Shown in pieces: positions 1-64,000 of a stretch of DNA of 64,000 nt. The notes under the pieces were generated by a model. That model was given only the letters and a program-made list of their open reading frames with translations, was not told where the DNA came from and did not search any database. Source of the DNA: Adineta vaga (taxonomy: Eukaryota; Animalia; Rotifera); NCBI GenBank assembly GCA_021613535.1, contig CP075495.1, positions 558,001 to 622,000 on the forward strand. Reading direction: 5' to 3'. Numbering within the stretch: position 1 is the first letter of the stretch; each line of letters opens with the position of its first letter. The position numbers were made by a program, and so were the translations under genes.

Positions 1-2
1 CT

Positions 3-2433
3 ATTTATTCAACTAAAGATATTGGTCAACCATATTATTTAGCTGCAATTGATTTTAATAATGATAATTATATCGATATTGCTGCGACAATTTTGAGTTC
101 GAGTGAAGTTGCTATTTATTTCAATGATGGTCAGGGTAATTTTGAACTTGCAAGATTATATTCAACGAAATACGGTTCAAATCTCTATGCTCTGGCGATC
201 GCTGATCTTGATCATGATAATCAATTAGAAATTATTGCGACTTATTGGGGTACGGGTTATGTTGGAATATTAACTCAATATAATGCTGCAAAATTTACTA
301 ATCAATCAACATATTCAACAGGATCTGCTCCACGTCCATATTCATTAGCGATAGGTGATTTTAATCTTGATAATCAAACAGATGTTGTTATTGCTAAGTC
401 TGCAACTGATAATTTAAGTATTCGTTTTGGTTCAAATAATGATACATTTACAAATGAAATAATCTATGAAATAGGAAGTGATTCTTATCCACAATATGTG
501 ATTACAAATGATGTTAATAAAGATAATTATTTAGATCTTATTGTTGTTAATTCAAAAAGTAATACAATGAGTTTAATGTATGGATATGGAAATGGTTCAT
601 TTGCCAATCAACTAATTTATTCAACTGGAGATAATTCACATCCTTATTCAATTGTTATGAATGATGTAAATAATGATCAAAGAAATGATTTAATTATTGC
701 TAATGAAGGAAAAGATAATATTGGAATATTTCTTGGATTTGACTATACAACTTTTATGAATGTAAATACTTATTTGATTGAAAATCATACAACACCATAT
801 AGTGTTGTTGTTAATAATTTTAATAATGATAATGAACTTGATATTGCTGTTGTTTTTTATGATAGTTCGAATTTAGCGATTCTTCTTGGACAAGGTAATG
901 GAAGTTTTATTATTTCAATGTCCTATTCTATAGGAGATGATTTATTTATATCCATTTATGTTGGTTGCAAATGATTTAAACAACGATAAACAATTAGATC
1001 TTATTGTTGTTATCTATGGTCTAAGTAGTGTTGGCATTTTTCTTGGATTTGGCAATGGAACGTTTGCTCCTATAATAACATCTTCAACTGGAAAATATTC
1101 CGGTCCTAAATATGCTGCTATTGATGATGTTAACAGTGATAATGTATCAGATATTATCTCAGCAAATTATGGTGCTAATACAATAAGTATTCTGATCGGA
1201 TTAGGTAATGGAAGTTTTATTCTGATGGATACATATTCAACTGGAGATTTTTCTGGCATACAAGCAGTTGCTATCAATGATTTAAATAATGATGGGCATG
1301 CTGATATCGCCGTGATTAATTATCTTATTAGTAATATGATCATTTTTCTTGGTTATGGAAATGGAAGTTTTACAAAACAAGTGACCTATAATATTTGTTA
1401 TCAATGTTGGCCAATATGGATAACAATAAATGATTTTAATAAAGATAATAATCTTGATATTGCTGTAACCACATATAATAATGAATACATAGGTATTTTT
1501 CTTAGTTATGGCAATAGTAGTTTTGCTAACGCTGTTTATTATTCAACTGGTGATGGTTCGGGTCCAACATGTCATAGCGTTGGTGATTTTAATAATGATA
1601 ATATCTTAGATATTGCTGTCGCAAATACTGGCATTGATAATATAGTTATTTTATTTGGATTTGGCGATGGAACATTTCTATTAGGACGGGCTTATTCAAC
1701 TGGAAAAGGATCAATTCCACAAGCAGTTAGTCTTGGTGATTTTAATCATGACAAACAATTAGATATTGTTGTTGTTAATTCACAATCAAATGATATTCAA
1801 ATCTTTCTTGCTAATGGTCGTGAACCTTTTGCAGGCATAAAGAAATTCGATACTGGTGATGGATCAAAACCTCATTCAATTGCTGTGAATGACTTGAATC
1901 ATGATGAATGGATGGATATTGTTGTAATTAATTATGGAACTGATAATATTGGTATTTTACTTGGATCTGGTAATGGAAATTTTCATAACATGACAACATA
2001 TTCAACAGGAACCAATTCTGGATCATATTCTATTGCTATAGCTGGTTTTAATAAAGATAATCAATCTGATATTGTTGTTACAAATTCAGAAAGTAATACA
2101 ATTAGTATTTTTCTTGGTTTTGGAAATGGAACATTTGTTCTCACATCAATTTATTCAACTGGAGATCGTTCAAATCCATATACAATTGTTATCAATGATA
2201 TGGATAATGATCAACAATTTGATCTTATTATTACAAATGCTGGCACAAGTGATATTTTAATTCTATATGGATATGGAAATGGAACATTTGAAAATGAAAT
2301 ATCATATCCATTAGGATATCAATATCTTCCTTATTCAATTGTTGTTAATGATTTAAATAAAGATGGATGGATGGATATGATTGTTGTATGTTATCAAACA
2401 AATCATTTAGAAACATTAGTTAAAATGTGTTAA
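3..2433 (+). CDS. FG-GAP/VCBS-repeat beta-propeller protein, 5'-partial, with one frameshift at ~941-948
   Basis: Many DFNxDxxxDI(V/A)V...G.GNG.F repeats. The frame is open from position 3 (IYSTKDIGQPYYLAAIDFNND...). ORFs 93..974 and 937..2433 join if one copy of TTTA in TTTATTTA (941-948) is removed. Confidence 0.85.
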
Positions 2434-4185
2434 TCGTATTTTCAGAATAAATACTTTTTCAAAATTTTATCGCTAAAAAAAGGATAAAAGTTTGAGCGAA
2501 TTTCATCGAATTGATCTAAAAAAAGTTCATTTAAATAAGAATTGCCGTCATTATGTCCTATAGATTTTGAAAAGACGTTCTTCGCAGAGATCTTTCATCG
2601 AAGGTTATCCAAAAAGCGACAAAGGAAATTTGAGTACATATGAACACTGAGAAAAAAAATCAGAGATTCTTTGACCTGTCGCCATATAGAATTGATGATA
2701 AAGGAGCGAAGAATTTGCGAATAGTCAATCATTTTTAGAATCTGATTATCTCGACCGAAAAATATCTGGTCAGGCTAAAAATTAGGTTTTGTACTTAAAA
2801 TAGTATGTTCTAAAAGCTTAGATATGTCCCATACGAAACTGAAAACTTTATTGAGCAGCTCTCTATAGCGCTCGGTTGTATCTCTAGTGCAGTGGATCCT
2901 AATCGAGGACGTAAATATTTTGAGTGTGAGAATGAAATATCATTATCATTCTCACCGCACTCTCAATATATTTGACTAACGTCTTCGTAATACTATGAAA
3001 CAATATTTTCAATATATACATTTACAGTACCTCTTATTTATAAAGAATATAAATGTGGATTTATCATCGAAATGTGTACAATTATCAACAGGTATGTTAG
3101 CTTCCGATGTCAACGGAGATAAATAACGCATTCTTTTATAAAGATAATACACCATAGAACAAACCCAGAATATAACATACGAGAAGTATTTGAAATCTGG
3201 AATAGAGAAAGGAAAATCTTTAACTTAGACACGTTACGACTAGTGAAGGATTATGAATCGGAAAGGAACTCTGAAAAATCTCTGACTTTAAAAACAAAAC
3301 GTACTGGTAGGATTTGGAATCCGAACAGGAAATGCTAAAAAATTGAAAGATGTTGTGCTGACGTATATGAAATTCGGTTTGATTTAATAAAAATATAAAA
3401 GTGATGACGATGGTGCCTAGGAAAAAAAATTCCTATGTTATGTTTTGCAGTGGAAAAACAATAAAAATCTGAGTAGTAATATGATGTCCATTTTGTAAGT
3501 GACACATTTATGTAATTCTATTTAATGCGTTATATATTGAGAGAGATAACATCTTGAAATTTGAGTTAATGTGAATTATAGTATGGTGAATATGTGTATT
3601 CACATAACATGCTTTATTTTGTTTTTAAATACCAAGCATTTCTATGCATGATCCTGAAATCTGGATTTGCGTTAATATATGTTAATATATTGATAAATAT
3701 AATATAGATATATGATGAAGGTCGATTATGAAAACTGTTCGAGGTATGTTATTACTTTCTTATTGTTGCGACTAGAAATTGAACTTTCAAATGTTATAAC
3801 AAAGCATGATATAATTATGATCAATGAATTTATCAACTATTTTCTAGCTGTTTTTGTAGGTAGGTATGAACAAACTTTGAACGAAATGGTCTAACGCCAT
3901 AAACAACATATTATTGACAGTTTAAAAAAACTACAATTTATTAGAAAAATCTTATCGAAGTTCGACAGTATTTCTTTTCTTATATAAATATTTGAAAGTC
4001 TCCTATGTGCTTATGTTATATAGTTATGAAAATAAAATAGAAGAATCCTTCGTTAAAAGAAGCAAACGTATTTGATGTATTAGAAGTCACTTTGACATTT
4101 CAGATTCTTTTCAAAATTTTCAATTTAATTAAAGATAATATTAAATATAAATTTATTTTGTATAAAATCGATTGATTTCATATAG

Positions 4186-5797
4186 TTACAAATGTGTATT
4201 ACGTATGAATATTAAATTTCTTAATTTTATTCTAATAAAACGAAATTGATGTCGAATAAGTCGATATAACATTTCAGCAACTTCCATTAATGAAAGAAAA
4301 CTAATTCCAATCCAAAGACCTGTTTGACCACCAATATTTGATAAAACATCAACAGGACTTAATGATGCTTGTTGTGTATAACTCGTAACTTTAGTTGTTT
4401 CACAAACAATATCTAAACCAACATAATTTGTTTGAATATCACTTCTCCATGTTATTGACCAATTTAAAGGTAATGGAATTGATGATGATTCAACAAATGT
4501 TTTTATATCATCGATATCCCATTCCATTGGTGCGAGACTTGATGATATTTTCAATGGAAATTCAATATTAGAACAATCTAAACCACAATTTGAACCATAT
4601 TTCCCTGAAATATCTGATGAACTTTGAAATCGATTTGTTGCATTTACATAACAAGAATCCGATAAATTACAAAGTTGTGTATGAATAACAGTTGTACTTC
4701 CCAGAGGAAGAACATAACGAGCTGACCATTGAGATGGATCAACACAACCACATTGTCCATAAACGTAAGTTTGAACAGCTGCTGTAAAACATACGTCAAT
4801 TGTATAATCATATTTTGCACCAGAAAATTGATCATATAAAGCTTTCATTTCTGGAGTCACTGTATTGCTACATTTTGTATAAGGTGATGGTAAATATGTT
4901 GTTGTTGTTTTACTATAACCTAATTTATGTCGTCGTCCTGGTATTAATTGAATACCTTCATCCTCAATACTTGGTAATTTTCGATTATCATGAACCATTG
5001 ATACTATACTTACAGCTATTTATAGAAAAAAAAACTAAGATAAATAGAATAAATTAAAGAATATTCTTACCATTTGATAAATATGGAACATATTGATGAC
5101 TATGTATATAAAGATCTAATTGTAATAAACCACTCATACCATTATCATTATTATAATGTAATTGACCATTATTTATATTTGATGCATCAGCATTAAATGT
5201 ATAACATAAACCATAAATTTGAGATATAAATGATACAAAATCATTAGCTGAACAATTGATTCCATTATAAGTACATTTAATAAGCATTTCTTTCAATGGA
5301 TAATAATATTCAATTAAAGATTCATTATGATTTATAATATATCGAGCAAAATCAGAAATATATAATGATTGTTGTTTCGTAAATATATTTGTATTATTTG
5401 TATTTGTTAAATTAAGTGAATTTGTATAATTTAGAAATGGTTCAATTAATGTATCATAACGATATGGTGAATAATTACAAATAGTTACACCTGGAAATGT
5501 TTGTGGCCATTCATAAATAGAATCAATTGTTGTTTGAGTTGGATAACTATAATAAGCAAGTACTGCTGTTATTATAAAATATAACATTATGCCAGTAAAA
5601 GCAACAAATGAAATAAGCCAAAAAATACGATTAGGAATACTTTGACTTCGTGCAATACCAGGAATACCATGTGCTGATGTATTTAAACTAAATTCTTTAA
5701 TTATATCACGACGTTGACCTAATTTTGATCGAGATTCTAATGCATCAGCATTGATTGGAAATACTGTAGTAATATGTTGAATTGAATAATTTGTCAT
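4186..5797 (-). CDS. DEG/ENaC (amiloride-sensitive sodium channel family) subunit, 2 exons
   Basis: TSAHGIP pre-TM1 motif, FPGVTICN, GLCYTFN, Cys-rich domain, and SNIGGQTGLWIGIS TM2. A 55-nt GT-AG intron at 5070..5016 joins the two ORFs in frame. Confidence 0.93.
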
Positions 5798-6922
5798 TAT
5801 AATTTGAAAATTGAATCAATAGTTTAACTTAGATGGGTTATTTAATATAAGAAAAAAAAACACTTATGATGAATAATATTGTTTTTTAAACGAAATAATA
5901 CAATAAATATATGTGCAGGTTTCTGTATAAATATATATGCATTGGTACTTACAATTTATTTTTGTAGGAAATCAATTAGATTAAAAAGAAGTTTTGATTC
6001 GATTAAGCAATGGATGAAATGATTCGATGCTTAGAAAAGAAGGGTATGGGTGCGGCTGTAGAGGTACAGAGTTGGGTGGAGGTGAGAAAGAAGTGTGAAT
6101 CGTTTCCTCGTGTATAAATTTGCTAGTTGAATTCGTGTCACTATTGGCATACGCAGAAAATACCTGCCTTTTGACAGTCGAGGGCATAGTGAGTCGGCAC
6201 GACGAGTGTTACTTGTTCAATATCGTTTGATTAATGTGTATCAAATTATCCCTACCAATTTACTTCAATTTGATAAAATATGAGAAATTATTATATATTT
6301 ATCTTTTTCTTTTCTTGAATAATTCGTATCCTAAAATATATATCAATATTTTTGTCATTTTTTGTTACATACAATCTCTTAATATCCGTTCTTGTTGAAA
6401 AACCAGAAAATGATGTCAAATATCGACCAGAATATCTTCAAATTGAATACTGATGGAACTTAAATAAATCTCAATAAGGAAAAGTCATTCATTTTCATAG
6501 AAAATACAATTATCTGTTTACAAATAGTTAGTAATACTAAAATCATTTTTTTATCAAATGAATTATAATTTATTTAGTGATGAATTCAATATTTATATGG
6601 GAGTATAGCTATTGCTTTATCTTCTTACAATGTCTTTATTATATAAAAATTCAACTATATTCAATCATTTGAAAACGATTTAATTAAGAAAATTTTGAAA
6701 TTACATCTCTGATAATTCTTGAAAAAGAACTATGTCATTAAAAAATACACTGATTTGTGTAAGAATTCTTATTCATGGAAGATTTATCTATATTAGTACA
6801 TATCATATGCCTTGTCTTTTTAAAATACCAAATAGATGGTGGAATGCCGTAAAAATCATCCACACCCGCTCACATTCACTCACCCTTCGCCCATGCCCAC
6901 AGCGCTCAACTACACTCACCGT

Positions 6923-7018
6923 CAAAGGGGAAAAAGCACGATTTAAATCACTTTTGAGTCAAATAAATCAGCTAAACTCATTTTAAATCAATAAATCATA
7001 AATCGCTTTTCCCCTTTG
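6923..7018. mobile_element. 96-bp miniature inverted-repeat element (hAT-like MITE)
   Basis: Ends CAAAGGGGAAAAAGC ... GCTTTTCCCCTTTG, with internal TAAATCA repeats. No clear target-site duplication. Confidence 0.55.
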
Positions 7019-8508
7019 TCGTGGTCCTTATCAGGAACACCAGAAAAACTGAGTTTTGAAATTTCACTAGAAATGTTGCATAGAAATAGGCTTCTATGGG
7101 AGTAGTTTATTATGAAAGCTTCAGGTTCTAATGTTCTTATTTCAAAACAGCAACAACTAAAAGATCTGAAACATTCACAATAAAGTACTCTGACTGATGC
7201 CTATGCTTCTATGTCAAGTTTCAAATCAAATGTCATTCGATTTGGATAATATTGAAAATTACGAGAAACGAATTCAGATGAACTAATTTTCTCGAGTTGG
7301 TTTTAAAACAAAAGAACACCAATGAGAAGGTTTGAAATCAATTTTATTGACAAATCTCATTGGTATTATTAGAATATGATACGATTGATATATGTTTATT
7401 AAAAAATCAGATAATGTCAATTGCATCAACTCAATTGAGAGAATTTTGTTAAATTTCACCTGAGTTAAATCGAATTTTAAAATTTATTTATACAAAAATA
7501 AGCAACAGACTTTAAATAAATCATCCAATGGTGATCAAAAAATCATCTTCACCATTGAAATTGGTAGATAATAACTGATAAAAGAATACTTCTACGACGA
7601 TCTGATTCATCTTAAATACGTTTTCAGAAAAAGAGAAAGATCAATTCAAAACAGAAATATAACCACAAGTTGATGCATCATTTCTTTTTGTATCGTTATC
7701 TATTATAACAAAACCATGTATCAGTTTGTTACCTTTAATCGACTGATTTAATGGTTTTTTTGTAAAGTTTTGTTCGGTTGTTGATAAAAGAACAAGAAAA
7801 ATGAATCTTTTTTGGATTAAATTCAATAATAGACTTCAAATTCTCAATCGATTCTGTATATGTTTTCATCATCTTTAGTTTAAAATAATCATTAATGTAT
7901 TACTTAGAACATTTATTATGGTTTACAGTATATCTTTGGAGACCCATCGATCAGAAGTCATGAATATATATTAGTGCAATATTATTCTCAATCCTATGTA
8001 AGGATGAGTTGAAAACATGGAAATTCGTCTCTTTGAAAGTGTGTGTGTATCTGAAGTGTTTATGTCATTTATTGCTAATGTTAGACTTTTGCGATTATGT
8101 CATCCATGAACTTCACTTTAGTATAAAGTATCATTATCCATTTCATGAATGAGTCCAATGAGGTCCAAGAGACTGACGCGTTACTTGTTTTAATAAAACT
8201 CCTTTTATAAAGAAATACTGTTTTCAACAATAACTTTACAAATTTCGTCCGAAAGATTAGAATTTGTTACGAGTGTATACATCTACGCTTTCTCTATCAA
8301 ATAATCTCTAACAAAACTGTCATAAAACAAATATTTACATACTCTTCTGGCAAGAAAAAAAAGCTTCTGCGATCGATAACATTTTTTTTTATTTTTTATA
8401 ATACGAGTAAAGCACGTAAAAAGGTATTTCTTTTTTTTCTGTCTCAATTCTCTATTTCAATAGGAATAAAGCACGGTAGATTTTCATGGTATACACCAAC
8501 ATACAAAA

Positions 8509-10818
8509 ATGGCACATTACGTAAAACAAGCTCAATCGAGCTCAGTTTCTTCACCAGAGAAAAACATTCATCCATTCAAAACTTTTCAATTAGTATGGCT
8601 CGATTCTAATTTTAAATCATATGATGAAAATCAATCAACTTATGATGCATTACAAACAATTTTTACGCATAGCTTGACATTCAATGATTGCAATCAATGT
8701 GAACATTGGCTTAAAAGTTATAAAGGCAATGAAATGATTATCCTAATCATATCTGGTAAATTGTCAAGAGTAATTGTACCACGTATTCATCATTTGGACG
8801 CTATCATTGGTATTTGTATCAATTGTTTGAATCGTACTCGTTATGAAGTATGGGCGAAAAACTATGGTAAAATACTTGGTATTGCTACTGATTCAAATGA
8901 TCTTATAAAAACAATTTCTAATTATCAGACAATTTTTCAAAGTATTGAAGATTCCAAATCAATTCAAATTATTCGGAAACATTTTCTTAATTTCACTTTC
9001 GATTCAAAGCATGCATCTTTCATCTGGTATCAACTTTTACTTGAAATTTTGGTTTCATCTTCCTATCTACCACCACAGAATACATTATCTCAATTAAGTC
9101 AAATTCTTCGTCAGCACTGTGCAAATAATCCTTCTCATCTGGCTACAATCGAAACATTTGAAGAAAAATATCACTCAGAAAAAGTCATATATTGGCTTTT
9201 ATGCGATACATTTATCGGACATTTTGTGGGAAAAGCATTGCGCGATCAGAATATTCACATACTTTTTCTTTGTCGTTTTCTTCTTCAAGATGCTTATTTA
9301 AAAATAAGTTCATATTCAGTTCGAATATTCTTTAACTGCATATCGATTACGCCGATGTTACATAAAGAAATTGATTTCTTCAAAGCAAATCAAGGTGAAT
9401 ATTTAAGTTTTAACGATTTTTTATGTGCTTCAACAACTCGACCTAATATCGAATCGTTCGAAAATAATAATTATTCATTTCAAATGATTTTATTAGAAAT
9501 TCATGCATATATTCCTCATGGTGAAAAATCATCGTTCCTATACATAGATCAAAATCTTACATCTGGTAAAAATCAAACAATTAATAACATTATATTTATG
9601 TGTGGTTCAATATTTCAAATTGATTCTCTAACTGAAACATGCAATTCTATTTGCATTTTACGATTAAAATTAGTTACTGAGAGAAATCTAGGCATATTGA
9701 CAGAAATGAAACGACAACTTCGGAAAAATTCCGATTTATGTCTCATCGGTGATTTGTTAGAAAGATGTGATCAACATGAGAATGCTATCGTTTACTTCAA
9801 ATCTCTTCTTCAAAATTTACCCGCACAACATATTCAGTTAGTGAAAATACAAGATCGATTGAATAAACTTTCAGAAATCAAATATAATGATCATGTGTTC
9901 GATCTAGAATCTGTTAGTGATGTTCAATTTATTGTTGTAGGTTTGAAACCTCATTTGAACACATTGGCTTTAGCGATGTTCGACGCACTTTATCAGTTAA
10001 TGGATGGTTCAATACAAGTTTTTGAGAATGAGAGTGATGTTGATTTACGACAATTTGATGATAAGACTGTTTTTCTCTTTACAAGTGATCAGTTCATTGC
10101 CAGGATGACGGAAGAATTCGGAGAAAATGTTCTACTCTTCATTTTGGAAAGTGATCCGACTAAGGTGGACAATCAACGACGATTTCGTACAGGTGAAGAT
10201 CTCATTTGTCAATTAGCCGATGAATTGTATCGTTGTTATAATCAGGAAACATCGAAATATATTCCAATTGGTGATATAAAAACAACTGAAAATAAGAAAA
10301 ATGTAGCAGATCGCATTCACAGTACATTACGAAAAGTCCATGAAACAATCACGAAAGAAAACAATGATAATTCATTAGAAATCTGTATAGAAACAATCAT
10401 TGTTTGGCTTAGATTATATACACAATCTAATGAAACAGCAGATCAAATACAGAGTGATCTATGTGAGATCGTTTCATCTTATTTAATTTTTAATGATCTT
10501 GACATATGTCGACAATATCTATCTGATAAAACGACGAGTGCTATATTTTTAATTATGGATGGAATATACGACGAATCGATTATAACTAATTTCAAGAGTT
10601 TGAATAATGTCAAACGTTTATATCATTATCAACCATTAACATCAGCGAGTAAACCGATTCTTACTAACTTCGACGATCTTCGCTATCAAATAGCATATGA
10701 TCTTATCGCTCATTATACAGATTTAGGTACGAAATATCGTGCAAACAATGCAACAGAACAATCGCGTAACATGTTTTCAAAAGCAAAGACTCTATGTGAT
10801 TTTATTGCTGATCTTTAA
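8509..10818 (+). CDS. ADP-ribosyltransferase-like multidomain protein (VWLD receiver-like domain, degenerate ART, TPR-like helices, C-terminal receiver-like domains)
   Basis: LVWLD...F.D...C N-terminal domain, FIWYQLLLEIL, IYWL..DTF...VGKALR, and FNDFLCAST. The YRG and ExE catalytic motifs are not recognisable. The C-terminal part has a second IVWL...IFND...C module. Confidence 0.7.
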   Translation: MAHYVKQAQSSSVSSPEKNIHPFKTFQLVWLDSNFKSYDENQSTYDALQTIFTHSLTFNDCNQCEHWLKSYKGNEMIILIISGKLSRVIVPRIHHLDAIIGICINCLNRTRYEVWAKNYGKILGIATDSNDLIKTISNYQTIFQSIEDSKSIQIIRKHFLNFTFDSKHASFIWYQLLLEILVSSSYLPPQNTLSQLSQILRQHCANNPSHLATIETFEEKYHSEKVIYWLLCDTFIGHFVGKALRDQNIHILFLCRFLLQDAYLKISSYSVRIFFNCISITPMLHKEIDFFKANQGEYLSFNDFLCASTTRPNIESFENNNYSFQMILLEIHAYIPHGEKSSFLYIDQNLTSGKNQTINNIIFMCGSIFQIDSLTETCNSICILRLKLVTERNLGILTEMKRQLRKNSDLCLIGDLLERCDQHENAIVYFKSLLQNLPAQHIQLVKIQDRLNKLSEIKYNDHVFDLESVSDVQFIVVGLKPHLNTLALAMFDALYQLMDGSIQVFENESDVDLRQFDDKTVFLFTSDQFIARMTEEFGENVLLFILESDPTKVDNQRRFRTGEDLICQLADELYRCYNQETSKYIPIGDIKTTENKKNVADRIHSTLRKVHETITKENNDNSLEICIETIIVWLRLYTQSNETADQIQSDLCEIVSSYLIFNDLDICRQYLSDKTTSAIFLIMDGIYDESIITNFKSLNNVKRLYHYQPLTSASKPILTNFDDLRYQIAYDLIAHYTDLGTKYRANNATEQSRNMFSKAKTLCDFIADL

Positions 10819-10895
10819 ATACAAAAACTCTTTTCTTTCAATGTGTTTTGTGTTATAATCATAATAATTTTCTTTCTTTCTTTCGTTCTTTTCAG

Positions 10896-11408
10896 ATGCC
10901 ATCAATCAGGGATATTCAATTTGATTCATCGTATCAGGAAGCTACTTTCTGGATGTTTTTAGTTTATCAATTAGATGGAATTGGTTTAGAAGTTCCATTA
11001 CGTAATGCACAATTGATGTCCTTTGTTCAACCATTCCATAATAGACAGATTTGTCGGAATTATATGTTAGATCATAATCAAAAACTCGTAACATTATTTG
11101 CGTATAGTGAAGATATAGAAAAATGGTGGAATGATCATAGAGATGATATACCATTCAACGTTCAAGAAATTTATATCTTTTGTGATACATCGAAAGATGT
11201 GGCATGGATAAAGACTTATACAGGACGTTTTAGTTCTAAAGTAAAAGACACTTTTATTTATGATCGACTTGATGAGAAAATCTTATATTATGCAATTGGA
11301 TTTATCGGTAAATTAATAGAAGAAGCTCAAAATGATACATACGATCGATTAAAAGTTGTTCGTAAAAATTTATGCAAAGCTTTATCCAAATTATTAGATG
11401 AACAATAG
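10896..11408 (+). CDS. Small (~170 aa) receiver-like-domain partner protein, MPSIRDI...
   Basis: ATG at 10896 directly follows TTCTTTTCAG. The protein is similar to the 32153-32710 product (IRDI..DS, F.....C..Y..., TLF...I..W, W...YT...). AATAAA follows at ~11435. Confidence 0.7.
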   Translation: MPSIRDIQFDSSYQEATFWMFLVYQLDGIGLEVPLRNAQLMSFVQPFHNRQICRNYMLDHNQKLVTLFAYSEDIEKWWNDHRDDIPFNVQEIYIFCDTSKDVAWIKTYTGRFSSKVKDTFIYDRLDEKILYYAIGFIGKLIEEAQNDTYDRLKVVRKNLCKALSKLLDEQ

Positions 11409-11725
11409 AATCTAAGTGATTTTACATTTATACCAATAAAGTTCTTTCGAAGAATAAATTTTTTATTCTTTAAACATCAATTTGAAAATTTCGATTCAAT
11501 CAAAACGAACTTATGCGAAAGGGTTTTTTTCCATATTATTCATCATAGATAAATATGTTCTTTTTTGGTTCATAAAATGAACCGCGTGATACTAAACTCA
11601 ATTCAAAGAACAAAAATGACAGAAGAGAATTATTTCCTGTGTTGTCATTTTTTTATTTCCTTTGAAGAAAGTTTGTTTGAAAACGTTTTTCTTCAACGTT
11701 ATTATTCATAAATTATTGAAAGAAT

Positions 11726-12586
11726 ATGAGTTTATCATGGCTAAATATTCTTACTTGTCTTTTTGGTTCAATCACAATACTTCTCACCATTGTTATTATC
11801 TTAATTCTATTCAAATCATTGAAACGAACACAAAATATTTCATTATTGTTAGTGATGAATACTTCTATCACATTAACAATTCATTCTCTTGTGTTTCTTG
11901 AAACTCTTCTCATTCCGTCTTCAAATTTAACATTTTTCTGTAAAATACGCAGTGGTTATCTCATTTCTATATGTTCATTATCTGTTGCTTTATCCTATGT
12001 TTTACAAGCGATCTATCGATTATATCGAATTGTTTTTCCAACTTCTCTTATTCATTGTCGTCATTATTATTTTTGGTTTCTTCTCATTCTTCTTCAATGG
12101 TTATTCACATTGATCATCTGTTTACCATTTCTATTTATCAAAGGATTTATTGCTTATATTCCATTTGAAGAATCCTATTGTGTGACAACTTATCGTAGTC
12201 TAACTGCTTCAATTTATGGTTCAATTGTAATCTATATTATTCCACTTTCAATTCTTATAACAATCTATGTATATGTTGTTTTATTTATCAAACGTTTACA
12301 ACATGGAACAACTATTCATCGACAACGACAAAATCAACGTGATTTAACTGTTATCAAACGAATTATTCTAACAGTGAATGGACTTGTCTTTGCTGGTTTA
12401 CCTTCAATGATATTATGGATGATCTATTTAATCAATGGAAATCTTATCGAACCATTAATCTATCAAATAACATGGCTAAGTATTCAATTGAGTATTGTCA
12501 TTGAAAATCTATTATTGATTTATTTTACAAAAGAAATTCGTGATTTTATTCGACCAATACGTATTGTTCATCCAACAATTAATTAA
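11726..12586 (+). CDS. Divergent class A (rhodopsin-like) 7TM GPCR
   Basis: Seven hydrophobic segments, FCKIRSGY, LQAIYRL (DRY-equivalent), YIIPL, and NQRDLTVIKRI. Confidence 0.85.
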   Translation: MSLSWLNILTCLFGSITILLTIVIILILFKSLKRTQNISLLLVMNTSITLTIHSLVFLETLLIPSSNLTFFCKIRSGYLISICSLSVALSYVLQAIYRLYRIVFPTSLIHCRHYYFWFLLILLQWLFTLIICLPFLFIKGFIAYIPFEESYCVTTYRSLTASIYGSIVIYIIPLSILITIYVYVVLFIKRLQHGTTIHRQRQNQRDLTVIKRIILTVNGLVFAGLPSMILWMIYLINGNLIEPLIYQITWLSIQLSIVIENLLLIYFTKEIRDFIRPIRIVHPTIN

Positions 12587-12735
12587 TCGCAACAACATTG
12601 AAAATTCGTTTTACTTTTATTCGAAAATCTTTCTTGATTATTATTAGTTAATTTTAAGAAAAAGACGAATCATTATCTCATTAGTTAGGACACAATAATA
12701 ACTATGACATCGTATGAAAAGATAATGTGTTCTCA

Positions 12736-13778
12736 TTATTCACCTTTCCAACCGGTTTTTTTTAACCAATCTTCAAATGTATTGAGATGAGTTAATTGTT
12801 TTCCAGTTGTCCAATCTTTATTTTTTCCATAATAACCATATTGTTCAAACCATTTAAACATATAGAAAAGATCATCTTGAGCTGATTTTGGTAGAAAACC
12901 TGTTGCTCCACGAAATTCTTCTTCTGTTAATGTTTTTGAAATCGATGGAATTCCAGTTACGTTAGTAAATATTTTTGAAACATCTTCAAAACGAATTTCT
13001 TCACTACAAATACAAATATCTTTTCCAACAAATTTTTCTGGATCTTCTAATATTTCACGTACAATTGAACCTGTATCATCGATATCAACTAAATGTAAGG
13101 TCGCTTTTTGATCTAATGGACTAGCAAATACAATTGTTCCATCATCTAATTTTTGTGGTTTTGAAAGAGTTTGCCAATTTTGTATGTAACATCCTGGTTC
13201 AACATAGATCGCTTTTAAATCGGGATATTTTTCTTTAATATAATCACGAATCTTCGCCTTCTGTGTAAAATGTGGTACATGTCTATAGAAGAAATAAATA
13301 TTCATAAACATTTCAATAAAAATGTCATTTTATACGTACAATTTGTCTTCACTTAATTTATCGACATCTTCAACTGTACTGAATATATAATAAGGAATTT
13401 GAAGAGAAGCAGCAATATCAGCCATAAGTTTTCCTTGTTGTACTTCTACTTCAGGTTGATGAGGTTGAGCCCAAAAATCAGTTAAAGCAAATATTGCCCA
13501 TGAATCTTTGAATGCACATTGAACATCGTCATTTTTATTAATATCACATGCTACCATTTCAATATTATCACTTAAACGTGCTATCGCTTGTGCTTTTTCA
13601 CTTTTTGTATCACGAGTTAAACCTCGAATCTATTTATAAGTGTCACATATGAATAATAATAATAATACAAATCTTCAATTCTTACCTTATATTTATCGCT
13701 TTCAATCAATGATCGAACAACTGCACCACCTTGTGCACCAGTTGCTCCAACTACCGTCACTAATCGTTTACTAGCCAT
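12736..13778 (-). CDS. NmrA-like NAD(P)-binding protein, copy 1 (complete, 3 exons)
   Basis: MASKRLVTVVGATGAQGG Rossmann motif, VPHF..K, and TFEDWLK end. Introns at 13685..13630 and 13339..13283. Confidence 0.9.
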
Positions 13779-15015
13779 TTTGTAGGATAAAAATCATTTT
13801 CAAACGATGTTTATATACAAGAATATTCGAGGTCACGAACGAATAGTACGATTAGTTACGGTATATACACATGTGACCGAACGAAGAAGAAAGATGTAAA
13901 CATATCGATAGAGCGTCAAGGTGAAAGACATTTATAGCCACGAAAAAAATTTAACTAATACCGCGGTTTTTAACGGTTTTTGAAAAAAAACTCTAATCCA
14001 TCGTCATGGTGTATTGTTTCTATCAGTTATCCGGTAACTCTTGACTTTCCATGTTCGCCACTAGTCTACAATGTCTGCACATTGATATCACATCACGGTC
14101 AATCCTATAGTATCATTATCTACTTTATATCCATCTGCTTCTTGTCAGATTCGAACTCCTTACCATAGCATTGTCGTTCACTAATTTCATTGAAATATAT
14201 GGTGATGTTTATAATAATATCAAATATGATAGTCTAGCTGATTACTAATGATAAGCCTTTTCATATAGAAATATACGTATCATATACAAACAAGTAACGC
14301 GAATCCTTCGAATTCGCTTGCCCTTTTCTGAAAGAACGGTTCTTTAGTGGGAATTAAGAGCATCCTCTATTCTGTGGGAACAAATCAAGCCTAGCAGCCA
14401 CACTGTTCGCTTGTTAATCTATTCCCCTGCCACTTATTTGTCAAAGTTTTAGTATAGATAACGCTCGTCAAGCAGACTCCCTAAACCCTCGATTGATCGT
14501 GCTCGATGGGCTCTCAGAGAACACTATAACAACACTCTTTTGTGCCCTTCTATATACTTTGTTCCATAGTTTCTCAATTTTCAGCACTATATTCCATGAC
14601 TCCAAGAATGCACTCATGAACTTTTTCAGGATCTTGTTTGAACGCATTTGTGACATCGAGTTATGCCCGCAGCGGCTCGTCGGTCGCCGGCGTCCCTTCG
14701 GTCCGCCACTCCCGACTCGCCGCTGCTAACCGATGATTATAACCCCTTTTCAGTCTATACATTACCGTCCTATAATTTTCGCACAAGCATTTTGAAGCAG
14801 ACACTCTCGTAGTGTAACGTAATCATCTTATACGGTGCGAGGGGGAGATATTGAGAATCTGACGATGCCATTGGATTCGGCCAACCCATCTACGATTCCA
14901 GGGGTTTGGCCCAAACACCCATCTCAGGCCCGAAACATCGGATTAAAACTTTCAACAAGCCACGAGTGTTATGGGATTTCCTTCACCGAAATACCTCTAG
15001 AAACATCTTCTGCGA

Positions 15016-15307
15016 TGTTGGTGTTTGTACCTTGAGTGAGTTCAATATGTTTTATTGAACAACCAAAAATACCACGAAAAGAACAGAAAGAGAAAAGGTG
15101 AAGAAAACAGTAGAAAGAATACCCCAAGAGAGAGAGAGAAGAGAACATGTATATATATACTAATATATAGATATACGTAATAGTCTTGTGCATGACTTTT
15201 AGTCATGTGGAAGAGAATAAGGAAATAGACGGAGAAGAGAAACGAAGAAAGTAGGTCAAAATAGAAAGAAAGAAAGAAAGAACGAAATAGAAACTATATC
15301 ACCAACA
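15016..15307 (-). mobile_element. Solo LTR (292 bp)
   Basis: Termini TGTTGGTG...CACCAACA. Flanks TGCGA/TGCGG form a near-perfect 5-bp TSD. A TATA-like tract (~15150) lies upstream of a minus-strand AATAAA (~15052-15057). Confidence 0.7.
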
Positions 15308-15580
15308 TGCGGAAAGTAGACATCGATGTTTTCTCGACCTAATGCTTTTTTTGACCCTGCACAGATATACACAAACGCATTTCAGTATTTGTCACATACA
15401 TTGCGCCTTCAATCGAGGGAATATTTCGACTTTCCTCATTCTGTTCTGTCTTACGCAGCTAATATTCGAACCGCACCGATTTCGTTCTCTCCGCTTCCTG
15501 GAACAATCAGCCATCTTGAGGGTGTGGGTGTGGGCAAAGAACAAAGACATTCACACCCACACCCTAGTTCGAAATAAGCT

Positions 15581-17172
15581 TCAACGAATCCATACAAGAA
15601 TATCACTACTATAGTCTTCAGTCACTGCACATGTTGATGGTAATTGTTGACGTAACCATTGAACAATTTCCTCTATTGCAAATGATACTGAGCCGTTTGT
15701 TGGCCAATAATAATCTAAAGAACAGACATGTAATGACCGAAGATTTGGCATATTGTTTATCAGAGCCAGAATATTTCTTTTGTTTTTAACAGTAATTGTC
15801 AAAGTTTCACATTGAATACCTAACGGCGAACGACACAATTCCATGCATTCCTGTTCATCAAAACAGTAATTTTGACCATTAAAATTGAGTCTTATCAGGT
15901 CCAGTCGATGAACTGAAGCACTGTGTAATCCTGTCAATGGTGGCTCAGAATCAGATCGCGACCAAGTACTGAACTCGAGTGAATGGAGACAAGATGCTCG
16001 ATCTAGTATAAGTTGTAGTTGGAACTGAATATTGTTTAAATTTTTGCTCTTATCCGTATAAACCAAAAGTGATCTAAGTCGATCAAATTTAGGAATAATA
16101 CAAAACAATTGCTCATCAAACGGTAATGATAATAGAAGATATTCAATATTATTAAAACGACAACGAGATAGGATCGGATCCTTGAGAGATAAGGGTCCAT
16201 ACCTTAACGACGTTATACGGGGACATTGCAAATATTCATCATGGTATGGAGCAGTTGATTTTGCTAAAAGACAAATCTGATATTCCCAGAAAAGATCGAG
16301 ACTATCTGGCACAGTAAATAGATCAATAATACCAAATTGATCTATTTTTTCATCTATTGTGTACCAATGACATCGTACAAACCATTGATGTTCATTTATC
16401 CAGAAACTTGTTCGATATGGACTAATTATTTCATTTAATTGTTCTTCTTTATCTGGATTATCAAATGGTGAAAATCTCATTTTCACTTGAAAGATTTTTA
16501 ATTTTGGTAAAGATTTTTAATTTTGTTAAAGATTTTGTAATAAGATTTTCCCACTAATATCCGTTTATATAATCATTCAAATCACATTTTAATCGATATA
16601 AATTCGGCAGATTTTCTAAAACATGTTCGAACATCTTTTCGCAGCCCTGGAATGCGATGTTTAATCGAGTTATTGAATTAATAGGTTTTAATATTTGTGA
16701 TTCATAGTATCCAACTGAAAAAGACCCTGAAAGATGTCGAAGGTCAGGTGTGTGATGACATAAATCAGCAAATGTTGCTAAAGAATAAGTATTCTGTTGA
16801 ATATTTAAATACTTTAATGATTTTGAAATAACTGTTCAATTGCAAAAATCTTCCGCAGAAGATGTGATACTTAAATGAACAGATTCTAGTTTTGATAAAC
16901 TCCATACGTGATTAAATACATGTTGCTTATTATTTTTACTCATTGGCGCTGTACCTTCGATTGTGAGATGTCTCAAATGAGGAAGATCCGAACATTCATT
17001 CATGATTTCATCTAGTGTTTGTTTAGATGGAAGATTACTGATTAATAGTGCTGCTAAATGAATAAATTGACGAAGTTTATAATCTTGAGATAGAAAAAAT
17101 TGAATGGCTTGTGGAGTTTCTTTATCATTCGAAAGTTGAATTGATATGATTCGATTACGAATTGATGGAACA
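15581..17172 (-). pseudogene. F-box/LRR-like family gene, disrupted and 5'-truncated
   Basis: The 3' ORF has family motifs FWINEHQWFVRCHW, SPLGIQCETL and LINNMPNLRSL. Upstream sequence is homologous but frameshifted (19-bp tandem duplication at 16491-16528) and cut at ~17175 by an insertion. Confidence 0.7.
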
Positions 17173-17173
17173 T

Positions 17174-18054
17174 CCCATGTTTGCGATTGCGATTAAATTG
17201 CGACGGAATTGCGTCGCAATTGCGACGAAATAATCACATTTTCCCACAATCTTGCTTTCCATTATTCTCGTCATTATTCCGATAATAATCGATGAATAAA
17301 CCGCCAGAATAAGTGGAAATTATGTTATATTCTGTGATATTTATTGATCATTTACAAACAGACAAAAAATTGTGCAAAAAAAATAATTATTAGTAAACAG
17401 ACTAATGTACGAATCCTGTTGAATGCCAGGAAGGACGCGATTTTTAGTGACTGTAACCACTCTTACTCAGACATAACTAACACCCACCCACGCACCAATC
17501 AACAATTGACGGTAAGCACTTATCACCCATCGACAACAGTCACGCGCCCATTAACGACCGAAAACACCTACCGATGACTCATCAACACTATTTACCCACC
17601 CATCATCCATCGCAAACAACCACCAGATACTTATTACTTGACAAAATAGCATCTAGAACGTCATGAATTAGAAAAACGATATTTAAAATCTAAATGGCTG
17701 AAAAAAAATAGCACCTAAAATCTGATTGGTCCGTATATGACAATGAGTCATCACTTAGATGACTCATGTATAGGTTTGGTATTGCTTACCTTTCGAGATT
17801 GATAGTCCGCAGATCAAGTTACCTGGTAGTTGAAAAGAAAAAAATGACCTTAAATATCCATTACATCTTCTTTTATAAACCATTCGAGACAATAGGCTTT
17901 ATTATTCAAAACCATCCAATAGAGAAACTAGAGAAATGCGGTAACTGCGACGCAAGTGCGATCGCTAATGTGTCGCAGTGAGCGCAGTATCCATGGTGTG
18001 ACTGACTGCGATAATTGCGGCGCAGATACGATCACAAATGCGTCGCAGTAACCA
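17174..18054. mobile_element. Putative non-autonomous DNA element with TGCGA/TCGCA subterminal repeats at both ends
   Basis: Clusters of TGCGA(C/T)/TCGCA motifs at 17182-17227 and 17937-18050, GC-rich relative to the flanks. It interrupts the F-box-like gene. TIR and TSD were not resolved. Confidence 0.45.
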
Positions 18055-19218
18055 TTTCTTTTGATAACAAATCAACTCTGATATGTCTCGAATGATTTGT
18101 TATCGTACCTAACATTTCTTCTACTGCATATACACTTTTTATTTTTTCTTTAACAATAATTATTATATCTTCAATTTTGATTTGTTCCAATCAATAAGTA
18201 ATATTTCTGGAATAATGAAAATAAAAGAAACAATTATTTTTAACGATTTAAAATAATTAGTATTGATCAGCACATTGTATATGTTTAGCTTGATCAGATT
18301 TTGTTTCAAATACATGAATATCACCAATTTGACTACATGTAAGAAAATTACGAAAAAAACAAACGAATCTTTTTCAAATATTCTTTATTATTTGATTTAT
18401 TTATAAATAGCTTATTTAAGAACAACGAGAATTTTTACGTAAAGATACACCTCAATTAGTATCGGTTTATAATTCAACGATGTTCGGTTATGATGATTTA
18501 TCAAAAGAAAATATTCAACAAACAAAAACAATTCGTTAGTTACAAACATGTATTAGATTATTAGAAAAATCAGAAAATGCTTTACAATGAAGATTGAATT
18601 TGTTTTAATCTTAATGAACATACATTATTCATTTGATTGATTATCATAACGATTATATTTCCCATAAGAATAAACGATCTTTTTACCGGTTATAGAATAT
18701 CACATGATGAAAATATTTCCAAGGAAATAAAATGAGTGAATATTATGTCTTTCATTATATGTAGAAATAACTCGTTCATTTCACTCACTGACAGTTAATG
18801 ACTTTTTGTTAATCACAAAAAAACTTTTAATAAATATTTTTTCAATTCGCCTGATAGTTGAACAAAATTTAATTCAAATTATCTAGATAAATATCGAAAT
18901 AAACAATTGATGAAAAATACATGCGAATAGAACGGCAAGGAAATGGATCTTTCAACAGAAAGATGACTAAATTTTTTATGACTAATTTTCAAGTAAAGTC
19001 GATATAGTTGTTTCATTTTCATCATAGTTCAACTAAGAAAAGGAAAACAACGAGTGAGAATTGTATTGATCTTATCGTATTGGACTTTATCTAAAAGTTC
19101 TCCACAAGATTTGATTTTTTATTTCAAACATTATCGAAACAGAAAAGTTGCAAACTAGTATATCCGATACGAAAGATTGAGAATTGAAGACAAACGAAAA
19201 AAAAATTAAATAAAGGCT

Positions 19219-20383
19219 TTAATAGGGATACGATTTGCTATGATCGACTTGTATACCTTTGTCACATTGTTCTTGATGTTTTTGATCGAGATAATTGAGA
19301 AGAACATCTTCATAAGCTTTTTTTCCTTTATATCGTGAAACATCATCAGGCCAACTTCGTATAGCTGATGCTAATCGTTCGGCAATTCCTGGTTCTTGAG
19401 CAATTTCCACAACAGGAATAAAATAAGGTCGAATAATAAAAAGAATCGCATCTGATCTTGGTAATCTTCGACGTGTTTGTCGTTCACTACGAAAATGAAT
19501 CTGTTCAATAGGTGGATTGAGTTGAGCATTATCCCATCCAATTCCAAAATGATCTTCCGAGCCAATCGAAGATGACCAAGGTAATTCTCCATCTGTTTGA
19601 ATAAAATAATTATATCGAACAATTGAATGTTGCGGAGTCATTTTTCGAAAATAACGTTCCATACTATGTTGTAATTTTTCTTTAAATTTTGGAACATGAC
19701 TAGAAAGATGAATTTGAGCTAATGGCATATTAAATTTATCTTCAAGACACCAAAATCCAGGAAGAAGAATAACATCACGAGCTTTAAGATAATATTGTCC
19801 ATCATCACCTTCCATCATTAAAGCTAAATCATCTTGAATGAGAAGTGATGCATATTTAAGTGGATCATCACTTTCTATTGGATAAATTTCTCCTGTTGTT
19901 TTAATTCGAATTTGTTTTTGTTGTTGATCATTAAATTGATATTCAAACAAAGATGGATAACGATGAACTAAATATTCTGAAAGTAATTCCATCCATTGTT
20001 TCTAATGCAGCATCTTTTGCTTCAGATGAAGTTTTTCATAGATGAGATGCTCGTTCAGATGAAAGACGAGAAAGTTTTTCTTGATGATATTTTGTCCATT
20101 GATTATCTAATTCAATCCAATCATTTAAATCTAAACGTGAAATTCCCATAGTAATAAAATAATCAGGTCCATATTTAAATGGTCGATATGGTAATGGACG
20201 AGTATCATCAATTGACCAATAGGGATAAGGTGGTGAAGGAGGAAACTCAATTGAAATTGGATTCCATTTTCCAAATGATCGTTTTTTATTCGAGATTGTC
20301 TTTCTTGATTCTTCATGTTTTGATCGAATGATAAAAAATATCATCACAATCACGAATGCAATCGATAAGAAATATTCTAACAT
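19219..20383 (-). pseudogene. DUF3445/HRQ-family (heme-dependent oxidative N-demethylase alpha-like) gene, intronless, disrupted
   Basis: PLPYRPFKYGP.Y.ITMG, WIELD, LLIQDDLALM, PGFW, HFRSERQT.RRLP.S.AILF motifs. In-frame TGA at 20036-20038 and a 4-bp ATGG duplication at 19989-19996. Confidence 0.85.
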
Positions 20384-20637
20384 TGTCGATATGAAAAATC
20401 AAATATATGGGATAAGTGTAAATAATCTTTTTCTTTTCTTTTCTTTTCTTTTCTATCTATGTGAATGATAAAAGACAAACAACGTGCAATGAGAATACTG
20501 TTCGTTCTGTTTACCATTATCTTTTCAATAGGAGAAAGAACATGATGACATCTTTTTTCCCTCTTAATCTATTTTGATAAAAAGAATATTTTCGATAAAT
20601 GAAAGGTCGTGTAAGAGCATTCATTTATGGAACAGTT

Positions 20638-21150
20638 TTAGATGATATTTGTATTATGTCGAATGGCTGATCTACAGAAATATCTAACAAAAACAATTTG
20701 AAGATGATTGATGAAAAAATCATGTTGACTTTCAGCATATCGCATCCAGAAAAAGAATTCCATTTTCACTGTCACACCAATAAGATGAAATAGTTGATAT
20801 TCATCAAAGAATATGTCGAGATATCCTAGGTAATATGCACTAATAAAGGCTATGACAAAATATTTTTTTATCAACAAAATAAATATGTAGGAAGAAATTT
20901 CTTTGCCTGCATATGAACGTAATCGGATAGATGGATAAATGGCATAAAGGAAAGTACGATAACAAGGAAAAAAGAACAAGTAAAATGTATGTAAGATCAA
21001 GAAAAATAAATACATGTGTGTGGTAATCAGGTGAATCATTGATATGACGGCGAAATAAACAGTTAACCCTACTTTCGTGTTAGTAACACAGGACATTGCA
21101 TGATCATCCATTGACGAAAATTGAACAAATGTTTCATTTTTCAATAGCAT
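20638..21150 (-). pseudogene. Possible decayed PAQR/AdipoR-family fragment
   Basis: LGYLDIFFDEYQLFHLIGV resembles the PAQR C-terminal motif (G.FD....SHQ.FH). The ORF appears to read through intron-like tracts. Confidence 0.4.
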
Positions 21151-21759
21151 TTACAAAATTGATTGAAGGAAAACAAACGTAAGAATTTCACTCGACAAAA
21201 ATAAAGTTAATCTATATTCATTGCTTTCTCCTCCTTAATTAGTAAACTGACATATATACATTCAATCGGTCTACCAATGATATCGTTTTCTTTCTTACAT
21301 TGAATTTATTATGGCTCAATTAATCCCTTCGAAATATTACTGATTGATTTTTGAAAATATTTTAAACGTTTGTTAGTTAAAAAATAGTTCGTTTTACTTT
21401 CTTCATGAAATAAATTTTTCTACTCGAATAAATATTTTGACAATTGTTTTATTTTTTCAGAAAAAATTCAAAATTTAGCTATCAAAAACCCGGAACTATC
21501 TCATTTTTTTCAGAGCTAATTTCAATGTCAGAATTATTGAATTTACTTTTTAATAATTCGAAACGCGCAGTGATATAATTCTTTGAAATCCTTCAGGAAT
21601 CACCTGTAAGACTGCTCTTCTTGGAGTTTCTGAAGCTGATAATTCAGAAACCTAAGTTAGATCGAATGAAGTGAGACACGAGTCAGGAACAGGAGAAACT
21701 TTATGTTTCTTCATGATTGCATAAACCCTCTGATCCTATGTGATCACCTTGTTAATACG

Positions 21760-21812
21760 AACGACTTTCGTTGGTCCCAATGGTATTCACTTTAGAAAGG
21801 TTTTACGGTATA
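21760..21812 (-). mobile_element. Single pogo/Tigger-like terminal repeat remnant
   Basis: Minus strand TATACCGTAAAACCTTTCTAAAGTGAATACC resembles TA-CAGTAAAACC-type ends. No partner end found. Confidence 0.3.
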
Positions 21813-23241
21813 TATGTATATTAGAAATAACCGAATGACTGTTACAGTTTTATTCGATGATTATGAAGAAATTATTTCATTTTCAATATCAGTACAACTA
21901 TAACCGATTATTTAAGATGTTTTTTTTTTATCTTGATCGAATATAATCTAGCGCAAAATGATTTAACATTTAACTATCCGACGAAGCAATTTTTAACATC
22001 AGAAATCAATTTATATCCCTTTAGTGTAAAGTTTGAATTCAGTCTCAATACTTAAATGTCTTCTATTATATAAGTAAATTCTATTTGTTATCAACAGTCA
22101 GTGAAATATTTGCAGAGAGGATCAATATGTATCTCTTCATCATCTGACGATTGAAAATAGACACACGCGTAGTCACTTCGGAAGTGTGCATCCCATCAGT
22201 AATAACCTAGAATGAAAATATTTGGGATGACAATTACATGTTTTGATAAGGCGATCACGCATAAAATTGTTTCATTGCACGGTTTTCGTCTCCATTTATT
22301 GTTTATTTCAAAAATTTTATGTGTAGTAATTGCCACGCTTTCAGCCCGCCATAGCATCCCATTCGTAACGGACTAATTGTATTTTTTACTTTTTTGTCTA
22401 CTGCATCGGATGAAGTTACTTTCTGACGAATAGATCAACAACAAACTGATCTACAATGATCCGATGAACATGATAGCATTAATCTGAATGACTGTTCATT
22501 ATCTTCTGACCTTTTTTCAACAAATCTCTCGTTTTTTTTCTCTCCACAAGATCTCTTCGTATGTATGATCGACGGAATATGAATATTTTGAATCTGACAA
22601 GCTCTATTTAGGAGTAAAAGTTAATTATAAGTCCATTATTTCAAGATCACTTTCAAAATGACCTGAGAAACGTATAGAATATACTAGTCACCTATATAAA
22701 CAAGCGAAAAAGCAAATGCCGTATTTTTACAGCGACTATCAGGTTCACATAAAAAAGAATTTCTTTGAAACTGTTAAGAGTGCGATTCAAAATTAGGGTC
22801 CAGATCCGCAAAATATTAGATCTGATGGGCTCTACAGTTCAGACACAGGTAAATGACCTTCGCCAATATATATTCTAACAATATAAAAACTATGTAATAT
22901 CTTTGAATAAATCTATAGTTTATTAACATGCAATATTAAAGCAAAACTCTCTGTTGATCTCATAAAACATAATTCTCTCAATAGAATCAAAATAGCAATT
23001 AATCGTTATAAATGTTCATGATATCAGATATTTTTTAACGACAATGACGAAAAGAGAAATAATCTCCGTTTTTCTTTCGTTCATTCAATTATATTAGTCA
23101 TTGTTGATTTGGACTAAAAAAAACATCATCATTCTCATTGGTGGTTATTGATGACATGACATCGGTCAAAAAAAATGAAATGATCATATATAAATGTTCA
23201 CATCTGTGAGTGAAAAAAAAGAGACACAGGCATAGATAAAC

Positions 23242-25051
23242 ATGGAAGATTTATCGAATAAATTAAGTGATTTACCAGATGAGATGCTTATATTTATTCT
23301 AGGAAAATTGCCTAATATCGAAGTACTCGATTCTATAATAGGGATTAATGAACGACTCAATACAATTGCATATGACTCAGTTTTTACAAGTCATTTAACA
23401 TTATATTTGGTGAATAAATGTATCTGTTCATTACCTGATCCAATGCTTGATCGATTTTGCTTACAAATTTTACCTAAAATTCACCAGAAAATCAAGTGGC
23501 TTAATCTTGAATCAAGATCTATGGAACGTATTCTTCTTGCTACAGATTATCCTAATCTAAATGGACTTGGTTTATATGATATTGATGTAGCAAAAGCTCT
23601 GTCTGTTTTTAATAGTAAGTTACTTTAATTGTGAATTAATATGAAGTAGATAAAAATTCAATGTATTTCTCATCTAATCGAGAGAAGAATTGAAGTATGA
23701 ATATCTATATTCTATTACTAATTTCAAAGAAATTGAGTATAGTTTATTTATTTGTTTATACTTTTATTTTTATTTTTATTTAGATAATATTGTCTTTACT
23801 CGTATAAACAAAAGCCAAATATCATCATTTGTTATCGATATTACTGGAGATAAAGAACACCTTGCAGCTTTTAAAAACGATGTGAATGAGATTGTATTTT
23901 CAAAAATCTTTACTATGTTCATCAATTTACAATATTTAAGCTTCGGTCCATGGTCAAATTTGCGGGGACCATCTTTATTTGAGATGCCATATCCAAATGT
24001 TATTTCTTCTAATCTGTTAGAATTACATATTTGTCAACCTTTCTTTACTGATTTGCTTTATTTACTTGATGGACGTTTTAATCAACTTCATACATTTCAT
24101 GCTAATACTATATACTTTTTATTCACCAATTCAACAATTCATAGTAGAGTAAATTATTTCTAATTAATATTCAACTGATTGAATTTTCTGTATCTTTTCT
24201 AGGACCAATTACCAAATCTAAGAAATGTTTCGTTACATTCTAATGATCATCTACATAATTATGATGGATTAATTGTACCACTTCTTCATCGGATGTTGAA
24301 TTTAGAAAAACTTGATTTACAACTGGTGTTATATCGTGAGAAAGGATTCATTAATGGAAATGATTTGAAAAAAGATATTATCAATAATATGCCAAGATTA
24401 AATCAATTTATATTTAATATTCGTTTATTCAATCATCGTCGTAATCAAACTAATATACTTTCAAATGAATATATTCAAAATACATTCAAAGATTTTCCAA
24501 GTAATCAAATCATTTCTTGTGTTGATTATTTTCAAGAAGAACAATACAGTTATTGTCATATTTATTCATATCCATATCGAATGAATTTTTATGATAATAT
24601 TTCAAATAATTTTCCAGGTGGATTATTTACAAATGTTCATACAGTATCATTATTTGATGAACGACCATTTGCACATGAATTTTTTATTCAAATTCAAAAA
24701 TCATTTCCATTGATGAAGGAATTAAAAGTAATTAATAAGAAACCACAGAAGAGAAAATCAAAGAACGACAATCAATATTTATTAATTATTAAATATTCTC
24801 ATCTAACAAAACTTTGTCTTTCTCGAGCTCATGATGATTATGTCGAACAATTTTTACTTGATACAAAAGTATTTATGCCGAATAATGTTTATCTTATTGC
24901 CGATTATGAAGCAATGAAAAGAGTTACAGAAAATTTCACAAGACATGCAACACGAGTTAATTGTACAAAATTGACTTCTGTAACTCTAATTGATGGATGT
25001 GAATACATTAAGCCAGTAAACGACTATTTTCCTCAGGCAAACAAACATTGA
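23242..25051 (+). CDS. F-box/LRR-like protein, 3 exons, apparently intact
   Basis: N-terminal LSDLPDEML..I F-box, LLDGRFNQLHTF, CHIYSYPY, and SLFDERPFAHEFF. Introns at 23615-23783 and 24149-24202 keep the frame. Confidence 0.88.
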
Positions 25052-25247
25052 TTATTGTAAAATAATTACTCAAATAAAACATGACAATGTCACTCGAGAT
25101 ATTCGTACGAATAAATATATGCTCATTAATATTTTTTCCCTTCTCTGATCTTTTTCTTCGATAATCAAATTTAATTCAAGAAGATGAATTGATTAAATAA
25201 ATGATGGATGTTTATTTATCTTCTTTTCTTTTACAAAAAAATTCTTT

Positions 25248-26230
25248 TATGAATTTTGTTCGACGTAATCGACCATAGCATTCACCATGTCGCCTGCTTT
25301 TTTCATGAAATCATCTAAATTTGTGATACCAATTTGATCGGGCATTATGCTAAAAGAAAAAAAAATTCTCTTTCTAAATATTAAACTGAAGTAAATTTAC
25401 TTCGTTGCATGGAAATGATTTTTCAAATCAAATTGTTCTGAAAATACTTTCGCTCCAATCTAAAAATTTTCAATTAAAATTAATGAAATGTTTTTTTTTC
25501 TTCTTTGACTACTTTAATAGTAAATCGATAATCATCGGTTTTTAACAAATGTATACCACAGAACAACACGTTTTTTTTTCACATAGATAATATGAGTTTC
25601 ATCTTCATTGATTAATTTTAATCGCTCGGCTGTCTATAATAAAAAAAATTCTTTCTTTTTCTTTAAAATTATCAAGAAAATCTAACCTGTGGAATTCTTC
25701 TTGAATAAAATCTCTCTGGCTTATTACAACAACATAACAAATAATTTCATAATGTCATTGACCAATAGCACACCAAATAAATCCATAACGTCGTTCACCA
25801 ACAACACAACAAATGACTCCATAATATCATTGACCAACTGAAAGAGAAATTCCTTTGTTTTAATTAAAGAAAGAAGAAAAAAATTACCTCGTCCGAATTG
25901 AGATGAACATTTAACAATGATTATTAATTGAGAATTTGATATAGGTAACCAAGTTGTTGAACAAACAAATGTGAAGGTGAACGTTTTTCTTTCTTTTCTT
26001 CTATCATCATTTCTACCATCTAATAGAGCATTGGATACAACATGATATCAATCATCATTTGATTGTTGTTCACAACGATGTTGAGAATAATTAAATGAAA
26101 TTCCATCTATACGACTTGTATCAACTAAAAAATATTTTTATTGAAATGTTATTTTCTTTGCCATGAATATAACGTACCATTTTGGTGATTGATATTGATA
26201 CATAAGAACTTTATACATACTATTGGAATA
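25248..26230 (-). pseudogene. Multi-exon gene of unknown function, probably disrupted
   Basis: About seven short exons with GT/AG boundaries, ending ...DMVNAMVDYVEQNS*. Internal stops and an internal duplication (TCATTGACCAA twice, ~25756 and ~25827). The 5' boundary is approximate. Confidence 0.4.
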
Positions 26231-26867
26231 ATGTGAATCTCTGTGTAAACATCTATCAACAATACGAAGTTATTATATCTAGAAACGAACAAGCAAATCA
26301 AATAATGTTATTCGAAAAAATACATTCATCTATCAGTAAATTAAAACAAATACAAAATCGCTTCGAATGTGTTAACAAAGCTAGTCGAGATAGAGTAACA
26401 GACGGACTAGTAAAGAGAAAAGTAAAACTAGACACCGGCCATTACTGCAAAGAATACTATCCAAACAATGTATATATGAGAGGAGAAAAATCGGTCAAAG
26501 AAGATCTAAAGAGAAATATTTAACTGCGTAAATTGTGACATAGACCTAGATCTATATGTCTACTAAGTTTAAAAAAAACAAAGGATAAATTGAATAATGT
26601 TGATCAACGAGAAAAGGGCATCAATGAAAACAAAGCAATTCTTTTTTGCTCTGATTTGAACAATTATCATCTAATTACAATTAGTTTTTCTCTTCTATTC
26701 ACTACGAAAAACTTTTTTGCTTTTCTTTTAGCGAAAGAAAATCATTTTCAAGAAAAAAAACATCCTAGAAAATTTTTTTCCAAAACAAAAACATTTGTTG
26801 TCATTATTTGCATCGGCCAATTTGTTTTTTCATCATGAACAGACTTTATTTCTCTCTAATCATTTAA

Positions 26868-27116
26868 CCCCTTCGATCCCGAGATTTTCTTGCGTTCTAT
26901 ATAAGCACGAAAAATAAGAAAAAATCTCTCTCTCGTGCGTTCAATCAGCTGTATTTAAATCGATTCTGATCATAAATACATAAGAAATAAGAATCACGCG
27001 TGTTATAGCTAGTTGAACACCATATGATATTCGTCTTCTTAGAAGACGAAAGAACGAAAAAAGATTTCTCTTGCGTTCTTCATGTCATCTACGAGATGAC
27101 ATCGGGATCGAAAGGG
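26868..27116. mobile_element. piggyBac-like MITE (~250 bp)
   Basis: TTAA|CCCCTTCGATCCCGA ... TCGGGATCGAAAGGG, a 14/15 inverted match. The right-hand TTAA is missing and replaced by a G/T-rich tract. Confidence 0.65.
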
Positions 27117-28217
27117 TGGGTGTAGGTGTGGGTTTGGGTGGGGTGATGATGTGTGTGGGGGTCAAGCTATACTCTTATCCTACACCAAATCGACAACCTG
27201 ATATAAACCTATGAAAACATCTAAATTTGTGCGTGAAAGATCCTAAAATATTGTCAAACATACATCAAGCATACTTAAAAAAAAGAGTTTTTCAAAAACC
27301 CATTGGAAAACTTTTACAGAGTAGGCACCTTCGGAGGGTACTCATTCGATTTGGCATCGAATTTTATTATAGGAAAAAAAATTTTCATTCGATTTGAATG
27401 AAAAAAGGATGTGTTATATCCGAATGACCTCCCCGATTTCCTATACTATCAGTAAAGTGAACTTTTCTCCACAAAGAAAATAGATGAAAACAAAAGCGAT
27501 GCGTAGCTTTATGGAGGATGGTATGAGGGGTAAAACAAAAACAAATTCGCCCTCGCACCTTCCTACAAAAACTAGATGGGTTTACAAGATTCGTCTATTA
27601 ATGCTGCAGTGGAAGATATTAGAAGTGACATCGTAAAAATAATTTTTGAGTTAATACCGGTTTCAGTGCTTTCCTAGTATCAGTTTCTCATGCTGAATCT
27701 GAAAATAATATTTTCAAAAAGCTCCGAGAACAGGAACATAGTGATTTATGCATATTTTGTCAAAAAACCTGTTTTTTCGAAAAACTCAGGTTTTTCAAGA
27801 ATTTTGCGATTTTTGACTACAAAACTACTTCAAAAAAGAATAAAAAGTAGTGCATCGTGATCAGCAGATCACGCTCTATCAAACCATGTGCAAAAAAAAA
27901 CAAAAATAAATTTCACTGAACTTTTGCATTGCGTGCACCTTACAACACTAGCACACTATTACATTTAAATTTATTGTGGTATGCGTCGCATGCCATGCGA
28001 TTATTAAGGATTGCTGCTATTTAATGATATGTATAACATACAAAAACTATCTTGTGTATAGGTGATTTGTTTCATTGAAAAAATGAAATGGCATGTACAT
28101 GAAAACATCGACTTTTCAAATACTCAATTTACATTACACGTAACAAGTATAGTGCGTTTCTCTGAATTAAAGTAGTACAATTCATTCATCTATTTAGTTT
28201 TCATGAACTTACTTATC

Positions 28218-28272
28218 GATACCAATACCAATACCAATACCCCAATACCGTATTGGTATTGTTACATCCCTA
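28218..28272 (-). mobile_element. hAT-like transposon terminus truncating NmrA copy 2
   Basis: Minus strand TAGGGATGTAAC (the maize Ac TIR begins TAGGGATG) followed by GGTATT subterminal repeats. It sits at the point where identity to NmrA copy 1 stops. Confidence 0.6.
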
Positions 28273-29288
28273 GCAATCTTCAAATGTATTGAGATGAGTT
28301 AATTGTTTTCCAGTTGTCCAATCTTTATTTTTTCCATAATAACCATATTGTTCAAACCATTTAAACATATAGAAAAGATCATCTTGAGCTGATTTTGGTA
28401 GAAAACTTGTTGCTCCACGAAATTCTTCTTCTGTTAATGTTTTTGAAATCGATGGAATTCCAGTTACTTTAGTAAATATTTTTGAAACATCTTCAAAACG
28501 AATTTCTTCACTACAAATACAAATATCTTTTCCAACAAATTGTTCTGGATCTTCTAATATTTCACGTACAATTGAACCTGTATCATCGATATCAACTAAA
28601 TGTAACGTCGCTTTTTGATCTAATGGACTAGCAAATACAATTGTTCCATCATCTAATTTTTGTGGTTTTGAAAGAGTTTGCCAATTTTGTATGTAACATC
28701 CTGGTTCAACATAGATCGCTTTTAAATCGGCATATTTTTCTTTAATATAATCACGAATCTTCGCCTTCTGTGCAAAATGTGGTACATGTCTATAGAAGAA
28801 ATAAATATTCATAAACATTTCAATAAAAATGTCATTTCATACGTACAATTTGTCTTCACTTAATTTATCGACATCTTCAACTGTACTGAATATATAATAA
28901 GGAATTTGAAGAGAAGCAGCAATATCAGCCATAAGTTTCCCTTGTTGTACTTCGACTTCAGGTTGATGAGGTTGAGCCCAAAAATCAGTTAAAGCAAATA
29001 TTGCCCATGAATCTTTGAATGCACGTTGAACATCGTCATTTTTATTAATATCACATGCTACCATTTCAATATTATCACTTAAGCGTGCTATCGCTTGTGC
29101 TTTTTCACTTTTTGTATCACGTGTTAAACCTCGAATCTATTTATAAGTGTCACATATGAATAATAATAATAATAATACAAATCTTCAATTCTTACCTTAT
29201 ACTTATCGCTTTCAATCAATGATCGAACAACTGCACCACCTTGTGCACCAGTTGCTCCAACTACCGTCACTAATCGTTTACTAGCCAT
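28270..29288 (-). CDS. NmrA-like protein, copy 2, last ~10 codons replaced
   Basis: Near-identical to 12767-13778 including introns. Ends TFEDC* instead of TFEDWLKKTGWKGE*. Confidence 0.85.
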
Positions 29289-30031
29289 TTTGTACGATAA
29301 AAATCATTTTCAAACGATGTTTATATACAAGAATATTCGAGGTCACGAACGGATAGTACGATTAGTTACGGTATACACGTGTGGCAGAACGAACAAAAAA
29401 GATGTAAACATATCGTTAGAGCGTCAAAGTGAAAGATATTTATGTACACGAGTGATATGTATAAAACCGCAGTTTTATGCTTTTGAAATTTTGAATCGTC
29501 AGTTGGTAAGTTGAAAAATGTGAGTAACTGGAGTAAACTGAAATTTACTGTTGTGTATAATTTGTGAATTTTTTTAGTAAACGGAAAGATTAATTTCACA
29601 AAATGAATATCTATTAAAATAATAAAACAACAGAAACAAAATTTTCAGTACATAAATTAACCCATCTAAAAAAATTGAAAAAAGGTTACAATTATATCTA
29701 ATCAGCTAGAAATAGTATAGTATCTGTATTCAGGATTCAACATATTATAGAAAATATTGTTATTTTGAAATAAAAGTCTAAGAATTTCAAATCGAATCAT
29801 TGATGTGAGTTTAAAACTTGTATTTCGATTTTAAACTGATGAAAATCAGTAAAGTACTGTAGAAATAAGGCTTGATATGTATAATCAAACAGTAGTATTA
29901 TTGATAATATACATTCAATGAATTTGACAACATTTAATCTTAATACGTGTCTTTTATAGTGAGAGCAAAAATGAAGTAACCGATGTGAATAAACATTGTA
30001 GTTTTATCTCTTATTTTAGAAAAAAGTCTAA

Positions 30032-31479
30032 ATGGCCATGGCTTCGAATACTGATAACCAATTACAATGTCTAAGAATGATACGACTTGTGAAAGCCTTA
30101 TCAAATAATGAATCAACTCGCGAAAAAATGAAAAGTGGTCTTGTGAAAATTTCTACTGTTAAAGGTTTTACAAACATAATGGAAAGATTAAAGATAGATT
30201 TTCAATCATGTATATGTGTATCTTCCCTCAGAGAAGCAGTAGACAACACCTCGCTACAACAAATGCAAATAATATCTGCGGAATACGATGATGTTGATAA
30301 ATGTATTCATGATATCGAATCGTCTATAGATAATAACGTTGTTCTCCTATTATTCGATCATCATGTTAACAACATAAATATTGTCCCACAACTAAGATTA
30401 CTTTCAAATGTCAAGAAAATATATCGATGTCTTTTCGAACATGAACCAAATGAACCAGAAAGCTCACTTGATACACCTTCTAAAATTCTGATTCAAAATT
30501 TGGATTTTTCTGGTCTAATGGCACTTACACATGTCTTTTTTATTGATCTTGCGAGAGATATTCCACAATCGAATCAGACTATAGAAGATTTTATTAATTA
30601 TTGTCAACTATTATATAAAGATAGACCAAACTATTCAAATTATAGAGAACAAATGAAACATTTTAAAGCGAATTACGGCCAGAATAAAGCACTGACATGG
30701 TATACAATGCCTGATTCTTTCATCTCTCGGATTGTATGTAGAACATGCGCCACGCTTGATTTTAAAGCATTACCAAAAGTTAGCTTTCTACTATACGATC
30801 TATATACACAACTTAAACAACTTCATGCGCGTCAAATAGAATCAAATAAGTTACAGTCAGGTTTCTTTGTATATCGAGGTGCAAAAATCTCCGAAACTGA
30901 ACTTAGTCAATTCAACAATGAAGGAAATTTATTTGTTACCAGAAGTTTCTTGTCTACTTCAACGAATGGACGTGTGGCGAATATATACGGTGGAGAACAA
31001 TTAGATCCTCACGATGGAATACCAGTGATGTTTCGAATCCGTATTGACTATGTTAATATACACGATAAGCCTATTGCATATCTTGATGAAATCAGTAGTA
31101 TTCCAGATGAGGAGGAAGTCATGCTTCCTATGGGTATCGTCCTTCGACTAAAATCATGTAAAGAAAACGAAGATGATTCGAACTATGTATGGGACATTGA
31201 AATGATTCGTGGTGAGGATGAGGCAAATCTGGATAAAGATCCAACTGAATTCGTTAACTTGATAAATGCGGAGAGTAATTATCTGTTTCTTGTTGAAAGC
31301 ATTTTCTCACCAATAACGAATGATAATCAATTATTTGTGGAATTATTGAATAGCACACCTTCTCCAGCCGATACTTCAGCCGGTCCAATTACTACACAGA
31401 TGAACTTTGTAAGTAACACTTCTCATCTATTTTTGCTCTTTTGTCTATTCATCGTCATTTTTTTAACAAGATATCTTAA
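30032..31479 (+). CDS. R-S-E clade NAD:arginine ADP-ribosyltransferase-domain protein
   Basis: ALTWYT..SF, VYRG, FLSTST and DEEEVMLP give an intact catalytic triad. Probable intron 31409-31470, then a stop at 31477-31479. Confidence 0.85.
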
Positions 31480-32100
31480 GCTATGGTTAGATTAGTACGA
31501 AAAATTGGATATAGTGAAACCTCTCATAGTTGATTCACTCCTCTATAATGGATGGTTCTCAAAATACGACGTGTTAGATTTTGCAGGAAATGAACATCCC
31601 TATAGCAGACATTTGTATATAATTCTATACGATGAAGATTTTGCAAAAGTCTGTTAGTGCTCATAAGAGAAACTCGACTAGATTTTGACAACCATTCAGT
31701 TATCGAGAACAAATATGAATGTGCAAAGAAGTAGTGATAAACAGTAGCGTCTTGTATTGTTCATCAGGAATTTTAATGTTTCTACAATACAAATTTACTT
31801 TGTGTTTGAACGAGCTGTCCCACAAACTCCCTCGCCTGTCTCCAGTGAACGCTTTTCTTACGTTCATAGAAAATCGAAAATATATTTTAGATCAGCTAGT
31901 ACGTGTAGAAGTAAATGTATGATAGATATGCGCTTTACATATCTTCACCGACACCGTCAACTTCATTTGATTTAACATACGATCTTCTTGAATATTATAG
32001 TAAACTAGATTGTGCTTTTCAATCTAGAAAACATTCAAAAAATGTGAGAGAAATCTTTATTGAAGCACGATGATTCTGAAAGTTTTTGATTGAGCTTTAA
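31480..32100 (+). pseudogene. Decayed C-terminal region homologous to the last ~300 aa of the 8509 ORF
   Basis: DSLLY-MDGS vs DALYQLMDGS. 31981-32100 reads DLLEYYSKLDCAFQSRKHSKNVREIFIEAR*F*KFLIEL* and aligns without gaps to DLIAHYTDLGTKYRANNATEQSRNMFSKAKTLCDFIADL*. Confidence 0.7.
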
Positions 32101-32152
32101 TAGAAAATTTAAAAAAATGAAATTCTTTCTATTTGATTTTTTTCTCGTCAAG

Positions 32153-32710
32153 ATATACAATATACGTGATATAACCTACGATTCACATCTCTATTCTCAA
32201 GTCGATCCATGGGTTCTTATACTTGAACAACGAGATGAATCATGGACTCGATTTCCTTTTTATAGTACTAAAAGCATTAAATTCTTACAATATTTTGATA
32301 GTATAACAACTTGTCAAGGTTATATTAGAAATAATCCCACACATCAATTTACATTATTTGTATCTGAAGACTGTATATGCACATGGATTTATAATAATAG
32401 TCCAATTCCAAACAATCTAAAGGATATAATTGTCTATGGAGGAAATAGTGGAAGAATGTTCAAAGTATGGGCAAGACGATATACAAAAAATATAAGAGAA
32501 GTTCTCACATTTGGGCAATTTGAGCAATATTTACTGACGTTTGGATTGAATCATGTTCTAAATGCAGCGAATCACTTCACATCAGATTTCGGTGTATTAA
32601 ATCTATTGAAGAACGATTTTGAAGATATTTGTACCGCATTGGGTCAATATGGGGACAAGACAAAATGGCCGTATGCTGATACACTAGGAATGAGTGTTCA
32701 AGAAACTTGA
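32153..32710 (+). CDS. Paralog of the small partner protein at 10896 (start codon reads ATA)
   Basis: After TTTTTTTCTCGTCAAG the frame reads IYNIRDITYDS, versus MPSIRDIQFDS in the paralog. The frame is open to 32710. Confidence 0.6.
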   Translation: MYNIRDITYDSHLYSQVDPWVLILEQRDESWTRFPFYSTKSIKFLQYFDSITTCQGYIRNNPTHQFTLFVSEDCICTWIYNNSPIPNNLKDIIVYGGNSGRMFKVWARRYTKNIREVLTFGQFEQYLLTFGLNHVLNAANHFTSDFGVLNLLKNDFEDICTALGQYGDKTKWPYADTLGMSVQET

Positions 32711-33502
32711 ATAGAACTGTTGATTAATTATTCGCTCTATCAATTGAAAGTTTTTAAAGAGAAAATGATTAAATGAACAATCGATATTCTTTCTTTCTAT
32801 TTTAGATGAACGATATAATTTTCGATCCAATCTATTCTGATAGAAAACTAGCAATCGCATTATTTTATAGTAAAAATGAACGGCCTGTAGTTATTTCTTT
32901 ACCTCGCATGCATTTCTGATGACATTCTTCAAACGTTTATATGAAGTCAAACTCGCTACTAATCATATGAATCGCTATTCTCAATGTTTATTTCAATTAT
33001 ACGCATTCGTCGATAATACAGTAACATGGTCTTCTTTTCTTCAAAATAAAATTTCGCCAAGCAATTTAACCAATATGAAATCTTCTGTCGAGAGACTATA
33101 ATGAACAATATACCAAAACTGGACAAGATGTTATCCACAAATTATCGACGTTTTAACAATTGATCAAGTCAATCGATACTTATCAATATCTGACCTTAAA
33201 CTGGCCGAAAACTTGCGTTTTGAAGTCAAAGAAAATAAGATTTTCATCGACTTCGTCTTGCATTAATCTCTGTACATACAAATCATAGAATTCATTGCGA
33301 AATCAAAAATGATAAAATTCGTCTCATTGCATCTAATCCTCCACGATATTATCGAAACGTCGCTAAAAATCTTTTATTTCTTTAATTGATATTAGTTCAT
33401 GAAAGATTGTCACGAAGATGGATGTAGATATTATTTTAACGGCACTCTGAAAACAGATATCATATAGATGTCATTCCCATCGTATTCACCCACACCCTCA
33501 AG

Positions 33503-34272
33503 ATGAATCTTTTTTCTTTTAATTAGATACGAATTCCATTTGATGGATCCACAGATAGCTACATATGACATGCTTTCTAAACTTTGTTGTATATGTCTCG
33601 AAAATTTACAAGTTAATCGACGATTTAATCGATGGCCATGTCCAAGTAGACATGAATTTCATTTCGATTGTATGTTAAATATCTTACGAGTTGGAAATAA
33701 ATGTCCATTATTTCGACATCCACTTGAACCAGCAAATTCACCTGGAATAGAAACAATTCAATTGACAATTTTGCATTGTTAATGATGGACCGATGATAAA
33801 TGATTTCAATTCATTGAGAATTTGTGTAAAATCAACTCGTCGTTGAAATTTTCATTGTTAAATCTTTTGCACTATCATCTTTATCTTTATAAGTAATATC
33901 AACATGATGTGTATTCTCCTGTACCAAATGTAAAAGCAAGATTTGCTCCACATTTACCAGCTGAAACAATTTGATTACAACCTTGATGATAAATAAATGA
34001 TGTTGAAGTATTATATGAAAATGAACATTCTGTCGTAAATCGAAGTGCTTTTCAATAGAAGAAAATGAAATTGTGTATTGTCTGTTAGATATTTATTTTG
34101 TTAAAAAGAAAATTATGGTAATATTGTGTTTTTATTCTTAGTTATTGACATACAGAATACATGACGTCATATTGACTGAGAAAAAAAATATTGTCTTCAA
34201 ATTTAATAAAGAGAAACTAACTATGGTATTTCTCTATATAATATTCCATAAGGTCGTACATAATTTGAATTG
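33503..34272 (+). repeat. Internally deleted duplicate of 38736-40276 (RING remnant, Ly6-like gene remnant, PARP-like gene 3' end)
   Basis: Collinear high-identity blocks, e.g. CAGATAGCTACATATGACATGCTTTCTAAACTTTG, CAAATGTAAAAGCAAGATTTGCTCCACATTTACCAGC and GTTATTGACATACAGAATACATGACGTC. Confidence 0.9.
33527..33782 (+). pseudogene. RING-H2 finger remnant
   Basis: CCICLE...WPC..RHEFHFDC...L.....CPLFR, with the last Cys lost. The sister copy at ~38890-39090 is frameshifted. Confidence 0.65.
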
Positions 34273-37121
34273 TCACATACCCAAACATATCTATCCTTTG
34301 TTTTTCTGATTGCATCATGTTTAACTCTTACTTGAAACATAATTTGATATCGTTTTCCATTCATATTTAATACTTTTGCATAACGTGTACTACTAGAATA
34401 CAATGGATCAGATGATAAATATATTCCAGATCCATGAAGAGCGCCTTTATGTACAGATATGCCATTGCTGCCTCCTGCAAGCAGTCCATTACGTAATATG
34501 GGTAGAGCATTACCAGTTGCCGTTCCATGATAAGCTACCGGCCATGCATTTCTACCTTCGCCTAACCATGCACTATCGTTATATTTGCCAAGAACTCTAA
34601 TAGCAATACGATACCATCCACAGGGCCGTATATAACGTTCTGGACCTCGATAAAACACTTTTCCTCGATCATTTATAGAGGTGAAATCATAATCATAAAC
34701 TATATCAAGAAATGCCTTATCTAACATGACAACATCTCTTAATCGTGTATTACGTGTTGTAAACTTTGAAAAATGTGATATATATGCAACAATTGAACGT
34801 TGATCATATTTTTCAAATTTAGTATTTGTATCATTTTCCCAACAATTTTTGTCTGGATCATTATTCCAATAACTCAATTGAAGACTTTCAGGACATGCAT
34901 ATTCATATGGTTCATGGATGATAAGTCTTGGACGATGTTCTAATCTTTGAATAAATTTAATATGATTACCAATGAATTCAATAACTGACATAATTCGATT
35001 ATCATTTTCTTGTAAATTTCCTACTTCTGGAATCCAATCTTCTTCTCTCCATACAGTTTTCGGTAGTACTGATGGATTCATTGATAATTCTTCATCTGTT
35101 TCAATGACTTGATATGTGATTATTCGTCGAATAAAATAAACCACAGCACTACTCACGTAAGTATTACTAACTTTACATCGAGGACATTTCATTGTAGTAT
35201 TAGAATCCAAGTGTTCAGAATTTTCTTGACAACAATTATAACAATATAAAGCTGCACAATTTGGATCACGACATAATCGATGTGAACTGGGTATTTTATC
35301 ACATTTCAAGCATTTGAAAACAGAAATTCCTTCTAGTTCAAATCTTCCAATAATAGTCGATCTTTGATAATCAGATAGATTTATTTCTTGATGACATTTT
35401 GGACAACAATGATGACGAATAGAATCATCATAACTTGATTCAATACATTCACGACAAAACACTTGTGTACATTGTGGACATTCTAAATTATCCTCATGTA
35501 ATTCTGATAAACAATTAAAACATTCTGGTTTATTTATTATTGGTAATGAATCTATTGATGGATTATTTATTAATGTAGTTAATCTATAATTATCATAAAA
35601 TTCATCATTTACATTTACATTTTGCATTCTTTCTTCAAGGGTTCGATTTTCAATTGAATCGTGTCGTGTATCAACTAAAATTGATTTTTCAATATTTATT
35701 GATTCATCATTCCAATTATTTGATACTTTAAAATGGGATCGTAAATAAGAAATTCCTGCATAATCATTATCACGTAATAGTACATTCATAACATCAGATG
35801 GAAATCCTAATTCAATTGTACGATTATCACAGAACATTGAACAATAAGAACCAATTGTTTCTGCATATGATTCATTAAATATAATTTTATTATTATTAGC
35901 TGAGATTTTTCCATCAATAATTGTATCAACTTGTGTATTGAATCTAAGATGAATGATAGAACCATAATGAATATTTAATGTTGCCATTGGAGTATAGGAA
36001 TTATTTCTTATGGAATAATATTTTCCATTTGCCATAATACCCTGAGCCCATCGTTGATCAGATGATTGAATTTTGGAAAATTGAGATAATAATAATCGAT
36101 CATAAGGTAATGCAATTAATAATGGATAATCATAAACATTTATTCTTTTTCTTAAAGATAATTTCATTGATTCTAAACCTGAATGATCAATATGAAATAT
36201 TTGTTCTAATAATTTTATTAAATTATCAAAATTCATTTTCATATCTTTTGATAAATTATTATTTTGGATTATTTGAGCAATGATTTTACGTAATTTCTCA
36301 TGTTTTAATGGATGAATTAATCGTGATGAAGGAATAATACCCATTTTTAATTCAATAAAAGGCCAATAATCATTTTTATGTATAACAAAAATATTTTTTA
36401 AATCTGATTGATGATTATCTTCAGTTTTTAATAATTCAATCTGATCAGGTATTAAATGAAAAAGAATTAATTCTAATATTGATATTGATTCTTTTTCATT
36501 TAATAAAGGTTTTGATTCTTTACGTTCTAAAAATAATAATTGACATTTATGTATAACTAATATTCGAAATGATGGTAAAGCCACACGATTTAATCGAAAA
36601 GATATTTTAAGAATTTCTTCAAATAATTCATTATGTTGAACTTCATATGAAATCATAATATTTTCAAATATTAATACATAATCAGCAAGATCAACAGGAA
36701 TTGTTTTTTCATTTCGACCATATAATATTGTCGAAAATATTCGATGAGCATCAGTAACACTTGTTGATTTTGGTAACCAAATTGATTCATATGGATTTTC
36801 ATTATTTTGTGATTGAATAGAATAGATTTCGTATTGAATCATTTCTTCATTAAACATTGTTTTTATATTATTAGTGAATTTAGTTAAAATCGAATCATCA
36901 TTTACTTGTTCAGATGGTTTATTTTTTTGTTCTTCGGATTTTTTAATTGTATCATCAACTAATTTAATATGTTCTCGGGAAGAAAAGGATATAAATTGAT
37001 AACCTTGATTTTCAAATAAGACTTTTAGAAGTTTCTCAGCTGTTCTCGAACTATTGATTCGTTTTTGAATTTCTTCTTCACTTAGATTATTTCTGTTTGA
37101 ACCACTTGTGAGAATATTCAT
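34221..37121 (-). CDS. RING/Zn-finger + C-terminal PARP-like (NEURL4/Gig2-type) ART protein
   Basis: Two Cys clusters (CFNC..CPQC..FCREC..CPKC and CLKC..C..C..YC..C..CPRC), YIRPCGWYRI, WPVAYHGT, GIYLS and VRPYGIL. Likely start is the Met at 37121, after a splice acceptor at ~37150. Confidence 0.85.
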   Translation of the reverse strand: MNILTSGSNRNNLSEEEIQKRINSSRTAEKLLKVLFENQGYQFISFSSREHIKLVDDTIKKSEEQKNKPSEQVNDDSILTKFTNNIKTMFNEEMIQYEIYSIQSQNNENPYESIWLPKSTSVTDAHRIFSTILYGRNEKTIPVDLADYVLIFENIMISYEVQHNELFEEILKISFRLNRVALPSFRILVIHKCQLLFLERKESKPLLNEKESISILELILFHLIPDQIELLKTEDNHQSDLKNIFVIHKNDYWPFIELKMGIIPSSRLIHPLKHEKLRKIIAQIIQNNNLSKDMKMNFDNLIKLLEQIFHIDHSGLESMKLSLRKRINVYDYPLLIALPYDRLLLSQFSKIQSSDQRWAQGIMANGKYYSIRNNSYTPMATLNIHYGSIIHLRFNTQVDTIIDGKISANNNKIIFNESYAETIGSYCSMFCDNRTIELGFPSDVMNVLLRDNDYAGISYLRSHFKVSNNWNDESINIEKSILVDTRHDSIENRTLEERMQNVNVNDEFYDNYRLTTLINNPSIDSLPIINKPECFNCLSELHEDNLECPQCTQVFCRECIESSYDDSIRHHCCPKCHQEINLSDYQRSTIIGRFELEGISVFKCLKCDKIPSSHRLCRDPNCAALYCYNCCQENSEHLDSNTTMKCPRCKVSNTYVSSAVVYFIRRIITYQVIETDEELSMNPSVLPKTVWREEDWIPEVGNLQENDNRIMSVIEFIGNHIKFIQRLEHRPRLIIHEPYEYACPESLQLSYWNNDPDKNCWENDTNTKFEKYDQRSIVAYISHFSKFTTRNTRLRDVVMLDKAFLDIVYDYDFTSINDRGKVFYRGPERYIRPCGWYRIAIRVLGKYNDSAWLGEGRNAWPVAYHGTATGNALPILRNGLLAGGSNGISVHKGALHGSGIYLSSDPLYSSSTRYAKVLNMNGKRYQIMFQVRVKHDAIRKTKDRYVWVCDNSNYVRPYGILYREIP

Positions 37122-39156
37122 TTCTATTGGATTTCGTGAACGATTAATCTGGAAAAAAAAATAGTTTGTTACAAAATAATCGTAAACAATAGAAACCAAG
37201 AATAGGGTGAGAAAAAATTGATTTACCTTTTGTCAACGCGGATTATTGGGATACGATTAGTTGTGACTTACATGTTACCTGTCTCTAAATAATCAACGCG
37301 TAGTTAAAGAGAAAAGCGTGTGCAATTGTATGTGATCATACACGCGTTTCTCTCACGTAAGTAGTCGAAAGTGACGGAACGTGGAGACGCCAACTGCAAA
37401 ACGGACAACATCATATAGATTCTGTTGGATATAATATGATATTAAAATCAGTCGAGAATTGTACCTCCTTGTATATATATATATATATGGATGGAGGAAG
37501 GTTTTTTCCAAGGTTAAAAAGTAATCTTCGAAGAAAAAAACAGGTATGCGTTATTATGAGTCATATTTATTTGCCTCTTCTTTTATGTATTCAACATAAA
37601 TTATATGCGTTCGTTTGATTTTAAAATGGGAAGAACGAGAAAAAGCCATCGAAGATTTTGAGAAGTCATGATTTCTTCTTTGGTATTTTCTAACTTACAT
37701 GCTAAAAGAGTGTAGACATGAAAACATCAAATGAAGTTGATCATGCCGGATGCTTTATATTTTAGACAGAAATTTAATTTCAGCGTCTTTTTAAGTACCG
37801 CCATTTTGAGATGAAATTAGGAGAGAAAAAAAAAGAATGTAACTGACGACATTGAACACTGCGCTGCTTCCAATTTCTACTACAGATGAACATTGCATGG
37901 AGACGGTAGTGGTGATTGTAATGGTATATCACCACTATCACCACTATCACCAACAGAATTCAAACCATATTGTTAATGACAATATGTAATCAACATAATT
38001 CTGTGAAACAAAGAGCATTTTTTTATGTGATATAGTAATAACATCAACTATAATATTAAAATGAATGGCAAGAAGAGAATGAGGTGATAGAGGAGAAGTA
38101 CTTTCATTTTGTATTCAGCTATGAAAAGACGAGACGGACGGCATAAATAGACAGGAAACATAAAATCGATCTATTATTTTTTATTTAAATTAAATAATTT
38201 TCCTCATCAAAATCCACAAAAATTTACTTCAATTCTAATGTCGAAATGTAGTGTTATTGTTGGATATTTTTATGAACCAAAAAATATAAAATATTTTTTA
38301 GATTATGGAACTAGTCATACTTTTACTGATAATGTTCGATTATTCGATAGTTCATGTTCTTATACTCCTTATATTTCTTATTTAGTCGTTGGTATTTTTA
38401 TTTATTTTCTCTTGGAAAATTTACTTCATGTCAAAGAATTGTTCATGACTATTCTCAATTCATCATCACCAAATCAAGATCCATTGGCAATGAAACAATT
38501 AAGAAAATGAGACATAATTTCTTTCGAAGATTTAGATGATCTTCTAATGAAAACAATCTATCGGAATAACTATCAAGATTGTTTATTTATACTTCGTGAT
38601 AAATATTTTGTGATGTTTCCGATCGATTTCAATGAACATTCACCAAAAATTCTCGAACGATTTTGAACACTTAATGGTTTTGAATGAAGAATATCGATAT
38701 AGGTATGTAAAAAAGAAAGTCATGAAAAGTTTTATATGAATCGTTTTCTTTTAATTAGATACGAATGGGATCAAGATTTCTAATTAATGAAGAAATTCAA
38801 TATTAACAATACACGTATGGAAATGATATGAGTAGAATTTTCGACCGAAATACATCAGCATCACCTAATCTCATTGGAAAATTCCGTTTGATGTATCCGC
38901 AGATAGCTACATATGACATGCTTTCTAAACTTTGTTTTATGTCTCCAAAATTTTCAAGTTAATCGACGATTTAATCGATGGCCATGTCCAGGTAGACATG
39001 AATTTCATTTCGATTGTATGTTAAATATCTTATGAGCTGGAAATAAATGTCCATTATGTCAATATCCAGTTGAATCAGCAAATCTACCTAGGATAGAAAC
39101 GATTTTCTCACCTTTTACTCAACGAATAATGTTCAGTTGAAAAAAACTGATATTTT

Positions 39157-39975
39157 TTATTCACGATAATTAAGAAATGTAATGAATATCATTATTAATA
39201 TTAAAAGAATCGAAACATGAAATGTCGAACCAGTTAATCGACCATCTGGTGTTTGTGTTATATTGTATCGAAATAAAATATCTTTTACAGAATTTAATAT
39301 TGATTGTGTATTACATAAATTTCGTGTACATAGAATATCAAATGTTGCAATACTTGAATCTTGATACATAGCAATTGATATTTCAGGTTGATATGAACTT
39401 GATTGACATGATCGTGTTAATTTATTGCTTGTGATTGTGTTTCCTGAAGCACACGAACCACGATTTGGATATTCAATACATATTTCTGCTTGTTCATTTG
39501 AATTATAGCAATTCAATTGACGATTTTGCATTGTTAATGATGGGCCGATGATAAATGGTTCCAATTCATTGAGAATTTTTGTAAAATCAACTGGTCTTTG
39601 TAGAATTTCATTTGTAATTTTCATTGCTAAATCTTTTGCACAATCATCTTTATCTTTACAAGTAATATCAACATAATGTGTAAAAGAAATTATTGCTGAA
39701 TTGATTATTTGTAATTTACCACGACGTTGATTATTTGAATTATAAATTGAATTTGTTGAAAAACTTGTCAATTGAAATAAATTATCTCCTGCGCCAAATG
39801 TAAAAGCAAGATTTGCTCCACATTTACCAGCTGAAACAATTTGATTACAACTTTGAGGATAAATAAATGATGTTGAAGTATTATATGAAAATGAGCATTC
39901 TGTCGTACATCGAAGTGCTTTACAAGAAGAAAATGAAAGGAGAAAAAGAATAAGACAGGTTTGATAAAATGACAT
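39157..39975 (-). CDS. Secreted/GPI-anchored Cys-rich protein, Ly6/uPAR-like two-domain layout
   Basis: Signal peptide ending ALRC, C.DKDDC, CY....C, CTRNLCN, and a hydrophobic C-terminus. Confidence 0.7.
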   Translation of the reverse strand: MSFYQTCLILFLLSFSSCKALRCTTECSFSYNTSTSFIYPQSCNQIVSAGKCGANLAFTFGAGDNLFQLTSFSTNSIYNSNNQRRGKLQIINSAIISFTHYVDITCKDKDDCAKDLAMKITNEILQRPVDFTKILNELEPFIIGPSLTMQNRQLNCYNSNEQAEICIEYPNRGSCASGNTITSNKLTRSCQSSSYQPEISIAMYQDSSIATFDILCTRNLCNTQSILNSVKDILFRYNITQTPDGRLTGSTFHVSILLILIMIFITFLNYRE

Positions 39976-40279
39976 GTTGAAAAAATGAAATCGTATATTG
40001 TCTGTTAGATATTTTATATGAATATTTATTTTGTTGATAAGAAAACTCTAGTAATATTGTGTTTTTATTCTTAGTTATTGACATACAGAATACATGACGT
40101 CATATTGACTGAGAAAAAAAACTGAACGAGTTCAAGTACTCAGATTTAATATTGATAAACATCTATGTTTGGTATTAATTATATATATAAAAAAAAATAA
40201 TGTCTTCAAATTTAATAAAGAAAAACTATGATATTTCTCTATATAATATTCCATAAGGTCGTACATAATTTGAATTACC

Positions 40280-40445
40280 TGTTACAGGCGACACCTACCT
40301 CTTCGTATTCTAGTCTCCTCTTTCTTTTCCTTGCTCTCGACCTAGATCCTTTCTTTTGATAATATCATCTCTTTCTTCTCTTTATTCGTGATATATGTGT
40401 ATTCACTTTTCTTTGTGTGATTATATATATATATATATATATACA
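40280..40445 (+). mobile_element. Possible LTR fragment
   Basis: Begins TGTTAC at the end of the duplicated PARP-like 3' fragment, then a pyrimidine-rich tract and (TA)n, like the solo LTR at 15016. No 3' end is visible. Confidence 0.35.
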
Positions 40446-40459
40446 TGTTTTACTCAGCA

Positions 40460-40777
40460 AGCAACTGATTTCTACGATCGAAATTTGCTAAAAAAATTAG
40501 CATTTTCCTGCGCCCTACCAGAAAATATTCAATACTGTTAATAGTGTCTCCTATTTTAGAATGCCACAGGAAGCTACAAAAAATTTAGTCGACAGATTTC
40601 AAATTTCATGTTAAAATGCATTTTAACATGAAATTCGAAATCTGTCGACTAAATTTTTTGTAGCTTCCTGTGGCATTCTAAAATAGGAGACACTATTAAC
40701 AGTATTGAATATTTTCTGGTAGGGCGCAGGAAAATGCTAATTTTTTTAGCAAATTTCGATCGTAGAAATCAGTTGCT
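40460..40777. repeat. 318-bp spacer-less palindrome
   Basis: Two 159-bp arms centred between 40618 and 40619 (AAAATG|CATTTT), with one mismatch seen (40601 A vs 40636 C). Confidence 0.97.
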
Positions 40778-40879
40778 AGAAACGCATCATTTGTGACCAT
40801 GATCATCCTGCATAAGTTTCAACTGGGACCCAAGCTCTCAAGCAGAGATCCAATACCCCATAAAATCCTGGTTACGCCA

Positions 40880-41685
40880 CTATTCTCAATCTTCTACGCC
40901 AAAGGAGAGATTTTCAATGTGTGATATACAAAATAATAAACGTTCAAGAAAACGTGACGTGTGTATACCAATAGTTAATCTGCGAAGATGATTTGTATTT
41001 AGTATATTAGGTAAGGTTATTTGATATTCTAATGGATTATTATCTATTTGTTTCATGTTGATAACACGATAATTAAAAGAAAGTCGACAATGTTTTAGGA
41101 GAGGAATTCTTGAACAAACCTATTCAAAGAAAAAGAAATTAGATTTTCTCAATACATCTTTGTTATCAGAATAAAATAATTAAAATTCTACATGATCAAC
41201 TAATACAATTCTTTTCTTACCTTAGCTAAATAAATCCTTTCAACTTGAAGAAAATTGAATGAACTAGTTTCAGTCACATCAACTAATAAAGTATGTAACC
41301 GTTTTACTACATGATTAAGTAATAATTTATCAAATTCATGTGGTTTAATACCAATTAAATGTAGACGTTGAAGCAATGTTATCTGATGATGTTGAAGATA
41401 AGATGAAACTAATGACCACCCACCAATAGCATTGGTTAATGTTAGACGTAGTGAGATAACTCGACTTCCTATTAATTTCAAAATATTTTGACATTGATCA
41501 TTAAATATAGTCAATGACATTGTTGTACCACCAATATGAATATTCCATAAATATTCATTCAATATAAATCTTGATAAACGTTTATTTAACGGAAATAATG
41601 ATTGAAAAATATCAACTGGTGACAAAAAAGCAAAAAATTCATAAAGAATATTGGCAGGTAACACATTAAATGAACTAATATTCAT
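40880..41685 (-). pseudogene. F-box-like gene, 3'-truncated
   Basis: FNVLPANILYEFF..L...DIFQSL..LNKRL F-box. Intron ~41220..41120, and the second exon runs into unrelated sequence near the palindrome. The 3' boundary is approximate. Confidence 0.6.
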
Positions 41686-43622
41686 TTTCCTTTCAATTCT
41701 GTGGTATATTCATTGTCTTTATATTTATATACGAACGTACACAATGGCAGATTTCTGTCTGATTTGTTTAACGAAACAGACATAGGAGTCAATTACATCG
41801 ACTTAATATTAACTCGCTACATACTATATTGATATAATACGACATGTTATGAAAAAAGACTAATCATCTTTCCTAATTCAATATGAATTAGTCGATGTTT
41901 ATATGTGTTTGATTTCGTATGTTGATGAAATTGAACAAGTTGATTCTGTTTTGAATACTTGATTATAATAAAAACTTTTAAAGTTAATTATAGAAAAGAC
42001 ATGAACATATAAGGTTCGTAATTTGAGTCACTATGAGGATGAGAAAACAACTCTCACCCTTTCATCGGATATCCTATGAAATGAATCAGTGCATTCATTT
42101 GTACGATGTAACTCCTAGAAGATTAATAAGATTGTCATGTAATTTTGAATCGAATATTTCACTCGATTTCTAAGATTTGAGTCCTTCGAAGAGCGTTCTC
42201 TCTTCTTTCAGTCTTTTAAATTCATAATTTTTATAGCAGATTTAAGTCTATTTGGAATATAATATTGTGTGTCTAGACTAGATTGCGTTATTAAACTTTT
42301 GCTTAATTTATGACAAAGAACTATATGACTATTTGATCAGATCAAACATCTAATATATATAATTTTCGTTAATTCTTTGAATCAGACTGAAATTAATACA
42401 ACATGCTTTGTCAGTTCCTCTATATTGAAATTTTTGTCAAGTGAGAAAAAATTTGTTCTATCGAGACTTCTACAGGATTAAATAAAAAATCTTGATGAAT
42501 ATATCAGGTTTATTTCATCATATTTACTAAGAAATGTGTGAATTTATTAATAAAAGATAGTATATTTGAATCTTCATAATCATACCAATAATGTCTAATA
42601 AACTAGACTACTAGGCTTTAATAAATAAATAGTTCTATATAAGTTCTATTTTCCATATTTTCCTTTTACAAATCAACAATGAAGTCTTTTTTCTCACTTT
42701 TTCTTCTAATCACTCTTTTATCCAGGGATTCTCTTCATTCCATTGAACACATAGAATGTGACAGAAACCAAAGAACGTATAATAAATCAGTTATTATCAA
42801 AGATAAGAAAAGCCGAAATCATTTACTCTGGCCATGAATACTATGATGTTGACATAATGGTTAATATAAATTTATCTCTATATGGAATATCAAATGCAAA
42901 TTCTATTTGATTTTTATGTGATAAAGAGAAAATGAATGTAATCAAAAATTCTTATTTGATTATCTTCCTTAGTTATTTTTATCGGAAATTATAAAACTTT
43001 CAAAACTCAAATTCGACCGGTACTTCTTCCTGAAAATAATCAAACAAGTATAAATAAAAGAAATAATCAATATAGAAACCTTTTATCTCCTTTCTATATC
43101 GATGACAAAAACAATATGGAATCATGTGTAACTAGTATCGGTGCATCTGCTATTCAACGTAAATATTATGAAGAAAAAACAAGGATCATACCATTAGCTA
43201 TTGTAATGAGAATAACTATCAACAAAACTGATAACAATAGGTTAAAATTTACAAAATCATTTGATCTGTAATCGTAGAAGTACAGATATGAACAAATAGT
43301 AAACAATCATTATAACTTATCTTCACTGTATACAATGCTGAAAGAGAAGTTCAATCGAGAATATTTACCACAGACACAAACTACAACAACAACAACGGAA
43401 ATATTTCATTTCAATATTCTTCTTTTCATCTGTATGAATTTTTTTCGTACATTCTTTTGAAATCAAAATCTATATTATTAGAAAAAGAAATAATAAAAAT
43501 CGAATTGACAAATACATTTCTTATCAGATAATAGGAGAATTTAAGTAACATGATTATCTTTATCTAATCCATTTGATTTCTCATATAAATACTTGAATAT
43601 TTGTTAAATGTCGATATGAAAG

Positions 43623-44527
43623 ATGAAAGTATTCTTTTTAATTTTTCTCGGAACGATTCTTTTATCGACAAATAATGCACTTCAATGTATCAATTACGAT
43701 GGAATTCTTAGTATTTCAGTAAAAACATTAACTTTGAATGAAATTAAACAAACAATTAATAAATCTGTTCATGTTAAAAATCAAGATTTATGTTATGTAC
43801 AAATTCGATATTATGAAGATTTACAAGGTTTAATTTTATTTTTTCAATCAATTGATTCATTTGAACAAACAACGAATGTTGATATTATTGTTTCAACAAA
43901 ATTATATTTATCAACAAATAAAAGTTCAATTGAAAATACAATCGCATTTGTATGTGATAAAGAAAATGAATGTAATGGAAAATTTATGTTCGAATATCTC
44001 CAATGGTTATTCAATACAAATTATAAAACTCTTGAAACAACTATTCGACCTTTACTTTTTCCTCAAACGAATCAAACAGGTAGGAAAGAAATTGAATATT
44101 TTTAGAAAAGAGAAAATAAGAAAATAATTTAGGTCAATGTTATGCTGAGGAAACAAATGAAATAGAAGAATGTGCAACTGATGTTTGTGAAATGTCATAT
44201 CAAAATAATCAATTTGAACGTAATTGTCATGGAATAGAAACAACAAATATGTCATTAATGATTGCAATGAAAATAACAATGAATTTCAATCTTACAGAAT
44301 CACTTCATCGATATTCTTATACTTGTTATGGAAATTTATGTAATAATCAAAATCAAGATCAACAAATTAAACAAATAATAAATAATCATTATGATTTATC
44401 TAAATTATATGAATTAATTCAACAAAATTTCTATCAAGAACATTCAAATGCACAAAGACAAAAATTTTCATTTGCAGACTTAGTTTTTATTTCTGTAGGA
44501 TTTTTTATCTTGATTCAGAATTGTTAA
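43623..44527 (+). CDS. Secreted/GPI-anchored Ly6/uPAR-like protein, paralog of 39157-39975, 2 exons
   Basis: Signal peptide ending ALQC, CDKENEC, intron 44080-44132 in frame, CY....C, CYGNLCN, and a hydrophobic tail. Confidence 0.75.
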
Positions 44528-45385
44528 ATCTCAATGAAATTCAATCTATAGACATTATCATAATATAATAAAACAAAGATTAGAATATTTTATTTTGTCA
44601 TTTATAAGATAAATGTAGATAAGATTAGTAACTAACATCTATCTTCAAAAAGATTCATCATTTGCTATTGTTACAGACAGTCAATTGATCAAGAACTCAT
44701 TACAATAGATAAAACAGGAGAAGAGCAAATAAGAATTCGTTCACCATACATCATTTATTACTTCATCTGAACGCCAAAATCGTTGACTAGTGGGCATACC
44801 TCTTGATCGAGTTATCCATCACTACAGAATTCTTATTAAATTCAGTTTGCAAATCGCTGATAACGATCCTCTTCAGGATAAATGTGACACTGAATAAGAG
44901 AGAGGAGAGTACATAAATTCTTCACATTCGTCAACACGATCGAACAGAATTAAAGAATACAGAAGACAATTCTTGTGAAGTATCGATAAAAACTTCTAGA
45001 AGCTTCACTCAAAATCGATAATAATCGAGTGACATCAGCAGTTTGTTTTATTTATCTCATTAATAAAAAGCTGATTCATACAACATGTTCACTTCCCTGA
45101 CTTTCTAGTTCCGAGTGAGATAGATGAAGCAGTACATTTTTGTACATAAAAGATTATGGCGTAGGTAAGTGTGTTTACATGCCTAATATTTTTCTTCCGA
45201 GATTAATAGACGAAGCGTAACCAATGACGCATTTGCCTATAGGATATAAAAAGTGAAGAAAGTAACTGATTACTTCATTCGGAACAGAAGCAATTCATCA
45301 TTTATTTCTTTATTTATACCAATAAAAGTAAGGTGTCAATTGTGTTTTTTATATGTGAAATCTGTAATATATTTATATTATAGAA

Positions 45386-45826
45386 ATGTCAATATCAACA
45401 TATATTATTTTATTTGGTTTCTTATTTGGTACAGCATCTGCTGCTGCTGCTGCTGCTTCTGATGATGATCAGAAAGTAGCAGTATCATCTTCTACAATCA
45501 CTATTGAAGAAATAACACCAGAAATGTACAAAACTTTTATAAGTTCTGGTCAATTAGAACTCGTCCAACAACGTGATAACATTTATCGACCATATGATGA
45601 TCCACCAAGAATACCTTGTCTGAAGGCTTATGACTTGTGGATGGCTCAACATATTAATGAGTTTCAAGCTTTGGCAAATAAAGAATGTCGACCATTTAGA
45701 GGAGGTTGGTCAAATAAAGATTGTTGTGTATTATTCGTTGTCAATCCACAGTATCCACCTTGCAGAAAATGGGCCCAATATGAATACAGTGCAACGATGA
45801 AAGTTTCAGCATATGCTTCCCCTTAA
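45386..45826 (+). CDS. Small secreted Cys-containing protein of unknown family
   Basis: Signal peptide, Ala run, acidic segment, and five Cys in the C-terminal part. TATAAAA at ~45245, 5'-UTR intron 45328-45383, AATAAA at ~45908. Confidence 0.75.
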   Translation: MSISTYIILFGFLFGTASAAAAAASDDDQKVAVSSSTITIEEITPEMYKTFISSGQLELVQQRDNIYRPYDDPPRIPCLKAYDLWMAQHINEFQALANKECRPFRGGWSNKDCCVLFVVNPQYPPCRKWAQYEYSATMKVSAYASP

Positions 45827-46173
45827 TATCGTATTATCAGAAAGCTGATAATGAATCAAATGATTCTTCATTATAAATTCATAAAATTTCCATTTAACAA
45901 ATCTTATAATAAACATCAGTGAAAAAACGTATGATCATACGTAGTTATCATCTTGAGAGTGTATATGATATGAAAGAGAGGAAAAAGCACACAGTAATAC
46001 AAAATCAATAGTCTTAGATTGGTTAGAATGTCATCTATCATTCGTAATATTAACTTTATTGTCGATGAAACTTTTCTCTATTTCATAAATAATGATTAAA
46101 CGATAAAGATTTTGAATACAAACAAAAAGCATACATGCAATACAATGCAGAATATCACAGAAATTTGAGTTCA

Positions 46174-47205
46174 TCATGTTCTGCTCGTCATGGGTTCAAG
46201 TCCCACTTCATTTTGTCGTTTTTCTTGTAAAGAAACTTCAAAGAAAACATATCTTAATTGTCGACGAAATCGTTTGGAAACACAAATATATGTATAAAAC
46301 GGTGTCTAAACAAAAAGAAAATAAGATTTGTAATGTTCAATCGAAAGAAAGATTCTTACCGAAAATCCAATATATGAAAAATAAAGTATTATAGAATTTG
46401 AGAAATTCTTTTTTGCTTGAATATCAAAATCAATCACATTCATAGTCATCAATGTGTACATAGTTGATATAGAATACGGTAAAAATGTACAAAAACTAAT
46501 GAGAACTTGAACGAGAACCATTGCTGTAAGTTGTTTGTCTAATTCACGACGAACAAGTGGAACAGTTCGATATGCAATATTTCTTGCATTTAAATAAGCT
46601 AATAATCCAAATATTACTGTTAAAATAGGAATTAAATTAGTAAGAGTAAGAAGATAACCATAACTAAAATAATTAATCAATATAGAATTTGTTATTTGAC
46701 AAATTGTTTGATTTGTTGTTAAAGGTGTTACATGAGTATAATATATAGTATATGGAATACTATGAAGCATCCAAAATGTAACAATAATTGTTATAAGACG
46801 ATATGCTAGTTTAATATTTGCCCATTGTTGCCATCGTGGTCGTGTTGATGTTGCTAAAAATTGATCAAGAATAGCCAAACATAAACATGTCGTTGAACAT
46901 GATATACAAATATGAAAAATTGTTATATTTATTTTACAAAAAGCAAATGATGAATTTCTCCAATCAATACGAAATCCAAACCAGAGAATATTTTGTAATA
47001 TACTAAAAATAAATCGACCAAGATCAAAAATTGACATGAAGAGAAGATAAAATGCACATGAACTTTGTCGAAAAGTTTTTAAACTAAGAAAAACAATGAT
47101 ATTAAGACATGCACCTATAACACCTAATGTACAAATTGGAATTGTAAAGAAATAAGTAAGTTGTTTTAAAGCATTATTAAACGATGGAACAAGTAATGCA
47201 GCCAT
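46174..47205 (-). CDS. Class A GPCR, 2 exons
   Basis: GACLNIIVFLSLKTFR, AILDQFLAT and LDKQLTAMVL. Intron 46359..46306 gives TPFYTYICVSKRFRRQL...*. Confidence 0.88.
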
Positions 47206-48243
47206 GAAAAACAATATCAATTGAATGATAAAAATGTTTATAAAGTTTTTCTTTTTTTTCTAATTAACATTTTCATTATACGGATACGAGAAATAAGTGA
47301 GCTTTTGTCTATTTTTATAAAAAGAACGATACTTTAACATATATAACATTGTTTTTTTTTTATTAATTAAGAATGTTTTCGCTTTAGGAAAATGACATCA
47401 AAGTTTATTAGAAATCTTTTTTTTATTGAAATTCATATTCACTTTTTTTTATCTCTAGAGGTAAAATATGATATAATGAATATTTTTTTAATATTATGAA
47501 TAGTTACATTCAAACTTTGCTTGATAAGGATATAAAAACATATATAGTCAACATAAAATTCGATTCATTTCTCTGTCGCTTTTAGGTTTTATTTATTATT
47601 GAAAAGAACCTAAAAATGGTCGTTTCTCTTTTTACATATTTCGCGCATATTACAAGAATAACGAAAAGAGTAAACAATCAAAAGAAATTAGAAATGATAA
47701 CACAAGAAGCACTGATCTTACGGAACTTTTGTTGTTTCTTAAAAAATCTTTCAGCTCTAACATTCACATTCTGCCAAGAAAAGTTGGAAATTTTAGTAAA
47801 ATATCTCGATGACAATAATGAATCTAAAAGATAAATGAAATATAAAATTTGCATTTTATTTTACCATAGTCGAAAAAGATTCATTTTTTTCTTGTTCTTT
47901 CACCAACAACAGAAGGAAACTCAACAAAAACATTAAAATGTGGGTTTTTTTCTAACAGAAATGAATTCGCCAACTCGAACGAAAAATAAAAGCCTTTGTT
48001 ATTCAACAAAAATACCGACAAAATCAAATCATTAGTTGGCAATTTCTTGAGTATTACACATATGAATACAAAATTCACAGACAATTTTTATTCATGCATT
48101 TATCATCAGTCGATTAAAGATAACCAGCTGATACATTGTTCTCTTGTAATAGATAACGATATAGAAAAAAAAATGATGCATCAGCTTGGAGTTTTATTTT
48201 CATTTTGTTATGATCTTTCTGTTTTTCTTAGAATATATTTAAG

Positions 48244-51086
48244 ATGAATCAGATCATCGGAGAAGATAAGAAAACTGAACTAATCAATAATATTACTTCT
48301 GTAAGTTTCGATGATTTTTTCAGGAAATATTTATATTCTTTTATCAGTTATTATCTGACAATTCCGATGTTGAAGACGACTTTCTATCACAATTGGATGA
48401 TTTATATAAAGTCTGTTGTTTATTTTTGTATATAAATAAATTTTATAATTCGATTTAACTTAGGCGAAGTTTAATAAAATTCTATCAATTGAGTTGTTGC
48501 AATTAGCATTACCCGACTTTTCCAATAAACTTATATCAATCGTATCACTTTCTAATAATAACAACGAGGTTTGTTAATAAAATTGATTTCCGACCTTGTT
48601 ATTGATATTTTTTTAGAGAGAAAATCTATTCAACCAAATCAGTTCATCTGGAGTTGTTCCTGATAATTTTCGTTATTCTCCAAATCCAATGACATTTGAT
48701 GAGACGAACAGAACTTTTCTTGCTTATTCATCAAATATTAATCGACAACGACAATTGATTTGTATGCTACCAGAATGTTACATGGAAAACATGCAAGAAT
48801 TAACTGATATGCTCGAGTAAAACTTGTTTTTGTTTTCTTCTTCGGAAATAAAATAATGTATTTATAGTGTTTATTATTCTCATCCAATTTCTGAACAATT
48901 CGTAGTTAATGATGTTCATGTTGGTCTTGGATATGTTGGCAAATATGAGAATGTTTATCATCGATTATATATCAAAGAAATTCGTCCATTAACTTATATG
49001 ATCGTTTATATTGATCTTGGTTTAGAAGAAGAAATTCAAAAGAGTGAAATAAAGTTGAAATATTTATTAAATTATTTTAGTCAATATGAATGTTTGGTTA
49101 TTGCTTGTCGTCTTCATGGAATTGAATATAAACTTGAAAATCATGAAATGCCATTGAAGACATACGATCAATTGAAATATCTTTGTCGCGGTGGTCCTTT
49201 TCAAATTCAACCATGTGGTCAATTCAATGGAATTTTGAATGTGAAAATCTATGATCATGATAATCAATGTTTAAATGATCTTCTTGTACAGAGAGGATTC
49301 GCGGTATAATCATAAAGATGTGATTATAATGAATGTAATTGAAAATATCTTTTAGTTTTCATCATCGTTAGAAGTAAAAACAAATCAAGTTAATCATGCT
49401 TTAGATGATTATGAAATAGATGATTATGAAACATCCGTTCGTTATATTTTTATAAGATTTGTAATTCTTAATTATTTTGTTCTTCTTTTCGCTATTATTA
49501 TTAGACGACAAAAGTATCCACTGCATTTAATGATTATGTAGGAATTGTCTTTGATTTTAGTTTTTGTATTCATGAAGATTTGTTTACGTAGGAATCAGAT
49601 CCATTTCTAACAACATCCAATACTCAAACATCAAAACGTCAATATCTTAGATTTTCTGAAAATTCATATAAAATTATTCGTAATCTTTTAGAGAAAAACG
49701 CAACTCCAAAACAAACACCGAAATCTAACAATCAATCAAATAGACAATGTAAATCTTTCTTAGCTAAATTATTCTAGAAAATAGGAAATATTTAGTAAAA
49801 ACAAATGGTAATATGACAGGATTGAAAATCACTGTTGCGTCAGGCGGTCAACGATTATTCACTACCGCATTTGTATGTACTACTTCATTACGTTGCCATA
49901 TGTATGCGATCAATGATATGATCTTCTTATTTCAGTCTGGAATACTTCGAAATAATTCTAATGATCAACACCGCCGACCTAAACCGTCAAGAGTACAACT
50001 AACACCTGAAAAACGCGATATGTTTGTTGATTGGATGTGTTCATCCACCGAACAAGAATCTTTATGGTTAAATGAAACACATGGAAAAGCTTTATTGACA
50101 TACTTAGGAAGAATCTATAATCAAAATGCTCATATGTATCGTTTATTTACTCAAATGAAACAAGACATGGATCAGTCCGATGATTTGGATATTTTACATC
50201 GATTAATTGAAAAAACTAAACAAAGACATGGTTTGTATCACAGAAAAATCAATCATTGTATAATAAATCTGTTTTCTAGATGCTCAAACATCGATTGGTA
50301 AATGGGAAGATAATTCTCGAATAACTCGTCGAATAAACGATCTAAGATTTATTTTTGAATTCAATAATTCATCATCACAAAATCAAACATTCAATGTTTA
50401 TCCATCTGATTTAACAAAGATCATTAATCCTCGTATGATCAAATCTTACTTTGATCTTGGATGTGGAGATGGTGTTATCACAGCTGCTATAGGTGATTAT
50501 TTAGGTCTCAATCGAGAAAATATTCTTGGTGGTGATACATTCATTGGACAAAGTGACAAAATTACATTTGTTAAAATCGATGAAAATCAATGTACAATTG
50601 ATCTTCGTTCGTATAAAACAGATTTTTCTTCTTCTAAAACTGTTTTTTCTTTTAATTTTCTATTTAGCTAAGAATTGTGTGGATTTAATAACATCATTTG
50701 TAACATTTCATCATATTTCACAAATTGATAAAACACTTGCTGAACTTGTTCGAATCCTTCGACCAGGTGGTTATTTGATTCTTCGTGAACATGATTGTAA
50801 AACTGAACTATCTTTTTCAACAAAATATCTTCATTTTGTTCATGCAATTATGATGATTGCAAGAGTTGGAGAATTTGCAAATGTTTCAATTGATCAAGGA
50901 AAAGAAAATCTTAATTGGTCAGAGCAAAAGAAGAAAATTCTTGAATATACAAAAACAATTCATTATCGATCATGTGAGGAATGGACAAATGAACTTAAAA
51001 ATTTTGGATTTCAACTTATTTCAACAGTTTTTTATAAATCGAATAATCCTCAACGATTATTCTATGCAGTTTATCAAAAAGAATAA
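48244..51086 (+). CDS. Multi-exon Tudor-domain + class I SAM-dependent methyltransferase
   Basis: YHRLYI...MIVYIDLG.EE...IACRL.GI (Tudor-like), then YFDLGCGDG, DLITSFVTFHHI and ELVRILRPGGYLILREHD. About ten short GT-AG introns link the parts; the exon chain was not fully frame-checked. Confidence 0.65.
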
Positions 51087-51139
51087 ATGATCAAATTCTG
51101 ATTCTTTTTCATAATGAGAATTTCTTATAGATTAACTAA

Positions 51140-52652
51140 ATGGCTAATTCATCTCGAAGAAATGATAGTGAAACTATCGATTATCGAGTAAAGCATTTGG
51201 AAAATTTGCTTCATGATGCAATTATTCAAATCAATAAACTTGAAGAGAGAATTCAAAATTTGGAAGAAGAAAATATTTTACATAGAAATCAAATTGAAAG
51301 TAATTCAACAATAAATTTCTCAGTATTATATAAGAAGAAAGTCATTTAGAGTTTCAACATAACAATACAAATACACCCAGTCTCATTCCTATACAATCGC
51401 TTAATCTTCACGACAATCATAATGTAATTAATCGTAATGACAATACAAATCAAGACAAAAAGAATCAATCAAGTAAATATTTCTCATGAAAAAAAGACGG
51501 TAATTTTAGTTTGAATTATAGATGAAAATAGAAACACAACATTACAATCAACAACTCTTACGAATAGTATAAGTAAAATATTTCTTCAATGTCAATATTT
51601 TATCTTTATATATAAAAATAGAAACTCGTATGGGAAATAATGTATTTACTCGTTGGATGAATTCGCAAGAGGAAGAGTTTTCATTATGGAAAGATAGAAA
51701 GTATTCGAAATCTTTACTTTTTTATATCGGAAAAATGTATGGAGAAGAAACTAATATCGAAGAAATTATGGCGCCTTTAAGAATTGGATCGAATAATCAT
51801 GATGAACTTTATCAACTTTATCTTGTCATAAAAAGATTTGAAGAACAACCTGGTTTATCTATTTTTAATGAATAATTTTTCAATCCTAATTTGTATATTT
51901 TAGGTGCTAAAGAATCACTTCGTAAATGGCAAGAGAAAAATCGAACAAAAAATCGTTTATTTCAATTTCAAAAAATGTTTAAATCAATCAATTCTAAATC
52001 AATTCAGACTTATTTCGATTTAATCTGTCGCGATGGTTTTATTACTGCCGAAATTGGAAAATATCTTCAATTAAATCAAGAAAATATTCTTGGTGGTGAT
52101 GAATACAATAGTCATAATAAGGATATTACATATGTTAAAATTGATTTAAATCAATCAAAAATTGATCTCAGTAATTTAACTTTTGTTTTCTCTAAATTTA
52201 ATTTTAATGAATTTTTCTTTAAAGTGGACAATCATATTGATCTTATAACATGTTTTGTTGTTCTTCATCATGTTCCAGATTTAGATTTAATGTTAAGAGA
52301 AATTGTTCGTATAATGCGATTAAATGGTTATTTAATTGTTCGTGAACATGATTGTAAAAAAGAACGTTCATTAACAAATAAATATTTAAATTTTATTCAT
52401 GCTTTTATGAGAATTGCAGAAATTGGTGAATATGCTCATCGATCTAATGATAATTCTACAAATGATTGGGAATTACAGAAAAAAGAAATTATTGAAGAAA
52501 CAAATTCAATTCAATATCGAACACGTCAAGAATGGAAAAAGAAATTAGAAGAAGTTGGTTTTTGTTTAATTGCTGAAATTGATTATGATTCAAATATAAA
52601 AAATCCTCAAGTTTTATATCATGATGTTTATCAATTACAGAACAAACAATAA
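51140..52652 (+). CDS. Second methyltransferase paralog with N-terminal coiled coil, multi-exon
   Basis: Coiled-coil first exon, YFDLICRDG (altered motif I), DLITCFVVLHHV, GYLIVREHD, IQYRT..EW and NPQ. Confidence 0.75.
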
Positions 52653-53056
52653 TTCAAAATAATTGTGTTAAAATCAGGACTTCTTTTTAATTTTTTTTTA
52701 ATGTGTTTGTTTCAACACTCACGCTAATTATCCTAAAAATAATCACGATTTAATCATTCTCTATAAGGTGAAAATAAACGATTTTAAACTTAGTTTTAGT
52801 GTAAAATGTGAGTATAGTCTATTCAATATATAGTCACATCTATGTTATCTATACTTTTTAAAATCTTTTCGACAAGAAATCGATTTCAAATAACGTGATA
52901 AAAATAGATTAAGATTGATAATTTCCATGATAAAACATCAACTTCGTTGTGTATATTTTGTTCTACTGTTCATGACTTCTGGATGGATCGAAAGCTCTAG
53001 TTATGTATTTTTATCGTTTTTATTTAATTTCATTCAAATTATTTTTCATGTTCTAC

Positions 53057-53288
53057 TATAAAAGAAAAAGACAAAACACGCAACAAAGTAAGCGACTTTC
53101 GTCTTTTACCATAATAAATAACTTCTGACATCTATTTCGAATGTCCAGGTAATATAGAGGAACAGTGATTAAACATTTCTTCCCAATGGCGATAATATCT
53201 ATAGAAACGTTCCGAAAAACTTGTGCTTATCATCAATTGGTTCGCCGGGAAAAAACCCAATAATTCACATTTCTTTCAAAGACTTTAG
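53057..53288 (+). promoter_or_regulatory. TATA box, non-coding leader exon and 5'-UTR intron upstream of the GTPase triplet
   Basis: TATAAAA at 53057, donor CAG|GTAATA at 53149, acceptor TTTAG at 53288, ATG at 53295. Confidence 0.5.
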
Positions 53289-53294
53289 ATTTCT

Positions 53295-54404
53295 ATGTCA
53301 TCTCGTCGGTTTCCTAATGCTTTCACATTTAAATGTACCTTTTGTAAACAAACATTTTCAAAACAAGATACTTTTCTTTCTCATTCCATCGCATGTGAAA
53401 ATAGGACAATGAATGCTTCTTCATCTCATCGTCATTCTACTGCTTCAGATACAAACACCACCGATAAACGAAAATTCGATTGTTTATTCGATAAAGCGAG
53501 TCATGTAAAAGATAAATTAAGTGAAGAATATTATCAATCTGAAGTTGATCATGTTATTGATAATTTGCAATTTAATATTATTGTTATGGGTGCACCACGT
53601 GTTGGTAAAAGTCAATTAATTAATGCTTTATGTAATGGTGAAGTTCGTGCAGAAACAAGTGAAAGTCTTAATTCGTGTACACAAAAAATCACATCGTATG
53701 TTTTAGAAAGTCAAACAAAGACAACAGATTCATCTGTTCAATCATATAAAATTACTTTTTATGATACACCAGGAATTGAATCATGGAATGATAATGCAGG
53801 AACAACGACTATGAATGATTTTATTGCAAAAACAGATCCAATTTGTGTCATTTATTGTGCTTCGCCAGGTTCATTTGCTAAATTAGATCAACTTCATTCG
53901 ATTTTAGAATATTGTAAATCAAAAAATATCTTTTGTGCTTTGGTTTGTACAAATATGTGGTCAGGAAATCAACGGCAAGTTGTTATGGAAGAATTTCAAA
54001 AACAATTAGCATTTTTCGGTCAAAAAATTGAGAAATTCTCGAAACAAACCCATTCCTCCAATGAACATAAAGTCATTTTCTTTGGTAATGGTGCTCTTTG
54101 TACTATGGTTAATTCCATCGAATATTCCGATCCGGACTTTTCTTCTGAAATAAAACCTATTCAAGGTGTTGATGAACTTATTCATGGAATTATGGATGTT
54201 CTTGATCATGAAAAATTACTTGGTTGGTGTTATGCAGTTCTCCATCGACGAACTTATTGGGAACAACTAAGTCAAAAAGTCGGTGGATTTTTCTCATTAC
54301 GAATGACAGATATGACAAAGTTAATCAATGTTTCACCGAATGAGACAACATCAAATTTTTTAGCTTATCTCAGAGAACATTTTTTGAAAAAGAAATCTTT
54401 GTAA
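53295..54404 (+). CDS. TRAFAC P-loop GTPase 1 with N-terminal C2HC zinc finger
   Basis: CTFC...F.....F..H...C, G1 GAPRVGKS, G3 DTPG, LVCTN and MVNS. Confidence 0.88.
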   Translation: MSSRRFPNAFTFKCTFCKQTFSKQDTFLSHSIACENRTMNASSSHRHSTASDTNTTDKRKFDCLFDKASHVKDKLSEEYYQSEVDHVIDNLQFNIIVMGAPRVGKSQLINALCNGEVRAETSESLNSCTQKITSYVLESQTKTTDSSVQSYKITFYDTPGIESWNDNAGTTTMNDFIAKTDPICVIYCASPGSFAKLDQLHSILEYCKSKNIFCALVCTNMWSGNQRQVVMEEFQKQLAFFGQKIEKFSKQTHSSNEHKVIFFGNGALCTMVNSIEYSDPDFSSEIKPIQGVDELIHGIMDVLDHEKLLGWCYAVLHRRTYWEQLSQKVGGFFSLRMTDMTKLINVSPNETTSNFLAYLREHFLKKKSL

Positions 54405-54427
54405 CATTTTTTGACTTTTTTTTGTAG

Positions 54428-55231
54428 ATGTCGAAAGAATTTAGTATAGCTGTATGTGGTTCAGCACGTGTTGGTAAAAGCACAATAGTCAATGCTATAT
54501 GTGGACGAGAAGTGGCACGTACAAGTGAAAGTTTATGTTCTCAAACAGATCGAATGGAAAAATATACGATTAATCGGAATGATGAAGCAAATTCTGATCC
54601 ATATAGAATAACAATTTATGATACACCAGGTATTGAATCCTGGAATGAAGATCATGTTCGATCATATTTTTCCAAGATTATGAAAGAAAGTCAACCACTT
54701 TGTATGATCTATTGTGCATCACCGGGTTCATTCGCACGATTGGATCATTTAAAATGGCTAGTCGATACATGTATCGAATCGAATATTTTCTGTGCTTTGG
54801 TTTGTACAAATAAATATTCCGGTGGATCAAATCGACGAAAACAAGTTATGGAAGATTTTCATTCACTTTTAAATCGTTATCATCATATGACACGTGATGA
54901 ACAGAATATTAAATTTTATGGTGATGTAGCTTTGTGTACATCGGTAAATAGTATTCTCTATGAAGATCGAGATTTGGATATTCGAAAAGATGTCGAAGGG
55001 ATTAATGAACTTATCTTTGGTATTTTAACTTCATTGAAAGAAGAGAAAGTTGCAGCTTGGTGTTATACAGTTGTTGATAATCCATCATTTTGGATAACAA
55101 TGCGAACACAATTGATGGAATTTTTTGAAATTGCAAAACCAGTGGCAAAAGAATTCTATGATGAATATGGAAAAGAAATTGCTAAAGCTTTACTTCCACT
55201 TATAATTGCTATGATTAAAAGCCGAATATAA
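54428..55231 (+). CDS. TRAFAC P-loop GTPase 2
   Basis: GSARVGKS, DTPGIESW, IYCASPGSFA and FCALVCTN; clear paralog of GTPase 1. Confidence 0.9.
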   Translation: MSKEFSIAVCGSARVGKSTIVNAICGREVARTSESLCSQTDRMEKYTINRNDEANSDPYRITIYDTPGIESWNEDHVRSYFSKIMKESQPLCMIYCASPGSFARLDHLKWLVDTCIESNIFCALVCTNKYSGGSNRRKQVMEDFHSLLNRYHHMTRDEQNIKFYGDVALCTSVNSILYEDRDLDIRKDVEGINELIFGILTSLKEEKVAAWCYTVVDNPSFWITMRTQLMEFFEIAKPVAKEFYDEYGKEIAKALLPLIIAMIKSRI

Positions 55232-55274
55232 ATAAATAAATAAACTATTCTTCAATTCCACTTTTTTTTTGTAG

Positions 55275-56494
55275 ATGGTTGAGAATTTAAGACAGACAAA
55301 TATTCTTCTTTGCGGTTCTGCACGCGTCGGAAAAAGTACGTTAATCAATGCGATTTGTCAACGAAAACTAACGAAAACAAGTGAAAGTTTAAATTCCGTA
55401 ACGAAAACTGTTGATCGATATTCCTATGAATGTGGTGATGGTAAAACAACACATGAAACGATCATTTGGGATTCACCAGGAATCGAATCATGGAATGAAA
55501 ATGATGTTCGATCTTATATGTCATCGCTTATTGAACAAACACAACCATTATGTATGATCTATTGTGCATCGCCAGGTTCATTCGCAGTATTAGAACATGT
55601 CGCTTGGTTAGTATCGGAATGTTACAAGAAGAATATTTTCTGTGCTTTGGTTTGTACGAATATGTGGGCAGGAAGACATCGACAAGAAATTGTCAAAGAA
55701 TTTTGTCGATTGTTGAATAACGTTCATCCAACTGCAAATAGAATTGAAGAAGATGGAATTGTTTATTATGGTAATGTTGCTTTGGTAACAATGGTGAATA
55801 GCCAAGAATATGTAGATTTGGATTTTGATGTAAGAAAACCACCATCGGGAGTGGAAGAATTGATTTTTGGAATTGGAAAATGTTTGAAACGTGATTTAAT
55901 GTTTGCATGGTTTCGAAGTGTTTCTCAGAATACATCGTTTTGGACGAAGATGTCATCGAAATTGAGTAGTTTACTTCACATTCCAACTGATACTTTCAAT
56001 TCGTTGTATGAAGGTGCTTCGACTTTTATGGATTTTCTATTCGATATTGATAGTTATCAATCTGAATATGGACTGCCAATAATTTCCGATAGTTCAGAAG
56101 AAAATTCATATCATGATATGGAAATTATTGAAATGCCGAAAGAAATTCAGCAGAAAACATTAATATTTACATTTAAACATGAAAGTAAACGATTTTCTTT
56201 GTGGAAAATAATGTTTTATTTAAATAGATTTGTTTAGATTTAGAAGCAATGCAAGATCTTAGACATATTCTAGCAACTCTTGGTGCAAGTAGTTCTAAAA
56301 CTGAGAAAATACAAAAAGAATTTGAAGAAATATTTACAATAACTACTGAGTAAGTTAAATTTTGATTTGAAAATCATCATCTTGTTTGTTTTTCTCTATA
56401 TTTTAGATTTGATAATGTTGAACGTCTCAAAGCAATATTCAATCTATGTCAACTGACTTTTACTAATCAAATAACATGTTCCATTGAAAATTAA
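55275..56494 (+). CDS. TRAFAC P-loop GTPase 3 with spliced C-terminal extension
   Basis: GSARVGKS and DSPGIESW. Introns 56185-56237 and 56350-56406 extend the frame to TAA at 56492-56494. Confidence 0.85.
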
Positions 56495-56579
56495 GATATG
56501 AGTTTAGTTCAAATAAAACAGTAATTTTATATTTGATTATACAGATGTTATATATTTATTTAACATTGATAACATATTT

Positions 56580-56860
56580 TCGTTTCCACGTGAATATAAA
56601 TATAAAATGAAATACTATGTGTAGTAAATGCGAATACAATATAAATACTTGAAAGATTATTTTCTTGGGCTATGATCGAAGAAGATCTTTAGAAATTGTT
56701 CGTGTATAAAAGTAATCCATTTGATTAATAGCATTTGGAATTGTTGTTAAAAGAACCATAAAGATTCGTTCGGATTGTCGTTGTCGTTGAAGATTTGTCC
56801 ATGTTAATATGGAAAATATTGTTAGAATTAAACTATAAACTAAAAGACTCATATGTGCAT
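56580..56860 (-). pseudogene. GPCR C-terminal fragment
   Basis: TM5/TM6-like LVYSLILTIFSILTWTNL...MVLLTTIPNA, with no N-terminal part. Boundaries are approximate. Confidence 0.4.
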
Positions 56861-57560
56861 CATAAACAAATTAGAACTCAGCAGGTATATTTTTAATCTT
56901 ATCAATGACAAGAACGTGTGACGCGTGTTTTATGTCATACAGTCCTTTCTAATGAATTTTGTTTTACTTGAGAATATTATTCATTATTTGCTAGTCTTCA
57001 CTGGTTCGATTCCATAAATGTGAAATTAGTTGCGTAGCTATAACAATTTATTCATATATTCAGAAAGTATCACATAGAGAGCACAGCAAGAGATGTTAAC
57101 AGTTCATAGAAGTAAATAAAAAGAAAATATTTAAACAAAAAACAAGAGTAAGAGGAAAGAGAAAAGATTCCGGAAAACTCTTGACGAGTTGAATTTTATA
57201 GTTTAGAACAAAAGAGTGACGAGAAATCGAAATTAACAACTCTTTCTTAATAACTAATACAAAAACCTATGTCATTCCAACTTTATTTCATTATATTAAA
57301 CTTGACACTCTTGAATAATACTTTCTCATCAATTAAATCTTCTAATTAAAATCTTTTATCTAATCATTTAATAATATCTTTAAAACGAAATAAACGATTA
57401 TTAGTTAATATATCACGTTTCTCTTTTAAAAAAGAATATGCGTTGCTAACCTACACCATCCGTAATTTGATACTTATAAATTCATTACAAATAAGAAAAG
57501 AAAAAAAAGTAATTATTTCTAATGTTTTATTTTATTTAAACAAAAACTTTTCTATCTGAA

Positions 57561-58472
57561 ATGAATGCAACTAATATTGATATCTCCGAACCATCACTTT
57601 CTCGTTCAATCAAATTCTATCTCTTTCTTTCCTTAGAAATTCCTTCTGTATTTCTTTCGATTTATATTCTCTATAAAATGTTTTCTAATCGAAAATTTTC
57701 TCAACGAATAAATAATCATTCAATCATTGGACTTATTCTTCTTTCTTTTATTGAAACAACAACTGAATTACCAATTGCACTCGATTATCTTCGTCTTGGT
57801 TATATTCAAATTCAAACCAATCGATTTTGTTTATTTTGGATTTGGTATAATTTTTCACTTCAAACAACCAATCTTTCTCTGATGTTATGGACATCAATCG
57901 AACGACATATATTTATATTTCATTCGAATGTATTTCGAACTCAACGAGGTAAATGGAAATATCATTATATTCCATTAATAATTTCTATTATTTATATTCC
58001 TATATTTTATTTTCTTTGTATTTTTGTTTATCAATGTGAAAATGATTTTAATTATTTTATATTACTTTGTGGAACCGTTTGTTATAATAATATTCGATGG
58101 TTATCAACATTTGATTGGTTAACAAATATGTTAATACCATCGATATTAATTCCTTTGTTAACTTTTATTTTATTAATTCGATTTTTAATTCAAAAGAAAA
58201 AAATGAAACAAACATTCAAATGGCATTTAACAAGAAAATTAATTATACAATTTATGATTATTTCAATACTTTATTTAACATTTTGGACACCGTTGGGTTT
58301 AATTTCATTAATTCGAATTTATTTTTTACCAACATTTCTTGATCAATTGACTTTTTATTATTTATATTATACACCATATCTTGTTCAACTTCTTATGCCA
58401 TTTGTATGTTTTGTTTGTTTACCAGAAATTTGGCCAAAAAAGAACAATAAAATTTATCCTATTGAAAACTGA
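57561..58472 (+). CDS. Class A GPCR, intronless
   Basis: FCLFWIW, WTSIERHIFIFH, HYIP, FWTP and LLMPFVC. Confidence 0.88.
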   Translation: MNATNIDISEPSLSRSIKFYLFLSLEIPSVFLSIYILYKMFSNRKFSQRINNHSIIGLILLSFIETTTELPIALDYLRLGYIQIQTNRFCLFWIWYNFSLQTTNLSLMLWTSIERHIFIFHSNVFRTQRGKWKYHYIPLIISIIYIPIFYFLCIFVYQCENDFNYFILLCGTVCYNNIRWLSTFDWLTNMLIPSILIPLLTFILLIRFLIQKKKMKQTFKWHLTRKLIIQFMIISILYLTFWTPLGLISLIRIYFLPTFLDQLTFYYLYYTPYLVQLLMPFVCFVCLPEIWPKKNNKIYPIEN

Positions 58473-58833
58473 GGATAGCAGCAATATTATTCATTCGATT
58501 TCTTATTGCTGATCAACAATAAATGACATTGCAGTGATAATGAAAGGCTTTTATTTAAATTTTGTTATATAATACATATTTCTTTTCTAAGTATATAGAT
58601 TTTTAAAGAAACTCGAGCAGATAGATAATGGAAAAACGAACATTTTTACAGTTTAGAAGAAAAATGTGACTCACTTACTATAAGACACGCAGAATGTATA
58701 ATGTTATTTGCCAACTGGGAAAAGAAGCATAGAGAAAAGGATTTTTTCCCACTCTGAACAATAGATATTCTGATATAAAAAATCAGATTTAAAAGAATAA
58801 AGAATTGCGTTTTACCTGAAATATACACAGTAA

Positions 58834-60811
58834 ATGAATAACTCAAGTTCAGCTTTATCAACAACAGAAGAACCGACTAAATGTAAGAAGGACATCGCCA
58901 AAGATACAATTGATTCAATGCGTATTAGAAAGAGTACATCACGAACTTCAGTAGCAACTATTGATTGGGAGATCGAAACATCAAGTTCTGCTATTGATTT
59001 GGATATTGAAAATCTTGATAAACAATTTCAACAATTATCTCTGGAGTATAGAAATAATAGGAAAGCGCTACGAAATGATCCAAATAATAAAGAAATACGC
59101 AAGGCAATTGATACAACATTAGAAAATCTATCACAGATCCAAATGTGGACATCTTTGATGAAAACAGAAGAAGGTTTTGCCATTGTAAAAGAAGCCATGT
59201 TAAAACAACGGCAATATGAAATTGATGAAGCACTTAAATTAACAAAAGTTCAATCAGCTGTGGATATTTGTTTCTTAATGGATTGTACAGGTAGTATGAC
59301 AAGATATATCGATATAACTAGGACACAAATCTGTCAACTGACTAATACAATTGGTAAACTATATTCAACAACACCTCGACTATCATTTGTTGGATATAGT
59401 GATATTGATGAAATGATTGAAAAACTCGATTTCACTGATGATGTCAATACATTTAAAGCATTCCTAGATAAAGTACGAGCAACTGGTGGCGATGACGCAT
59501 GTGAAGATGTCTTCAGTAAGAATACAGATTTTTTTATAGATATTTTTCATATTATTCTCAATTCTATTTCAATTAGGTGGATTAGAAATCATTCCAACAC
59601 TTTCATGGGCGTGAGTATCATGAATACGAAGATTTATCGAACGACAAATATCCCAAAGGTGATCCAAAAACTCGTGAACTTTCAAAATTATTATTGGATA
59701 TTAAACGATTAAAAGTCACATATTGTACAATTCAATTGAATTTACTTTTGTGTGTGGAACAATACCAGAACTTCATGTAGAAAATCCAGCAGCTATGATA
59801 AATCGAGTTTGCCAGGAGACAAGCGCTATCATCATGAGTAGTATCGAATCAACGATGTCTTCTTTCCGTACGACAAATAAACAGATAAAACCGTATACAA
59901 TCGTGTGTAAAGAACCTGATTGGAACACAATAAAAACAGTTGACGTGCATACTATTGAAGTTATTCCACCTTTGACAATGGATCATCTATTTCGTCCTCT
60001 CTTTACCGGAACGGGTAGTGGTAGAATGAAAATTGCACCTCATCCTTTTGCACAAGGTTCGCTACGTTTTGCTTTCTATGGTCAATTTGGCAGTGATGAC
60101 TATGAGATGATGAATGTTGTCTTCAAAGAGTTTAGTAGTGCTACACCCAATGCTAATCGATTACAAGTGTACCAAGAACATCTTGAGATACAAGCTATTG
60201 CAAAATTTTTGGCTGAACGATTCAATGATGAAATAACGCGCATCTTTCGAAATCCAAGAACAGTTGTATATGCTGATGCTGATCTTGTTCAACTAAAAAC
60301 TGATGAATCGAAAATTTATCAAGTAGAAGCACGTATGCATCAAGATTGGCATAAATGGAACAATAATAGCGGGGGAGTAGCTGCTACGAATTATTCTACA
60401 ATCTTACAAGCATTTTCACACTGGAATCATCATATCACTGCCGGCCGTCTAATGATCGTAGATTTACAAGGTGTAAAGGCTGAGAATGCCTATTTACTCA
60501 CGGATCCAGCCATACATTGTGATAATTTATTACGATTTAAAGACACACGAATAAATTTGGGAGTAAAAGGAATGCGTGAATTTTTTCGCACACATATATG
60601 TAGTGAAATATGTACTTTACTGGAACTGCCGCGATCACAAACGCAATCATTGCCACCTCGAAGTATTCCTGTTGACTTATCCGAAGGATTTTTCATGTTA
60701 GAATCAATCGATGAATTACAAGAGAACGCAACTGAATGCAAAACACACGTAGAAAATTTAAATGATGTTTCTGATACAAAGACATTTCATTGGTCTAAAA
60801 CAGACGAATAA
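58834..60811 (+). pseudogene. vWA + alpha-kinase (eEF2K/VwkA-like) gene with two frameshifting deletions
   Basis: DICFLMDCTGSM MIDAS motif and GGDDACED, then PFAQGSLR, KWNNNSG, QAFSHW, DLQG, LTDPAIH, NLG..G and HIC..IC. Intron 59516-59576. Frame breaks at ~59606 and ~59738. Confidence 0.8.
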
Positions 60812-60869
60812 TTAAATCGACTTTATTTTTTCAGAAAAAGATAAATGATATTAAAGCATAATGTTTTTT

Positions 60870-62807
60870 TCATGGATTTGATAGAGATGGTGTGTCTTTA
60901 TAAAGAAATCTTTGAATAATAGGAGGTTTAGGTTTTTCATATCGTCGTTTTTTTCGTCGAATTCGTTCTAATTCACCACGTACTGGATCAATACCAAAGC
61001 AATATTTCATAATATCCATTGTAATAATAAAAATAATGATACTTGATATTCCTACAATCGCAATAGAAGCAAAAGATTTTGAAACTACTTGATGAGTAAT
61101 TAACGCTGTTGATTTAATTTCACAATGACGACCAGAATAACTTTCTCCCAGACATTCACATTGATAATCACCTAATAACGATCGACATACACCTTCATTT
61201 TCACATGTGACATTTTCATCACAATAATTGATCATTGTTTCACAATACAAGCCTGTCCAATTCATTGCACATGTACAATTAAATGTTGTATTATTCAATA
61301 CATTACATATACCATTATTCCAACATCTATTTGGTGGACATGGTCGATGATCGTATTGGCATTGTGTTCCATTAAAACCAGGTGAACAATGACAAATATA
61401 AGTTGTATTTGTATTTTCACAAGTTGAATTATTTTGACAAAGATTTGGAACATCACAAGGTGTTGAAGAAATATTACAATGAATACCAATCATTGTATAA
61501 TTTGAACAAATCGGTGCAATAAATGAAAGTGAAGAGGGTGTTGTTACTATAAAGAGAAGAAGAGACAAATATTAGTTTGATTTTTCAAGTAAAACTCAAT
61601 GTTACCTTCATCACTAGTGGTTGGAGCAATCGAAGTCAATTTCGTTGCTGTTGAAATGATAATATTTGATGTAGAAGTTGTTTGTGGTAGTTGTGTTGTT
61701 GTCAATTCATCTATATAGTGATTGCTTAGTAGATCTTGCTAATCAAATTTTTCATTGGAAACTTTAACAAATAGATACCTACCACAAGAATTTGTTGTAA
61801 GAATGAATTTTAAAACACGATCCTGAATCTGTCGATCAGCTATATAAATATTTCCATGGCTATCAAAACTAAGCGTCTCTGGAGCCTGTGGCATCGTGTT
61901 CCCAAAGCTGCTTGTAACGCTAGAATATCTGCCTACGACACTAAATCTATCAAATTTAAATTGAACAACCCGATATCCATTCGTATCCACAATGTAAAGA
62001 TGCTCATCAGCATCAAGTATTATTCCAGTTGGACAATCTAGTGTAACACCTGATGATAGTCCCTGTTCAGCTATTATTGTGCCATTCGGTGATCCCACCT
62101 CAAAAAATTGTATTCTATCATTACCACATTCAGACACATACAATCGAAAAGTAATGGTAACAAAAATCCCACACGGACCATAAAGCATGTTGGATGATGA
62201 TCCAAATGAACCAGTGCCGGCAACTGTGGCAACTGTACTTGTCATATTATTTAACGATTTTGCCAACACCCGGTGCTTATCCGTTATAGAACAATATAAA
62301 GTATTGTTGATATCGATGAAAAGTCCGGCACAGCGTCCAGTATTATTCATGACAATCGTAGTACTACTTGGACTTATCGTTTTCTTTTCTATTCGAAAAG
62401 GATTGTTTAGATCAACAAAGATATCATTCATATCGTTGATGAAAAGAGCGTATGGTTCATCAGAATAAGTAATAAGTGATGTTTTTAAATTATATGAATT
62501 TGTAGTCAACCACACATCTATTCGCTCATCCTTTTGTTCACTTACATAGATAGTATTATTAGTACTGATGAATAGACTATTAACACGATGATTACCGCCA
62601 TTATACTTAATAATATCTATAGGAGATGGATTCCATGTAGCATTTGGACAAAGTTTCGGTTGATTGTATGAAATCGCTAAATAGGAAGAAAACAAATATG
62701 AATTATTTCTCGTAAATGATTTTCATACAGAGAGAATGTGTTGTAATTCCATTGAAAGTAAATACTATAACGATCAATAACATATTTGATACATTATCAT
62801 TTGACAT
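60870..62807 (-). CDS. NHL-repeat + EGF-repeat single-pass membrane protein, 4 exons
   Basis: Signal exon, SYNQPKLCPNATW, NHL repeats (TVAGTG..GS...L.GP.GI), Thr-rich linker, three EGF repeats and a TM segment. Confidence 0.85.
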
Positions 62808-63111
62808 GACGATCGAGTAACTCTCCTTTTTATGTCAAATAAATTTTTGTAGAAAGTAATTCTTTTTTTTATGATTTACATTTTTTATAGAAAATTAAAT
62901 AGAAACAATGTTCCTTTCTCTGTTTCAGCTTTTTATTTATTTGTCTACTTCTAGTTCTTGAAAAGTCAGATATTTAAATAAACAAATAAAACTTTGTTCC
63001 ATAAAAAAAAGTCATAATCATGATTTAAGATTGAATAAACATAACGTTCTCATTTTTATTTTATTTAAAAAAATAATAATTAAAAATTTGTTATTGAAGA
63101 TTACAAAAGTT

Positions 63112-64000
63112 TTAAACTTGAAAAAGACATCCACGATAAACACGATCTTCAACATAATCTTCGACATAATTTCCTGATGGTAACGGATCATTATTCTTTT
63201 GTTTTAAAAGTTCTAAATTTGGATCTTGATTAACTACAATAATCCATGAAAGAATTTGCCTTTTACTTTTTACACAAAATTCATCAGCACCGAATGGATG
63301 TTCATAATAGATCGTATCATATCCTTCAACAGTCTTCCATAGAGTTGGATCAGTAATACGTTTTGTCTTTCCTAAGTCAACTCGAGCACATATATACGCA
63401 CCGAATTGATTTGCTTTGAATTCTGTATGATTAAGTGACGTAGCGAAATAAACTCCTGGTCCAATCCAACCTTTCGGTGATGGTTCGAAATTGTTTTTAG
63501 CGATCATCGATGCAAATTTATGACTTGTTTGATGAAAACCAATTACTATTTGACCATCTTGAGTTTTTTCCGGTGAATATTTTGTATTACCAGAATGATA
63601 CATAATTACATGATAAAGATCTCGTGATGAACAATTCTCTCCATGACTACATCGTGAACTTTGCCAATAACTTGTTTGTTGATCATTTGTTATTGAAAGT
63701 GGTAAAAAACGTAAATGATGATCATCATATTTTACTTTTTCTTTAGCTGGTCGATCAGGTCGATAATAAAACCATAGACGATAATAATGTAAATATTCTA
63801 CTAACAACAATATCAATGCAGGAACTAATGTAAATCCAGCAAGTATTGAATAACCTAATCCAATTGGACTATATCGATTAGCACAAACACAAGAGAGAAT
63901 AAATGCAATAAAGCGCATAATTTCAAATAGAATTAAGATTAATAAACGTGTTAATAGAACAAGATGAGGATGTTGAAGATAACATTCACAACGAATACAT
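63112..64000 (-). CDS. Membrane-anchored PARP-like (Gig2-type) ART, 5'-partial
   Basis: TM helices, CSHGENC...H...YH, FHQT, GPGVYFA, ARVDLG and EFCV, giving an H-Y-E triad. Confidence 0.78.
   Translation of the reverse strand, partial: CIRCECYLQHPHLVLLTRLLILILFEIMRFIAFILSCVCANRYSPIGLGYSILAGFTLVPALILLLVEYLHYYRLWFYYRPDRPAKEKVKYDDHHLRFLPLSITNDQQTSYWQSSRCSHGENCSSRDLYHVIMYHSGNTKYSPEKTQDGQIVIGFHQTSHKFASMIAKNNFEPSPKGWIGPGVYFATSLNHTEFKANQFGAYICARVDLGKTKRITDPTLWKTVEGYDTIYYEHPFGADEFCVKSKRQILSWIIVVNQDPNLELLKQKNNDPLPSGNYVEDYVEDRVYRGCLFQV

Follow-up and report, generated by a model that had tools for sequence, protein, structure and literature searches.

A gene encoding a large protein with an ADP-ribosyltransferase (ART) fold and the short gene just downstream of it probably form a two-gene, operon-like cassette in the rotifer Adineta vaga, in which a variable head is joined to a constant tail and a paralogous partner is released by spliced-leader (SL) trans-splicing. 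The window analyzed here, 64,000 nucleotides of contig CP075495.1 (positions 558,001 to 622,000), contains one such cassette (cassette 1) and a decayed copy (cassette 2) (Table 1). Recurrence of the layout is far beyond chance, and on present data the two-gene cassette has so far been found only in bdelloid rotifers.

Table 1. Features of the two cassettes, in window coordinates.
Feature	Position	Strand	Remarks
Gene 1, 769 aa, single-exon ORF (annotated protein P0083)	8509..10818	+	stop TAA at 10816-10818
Receiver-like 'VWLD' domain, gene 1 N-terminus (residues 23-150)	8575..8958	+	AF2, five beta/alpha units
ART-fold domain of gene 1 (residues ~165-390), predicted catalytically dead	9001..9678	+	Foldseek
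Gene 1 tail module (residues ~465-769): two receiver-like domains, helical hairpin after each	9901..10815	+	AF2
Conserved terminal helix of gene 1 tail	10762-10815	+	
Intercistronic spacer, 77 nt, pyrimidine tract to CAG (AG 10894-10895), without AATAAA	10819..10895	+	
Gene 2 (partner), 170 aa, annotated separately as P0001	10896..11408	+	AF2 pLDDT 91
AATAAA 3' of partner stop	11435..11440	+	RNA-like contigs end 11452-11458
Cassette 2 head: receiver-like N-terminus and ART domain	30032..31408	+	R, STS and ExE motifs kept; model P0003
GT donor after cassette 2 head	31409-31410	+	
Cassette 2 tail remnant, last 46 codons (31960-32097), two in-frame stops and original TAA (32098-32100)	31960..32100	+	
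Cassette 2 spacer, 52 nt, last letters AAG	32101..32152	+	
Cassette 2 partner A, open frame of 185 codons, first codon ATA not ATG	32153..32710	+	
Cassette 2 partner B, pseudogene with frameshifts and 7 stops	32806..33245	+	

The order of elements described for cassette 1 in the first-pass annotation, a long open reading frame followed by a short spacer ending in AG and the ATG of a second gene, was found as claimed. The gene 1 stop directly follows the conserved terminal helix of the tail. The spacer is pyrimidine-rich, its last letters being ...ttttcAG, and the partner begins with MPSIRDI. The AF2 model of the partner shows a receiver-like fold followed by two long C-terminal helices. A Pfam search with the 769-residue protein and the partner gave zero matches, ART families included, and exact look-up of P0001, P0002 and P0003 in public assemblies found no match. 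The N-terminal receiver-like domain of gene 1 is also present in rotifer proteins named 'NAD(P)(+)--arginine ADP-ribosyltransferase' (atlas TM 0.57-0.61). Where rotifer ART-TPR proteins carry a TPR array, gene 1 has the receiver-like tail in its place.

Profile and structure comparisons bear out the earlier proposal that the partner shares the VWLD-type fold of gene 1. The N-terminal domain of gene 1 aligns with the tail domain (hhalign 96.8%, E 2.4e-10) and with the partner (79%, E 1.5e-5); the profile match between partner and tail is weak (23%, E 9e-4). In VIA searches the partner resembled response-regulator receivers (3hdg and many others; Z 8.8, rmsd 3.3 Å over 114 residues), and nearly all of the top 50 matches were receiver domains (Z 7.1-8.8), where a Z near 8 may reflect a common arrangement. 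Foldseek of the partner against the PDB yielded no clear match. Partner and tail domains have the five-stranded beta/alpha fold of CheY-like response-regulator receivers and pseudo-receivers. In contrast to response-regulator receivers, the partner possesses two extra long C-terminal helices and occurs in an animal, without histidine-kinase context. In an alignment of 10 partner sequences no column of D or K is invariant or nearly so, as the phospho-acceptor Asp, the acidic pair and the Lys of a receiver would be; the columns that are conserved hold hydrophobic residues, Cys and Gly.

Complex prediction suggests that the partner binds the tail, as expected from the homotypic regulation put forward in the first-pass annotation. 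The predicted complex scored 0.76 compared with 0.27 for the best of three controls; 51 of 78 solved complexes, compared with 2 of 108 mismatched pairs, attain the mark used for this score. Contacts were at least 85% alike across three runs, with a partner pLDDT of 70-75, and the predicted partner interface lies on the tail helices, not on the ART domain. Residue conservation lends this interface no support, with values of 0.37 at the interface versus 0.51 elsewhere for the partner and 0.49 versus 0.48 for the tail.

The central domain of gene 1 adopts the fold of R-S-E clade ARTs (C3, iota/CDTa, Vis, vertebrate ARTC; PF03496/PF01129). Foldseek searches with its AF2 model returned Vis toxin, C3, iota and CDTa (probability 1.0, E 3e-7 to 1e-4). 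Unlike members of this clade, the cassette 1 domain has its catalytic Arg and both ExE Glu replaced: the Arg column in strand 1 is N, the ExE column in the ARTT loop is NN, the catalytic columns of the Rotaria orthologues are likewise N-N, and Pfam does not recognize the cassette 1 domain. R/K together with one or two Glu is still present in other ART paralogues. Judged by these residues, the cassette 1 ART is predicted to be catalytically dead.

Cassette 2 is a decayed form of the same layout. The repeat reported at 30032-32710 is present, with its short spacer, but as a degraded copy whose tail is reduced to a stop-containing remnant and whose partner lacks an ATG start. Its head retains a Pfam-supported ART domain (PF03496, ADPrib_exo_Tox; 1.7e-5, 24.7 bits versus a cut-off of 23.4) with motifs that read YR, STS and EEE. 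The tail remnant is 61% identical to the tail at L016, a three-gene locus on chromosome 2 (tblastn, E 6e-12), with the two stops inside the profile match, and partner A is 59% identical to partner A of L016. The partners of cassettes 1 and 2 are homologous (BLASTP 1e-13, 22% identity). Partner B starts with an ATG after a 95-nt spacer with last letters TAG.

The partner is tied to the ~300-aa tail, not to the ART domain. The 11 partner copies that the genome contains at 9 loci (10 intact copies and one pseudogene) all lie on the same strand as a homologous tail-type ORF, 25-240 nt 3' of it, and profile searches for the tail recovered seven full-length matches and one remnant, with a partner 3' of every one. 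Six bdelloid-like foreign loci and a locus in Rotaria magnacalcarata are arranged alike, the gaps there measuring 15-102 nt. Linkage and orientation of the pair showed no exception among the loci examined, and same-strand genes with short gaps (15-240 nt) characterize 9 of 9 genome loci as well as the foreign contigs. The conserved system proposed earlier holds up in its linkage and its spread to Rotaria and bdelloid-like contigs, but not as an ART/partner pair. Heads 5' of the tail differ by locus and comprise a pseudo-ART, a true ART (with Pfam support at L014), an ART with NHL, or none; L015 and L011 consist of tail and partner without an ART domain. Heads and tails at L016, L017 and L021 are interrupted by short introns and were analyzed exon by exon. 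Because a word-based search with the partner returned only the window's own protein, homologues had to be sought by profile; this search identified 82 clusters, mostly stand-alone proteins of 165-197 aa matched from residue 1. A literature search found no account of the receiver-like tail/partner family or of rotifer operons.

The junction between the two genes carries the signature of a 3' splice acceptor. Counting genome and foreign contigs, YAG preceded by a pyrimidine tract stands directly before the partner ATG in 17 of 17 cases; in the window as a whole, 6.2% of ATGs follow AG and 0.6% show the full signature. AATAAA is absent from most spacers. Rotifers have been known since 2005 to use SL trans-splicing. 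A genome search using the published rotifer leader sequence (PMC3795323) detected the SL exon, with GT after it, at 42 places. Combining the 3' end of the leader with a degenerate partner start, we obtained two metagenome matches in unrelated marine contigs, where the upstream bases are unlike the leader and only 10 codons precede the stop of the ORF; both were judged to be chance.

Three RNA-like runs cover only 8417-11458; their RNA origin is a guess and, as they consist of contigs rather than reads, transcript ends cannot be read from them. Contigs over gene 1 extend from 8417 to 10764 or 10861, and others begin near the partner start, at positions 10891 and 10900. Contig coverage is missing from 10765-10890 in runs X1 and X2. 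The leader is joined to 10896 in none of the contigs; since the 34 nt at 10862-10895 are masked as repeat, five unplaced letters on one contig carry no information on this point. A contig of run X5, likewise of presumed RNA origin, runs from 10657 through the gene 1 stop to about 10897, only ~2 letters into the partner. Co-transcription, as suggested in the first-pass annotation, is plausible for the single block 8417-11458, at whose internal junction, as at the other loci, the partner ATG sits at an acceptor.

Were the partner a cis-spliced last exon of the upstream gene, there would be one gene and one protein, the outcome that the first-pass annotation had named as fatal to its own proposal. 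Annotated models point this way: P0003 (642 aa) splices ...QMNF in frame to IYNIRDI of the cassette 2 partner, where ATA replaces ATG (GT 31409 to AG 32151-32152), and the Rotaria magnacalcarata model P0044 (939 aa) fuses both ORFs. For cassette 1 this reading lacks support. Near its stop, gene 1 has no good in-frame GT donor, the contigs of the three RNA-like runs show no joint between the two ORFs, and the upstream stop and the partner Met1 are conserved across paralogues only 21-36% identical. The 'intron' of the Rotaria model, whose first codon is Val, codes for the conserved terminal helix, spacers of 15-16 nt on foreign contigs are too short for an intron, and most homologues have stand-alone protein models. 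As a general account a cis-spliced exon is very unlikely, though it may apply to the decayed cassette 2. Two independent genes, with a partner promoter in or near the spacer, a monocistronic outron that is trans-spliced and linkage reflecting only shared regulation or tandem inheritance, would agree with the coverage gap in X1 and X2 and with the statement that operons are not reported in rotifers (PMC7986045). This arrangement is unlikely given that spacers of 15-25 nt leave no room for a promoter, that the X5 contig continues past the gene 1 stop into the spacer and that linkage and orientation are invariant. Alternatively, termination-reinitiation or internal initiation on a mature bicistronic mRNA, rather than trans-splicing, could allow translation of the partner, consistent with short spacers and with a single AATAAA-type 3' end located after the partner. 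Reinitiation needs no splice-acceptor signature, so the invariant YAG and pyrimidine tract count against such an mRNA, as do the abundant SL RNA genes of the organism, and we assign it a very low probability.

The cassette also recalls bacterial ART toxin-immunity pairs such as Tre1-Tri1 (PDB 6drh), in which, too, a small gene lies next to that of an ART-fold protein in the same orientation. Under this analogy, already drawn in the first-pass annotation, the partner would neutralize an ADP-ribosyltransferase in the manner of bacterial conflict systems; the fold resembles toxin ARTs with immunity partners (6drh, 8za7), and the ART domains of cassette 2 and L014 have Pfam support. The loss of the catalytic Arg and Glu from the cassette 1 ART and its Rotaria orthologues makes this reading unlikely to begin with. 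In contrast to Tre1-Tri1-type pairs, the cassette partner is tied to the tail, occurring with it at loci devoid of any ART, and many copies have a dead ART; the receiver-like partner fold and the predicted interface on the tail helices are unrelated to known immunity proteins. The analogy is thus highly improbable, and we conclude that the cassette is not an ART toxin with its inhibitor.

In the SL-resolved cassette that we favor, gene 1 joins a locus-variable head to the constant tail of two receiver-like domains with hairpins, and gene 2 is a stand-alone paralogue of the tail domains whose own ATG directly abuts a 3' splice acceptor. The pair would be transcribed as a single precursor, from which SL trans-splicing at the AG before the ATG would free the partner mRNA. 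The C-terminal helices of the partner may then dock onto the terminal helices of the tail, and the pseudo-homodimeric helical bundle so created would cap or regulate the large protein. Like SL-resolved operons of nematodes, tunicates, flatworms and chaetognaths, the cassette has same-strand genes tens of bases apart, a downstream gene that starts at a 3' splice acceptor, an organism with SL RNA genes, for which SL trans-splicing is documented, and two gene products that are predicted to interact. It differs from these known operons in that its precursor and the partner leader are inferred. Since the ATG directly abuts the acceptor and most spacers are without AATAAA, the junction is closer to tunicate operons than to C. 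elegans SL2 operons. A bolder version, which we consider rather unlikely, would be a bdelloid-specific modular system in which interchangeable heads (active ART, pseudo-ART, ART with NHL) share a constant tail capped by a paralogue from a true SL-resolved operon, the cassette 2 trans-acceptor having been captured for cis-splicing to give an ART-partner fusion gene.

These observations add an uncharacterized module without Pfam match, receiver-like domains and helical hairpins on ART or pseudo-ART heads, to the very large rotifer ART expansion. The fused gene models in Rotaria probably merge two genes, and the same is possibly the case for cassette 2. With the same succession of stop, short spacer, acceptor and ATG kept at its loci, the cassette offers many independent test sites for rotifer operons and, if the proposed resolution by SL is true, would be among the first such operons documented in Rotifera.

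Cassette 1 carries a tail-type gene and a small partner gene in intact form. The window, G000:C2:558001-622000 in an A. vaga assembly of 100.8 Mb and six contigs, has a GC content of ~30%. The first-pass annotation described two occurrences of the order ADP-ribosyltransferase (ART) domain, receiver-like tail and partner gene. This order is present as described in cassette 1, while cassette 2 retains it only in decayed form, with stops in the tail remnant and ATA in place of the partner start codon. The partners of both cassettes are homologous to each other (E 1e-13). Downstream of cassette 1, an ORF of 286 aa at 11726-12586 would encode a multi-pass membrane protein with a GPCR-like hydrophobic pattern; contigs from RNA-like runs are absent from its 5' part (11726-11959) and sparse beyond.

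Features of the two cassettes, domains of the 769-aa protein and organization of related loci
Feature	Position	Strand	Description
Gene 1, cassette 1	8509-10818	+	single open frame, 769 aa, stop TAA
Spacer, cassette 1		+	77 nt, pyrimidine-rich, 3' end ...ttttcAG
Partner, cassette 1	ATG at 10896	+	170-aa frame, N-terminus MPSIRDI
Head ORF, cassette 2	start 30032	+	ART domain, Pfam PF03496, 24.7 bits vs cut-off 23.4
Tail remnant, cassette 2	31960-32097	+	last 46 codons only; two in-frame stops; original TAA 32098-32100
Spacer, cassette 2		+	52 nt, 3' end AAG
Partner, cassette 2	32153-32710	+	185-codon open frame; first codon ATA, not ATG
Second partner copy, cassette 2	32806-33245	+	pseudogene; frameshifts and 7 stops
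Receiver-like domain	residues 23-150		AF2
ART fold	residues 165-390		Foldseek E 3e-7 to Vis, C3 and iota
Helices	residues 395-461		AF2
Receiver-like domain + hairpin	residues 472-617		AF2
Receiver-like domain + two helices	residues 629-768		AF2; plan identical to partner's
L016 three-ORF series	L016 5998-7200 = G000:C2:793271-794473		tail, partner A (185 aa), partner B (183 aa, UJR24516.1)
Pseudo-ART head	L016, L017, L021, Rotaria
PF01129 ART + NHL repeats (propeller) head	region L014 3015-5911
Receiver-like domain as sole head	L015, L011
Ionotropic-glutamate-receptor-like ORF	region L013 (oriented) 2176-5919		915 aa; ends 66 nt before tail ORF

A six-frame whole-genome search, using the partner and then a ten-paralogue profile, identified nine loci that together hold exactly 10 intact partner copies and 1 pseudogene, and at each of the nine a same-strand ORF ends 25-240 nt upstream of the partner. 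At 8/9 loci (seven intact and the cassette 2 remnant) this ORF ends in a conserved terminal helix with the consensus AKEMFxKAxxLCxxLxxF followed by a stop; at the exception, L011, it is a truncated tail stopping before the last domain. A genome search with a profile of the last tail domain matched at full length seven times and as a remnant once, in all eight cases with a partner downstream; ~58 other matches were limited to the generic receiver-like part. Outside this genome, a profile search returned 82 clusters at 50% identity, the majority of which are separate proteins 165-197 aa in length whose match begins at residue 1; their named sources are Adineta, Rotaria and Didymodactylos. The proposed conservation of the layout is borne out: the partner lies 3' of a tail-type ORF at all nine A. 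vaga loci, six foreign loci (L018, L019/20, L021/22, L026, L027/28 and L029; gaps of 15-70 nt) and one Rotaria magnacalcarata locus (L030; 102-nt gap). The proposed tie to ART genes does not hold, as heads vary between loci and ART is absent at L015 and L011; the tail is thus the one constant neighbor of the small gene. At L016, located on the same chromosome as the window, the spacers measure 73 and 96 nt, both with TAG immediately 5' of ATG, and the series represents a candidate tricistronic unit. Cassette 2 is related to L016 but has decayed, L016 being the intact form.

The evidence favours two genes in cassette 1. The reference annotation lists the 769-aa and 170-aa proteins as separate entries (P0083 and P0001), and both the gene 1 stop position and the partner Met1 are kept among paralogues at 21-36% identity. 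YAG directly precedes the partner ATG in 17/17 cases, mostly with a pyrimidine tract ahead, compared with 6.2% of ATGs in the window following AG and 0.6% carrying the full signature; apart from this signature, the spacers are too diverged to be aligned. That the partner is instead the cis-spliced last exon of the upstream gene, the case named by the first-pass annotation as refuting its reading, is suggested by two annotated fusions. The Rotaria magnacalcarata model CAF2099175.1 (939 aa; CAJNRE010011178.1, L030 3993-4116) joins big protein and partner by using a Val codon (GTA) as donor and skipping 102 nt that code for the conserved terminal helix plus stop, and is probably an annotation artefact because its 'intron' encodes that helix. 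The cassette 2 model P0003 (642 aa) joins ...QMNF in frame to IYNIRDI through a GT at 31409 and an AG at 32151-32152, so that the broken tail is left out; given the absent ATG, cis-splicing onto a former trans-splice acceptor is plausible there, judging from sequence. In cassette 1, no good in-frame GT donor is found near the gene 1 stop, use of the nearest in-frame GT sites would remove the conserved C-terminus, and the RNA-like contigs contain no joint from gene 1 to 10896 (10862-10895 masked). Combined with the conserved stop and Met1, this argues against cis-splicing, which we consider very unlikely for cassette 1. Some spacers measure 15-16 nt, less than an intron requires.

Coverage in three RNA-like runs, available as assembled contigs with 10862-10895 masked as repeat and depths left unused, is confined to 8417-11458. 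In a DNA-like run from this organism, coverage extends over all 4.4 kb; the silent flanks suggest that the three runs represent RNA. Partner contigs start at 10891 (run X1) and 10900 (run X2) and end at 11452-11458, with an AATAAA at 11435-11440 just upstream of these ends. One contig of run X5 extends from 10657 through the gene 1 stop to ~10897. The sole joint reported replaces 37 nt at 10251-10287, in the helical hairpin loop of the tail, with 4 nt (GATC), a change that keeps the frame and removes a net 11 codons. All three RNA-like runs show it, and the DNA-like run has it as loose ends, which makes it an allelic or strain indel rather than an intron. RNA-like contigs start ~90 nt 5' of the gene 1 ATG (8417-8508), and a pyrimidine tract with AG (…tttcaatag) near 8463 could be a leader acceptor for gene 1.

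Layout, folds, homology and transcription are demonstrated by these data; beyond them, we infer that a single precursor would be transcribed from upstream of 8509 to ~11455 and that leader addition at 10896 would free the partner mRNA, the leader forming its entire 5' UTR. The rotifer spliced leader is 23 nt long (PMC3795323), and leader plus GT is found in 42 genome copies and 0 times in the reversed control. Copies are concentrated on contigs C5 and C2, many in divergent (head-to-head) pairs with starts ~156 bp apart (e.g. C1:2551158-2551338, C5:9884354-9925971), and begin with T vs G in the published leader. According to a 2021 paper, operons were not reported in rotifers (PMC7986045), and our literature search found no later report. 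An independent partner gene with its own promoter would also fit the lack of X1 and X2 contigs across 10765-10890 and the absence of reported rotifer operons, but given spacers as small as 15-25 nt, the X5 contig crossing the gene 1 stop and the upstream ORF at every locus we regard it as unlikely. Translation by reinitiation on a bicistronic mRNA would suit the AATAAA after the partner and the short spacers; it would leave the YAG signature unexplained, and we consider it very unlikely.

The AF2 model of the partner (pLDDT 91) comprises a five-stranded beta/alpha domain and two long helices. Among solved structures it matches response-regulator receiver domains best (Z 8.8, rmsd 3.3 Å, 114 residues); among predicted structures, small rotifer proteins and the N-terminal domain found in rotifer ART-TPR proteins come closest. 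The partner alignment lacks any conserved acidic or Lys column, which makes the partner a pseudo-receiver. As proposed earlier, the fold is shared with domains inside the ART protein, based on the AF2 models (pLDDT 79 for the 769-aa protein) and a profile match of the partner to its N-terminal domain (79%, E 1.5e-5); the tail domain matches the N-terminal domain at 96.8% (E 2.4e-10) and the partner at 23% (E 9e-4). In the cassette 1 ART, N occupies the column of the catalytic Arg and NN that of ExE, a state shared by Rotaria orthologues (47-50% identical); other paralogues keep R/K plus one or two Glu. A toxin and inhibitor pair, compatible with the fold similarity to toxin ARTs that have immunity partners (6drh, 8za7), is highly improbable considering these substitutions and the variable heads.

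Complex prediction for the tail (465-769) and partner gave a score of 0.76 compared with 0.27 for the best of 3 controls, a mark reached by 51/78 solved complexes vs 2/108 mismatched pairs. At least 85% of contacts coincide across the three runs, and the partner pLDDT is 70-75. The predicted interface is a helical bundle of the tail hairpin and terminal helices with the partner's two C-terminal helices; interface positions are no more conserved than the remaining positions. The modelling supports binding of the partner to the tail, which it may cap as a pseudo-homodimer. The cassette would combine known kinds, a metazoan spliced-leader-type operon for interacting proteins and ART-family multidomain proteins; new are its occurrence in this phylum, the module of receiver-like tail and partner, and the heads with a dead ART.

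What the first reader, a model, noticed from the sequence alone, without database searches (positions are those of the whole stretch)
53057..56494. Three GTPase genes packed like an operon, each ATG behind a splice acceptor
Seen: three same-strand paralogous ORFs are separated by only 23 nt (54405-54427) and 43 nt (55232-55274). Both gaps end in T-run-GTAG|ATG, and the second also holds overlapping AATAAA hexamers. There is no room for promoters. The obvious donor (GTAACA at 54401) would give a 27-nt out-of-frame intron. One TATA box and leader-exon donor (53149) lie upstream. Established: rotifers perform spliced-leader trans-splicing, which resolves operons in nematodes and tunicates. Inference: either a polycistron resolved by trans-splicing, or one leader exon cis-spliced to three alternative whole-protein exons, acting as a GTPase selector.
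Basis: partly seen in the sequence, partly recalled or inferred. Interest (0 to 1): 0.9.

Follow-up and report, generated by a model that had tools for sequence, protein, structure and literature searches.

The report
Candidate three-gene GTPase operon in a rotifer
Three related GTPase genes of the bdelloid rotifer Adineta vaga lie 23 and 43 bases apart, each downstream gene starting right at a splice acceptor, which looks like an operon cut up by spliced-leader trans-splicing; such operons have not been described in rotifers, and the leader itself was not seen here.

Summary
Three paralogous G-domain genes (about 41-49% identical) sit head to tail with 23-nt and 43-nt spacers. Both spacers end in the same 15-mer, TTTTTTTTGTAG|ATG, which occurs only 12 times in the 100.8-Mb genome.

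The genome is Adineta vaga. It carries 42 copies of the published bdelloid spliced-leader (SL) gene.

RNA-derived contigs from two independent studies run unbroken from gene 2 through the 43-nt spacer into gene 3. The two introns of gene 3 are removed in the same contigs. No contig joins the proposed leader exon (donor at 53149) to any cistron, and none fuses the ORFs.

The tight arrangement is conserved in A. ricciae (spacers 44 and 27 nt, both ending AG|ATG) and in several unnamed bdelloids.

Best reading (about 0.6): a conserved tricistronic transcription unit with almost no intercistronic region, resolved by SL trans-splicing coupled to polyadenylation, as in Ciona or the C. elegans SL1-type operons.

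Not shown: the SL on genes 2 and 3, RNA across spacer 1, and the absence of internal promoters.

The cis-spliced "GTPase selector" idea is unsupported. The first-stage scan flagged many similar arrays elsewhere in this genome, all unverified.

The parts
52653..53294 (+). Intergenic region upstream of gene 1, the only space in the cluster large enough for a promoter. The RNA contigs of gene 1 begin at 53269 and 53280. An initiator-like TCACATT lies at 53265-53271.
Evidence: The promoter role is inferred, not shown.
53295..54404 (+). Gene 1: a 369-aa GTPase with an N-terminal extension of about 88 aa carrying a C2H2-like motif. It is the first cistron.
   Evidence: RNA contigs cover 53269-54405 colinearly. 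The A. ricciae orthologue has 333 aa.
54405..54427 (+). Spacer 1 (23 nt): CATTTTTTGAC-T8-GTAG, a pyrimidine tract and AG abutting the ATG of gene 2. It is the candidate trans-splice acceptor. There is no canonical AATAAA; a variant AAGAAA lies at 54390-54395 inside gene 1.
   Evidence: No RNA contig covers 54406-54485 in any of the four runs.
54428..55231 (+). Gene 2: a 267-aa GTPase. G1 starts at residue 11. G4 reads TNKY.
   Evidence: orthologues of 263-276 aa across bdelloids. Structure model pLDDT 84.
55232..55274 (+). Spacer 2 (43 nt): three overlapping AATAAA hexamers (55231-55244), then T9-GTAG abutting the ATG of gene 3. It is the candidate poly(A) signal plus trans-splice acceptor.
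   Evidence: RNA contigs X1 record 6 and X13 record 12 run through it unbroken. X5 record 16 stops at 55275.
55275..56184 (+). Gene 3, exon 1 (G domain).
56185..56237 (+). Gene 3, intron 1 (53 nt, GT..AG).
   Evidence: Joint 56184>56238 in X1, X5 and X13.
56238..56349 (+). Gene 3, exon 2.
   Evidence: It matches the public protein P0061.
56350..56406 (+). Gene 3, intron 2 (57 nt, GT..AG).
   Evidence: Joint 56349>56407 in X1, X5 and X13.
56407..56494 (+). Gene 3, exon 3, with the stop TAA at 56492-56494.
56495..56639 (+). 3' UTR of the last cistron, at least 145 nt. The first two cistrons have at most 23 and 43 nt available.
   Evidence: X5 record 17 extends to 56639.

Best explanation
The three GTPase genes form one transcription unit, an operon, driven from the 640-bp region upstream of gene 1.

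Proposed steps (inferred unless marked):
- RNA polymerase II reads through all three cistrons.
- The precursor is cut into three mRNAs. The upstream cistron is cleaved and polyadenylated within the spacer, using AATAAA x3 in spacer 2 and a weak variant signal for gene 1.
- The 22-23-nt bdelloid spliced leader is trans-spliced onto the AG that directly abuts the downstream ATG. Genes 2 and 3 then have a 5' UTR made of the SL alone.
- The array probably arose by tandem duplication of a promoter-less unit (acceptor + ORF + 3' signal) inside an existing transcription unit.

Shown here:
- the spacing and the sequence elements;
- SL genes in this genome;
- RNA continuous across spacer 2;
- correct splicing of gene 3;
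- conservation of the layout across bdelloids.

Not shown: SL addition at 54428 and 55275, a single promoter, and 3' end formation inside the spacers.
For: - Spacing: spacers of 23 and 43 nt cannot hold a 3' UTR, a core promoter and a 5' UTR together.
- Acceptors: both spacers end in the identical strong acceptor TTTTTTTTGTAG|ATG, which occurs 12 times in 100.8 Mb.
- Organism: the genome is A. vaga. It has 42 SL genes reading GCTTATTACAACTTACCAAGAG|GTAAAT, matching the published rotifer SL (PMC3795323, Table 1). More than 50% of bdelloid mRNAs are reported to be trans-spliced (PMC1925144, citing Pouchkina-Stantcheva and Tunnacliffe 2005).
- RNA: contigs from two studies (X1 record 6, X13 record 12) run 54777-56184 without a break across spacer 2, and the introns 56185-56237 and 56350-56406 are removed in the same contigs. 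Intergenic regions have zero depth, so genomic DNA contamination is unlikely.
- Conservation: A. ricciae keeps the trio with spacers of 44 nt (ATTAAA ... TTGTAG|ATG) and 27 nt (AATAAA ... T9CAG|ATG). In A. ricciae gene 1 is preceded by 247 nt without an adjacent acceptor. The other bdelloid contigs that hold both genes of a junction have spacers of 28-106 nt, and a pyrimidine tract + AG lies 0-26 nt before nearly every downstream ATG, including on contigs that hold only the downstream gene.
- 3' UTR asymmetry: the last cistron has a normal 3' UTR of at least 145 nt.
- No embedded promoter signal: synonymous-site conservation does not rise at the 3' ends of genes 1 and 2 between A. vaga and A. 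ricciae.
Against: - No SL-bearing RNA end was seen at 54428 or 55275. Only assembled contigs were available, and these clip short dead-end branches.
- No contig in any run covers 54406-54485, so co-transcription of gene 1 with gene 2 is untested.
- A contig across two genes can be chained from overlapping molecules, so it does not prove a single transcript.
- Contig depths differ between gene 1 (13-22) and the 5' part of gene 2 (19-246), which could mean a separate promoter. The tool warns that these depths are unreliable.
- Spacer 1 has no canonical poly(A) signal.
- In Rotaria sordida gene 3 lies 1046 nt from gene 2, so tight linkage is not obligatory.
- Operons have not been reported in rotifers (PMC7986045; PMC2481426 lists them as 'ND').
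Confidence: 0.6

Rival explanations
1. Three separate transcription units with internal promoters. Genes 2 and 3 would each start transcription inside the coding region of the upstream gene, and their outron would then be removed by SL trans-splicing at the AG|ATG acceptor. This resembles the 'hybrid operon' or overlapping-gene cases of compact genomes.
For: It explains the acceptors and the RNA continuity across spacer 2 equally well. Apparent depth differs between gene 1 and gene 2. In R. sordida gene 3 functions 1 kb from gene 2 while keeping an acceptor before its ATG.
Against: There is no excess synonymous conservation in the last 100-200 nt of genes 1 and 2. These C-terminal tails are the least conserved parts of the proteins. 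Spacing below 50 nt is kept in two Adineta species. No transcription start data exist either way.
Confidence: 0.2
2. Stable di- or tricistronic mature mRNA without trans-splicing. The downstream ORFs would be translated by reinitiation or leaky scanning, as in the polycistronic mRNAs of green algae.
For: In two runs the contigs cross spacer 2 at full contig depth and no SL branch is seen.
Against: The perfect, conserved pyrimidine tract + AG before every downstream ATG, and the AATAAA signals in the spacer, would have no role. The upstream ORFs are 267-369 codons long and contain many AUGs, which makes reinitiation inefficient (established knowledge of eukaryotic scanning). In run X5 the contig breaks exactly at 55275.
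Confidence: 0.08
3. One reading: one leader exon (donor at 53149) cis-spliced alternatively to three whole-protein exons, acting as a GTPase selector.
For: A GT donor in good context (CAG|GTAATA) and a TATAAAA box exist upstream.
Against: No RNA contig covers 52922-53268, and no joint leaves 53148 in four runs. The gene 1 contigs start at 53269 and 53280 with colinear genomic sequence, which would be intron in this model. Contigs run from gene 2 into gene 3. A. ricciae has only 247 nt upstream of gene 1, with a different sequence.
Confidence: 0.03
4. One gene encoding a three-G-domain protein, with the spacers removed as tiny introns or bypassed.
For: Same strand, very short gaps, and a GT at 54401.
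Against: The 27-nt intron is out of frame. RNA contigs are colinear through 54330-54405 and through 55142-55275 with no joints. Every species keeps a stop codon and an ATG for each cistron, with spacer lengths that are not multiples of three. Public annotation models gene 3 as a separate 369-aa protein.
Confidence: 0.01

Closest known systems
Ciona intestinalis and Oikopleura dioica operons, and the C. elegans 'SL1-type' operons (established knowledge; PMC1488885 covers Ciona)
   Same: Same-strand cistrons with essentially no intercistronic region. The poly(A) signal of the upstream gene lies a few tens of nt, or less, before the trans-splice acceptor of the downstream gene. A single SL class serves both operonic and non-operonic genes.
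   Different: The phylum is Rotifera, where operons have not been reported (PMC7986045). SL addition and the polycistronic precursor are not demonstrated here. The cistrons are three paralogues, not unrelated housekeeping genes.
C. elegans SL2-type operons
   Same: Co-oriented genes under one upstream promoter, with downstream cistrons matured by SL trans-splicing coupled to upstream 3' end formation.
   Different: Those have intercistronic regions of about 100 nt with a U-rich element, and a specialised SL2 family. Here the spacers are 23 and 43 nt, and only one SL sequence was found in the genome (at most 1 mismatch).
Chaetognath operons (Paraspadella gotoi; PMC12460157)
   Same: Chaetognaths are gnathiferan relatives of rotifers. 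There 18% of genes lie in SL-resolved operons, there is no operon-specific SL, and operons were defined by spacing below 250 bp.
   Different: The SL sequences differ, and those authors regard the origin as independent. Chaetognath operons are enriched in housekeeping genes.
Septin / GIMAP (AIG1) / Toc34 / IRG group of TRAFAC GTPases (the proteins)
   Same: G1 (GxxRVGKS) and G3 (DTPG) motifs and a Rossmann-like G-domain fold with long C-terminal helices. Weak sequence and fold matches to septins, GIMAP2/7, Toc34, Irgb6 and EngB.
   Different: No specific family reaches its Pfam threshold except the generic MMR_HSR1 and marginal Roc, Septin and Dynamin_N hits. G4 is non-canonical (TNKY or TNMW in place of NKxD). 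There are conserved cysteine-rich motifs (CMIYCASPGSF, FCALVCTN). Every named hit among the 120 listed is a bdelloid; the rest are unnamed environmental sequences.

Membership tests
SL-resolved metazoan operon | Two or more co-oriented genes with an intercistronic distance too short for an independent promoter | tested here: met
   Spacers of 23 and 43 nt; 44 and 27 nt in A. ricciae.
SL-resolved metazoan operon | The organism has SL RNA genes and performs SL trans-splicing | tested here: met
   42 SL genes with a GT donor in G000. The SL sequence and its usage come from PMC3795323 and PMC1925144.
SL-resolved metazoan operon | A polycistronic precursor RNA spans the cistrons | tested here: inconclusive
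   RNA contigs bridge gene 2 to gene 3 in two studies. Nothing covers spacer 1. Contigs cannot prove single molecules.
SL-resolved metazoan operon | Downstream cistrons carry the SL at an acceptor upstream of the ATG | not testable with these tools
   Acceptors are present and conserved. No SL loose end appeared in the contigs. Raw reads were not on offer for these runs. Metagenome pattern scans gave 0 hits and then 6 chance hits.
SL-resolved metazoan operon | One promoter upstream of the first gene and no internal capped starts | not testable with these tools
   Only indirect evidence: a 640-nt upstream region, gene 1 contigs starting at 53269/53280, and no synonymous constraint at the 3' ends of genes 1 and 2.
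SL-resolved metazoan operon | A 3' end formation signal for the upstream cistron lies before the acceptor | tested here: inconclusive
   Spacer 2 has AATAAA x3, 29 nt before the AG. Spacer 1 has only a variant AAGAAA inside the coding sequence. Orthologous spacers mostly carry AATAAA or ATTAAA.
C. elegans SL2-type operon | Intercistronic region of about 100 nt and a specialised second SL | tested here: not met
   Spacers are 23 and 43 nt. A single SL sequence class was found with at most 1 mismatch. A divergent second SL was not searched for exhaustively.
Pfam MMR_HSR1 / TRAFAC GTPase (the proteins) | G1 P-loop and G3 DxxG motifs, with a score above the gathering threshold | tested here: met
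   33.6-45.8 bits against a cut-off of 21.9 for all three proteins. GxxRVGKS and D(T/S)PG are invariant.
Pfam MMR_HSR1 / TRAFAC GTPase (the proteins) | Canonical G4 NKxD guanine-specificity motif | tested here: not met
   The aligned position reads TNMW (genes 1 and 3) or TNKY (gene 2). T127 and N128 are invariant across 93 homologues but the Asp is absent. Nucleotide specificity is therefore open.
Septin, GIMAP/AIG1, Toc34 | A family-specific profile above threshold, or a clear best fold match | tested here: not met
   AIG1 scores 13.8-22.6 bits against a cut-off of 27. Septin scores 21.4-27.5 against 26.2, covering the P-loop region only. Foldseek TM is 0.4-0.5, spread over EngB, septins, GIMAP and Toc34.

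The most novel reading that the evidence does not exclude
Bdelloid rotifers possess true operons that have been conserved through evolution, of the kind with almost no intercistronic region. In these, polyadenylation of the upstream cistron and SL trans-splicing of the downstream one occur within 23-43 nt, and the SL forms the whole 5' UTR. This GTPase trio, conserved between Adineta species and seen in other bdelloids, would be a first documented example for phylum Rotifera. It would also be an example of an operon that grew by tandem duplication of a promoter-less cistron. Three more junctions of this type in the same 64-kb window or its first-stage notes, and many unverified first-stage notes elsewhere, suggest the phenomenon is genome-wide.
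Probability: 0.55. Interest if true: 0.65.

Novelty: new member of a known kind. Interest (0 to 1): 0.5.

Why it matters
SL trans-splicing and operons tend to occur together in animals (nematodes, tunicates, flatworms, chaetognaths). Rotifers have stood as an SL-bearing phylum in which operons were listed as 'not determined' or 'not reported' (PMC2481426, PMC7986045).

A conserved and precisely delimited test locus makes the question answerable with existing A. vaga RNA-seq or a few RT-PCRs. If confirmed:
- it adds a phylum to the operon map;
- it bears on whether SL trans-splicing predisposes genomes to operon formation;
- it affects gene annotation and promoter assignment in bdelloid genomes;
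- it matters for how promoter-less genes, including foreign ones, can become expressed in bdelloids. This last point is my inference.

The result would not be conceptually new. A specialist would find it welcome rather than astonishing.

Tried and rejected
- Direct SL evidence:
  - Read laying offered only assembled contigs. No SL loose ends were listed, and there is no coverage of 54406-54485.
  - An exact-protein look-up of gene 2 found nothing.
  - All 12 contig look-ups returned unspliced, genomic-looking contigs of other bdelloids. None carried an SL.
  - Two metagenome pattern scans for the SL 3' half plus the gene start or G1 motif gave 0 hits and then 6 unrelated GC-rich chance matches. 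These blanks have little power.
- Leader exon at 53149: rejected for lack of any joint or coverage.
- Fusion by short introns: rejected on frame arithmetic and colinear RNA contigs.
- The joint 52080>55494 is a contig of some other locus sharing 23-28 nt. It has 28 foreign letters between the two sides and is not a splice.
- The bacterial promoter/terminator scan is uninformative in a eukaryote, and showed no enrichment.
- Complex prediction for gene 2 with gene 3 exon 1 was not folded, for a policy reason of the tool. There is no verdict, and I make no claim that the proteins bind.
- Sequence and fold searches did not place the proteins in any named GTPase subfamily.
- A horizontally acquired bacterial operon was considered and set aside. 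Gene 3 has two spliceosomal introns, every named hit among the 120 listed is a bdelloid and the others are unnamed environmental sequences. The bacterial models hit score far below their cut-offs.
Full report
**Observation.** The + strand holds three ORFs: 53295-54404 (369 aa), 54428-55231 (267 aa) and 55275-56237.
- All three are G domains of the generic MMR_HSR1 type. Genes 2 and 3 are each 41% identical to gene 1 and 49% to each other.
- The spacers are 23 nt and 43 nt, and each ends in the identical 15-mer TTTTTTTTGTAG|ATG.
- That 15-mer occurs twice in the window against 0.11 expected. It occurs 12 times in the whole 100.8-Mb genome, and these are two of them.
- Spacer 2 begins with three overlapping AATAAA hexamers (55231-55244).
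- The GTAACA at 54401 would give a 27-nt intron that puts the ORFs out of frame.

**Organism and spliced leader.**
- The window is G000:C2:558001-622000 of a 100.8-Mb assembly in six contigs.
- Its proteins are named Adineta vaga in NCBI.
- P0061 (I4U23_005841, 369 aa) is the spliced product of gene 3, not gene 1.
- The published rotifer SL is GGCTTATTACAACTTACCAAGAG (PMC3795323, Table 1). It is present 42 times as GCTTATTACAACTTACCAAGAG followed by the donor GTAAAT.
- Bdelloids are reported to trans-splice more than half of their mRNAs (PMC1925144, citing Pouchkina-Stantcheva and Tunnacliffe 2005).

**RNA evidence.** Only Logan contigs were available. I laid four runs from four studies on 51800-57400.
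- Three runs (X1, X5, X13) are clearly RNA. Their contigs lack the GT..AG introns 56185-56237 and 56350-56406 and two introns of the upstream methyltransferase gene. The intergenic regions 52922-53108 and 56662-57035 have no depth.
- All three genes are expressed.
- X1 record 6 and X13 record 12 run from 54777 inside gene 2 through the 43-nt spacer into gene 3 without a break, with gene 3's first intron spliced out and the contigs ending at its exon 2/intron 2 boundary.
- X5 record 16 ends at 55275, the predicted acceptor and poly(A) zone, with three unmatched letters.
- No contig in any run covers 54406-54485, so the junction of gene 1 and gene 2 is untested.
- X1 record 3 ends at 54405, one base after the stop codon of gene 1.
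- The contigs of gene 1 begin at 53269 and 53280 with colinear genomic sequence. Nothing covers 52922-53268, and no joint leaves 53148.
- No joint fuses the ORFs, and the contigs are colinear through 54330 and 55142.
- No SL loose end was listed. Contig assembly clips short dead-end branches, so this is not evidence of absence.
- The tool itself warns that a contig across two genes does not prove one molecule.

**Gene 3 structure.**
- The exons are 55275-56184, 56238-56349 and 56407-56494, with the stop at 56492-56494.
- I translated the exons separately by reference and did not build the joined coding sequence. The public protein P0061 served as the joined form.

**Comparative evidence.** Orthologues of gene 2 are stand-alone proteins of 263-276 aa across Adineta, Rotaria and many unnamed bdelloid contigs.

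| Locus | Gene 1 to gene 2 spacer | Gene 2 to gene 3 spacer | Notes |
|---|---|---|---|
| A. vaga (window) | 23 nt, T8GTAG\|ATG | 43 nt, AATAAA x3 ... T9GTAG\|ATG | |
| A. ricciae (L023) | 44 nt, ATTAAA ... TTGTAG\|ATG | 27 nt, AATAAA ... T9CAG\|ATG | |
| Rotaria sordida (L025) | 104 nt | 1046 nt | each ATG still preceded by a pyrimidine tract + AG |

- In A. ricciae the whole neighbourhood is syntenic: two methyltransferases, the three GTPases, then an NHL/EGF gene. Its gene 1 is preceded by 247 nt with no adjacent acceptor.
- Nine further contigs of other bdelloids were read. Those that hold both genes of a junction have spacers of 28-106 nt. A pyrimidine tract + AG lies 0-26 nt before nearly every downstream ATG, usually with AATAAA or ATTAAA in the spacer.
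- The R. sordida case shows that tight linkage can be lost.
- Third-codon-position identity between A. vaga and A. ricciae is flat at about 0.65. It does not rise at the 3' ends of genes 1 and 2, which are also the least conserved protein segments. There is therefore no sign of embedded conserved promoters, though the test is weak.

**Mechanism proposed.** A promoter in 52653-53294 drives one precursor through all three cistrons.
- Each downstream cistron receives the SL at the AG abutting its ATG, so the SL forms the entire 5' UTR. The SL contains no ATG and supplies a G at position -3.
- The upstream cistron is cleaved and polyadenylated inside the spacer.
- The last cistron has an ordinary 3' UTR of at least 145 nt.
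- Shown: the anatomy, the SL genes, RNA continuity across spacer 2, and conservation.
- Inferred: the single promoter, SL addition, and coupling to 3' end formation.
- I put this at about 0.6.

**Rival explanations.**
- Internal promoters inside the upstream coding regions with trans-spliced outrons (0.2) cannot be separated from an operon without mapping of capped 5' ends.
- A stable polycistronic mRNA translated by reinitiation (0.08) leaves the conserved acceptors and poly(A) signals unexplained.
- A fused three-domain protein (0.01) is contradicted by frames and by the RNA contigs.

**Comparison with known systems.**
- The layout matches the operons of Ciona and Oikopleura and the SL1-type operons of C. 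elegans: no real intercistronic region, one SL, and the poly(A) signal next to the acceptor.
- It does not match the SL2-type operon, which has a spacer of about 100 nt and a specialised SL.
- For rotifers, operons are listed as 'ND' (PMC2481426) and 'not reported' (PMC7986045).
- PMC12460157 mentions rotifers loosely among lineages with trans-splicing and operonic transcription, without data.
- Four literature searches found no paper describing bdelloid operons.

**The proteins.**
- They are TRAFAC-class GTPases with G1 (RVGKS) and G3 (DTPG).
- G4 is non-canonical: TNKY in gene 2 and TNMW in genes 1 and 3.
- They share conserved Cys-rich motifs and a long C-terminal helix (model pLDDT 84).
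- Sequence and fold searches give only diffuse similarity to EngB, septins, GIMAP, Toc34 and IRG.
- The genome has about a dozen family members, several in tandem.
- Gene 1 adds an N-terminal C2H2-like motif.
- Their cellular function is unknown. A test of whether genes 2 and 3 bind each other was not run by the tool.

**Wider context.**
- The same window holds two more junctions with the same architecture, at 51087-51139 between two methyltransferase genes and at 10819-10895.
- The first-stage scan has at least 18 unverified notes of operon-like arrays elsewhere in this genome.
- The scan has therefore seen this pattern before on other DNA of the same genome. None of those notes has been followed up.

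**Verdict.**
- This is a real, conserved and well-delimited candidate operon.
- Interest is moderate (0.5) because the decisive RNA-end evidence is missing, although it is easy to obtain.

Noticed in passing
window 51084-51142: A second junction of operon type lies between two methyltransferase genes. The stop TAA (51084-51086) overlaps AATAAA. A 53-nt spacer follows, ending TTTCTTATAG, 9 nt before the ATG at 51140. A. ricciae keeps the pair with a 61-nt spacer ending TTTTCTTTCAG (L023 3070-3130).
   Followed up: partly
window 10816-10898: A third junction of the same kind. The 769-aa ORF (8509-10818) is followed after 77 nt by TTCGTTCTTTTCAG|ATG, which opens a 170-codon ORF at 10896. It is the only other pyrimidine tract + AG|ATG with a long ORF in the window.
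   Followed up: no
window 54724, 54751, 54776 and 54973-54983: The RNA contigs show two haplotypes in gene 2 (G>T, A>G, G>C, at about one third of the depth). They also show three fixed differences from the reference (T>A, G>A, C>A) in all three A. vaga RNA runs. These are allelic or strain variants, not editing candidates, unless a matched DNA run shows otherwise.
   Followed up: no
G000 SL loci, e.g. L001-L006 (C1:2551160-2551336, C2:8684673-8691979, C5:9884356-9925969): SL RNA genes often occur as divergently oriented pairs about 155 bp apart and in clusters. On C5 one cluster holds about 20 copies within 45 kb.
   Followed up: no
window 53295-56494, G4 motif (e.g. 53950-53961, 54806-54817): All three GTPases lack the Asp of the NKxD motif (TNMW or TNKY). 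T and N are invariant in 93 homologues. Nucleotide specificity may not be guanine-restricted.
   Followed up: partly
G000:C3:17851218-17852946, C2:451652-453299, C1:14393515-14396968, C5:5828292-5830662: Other members of the same GTPase family occur as tandem or divergent pairs elsewhere in the genome. Some carry in-frame stops, which may be introns or pseudogenes. No ohnologous copy of gene 2 above 50% identity was found.
   Followed up: partly
L025 (Rotaria sordida) 6817-7862: In R. sordida the spacer between gene 2 and gene 3 is 1046 nt, against 27-63 nt in the other bdelloid contigs that hold both genes. This could be an insertion or a break-up of the operon in this lineage.
   Followed up: no
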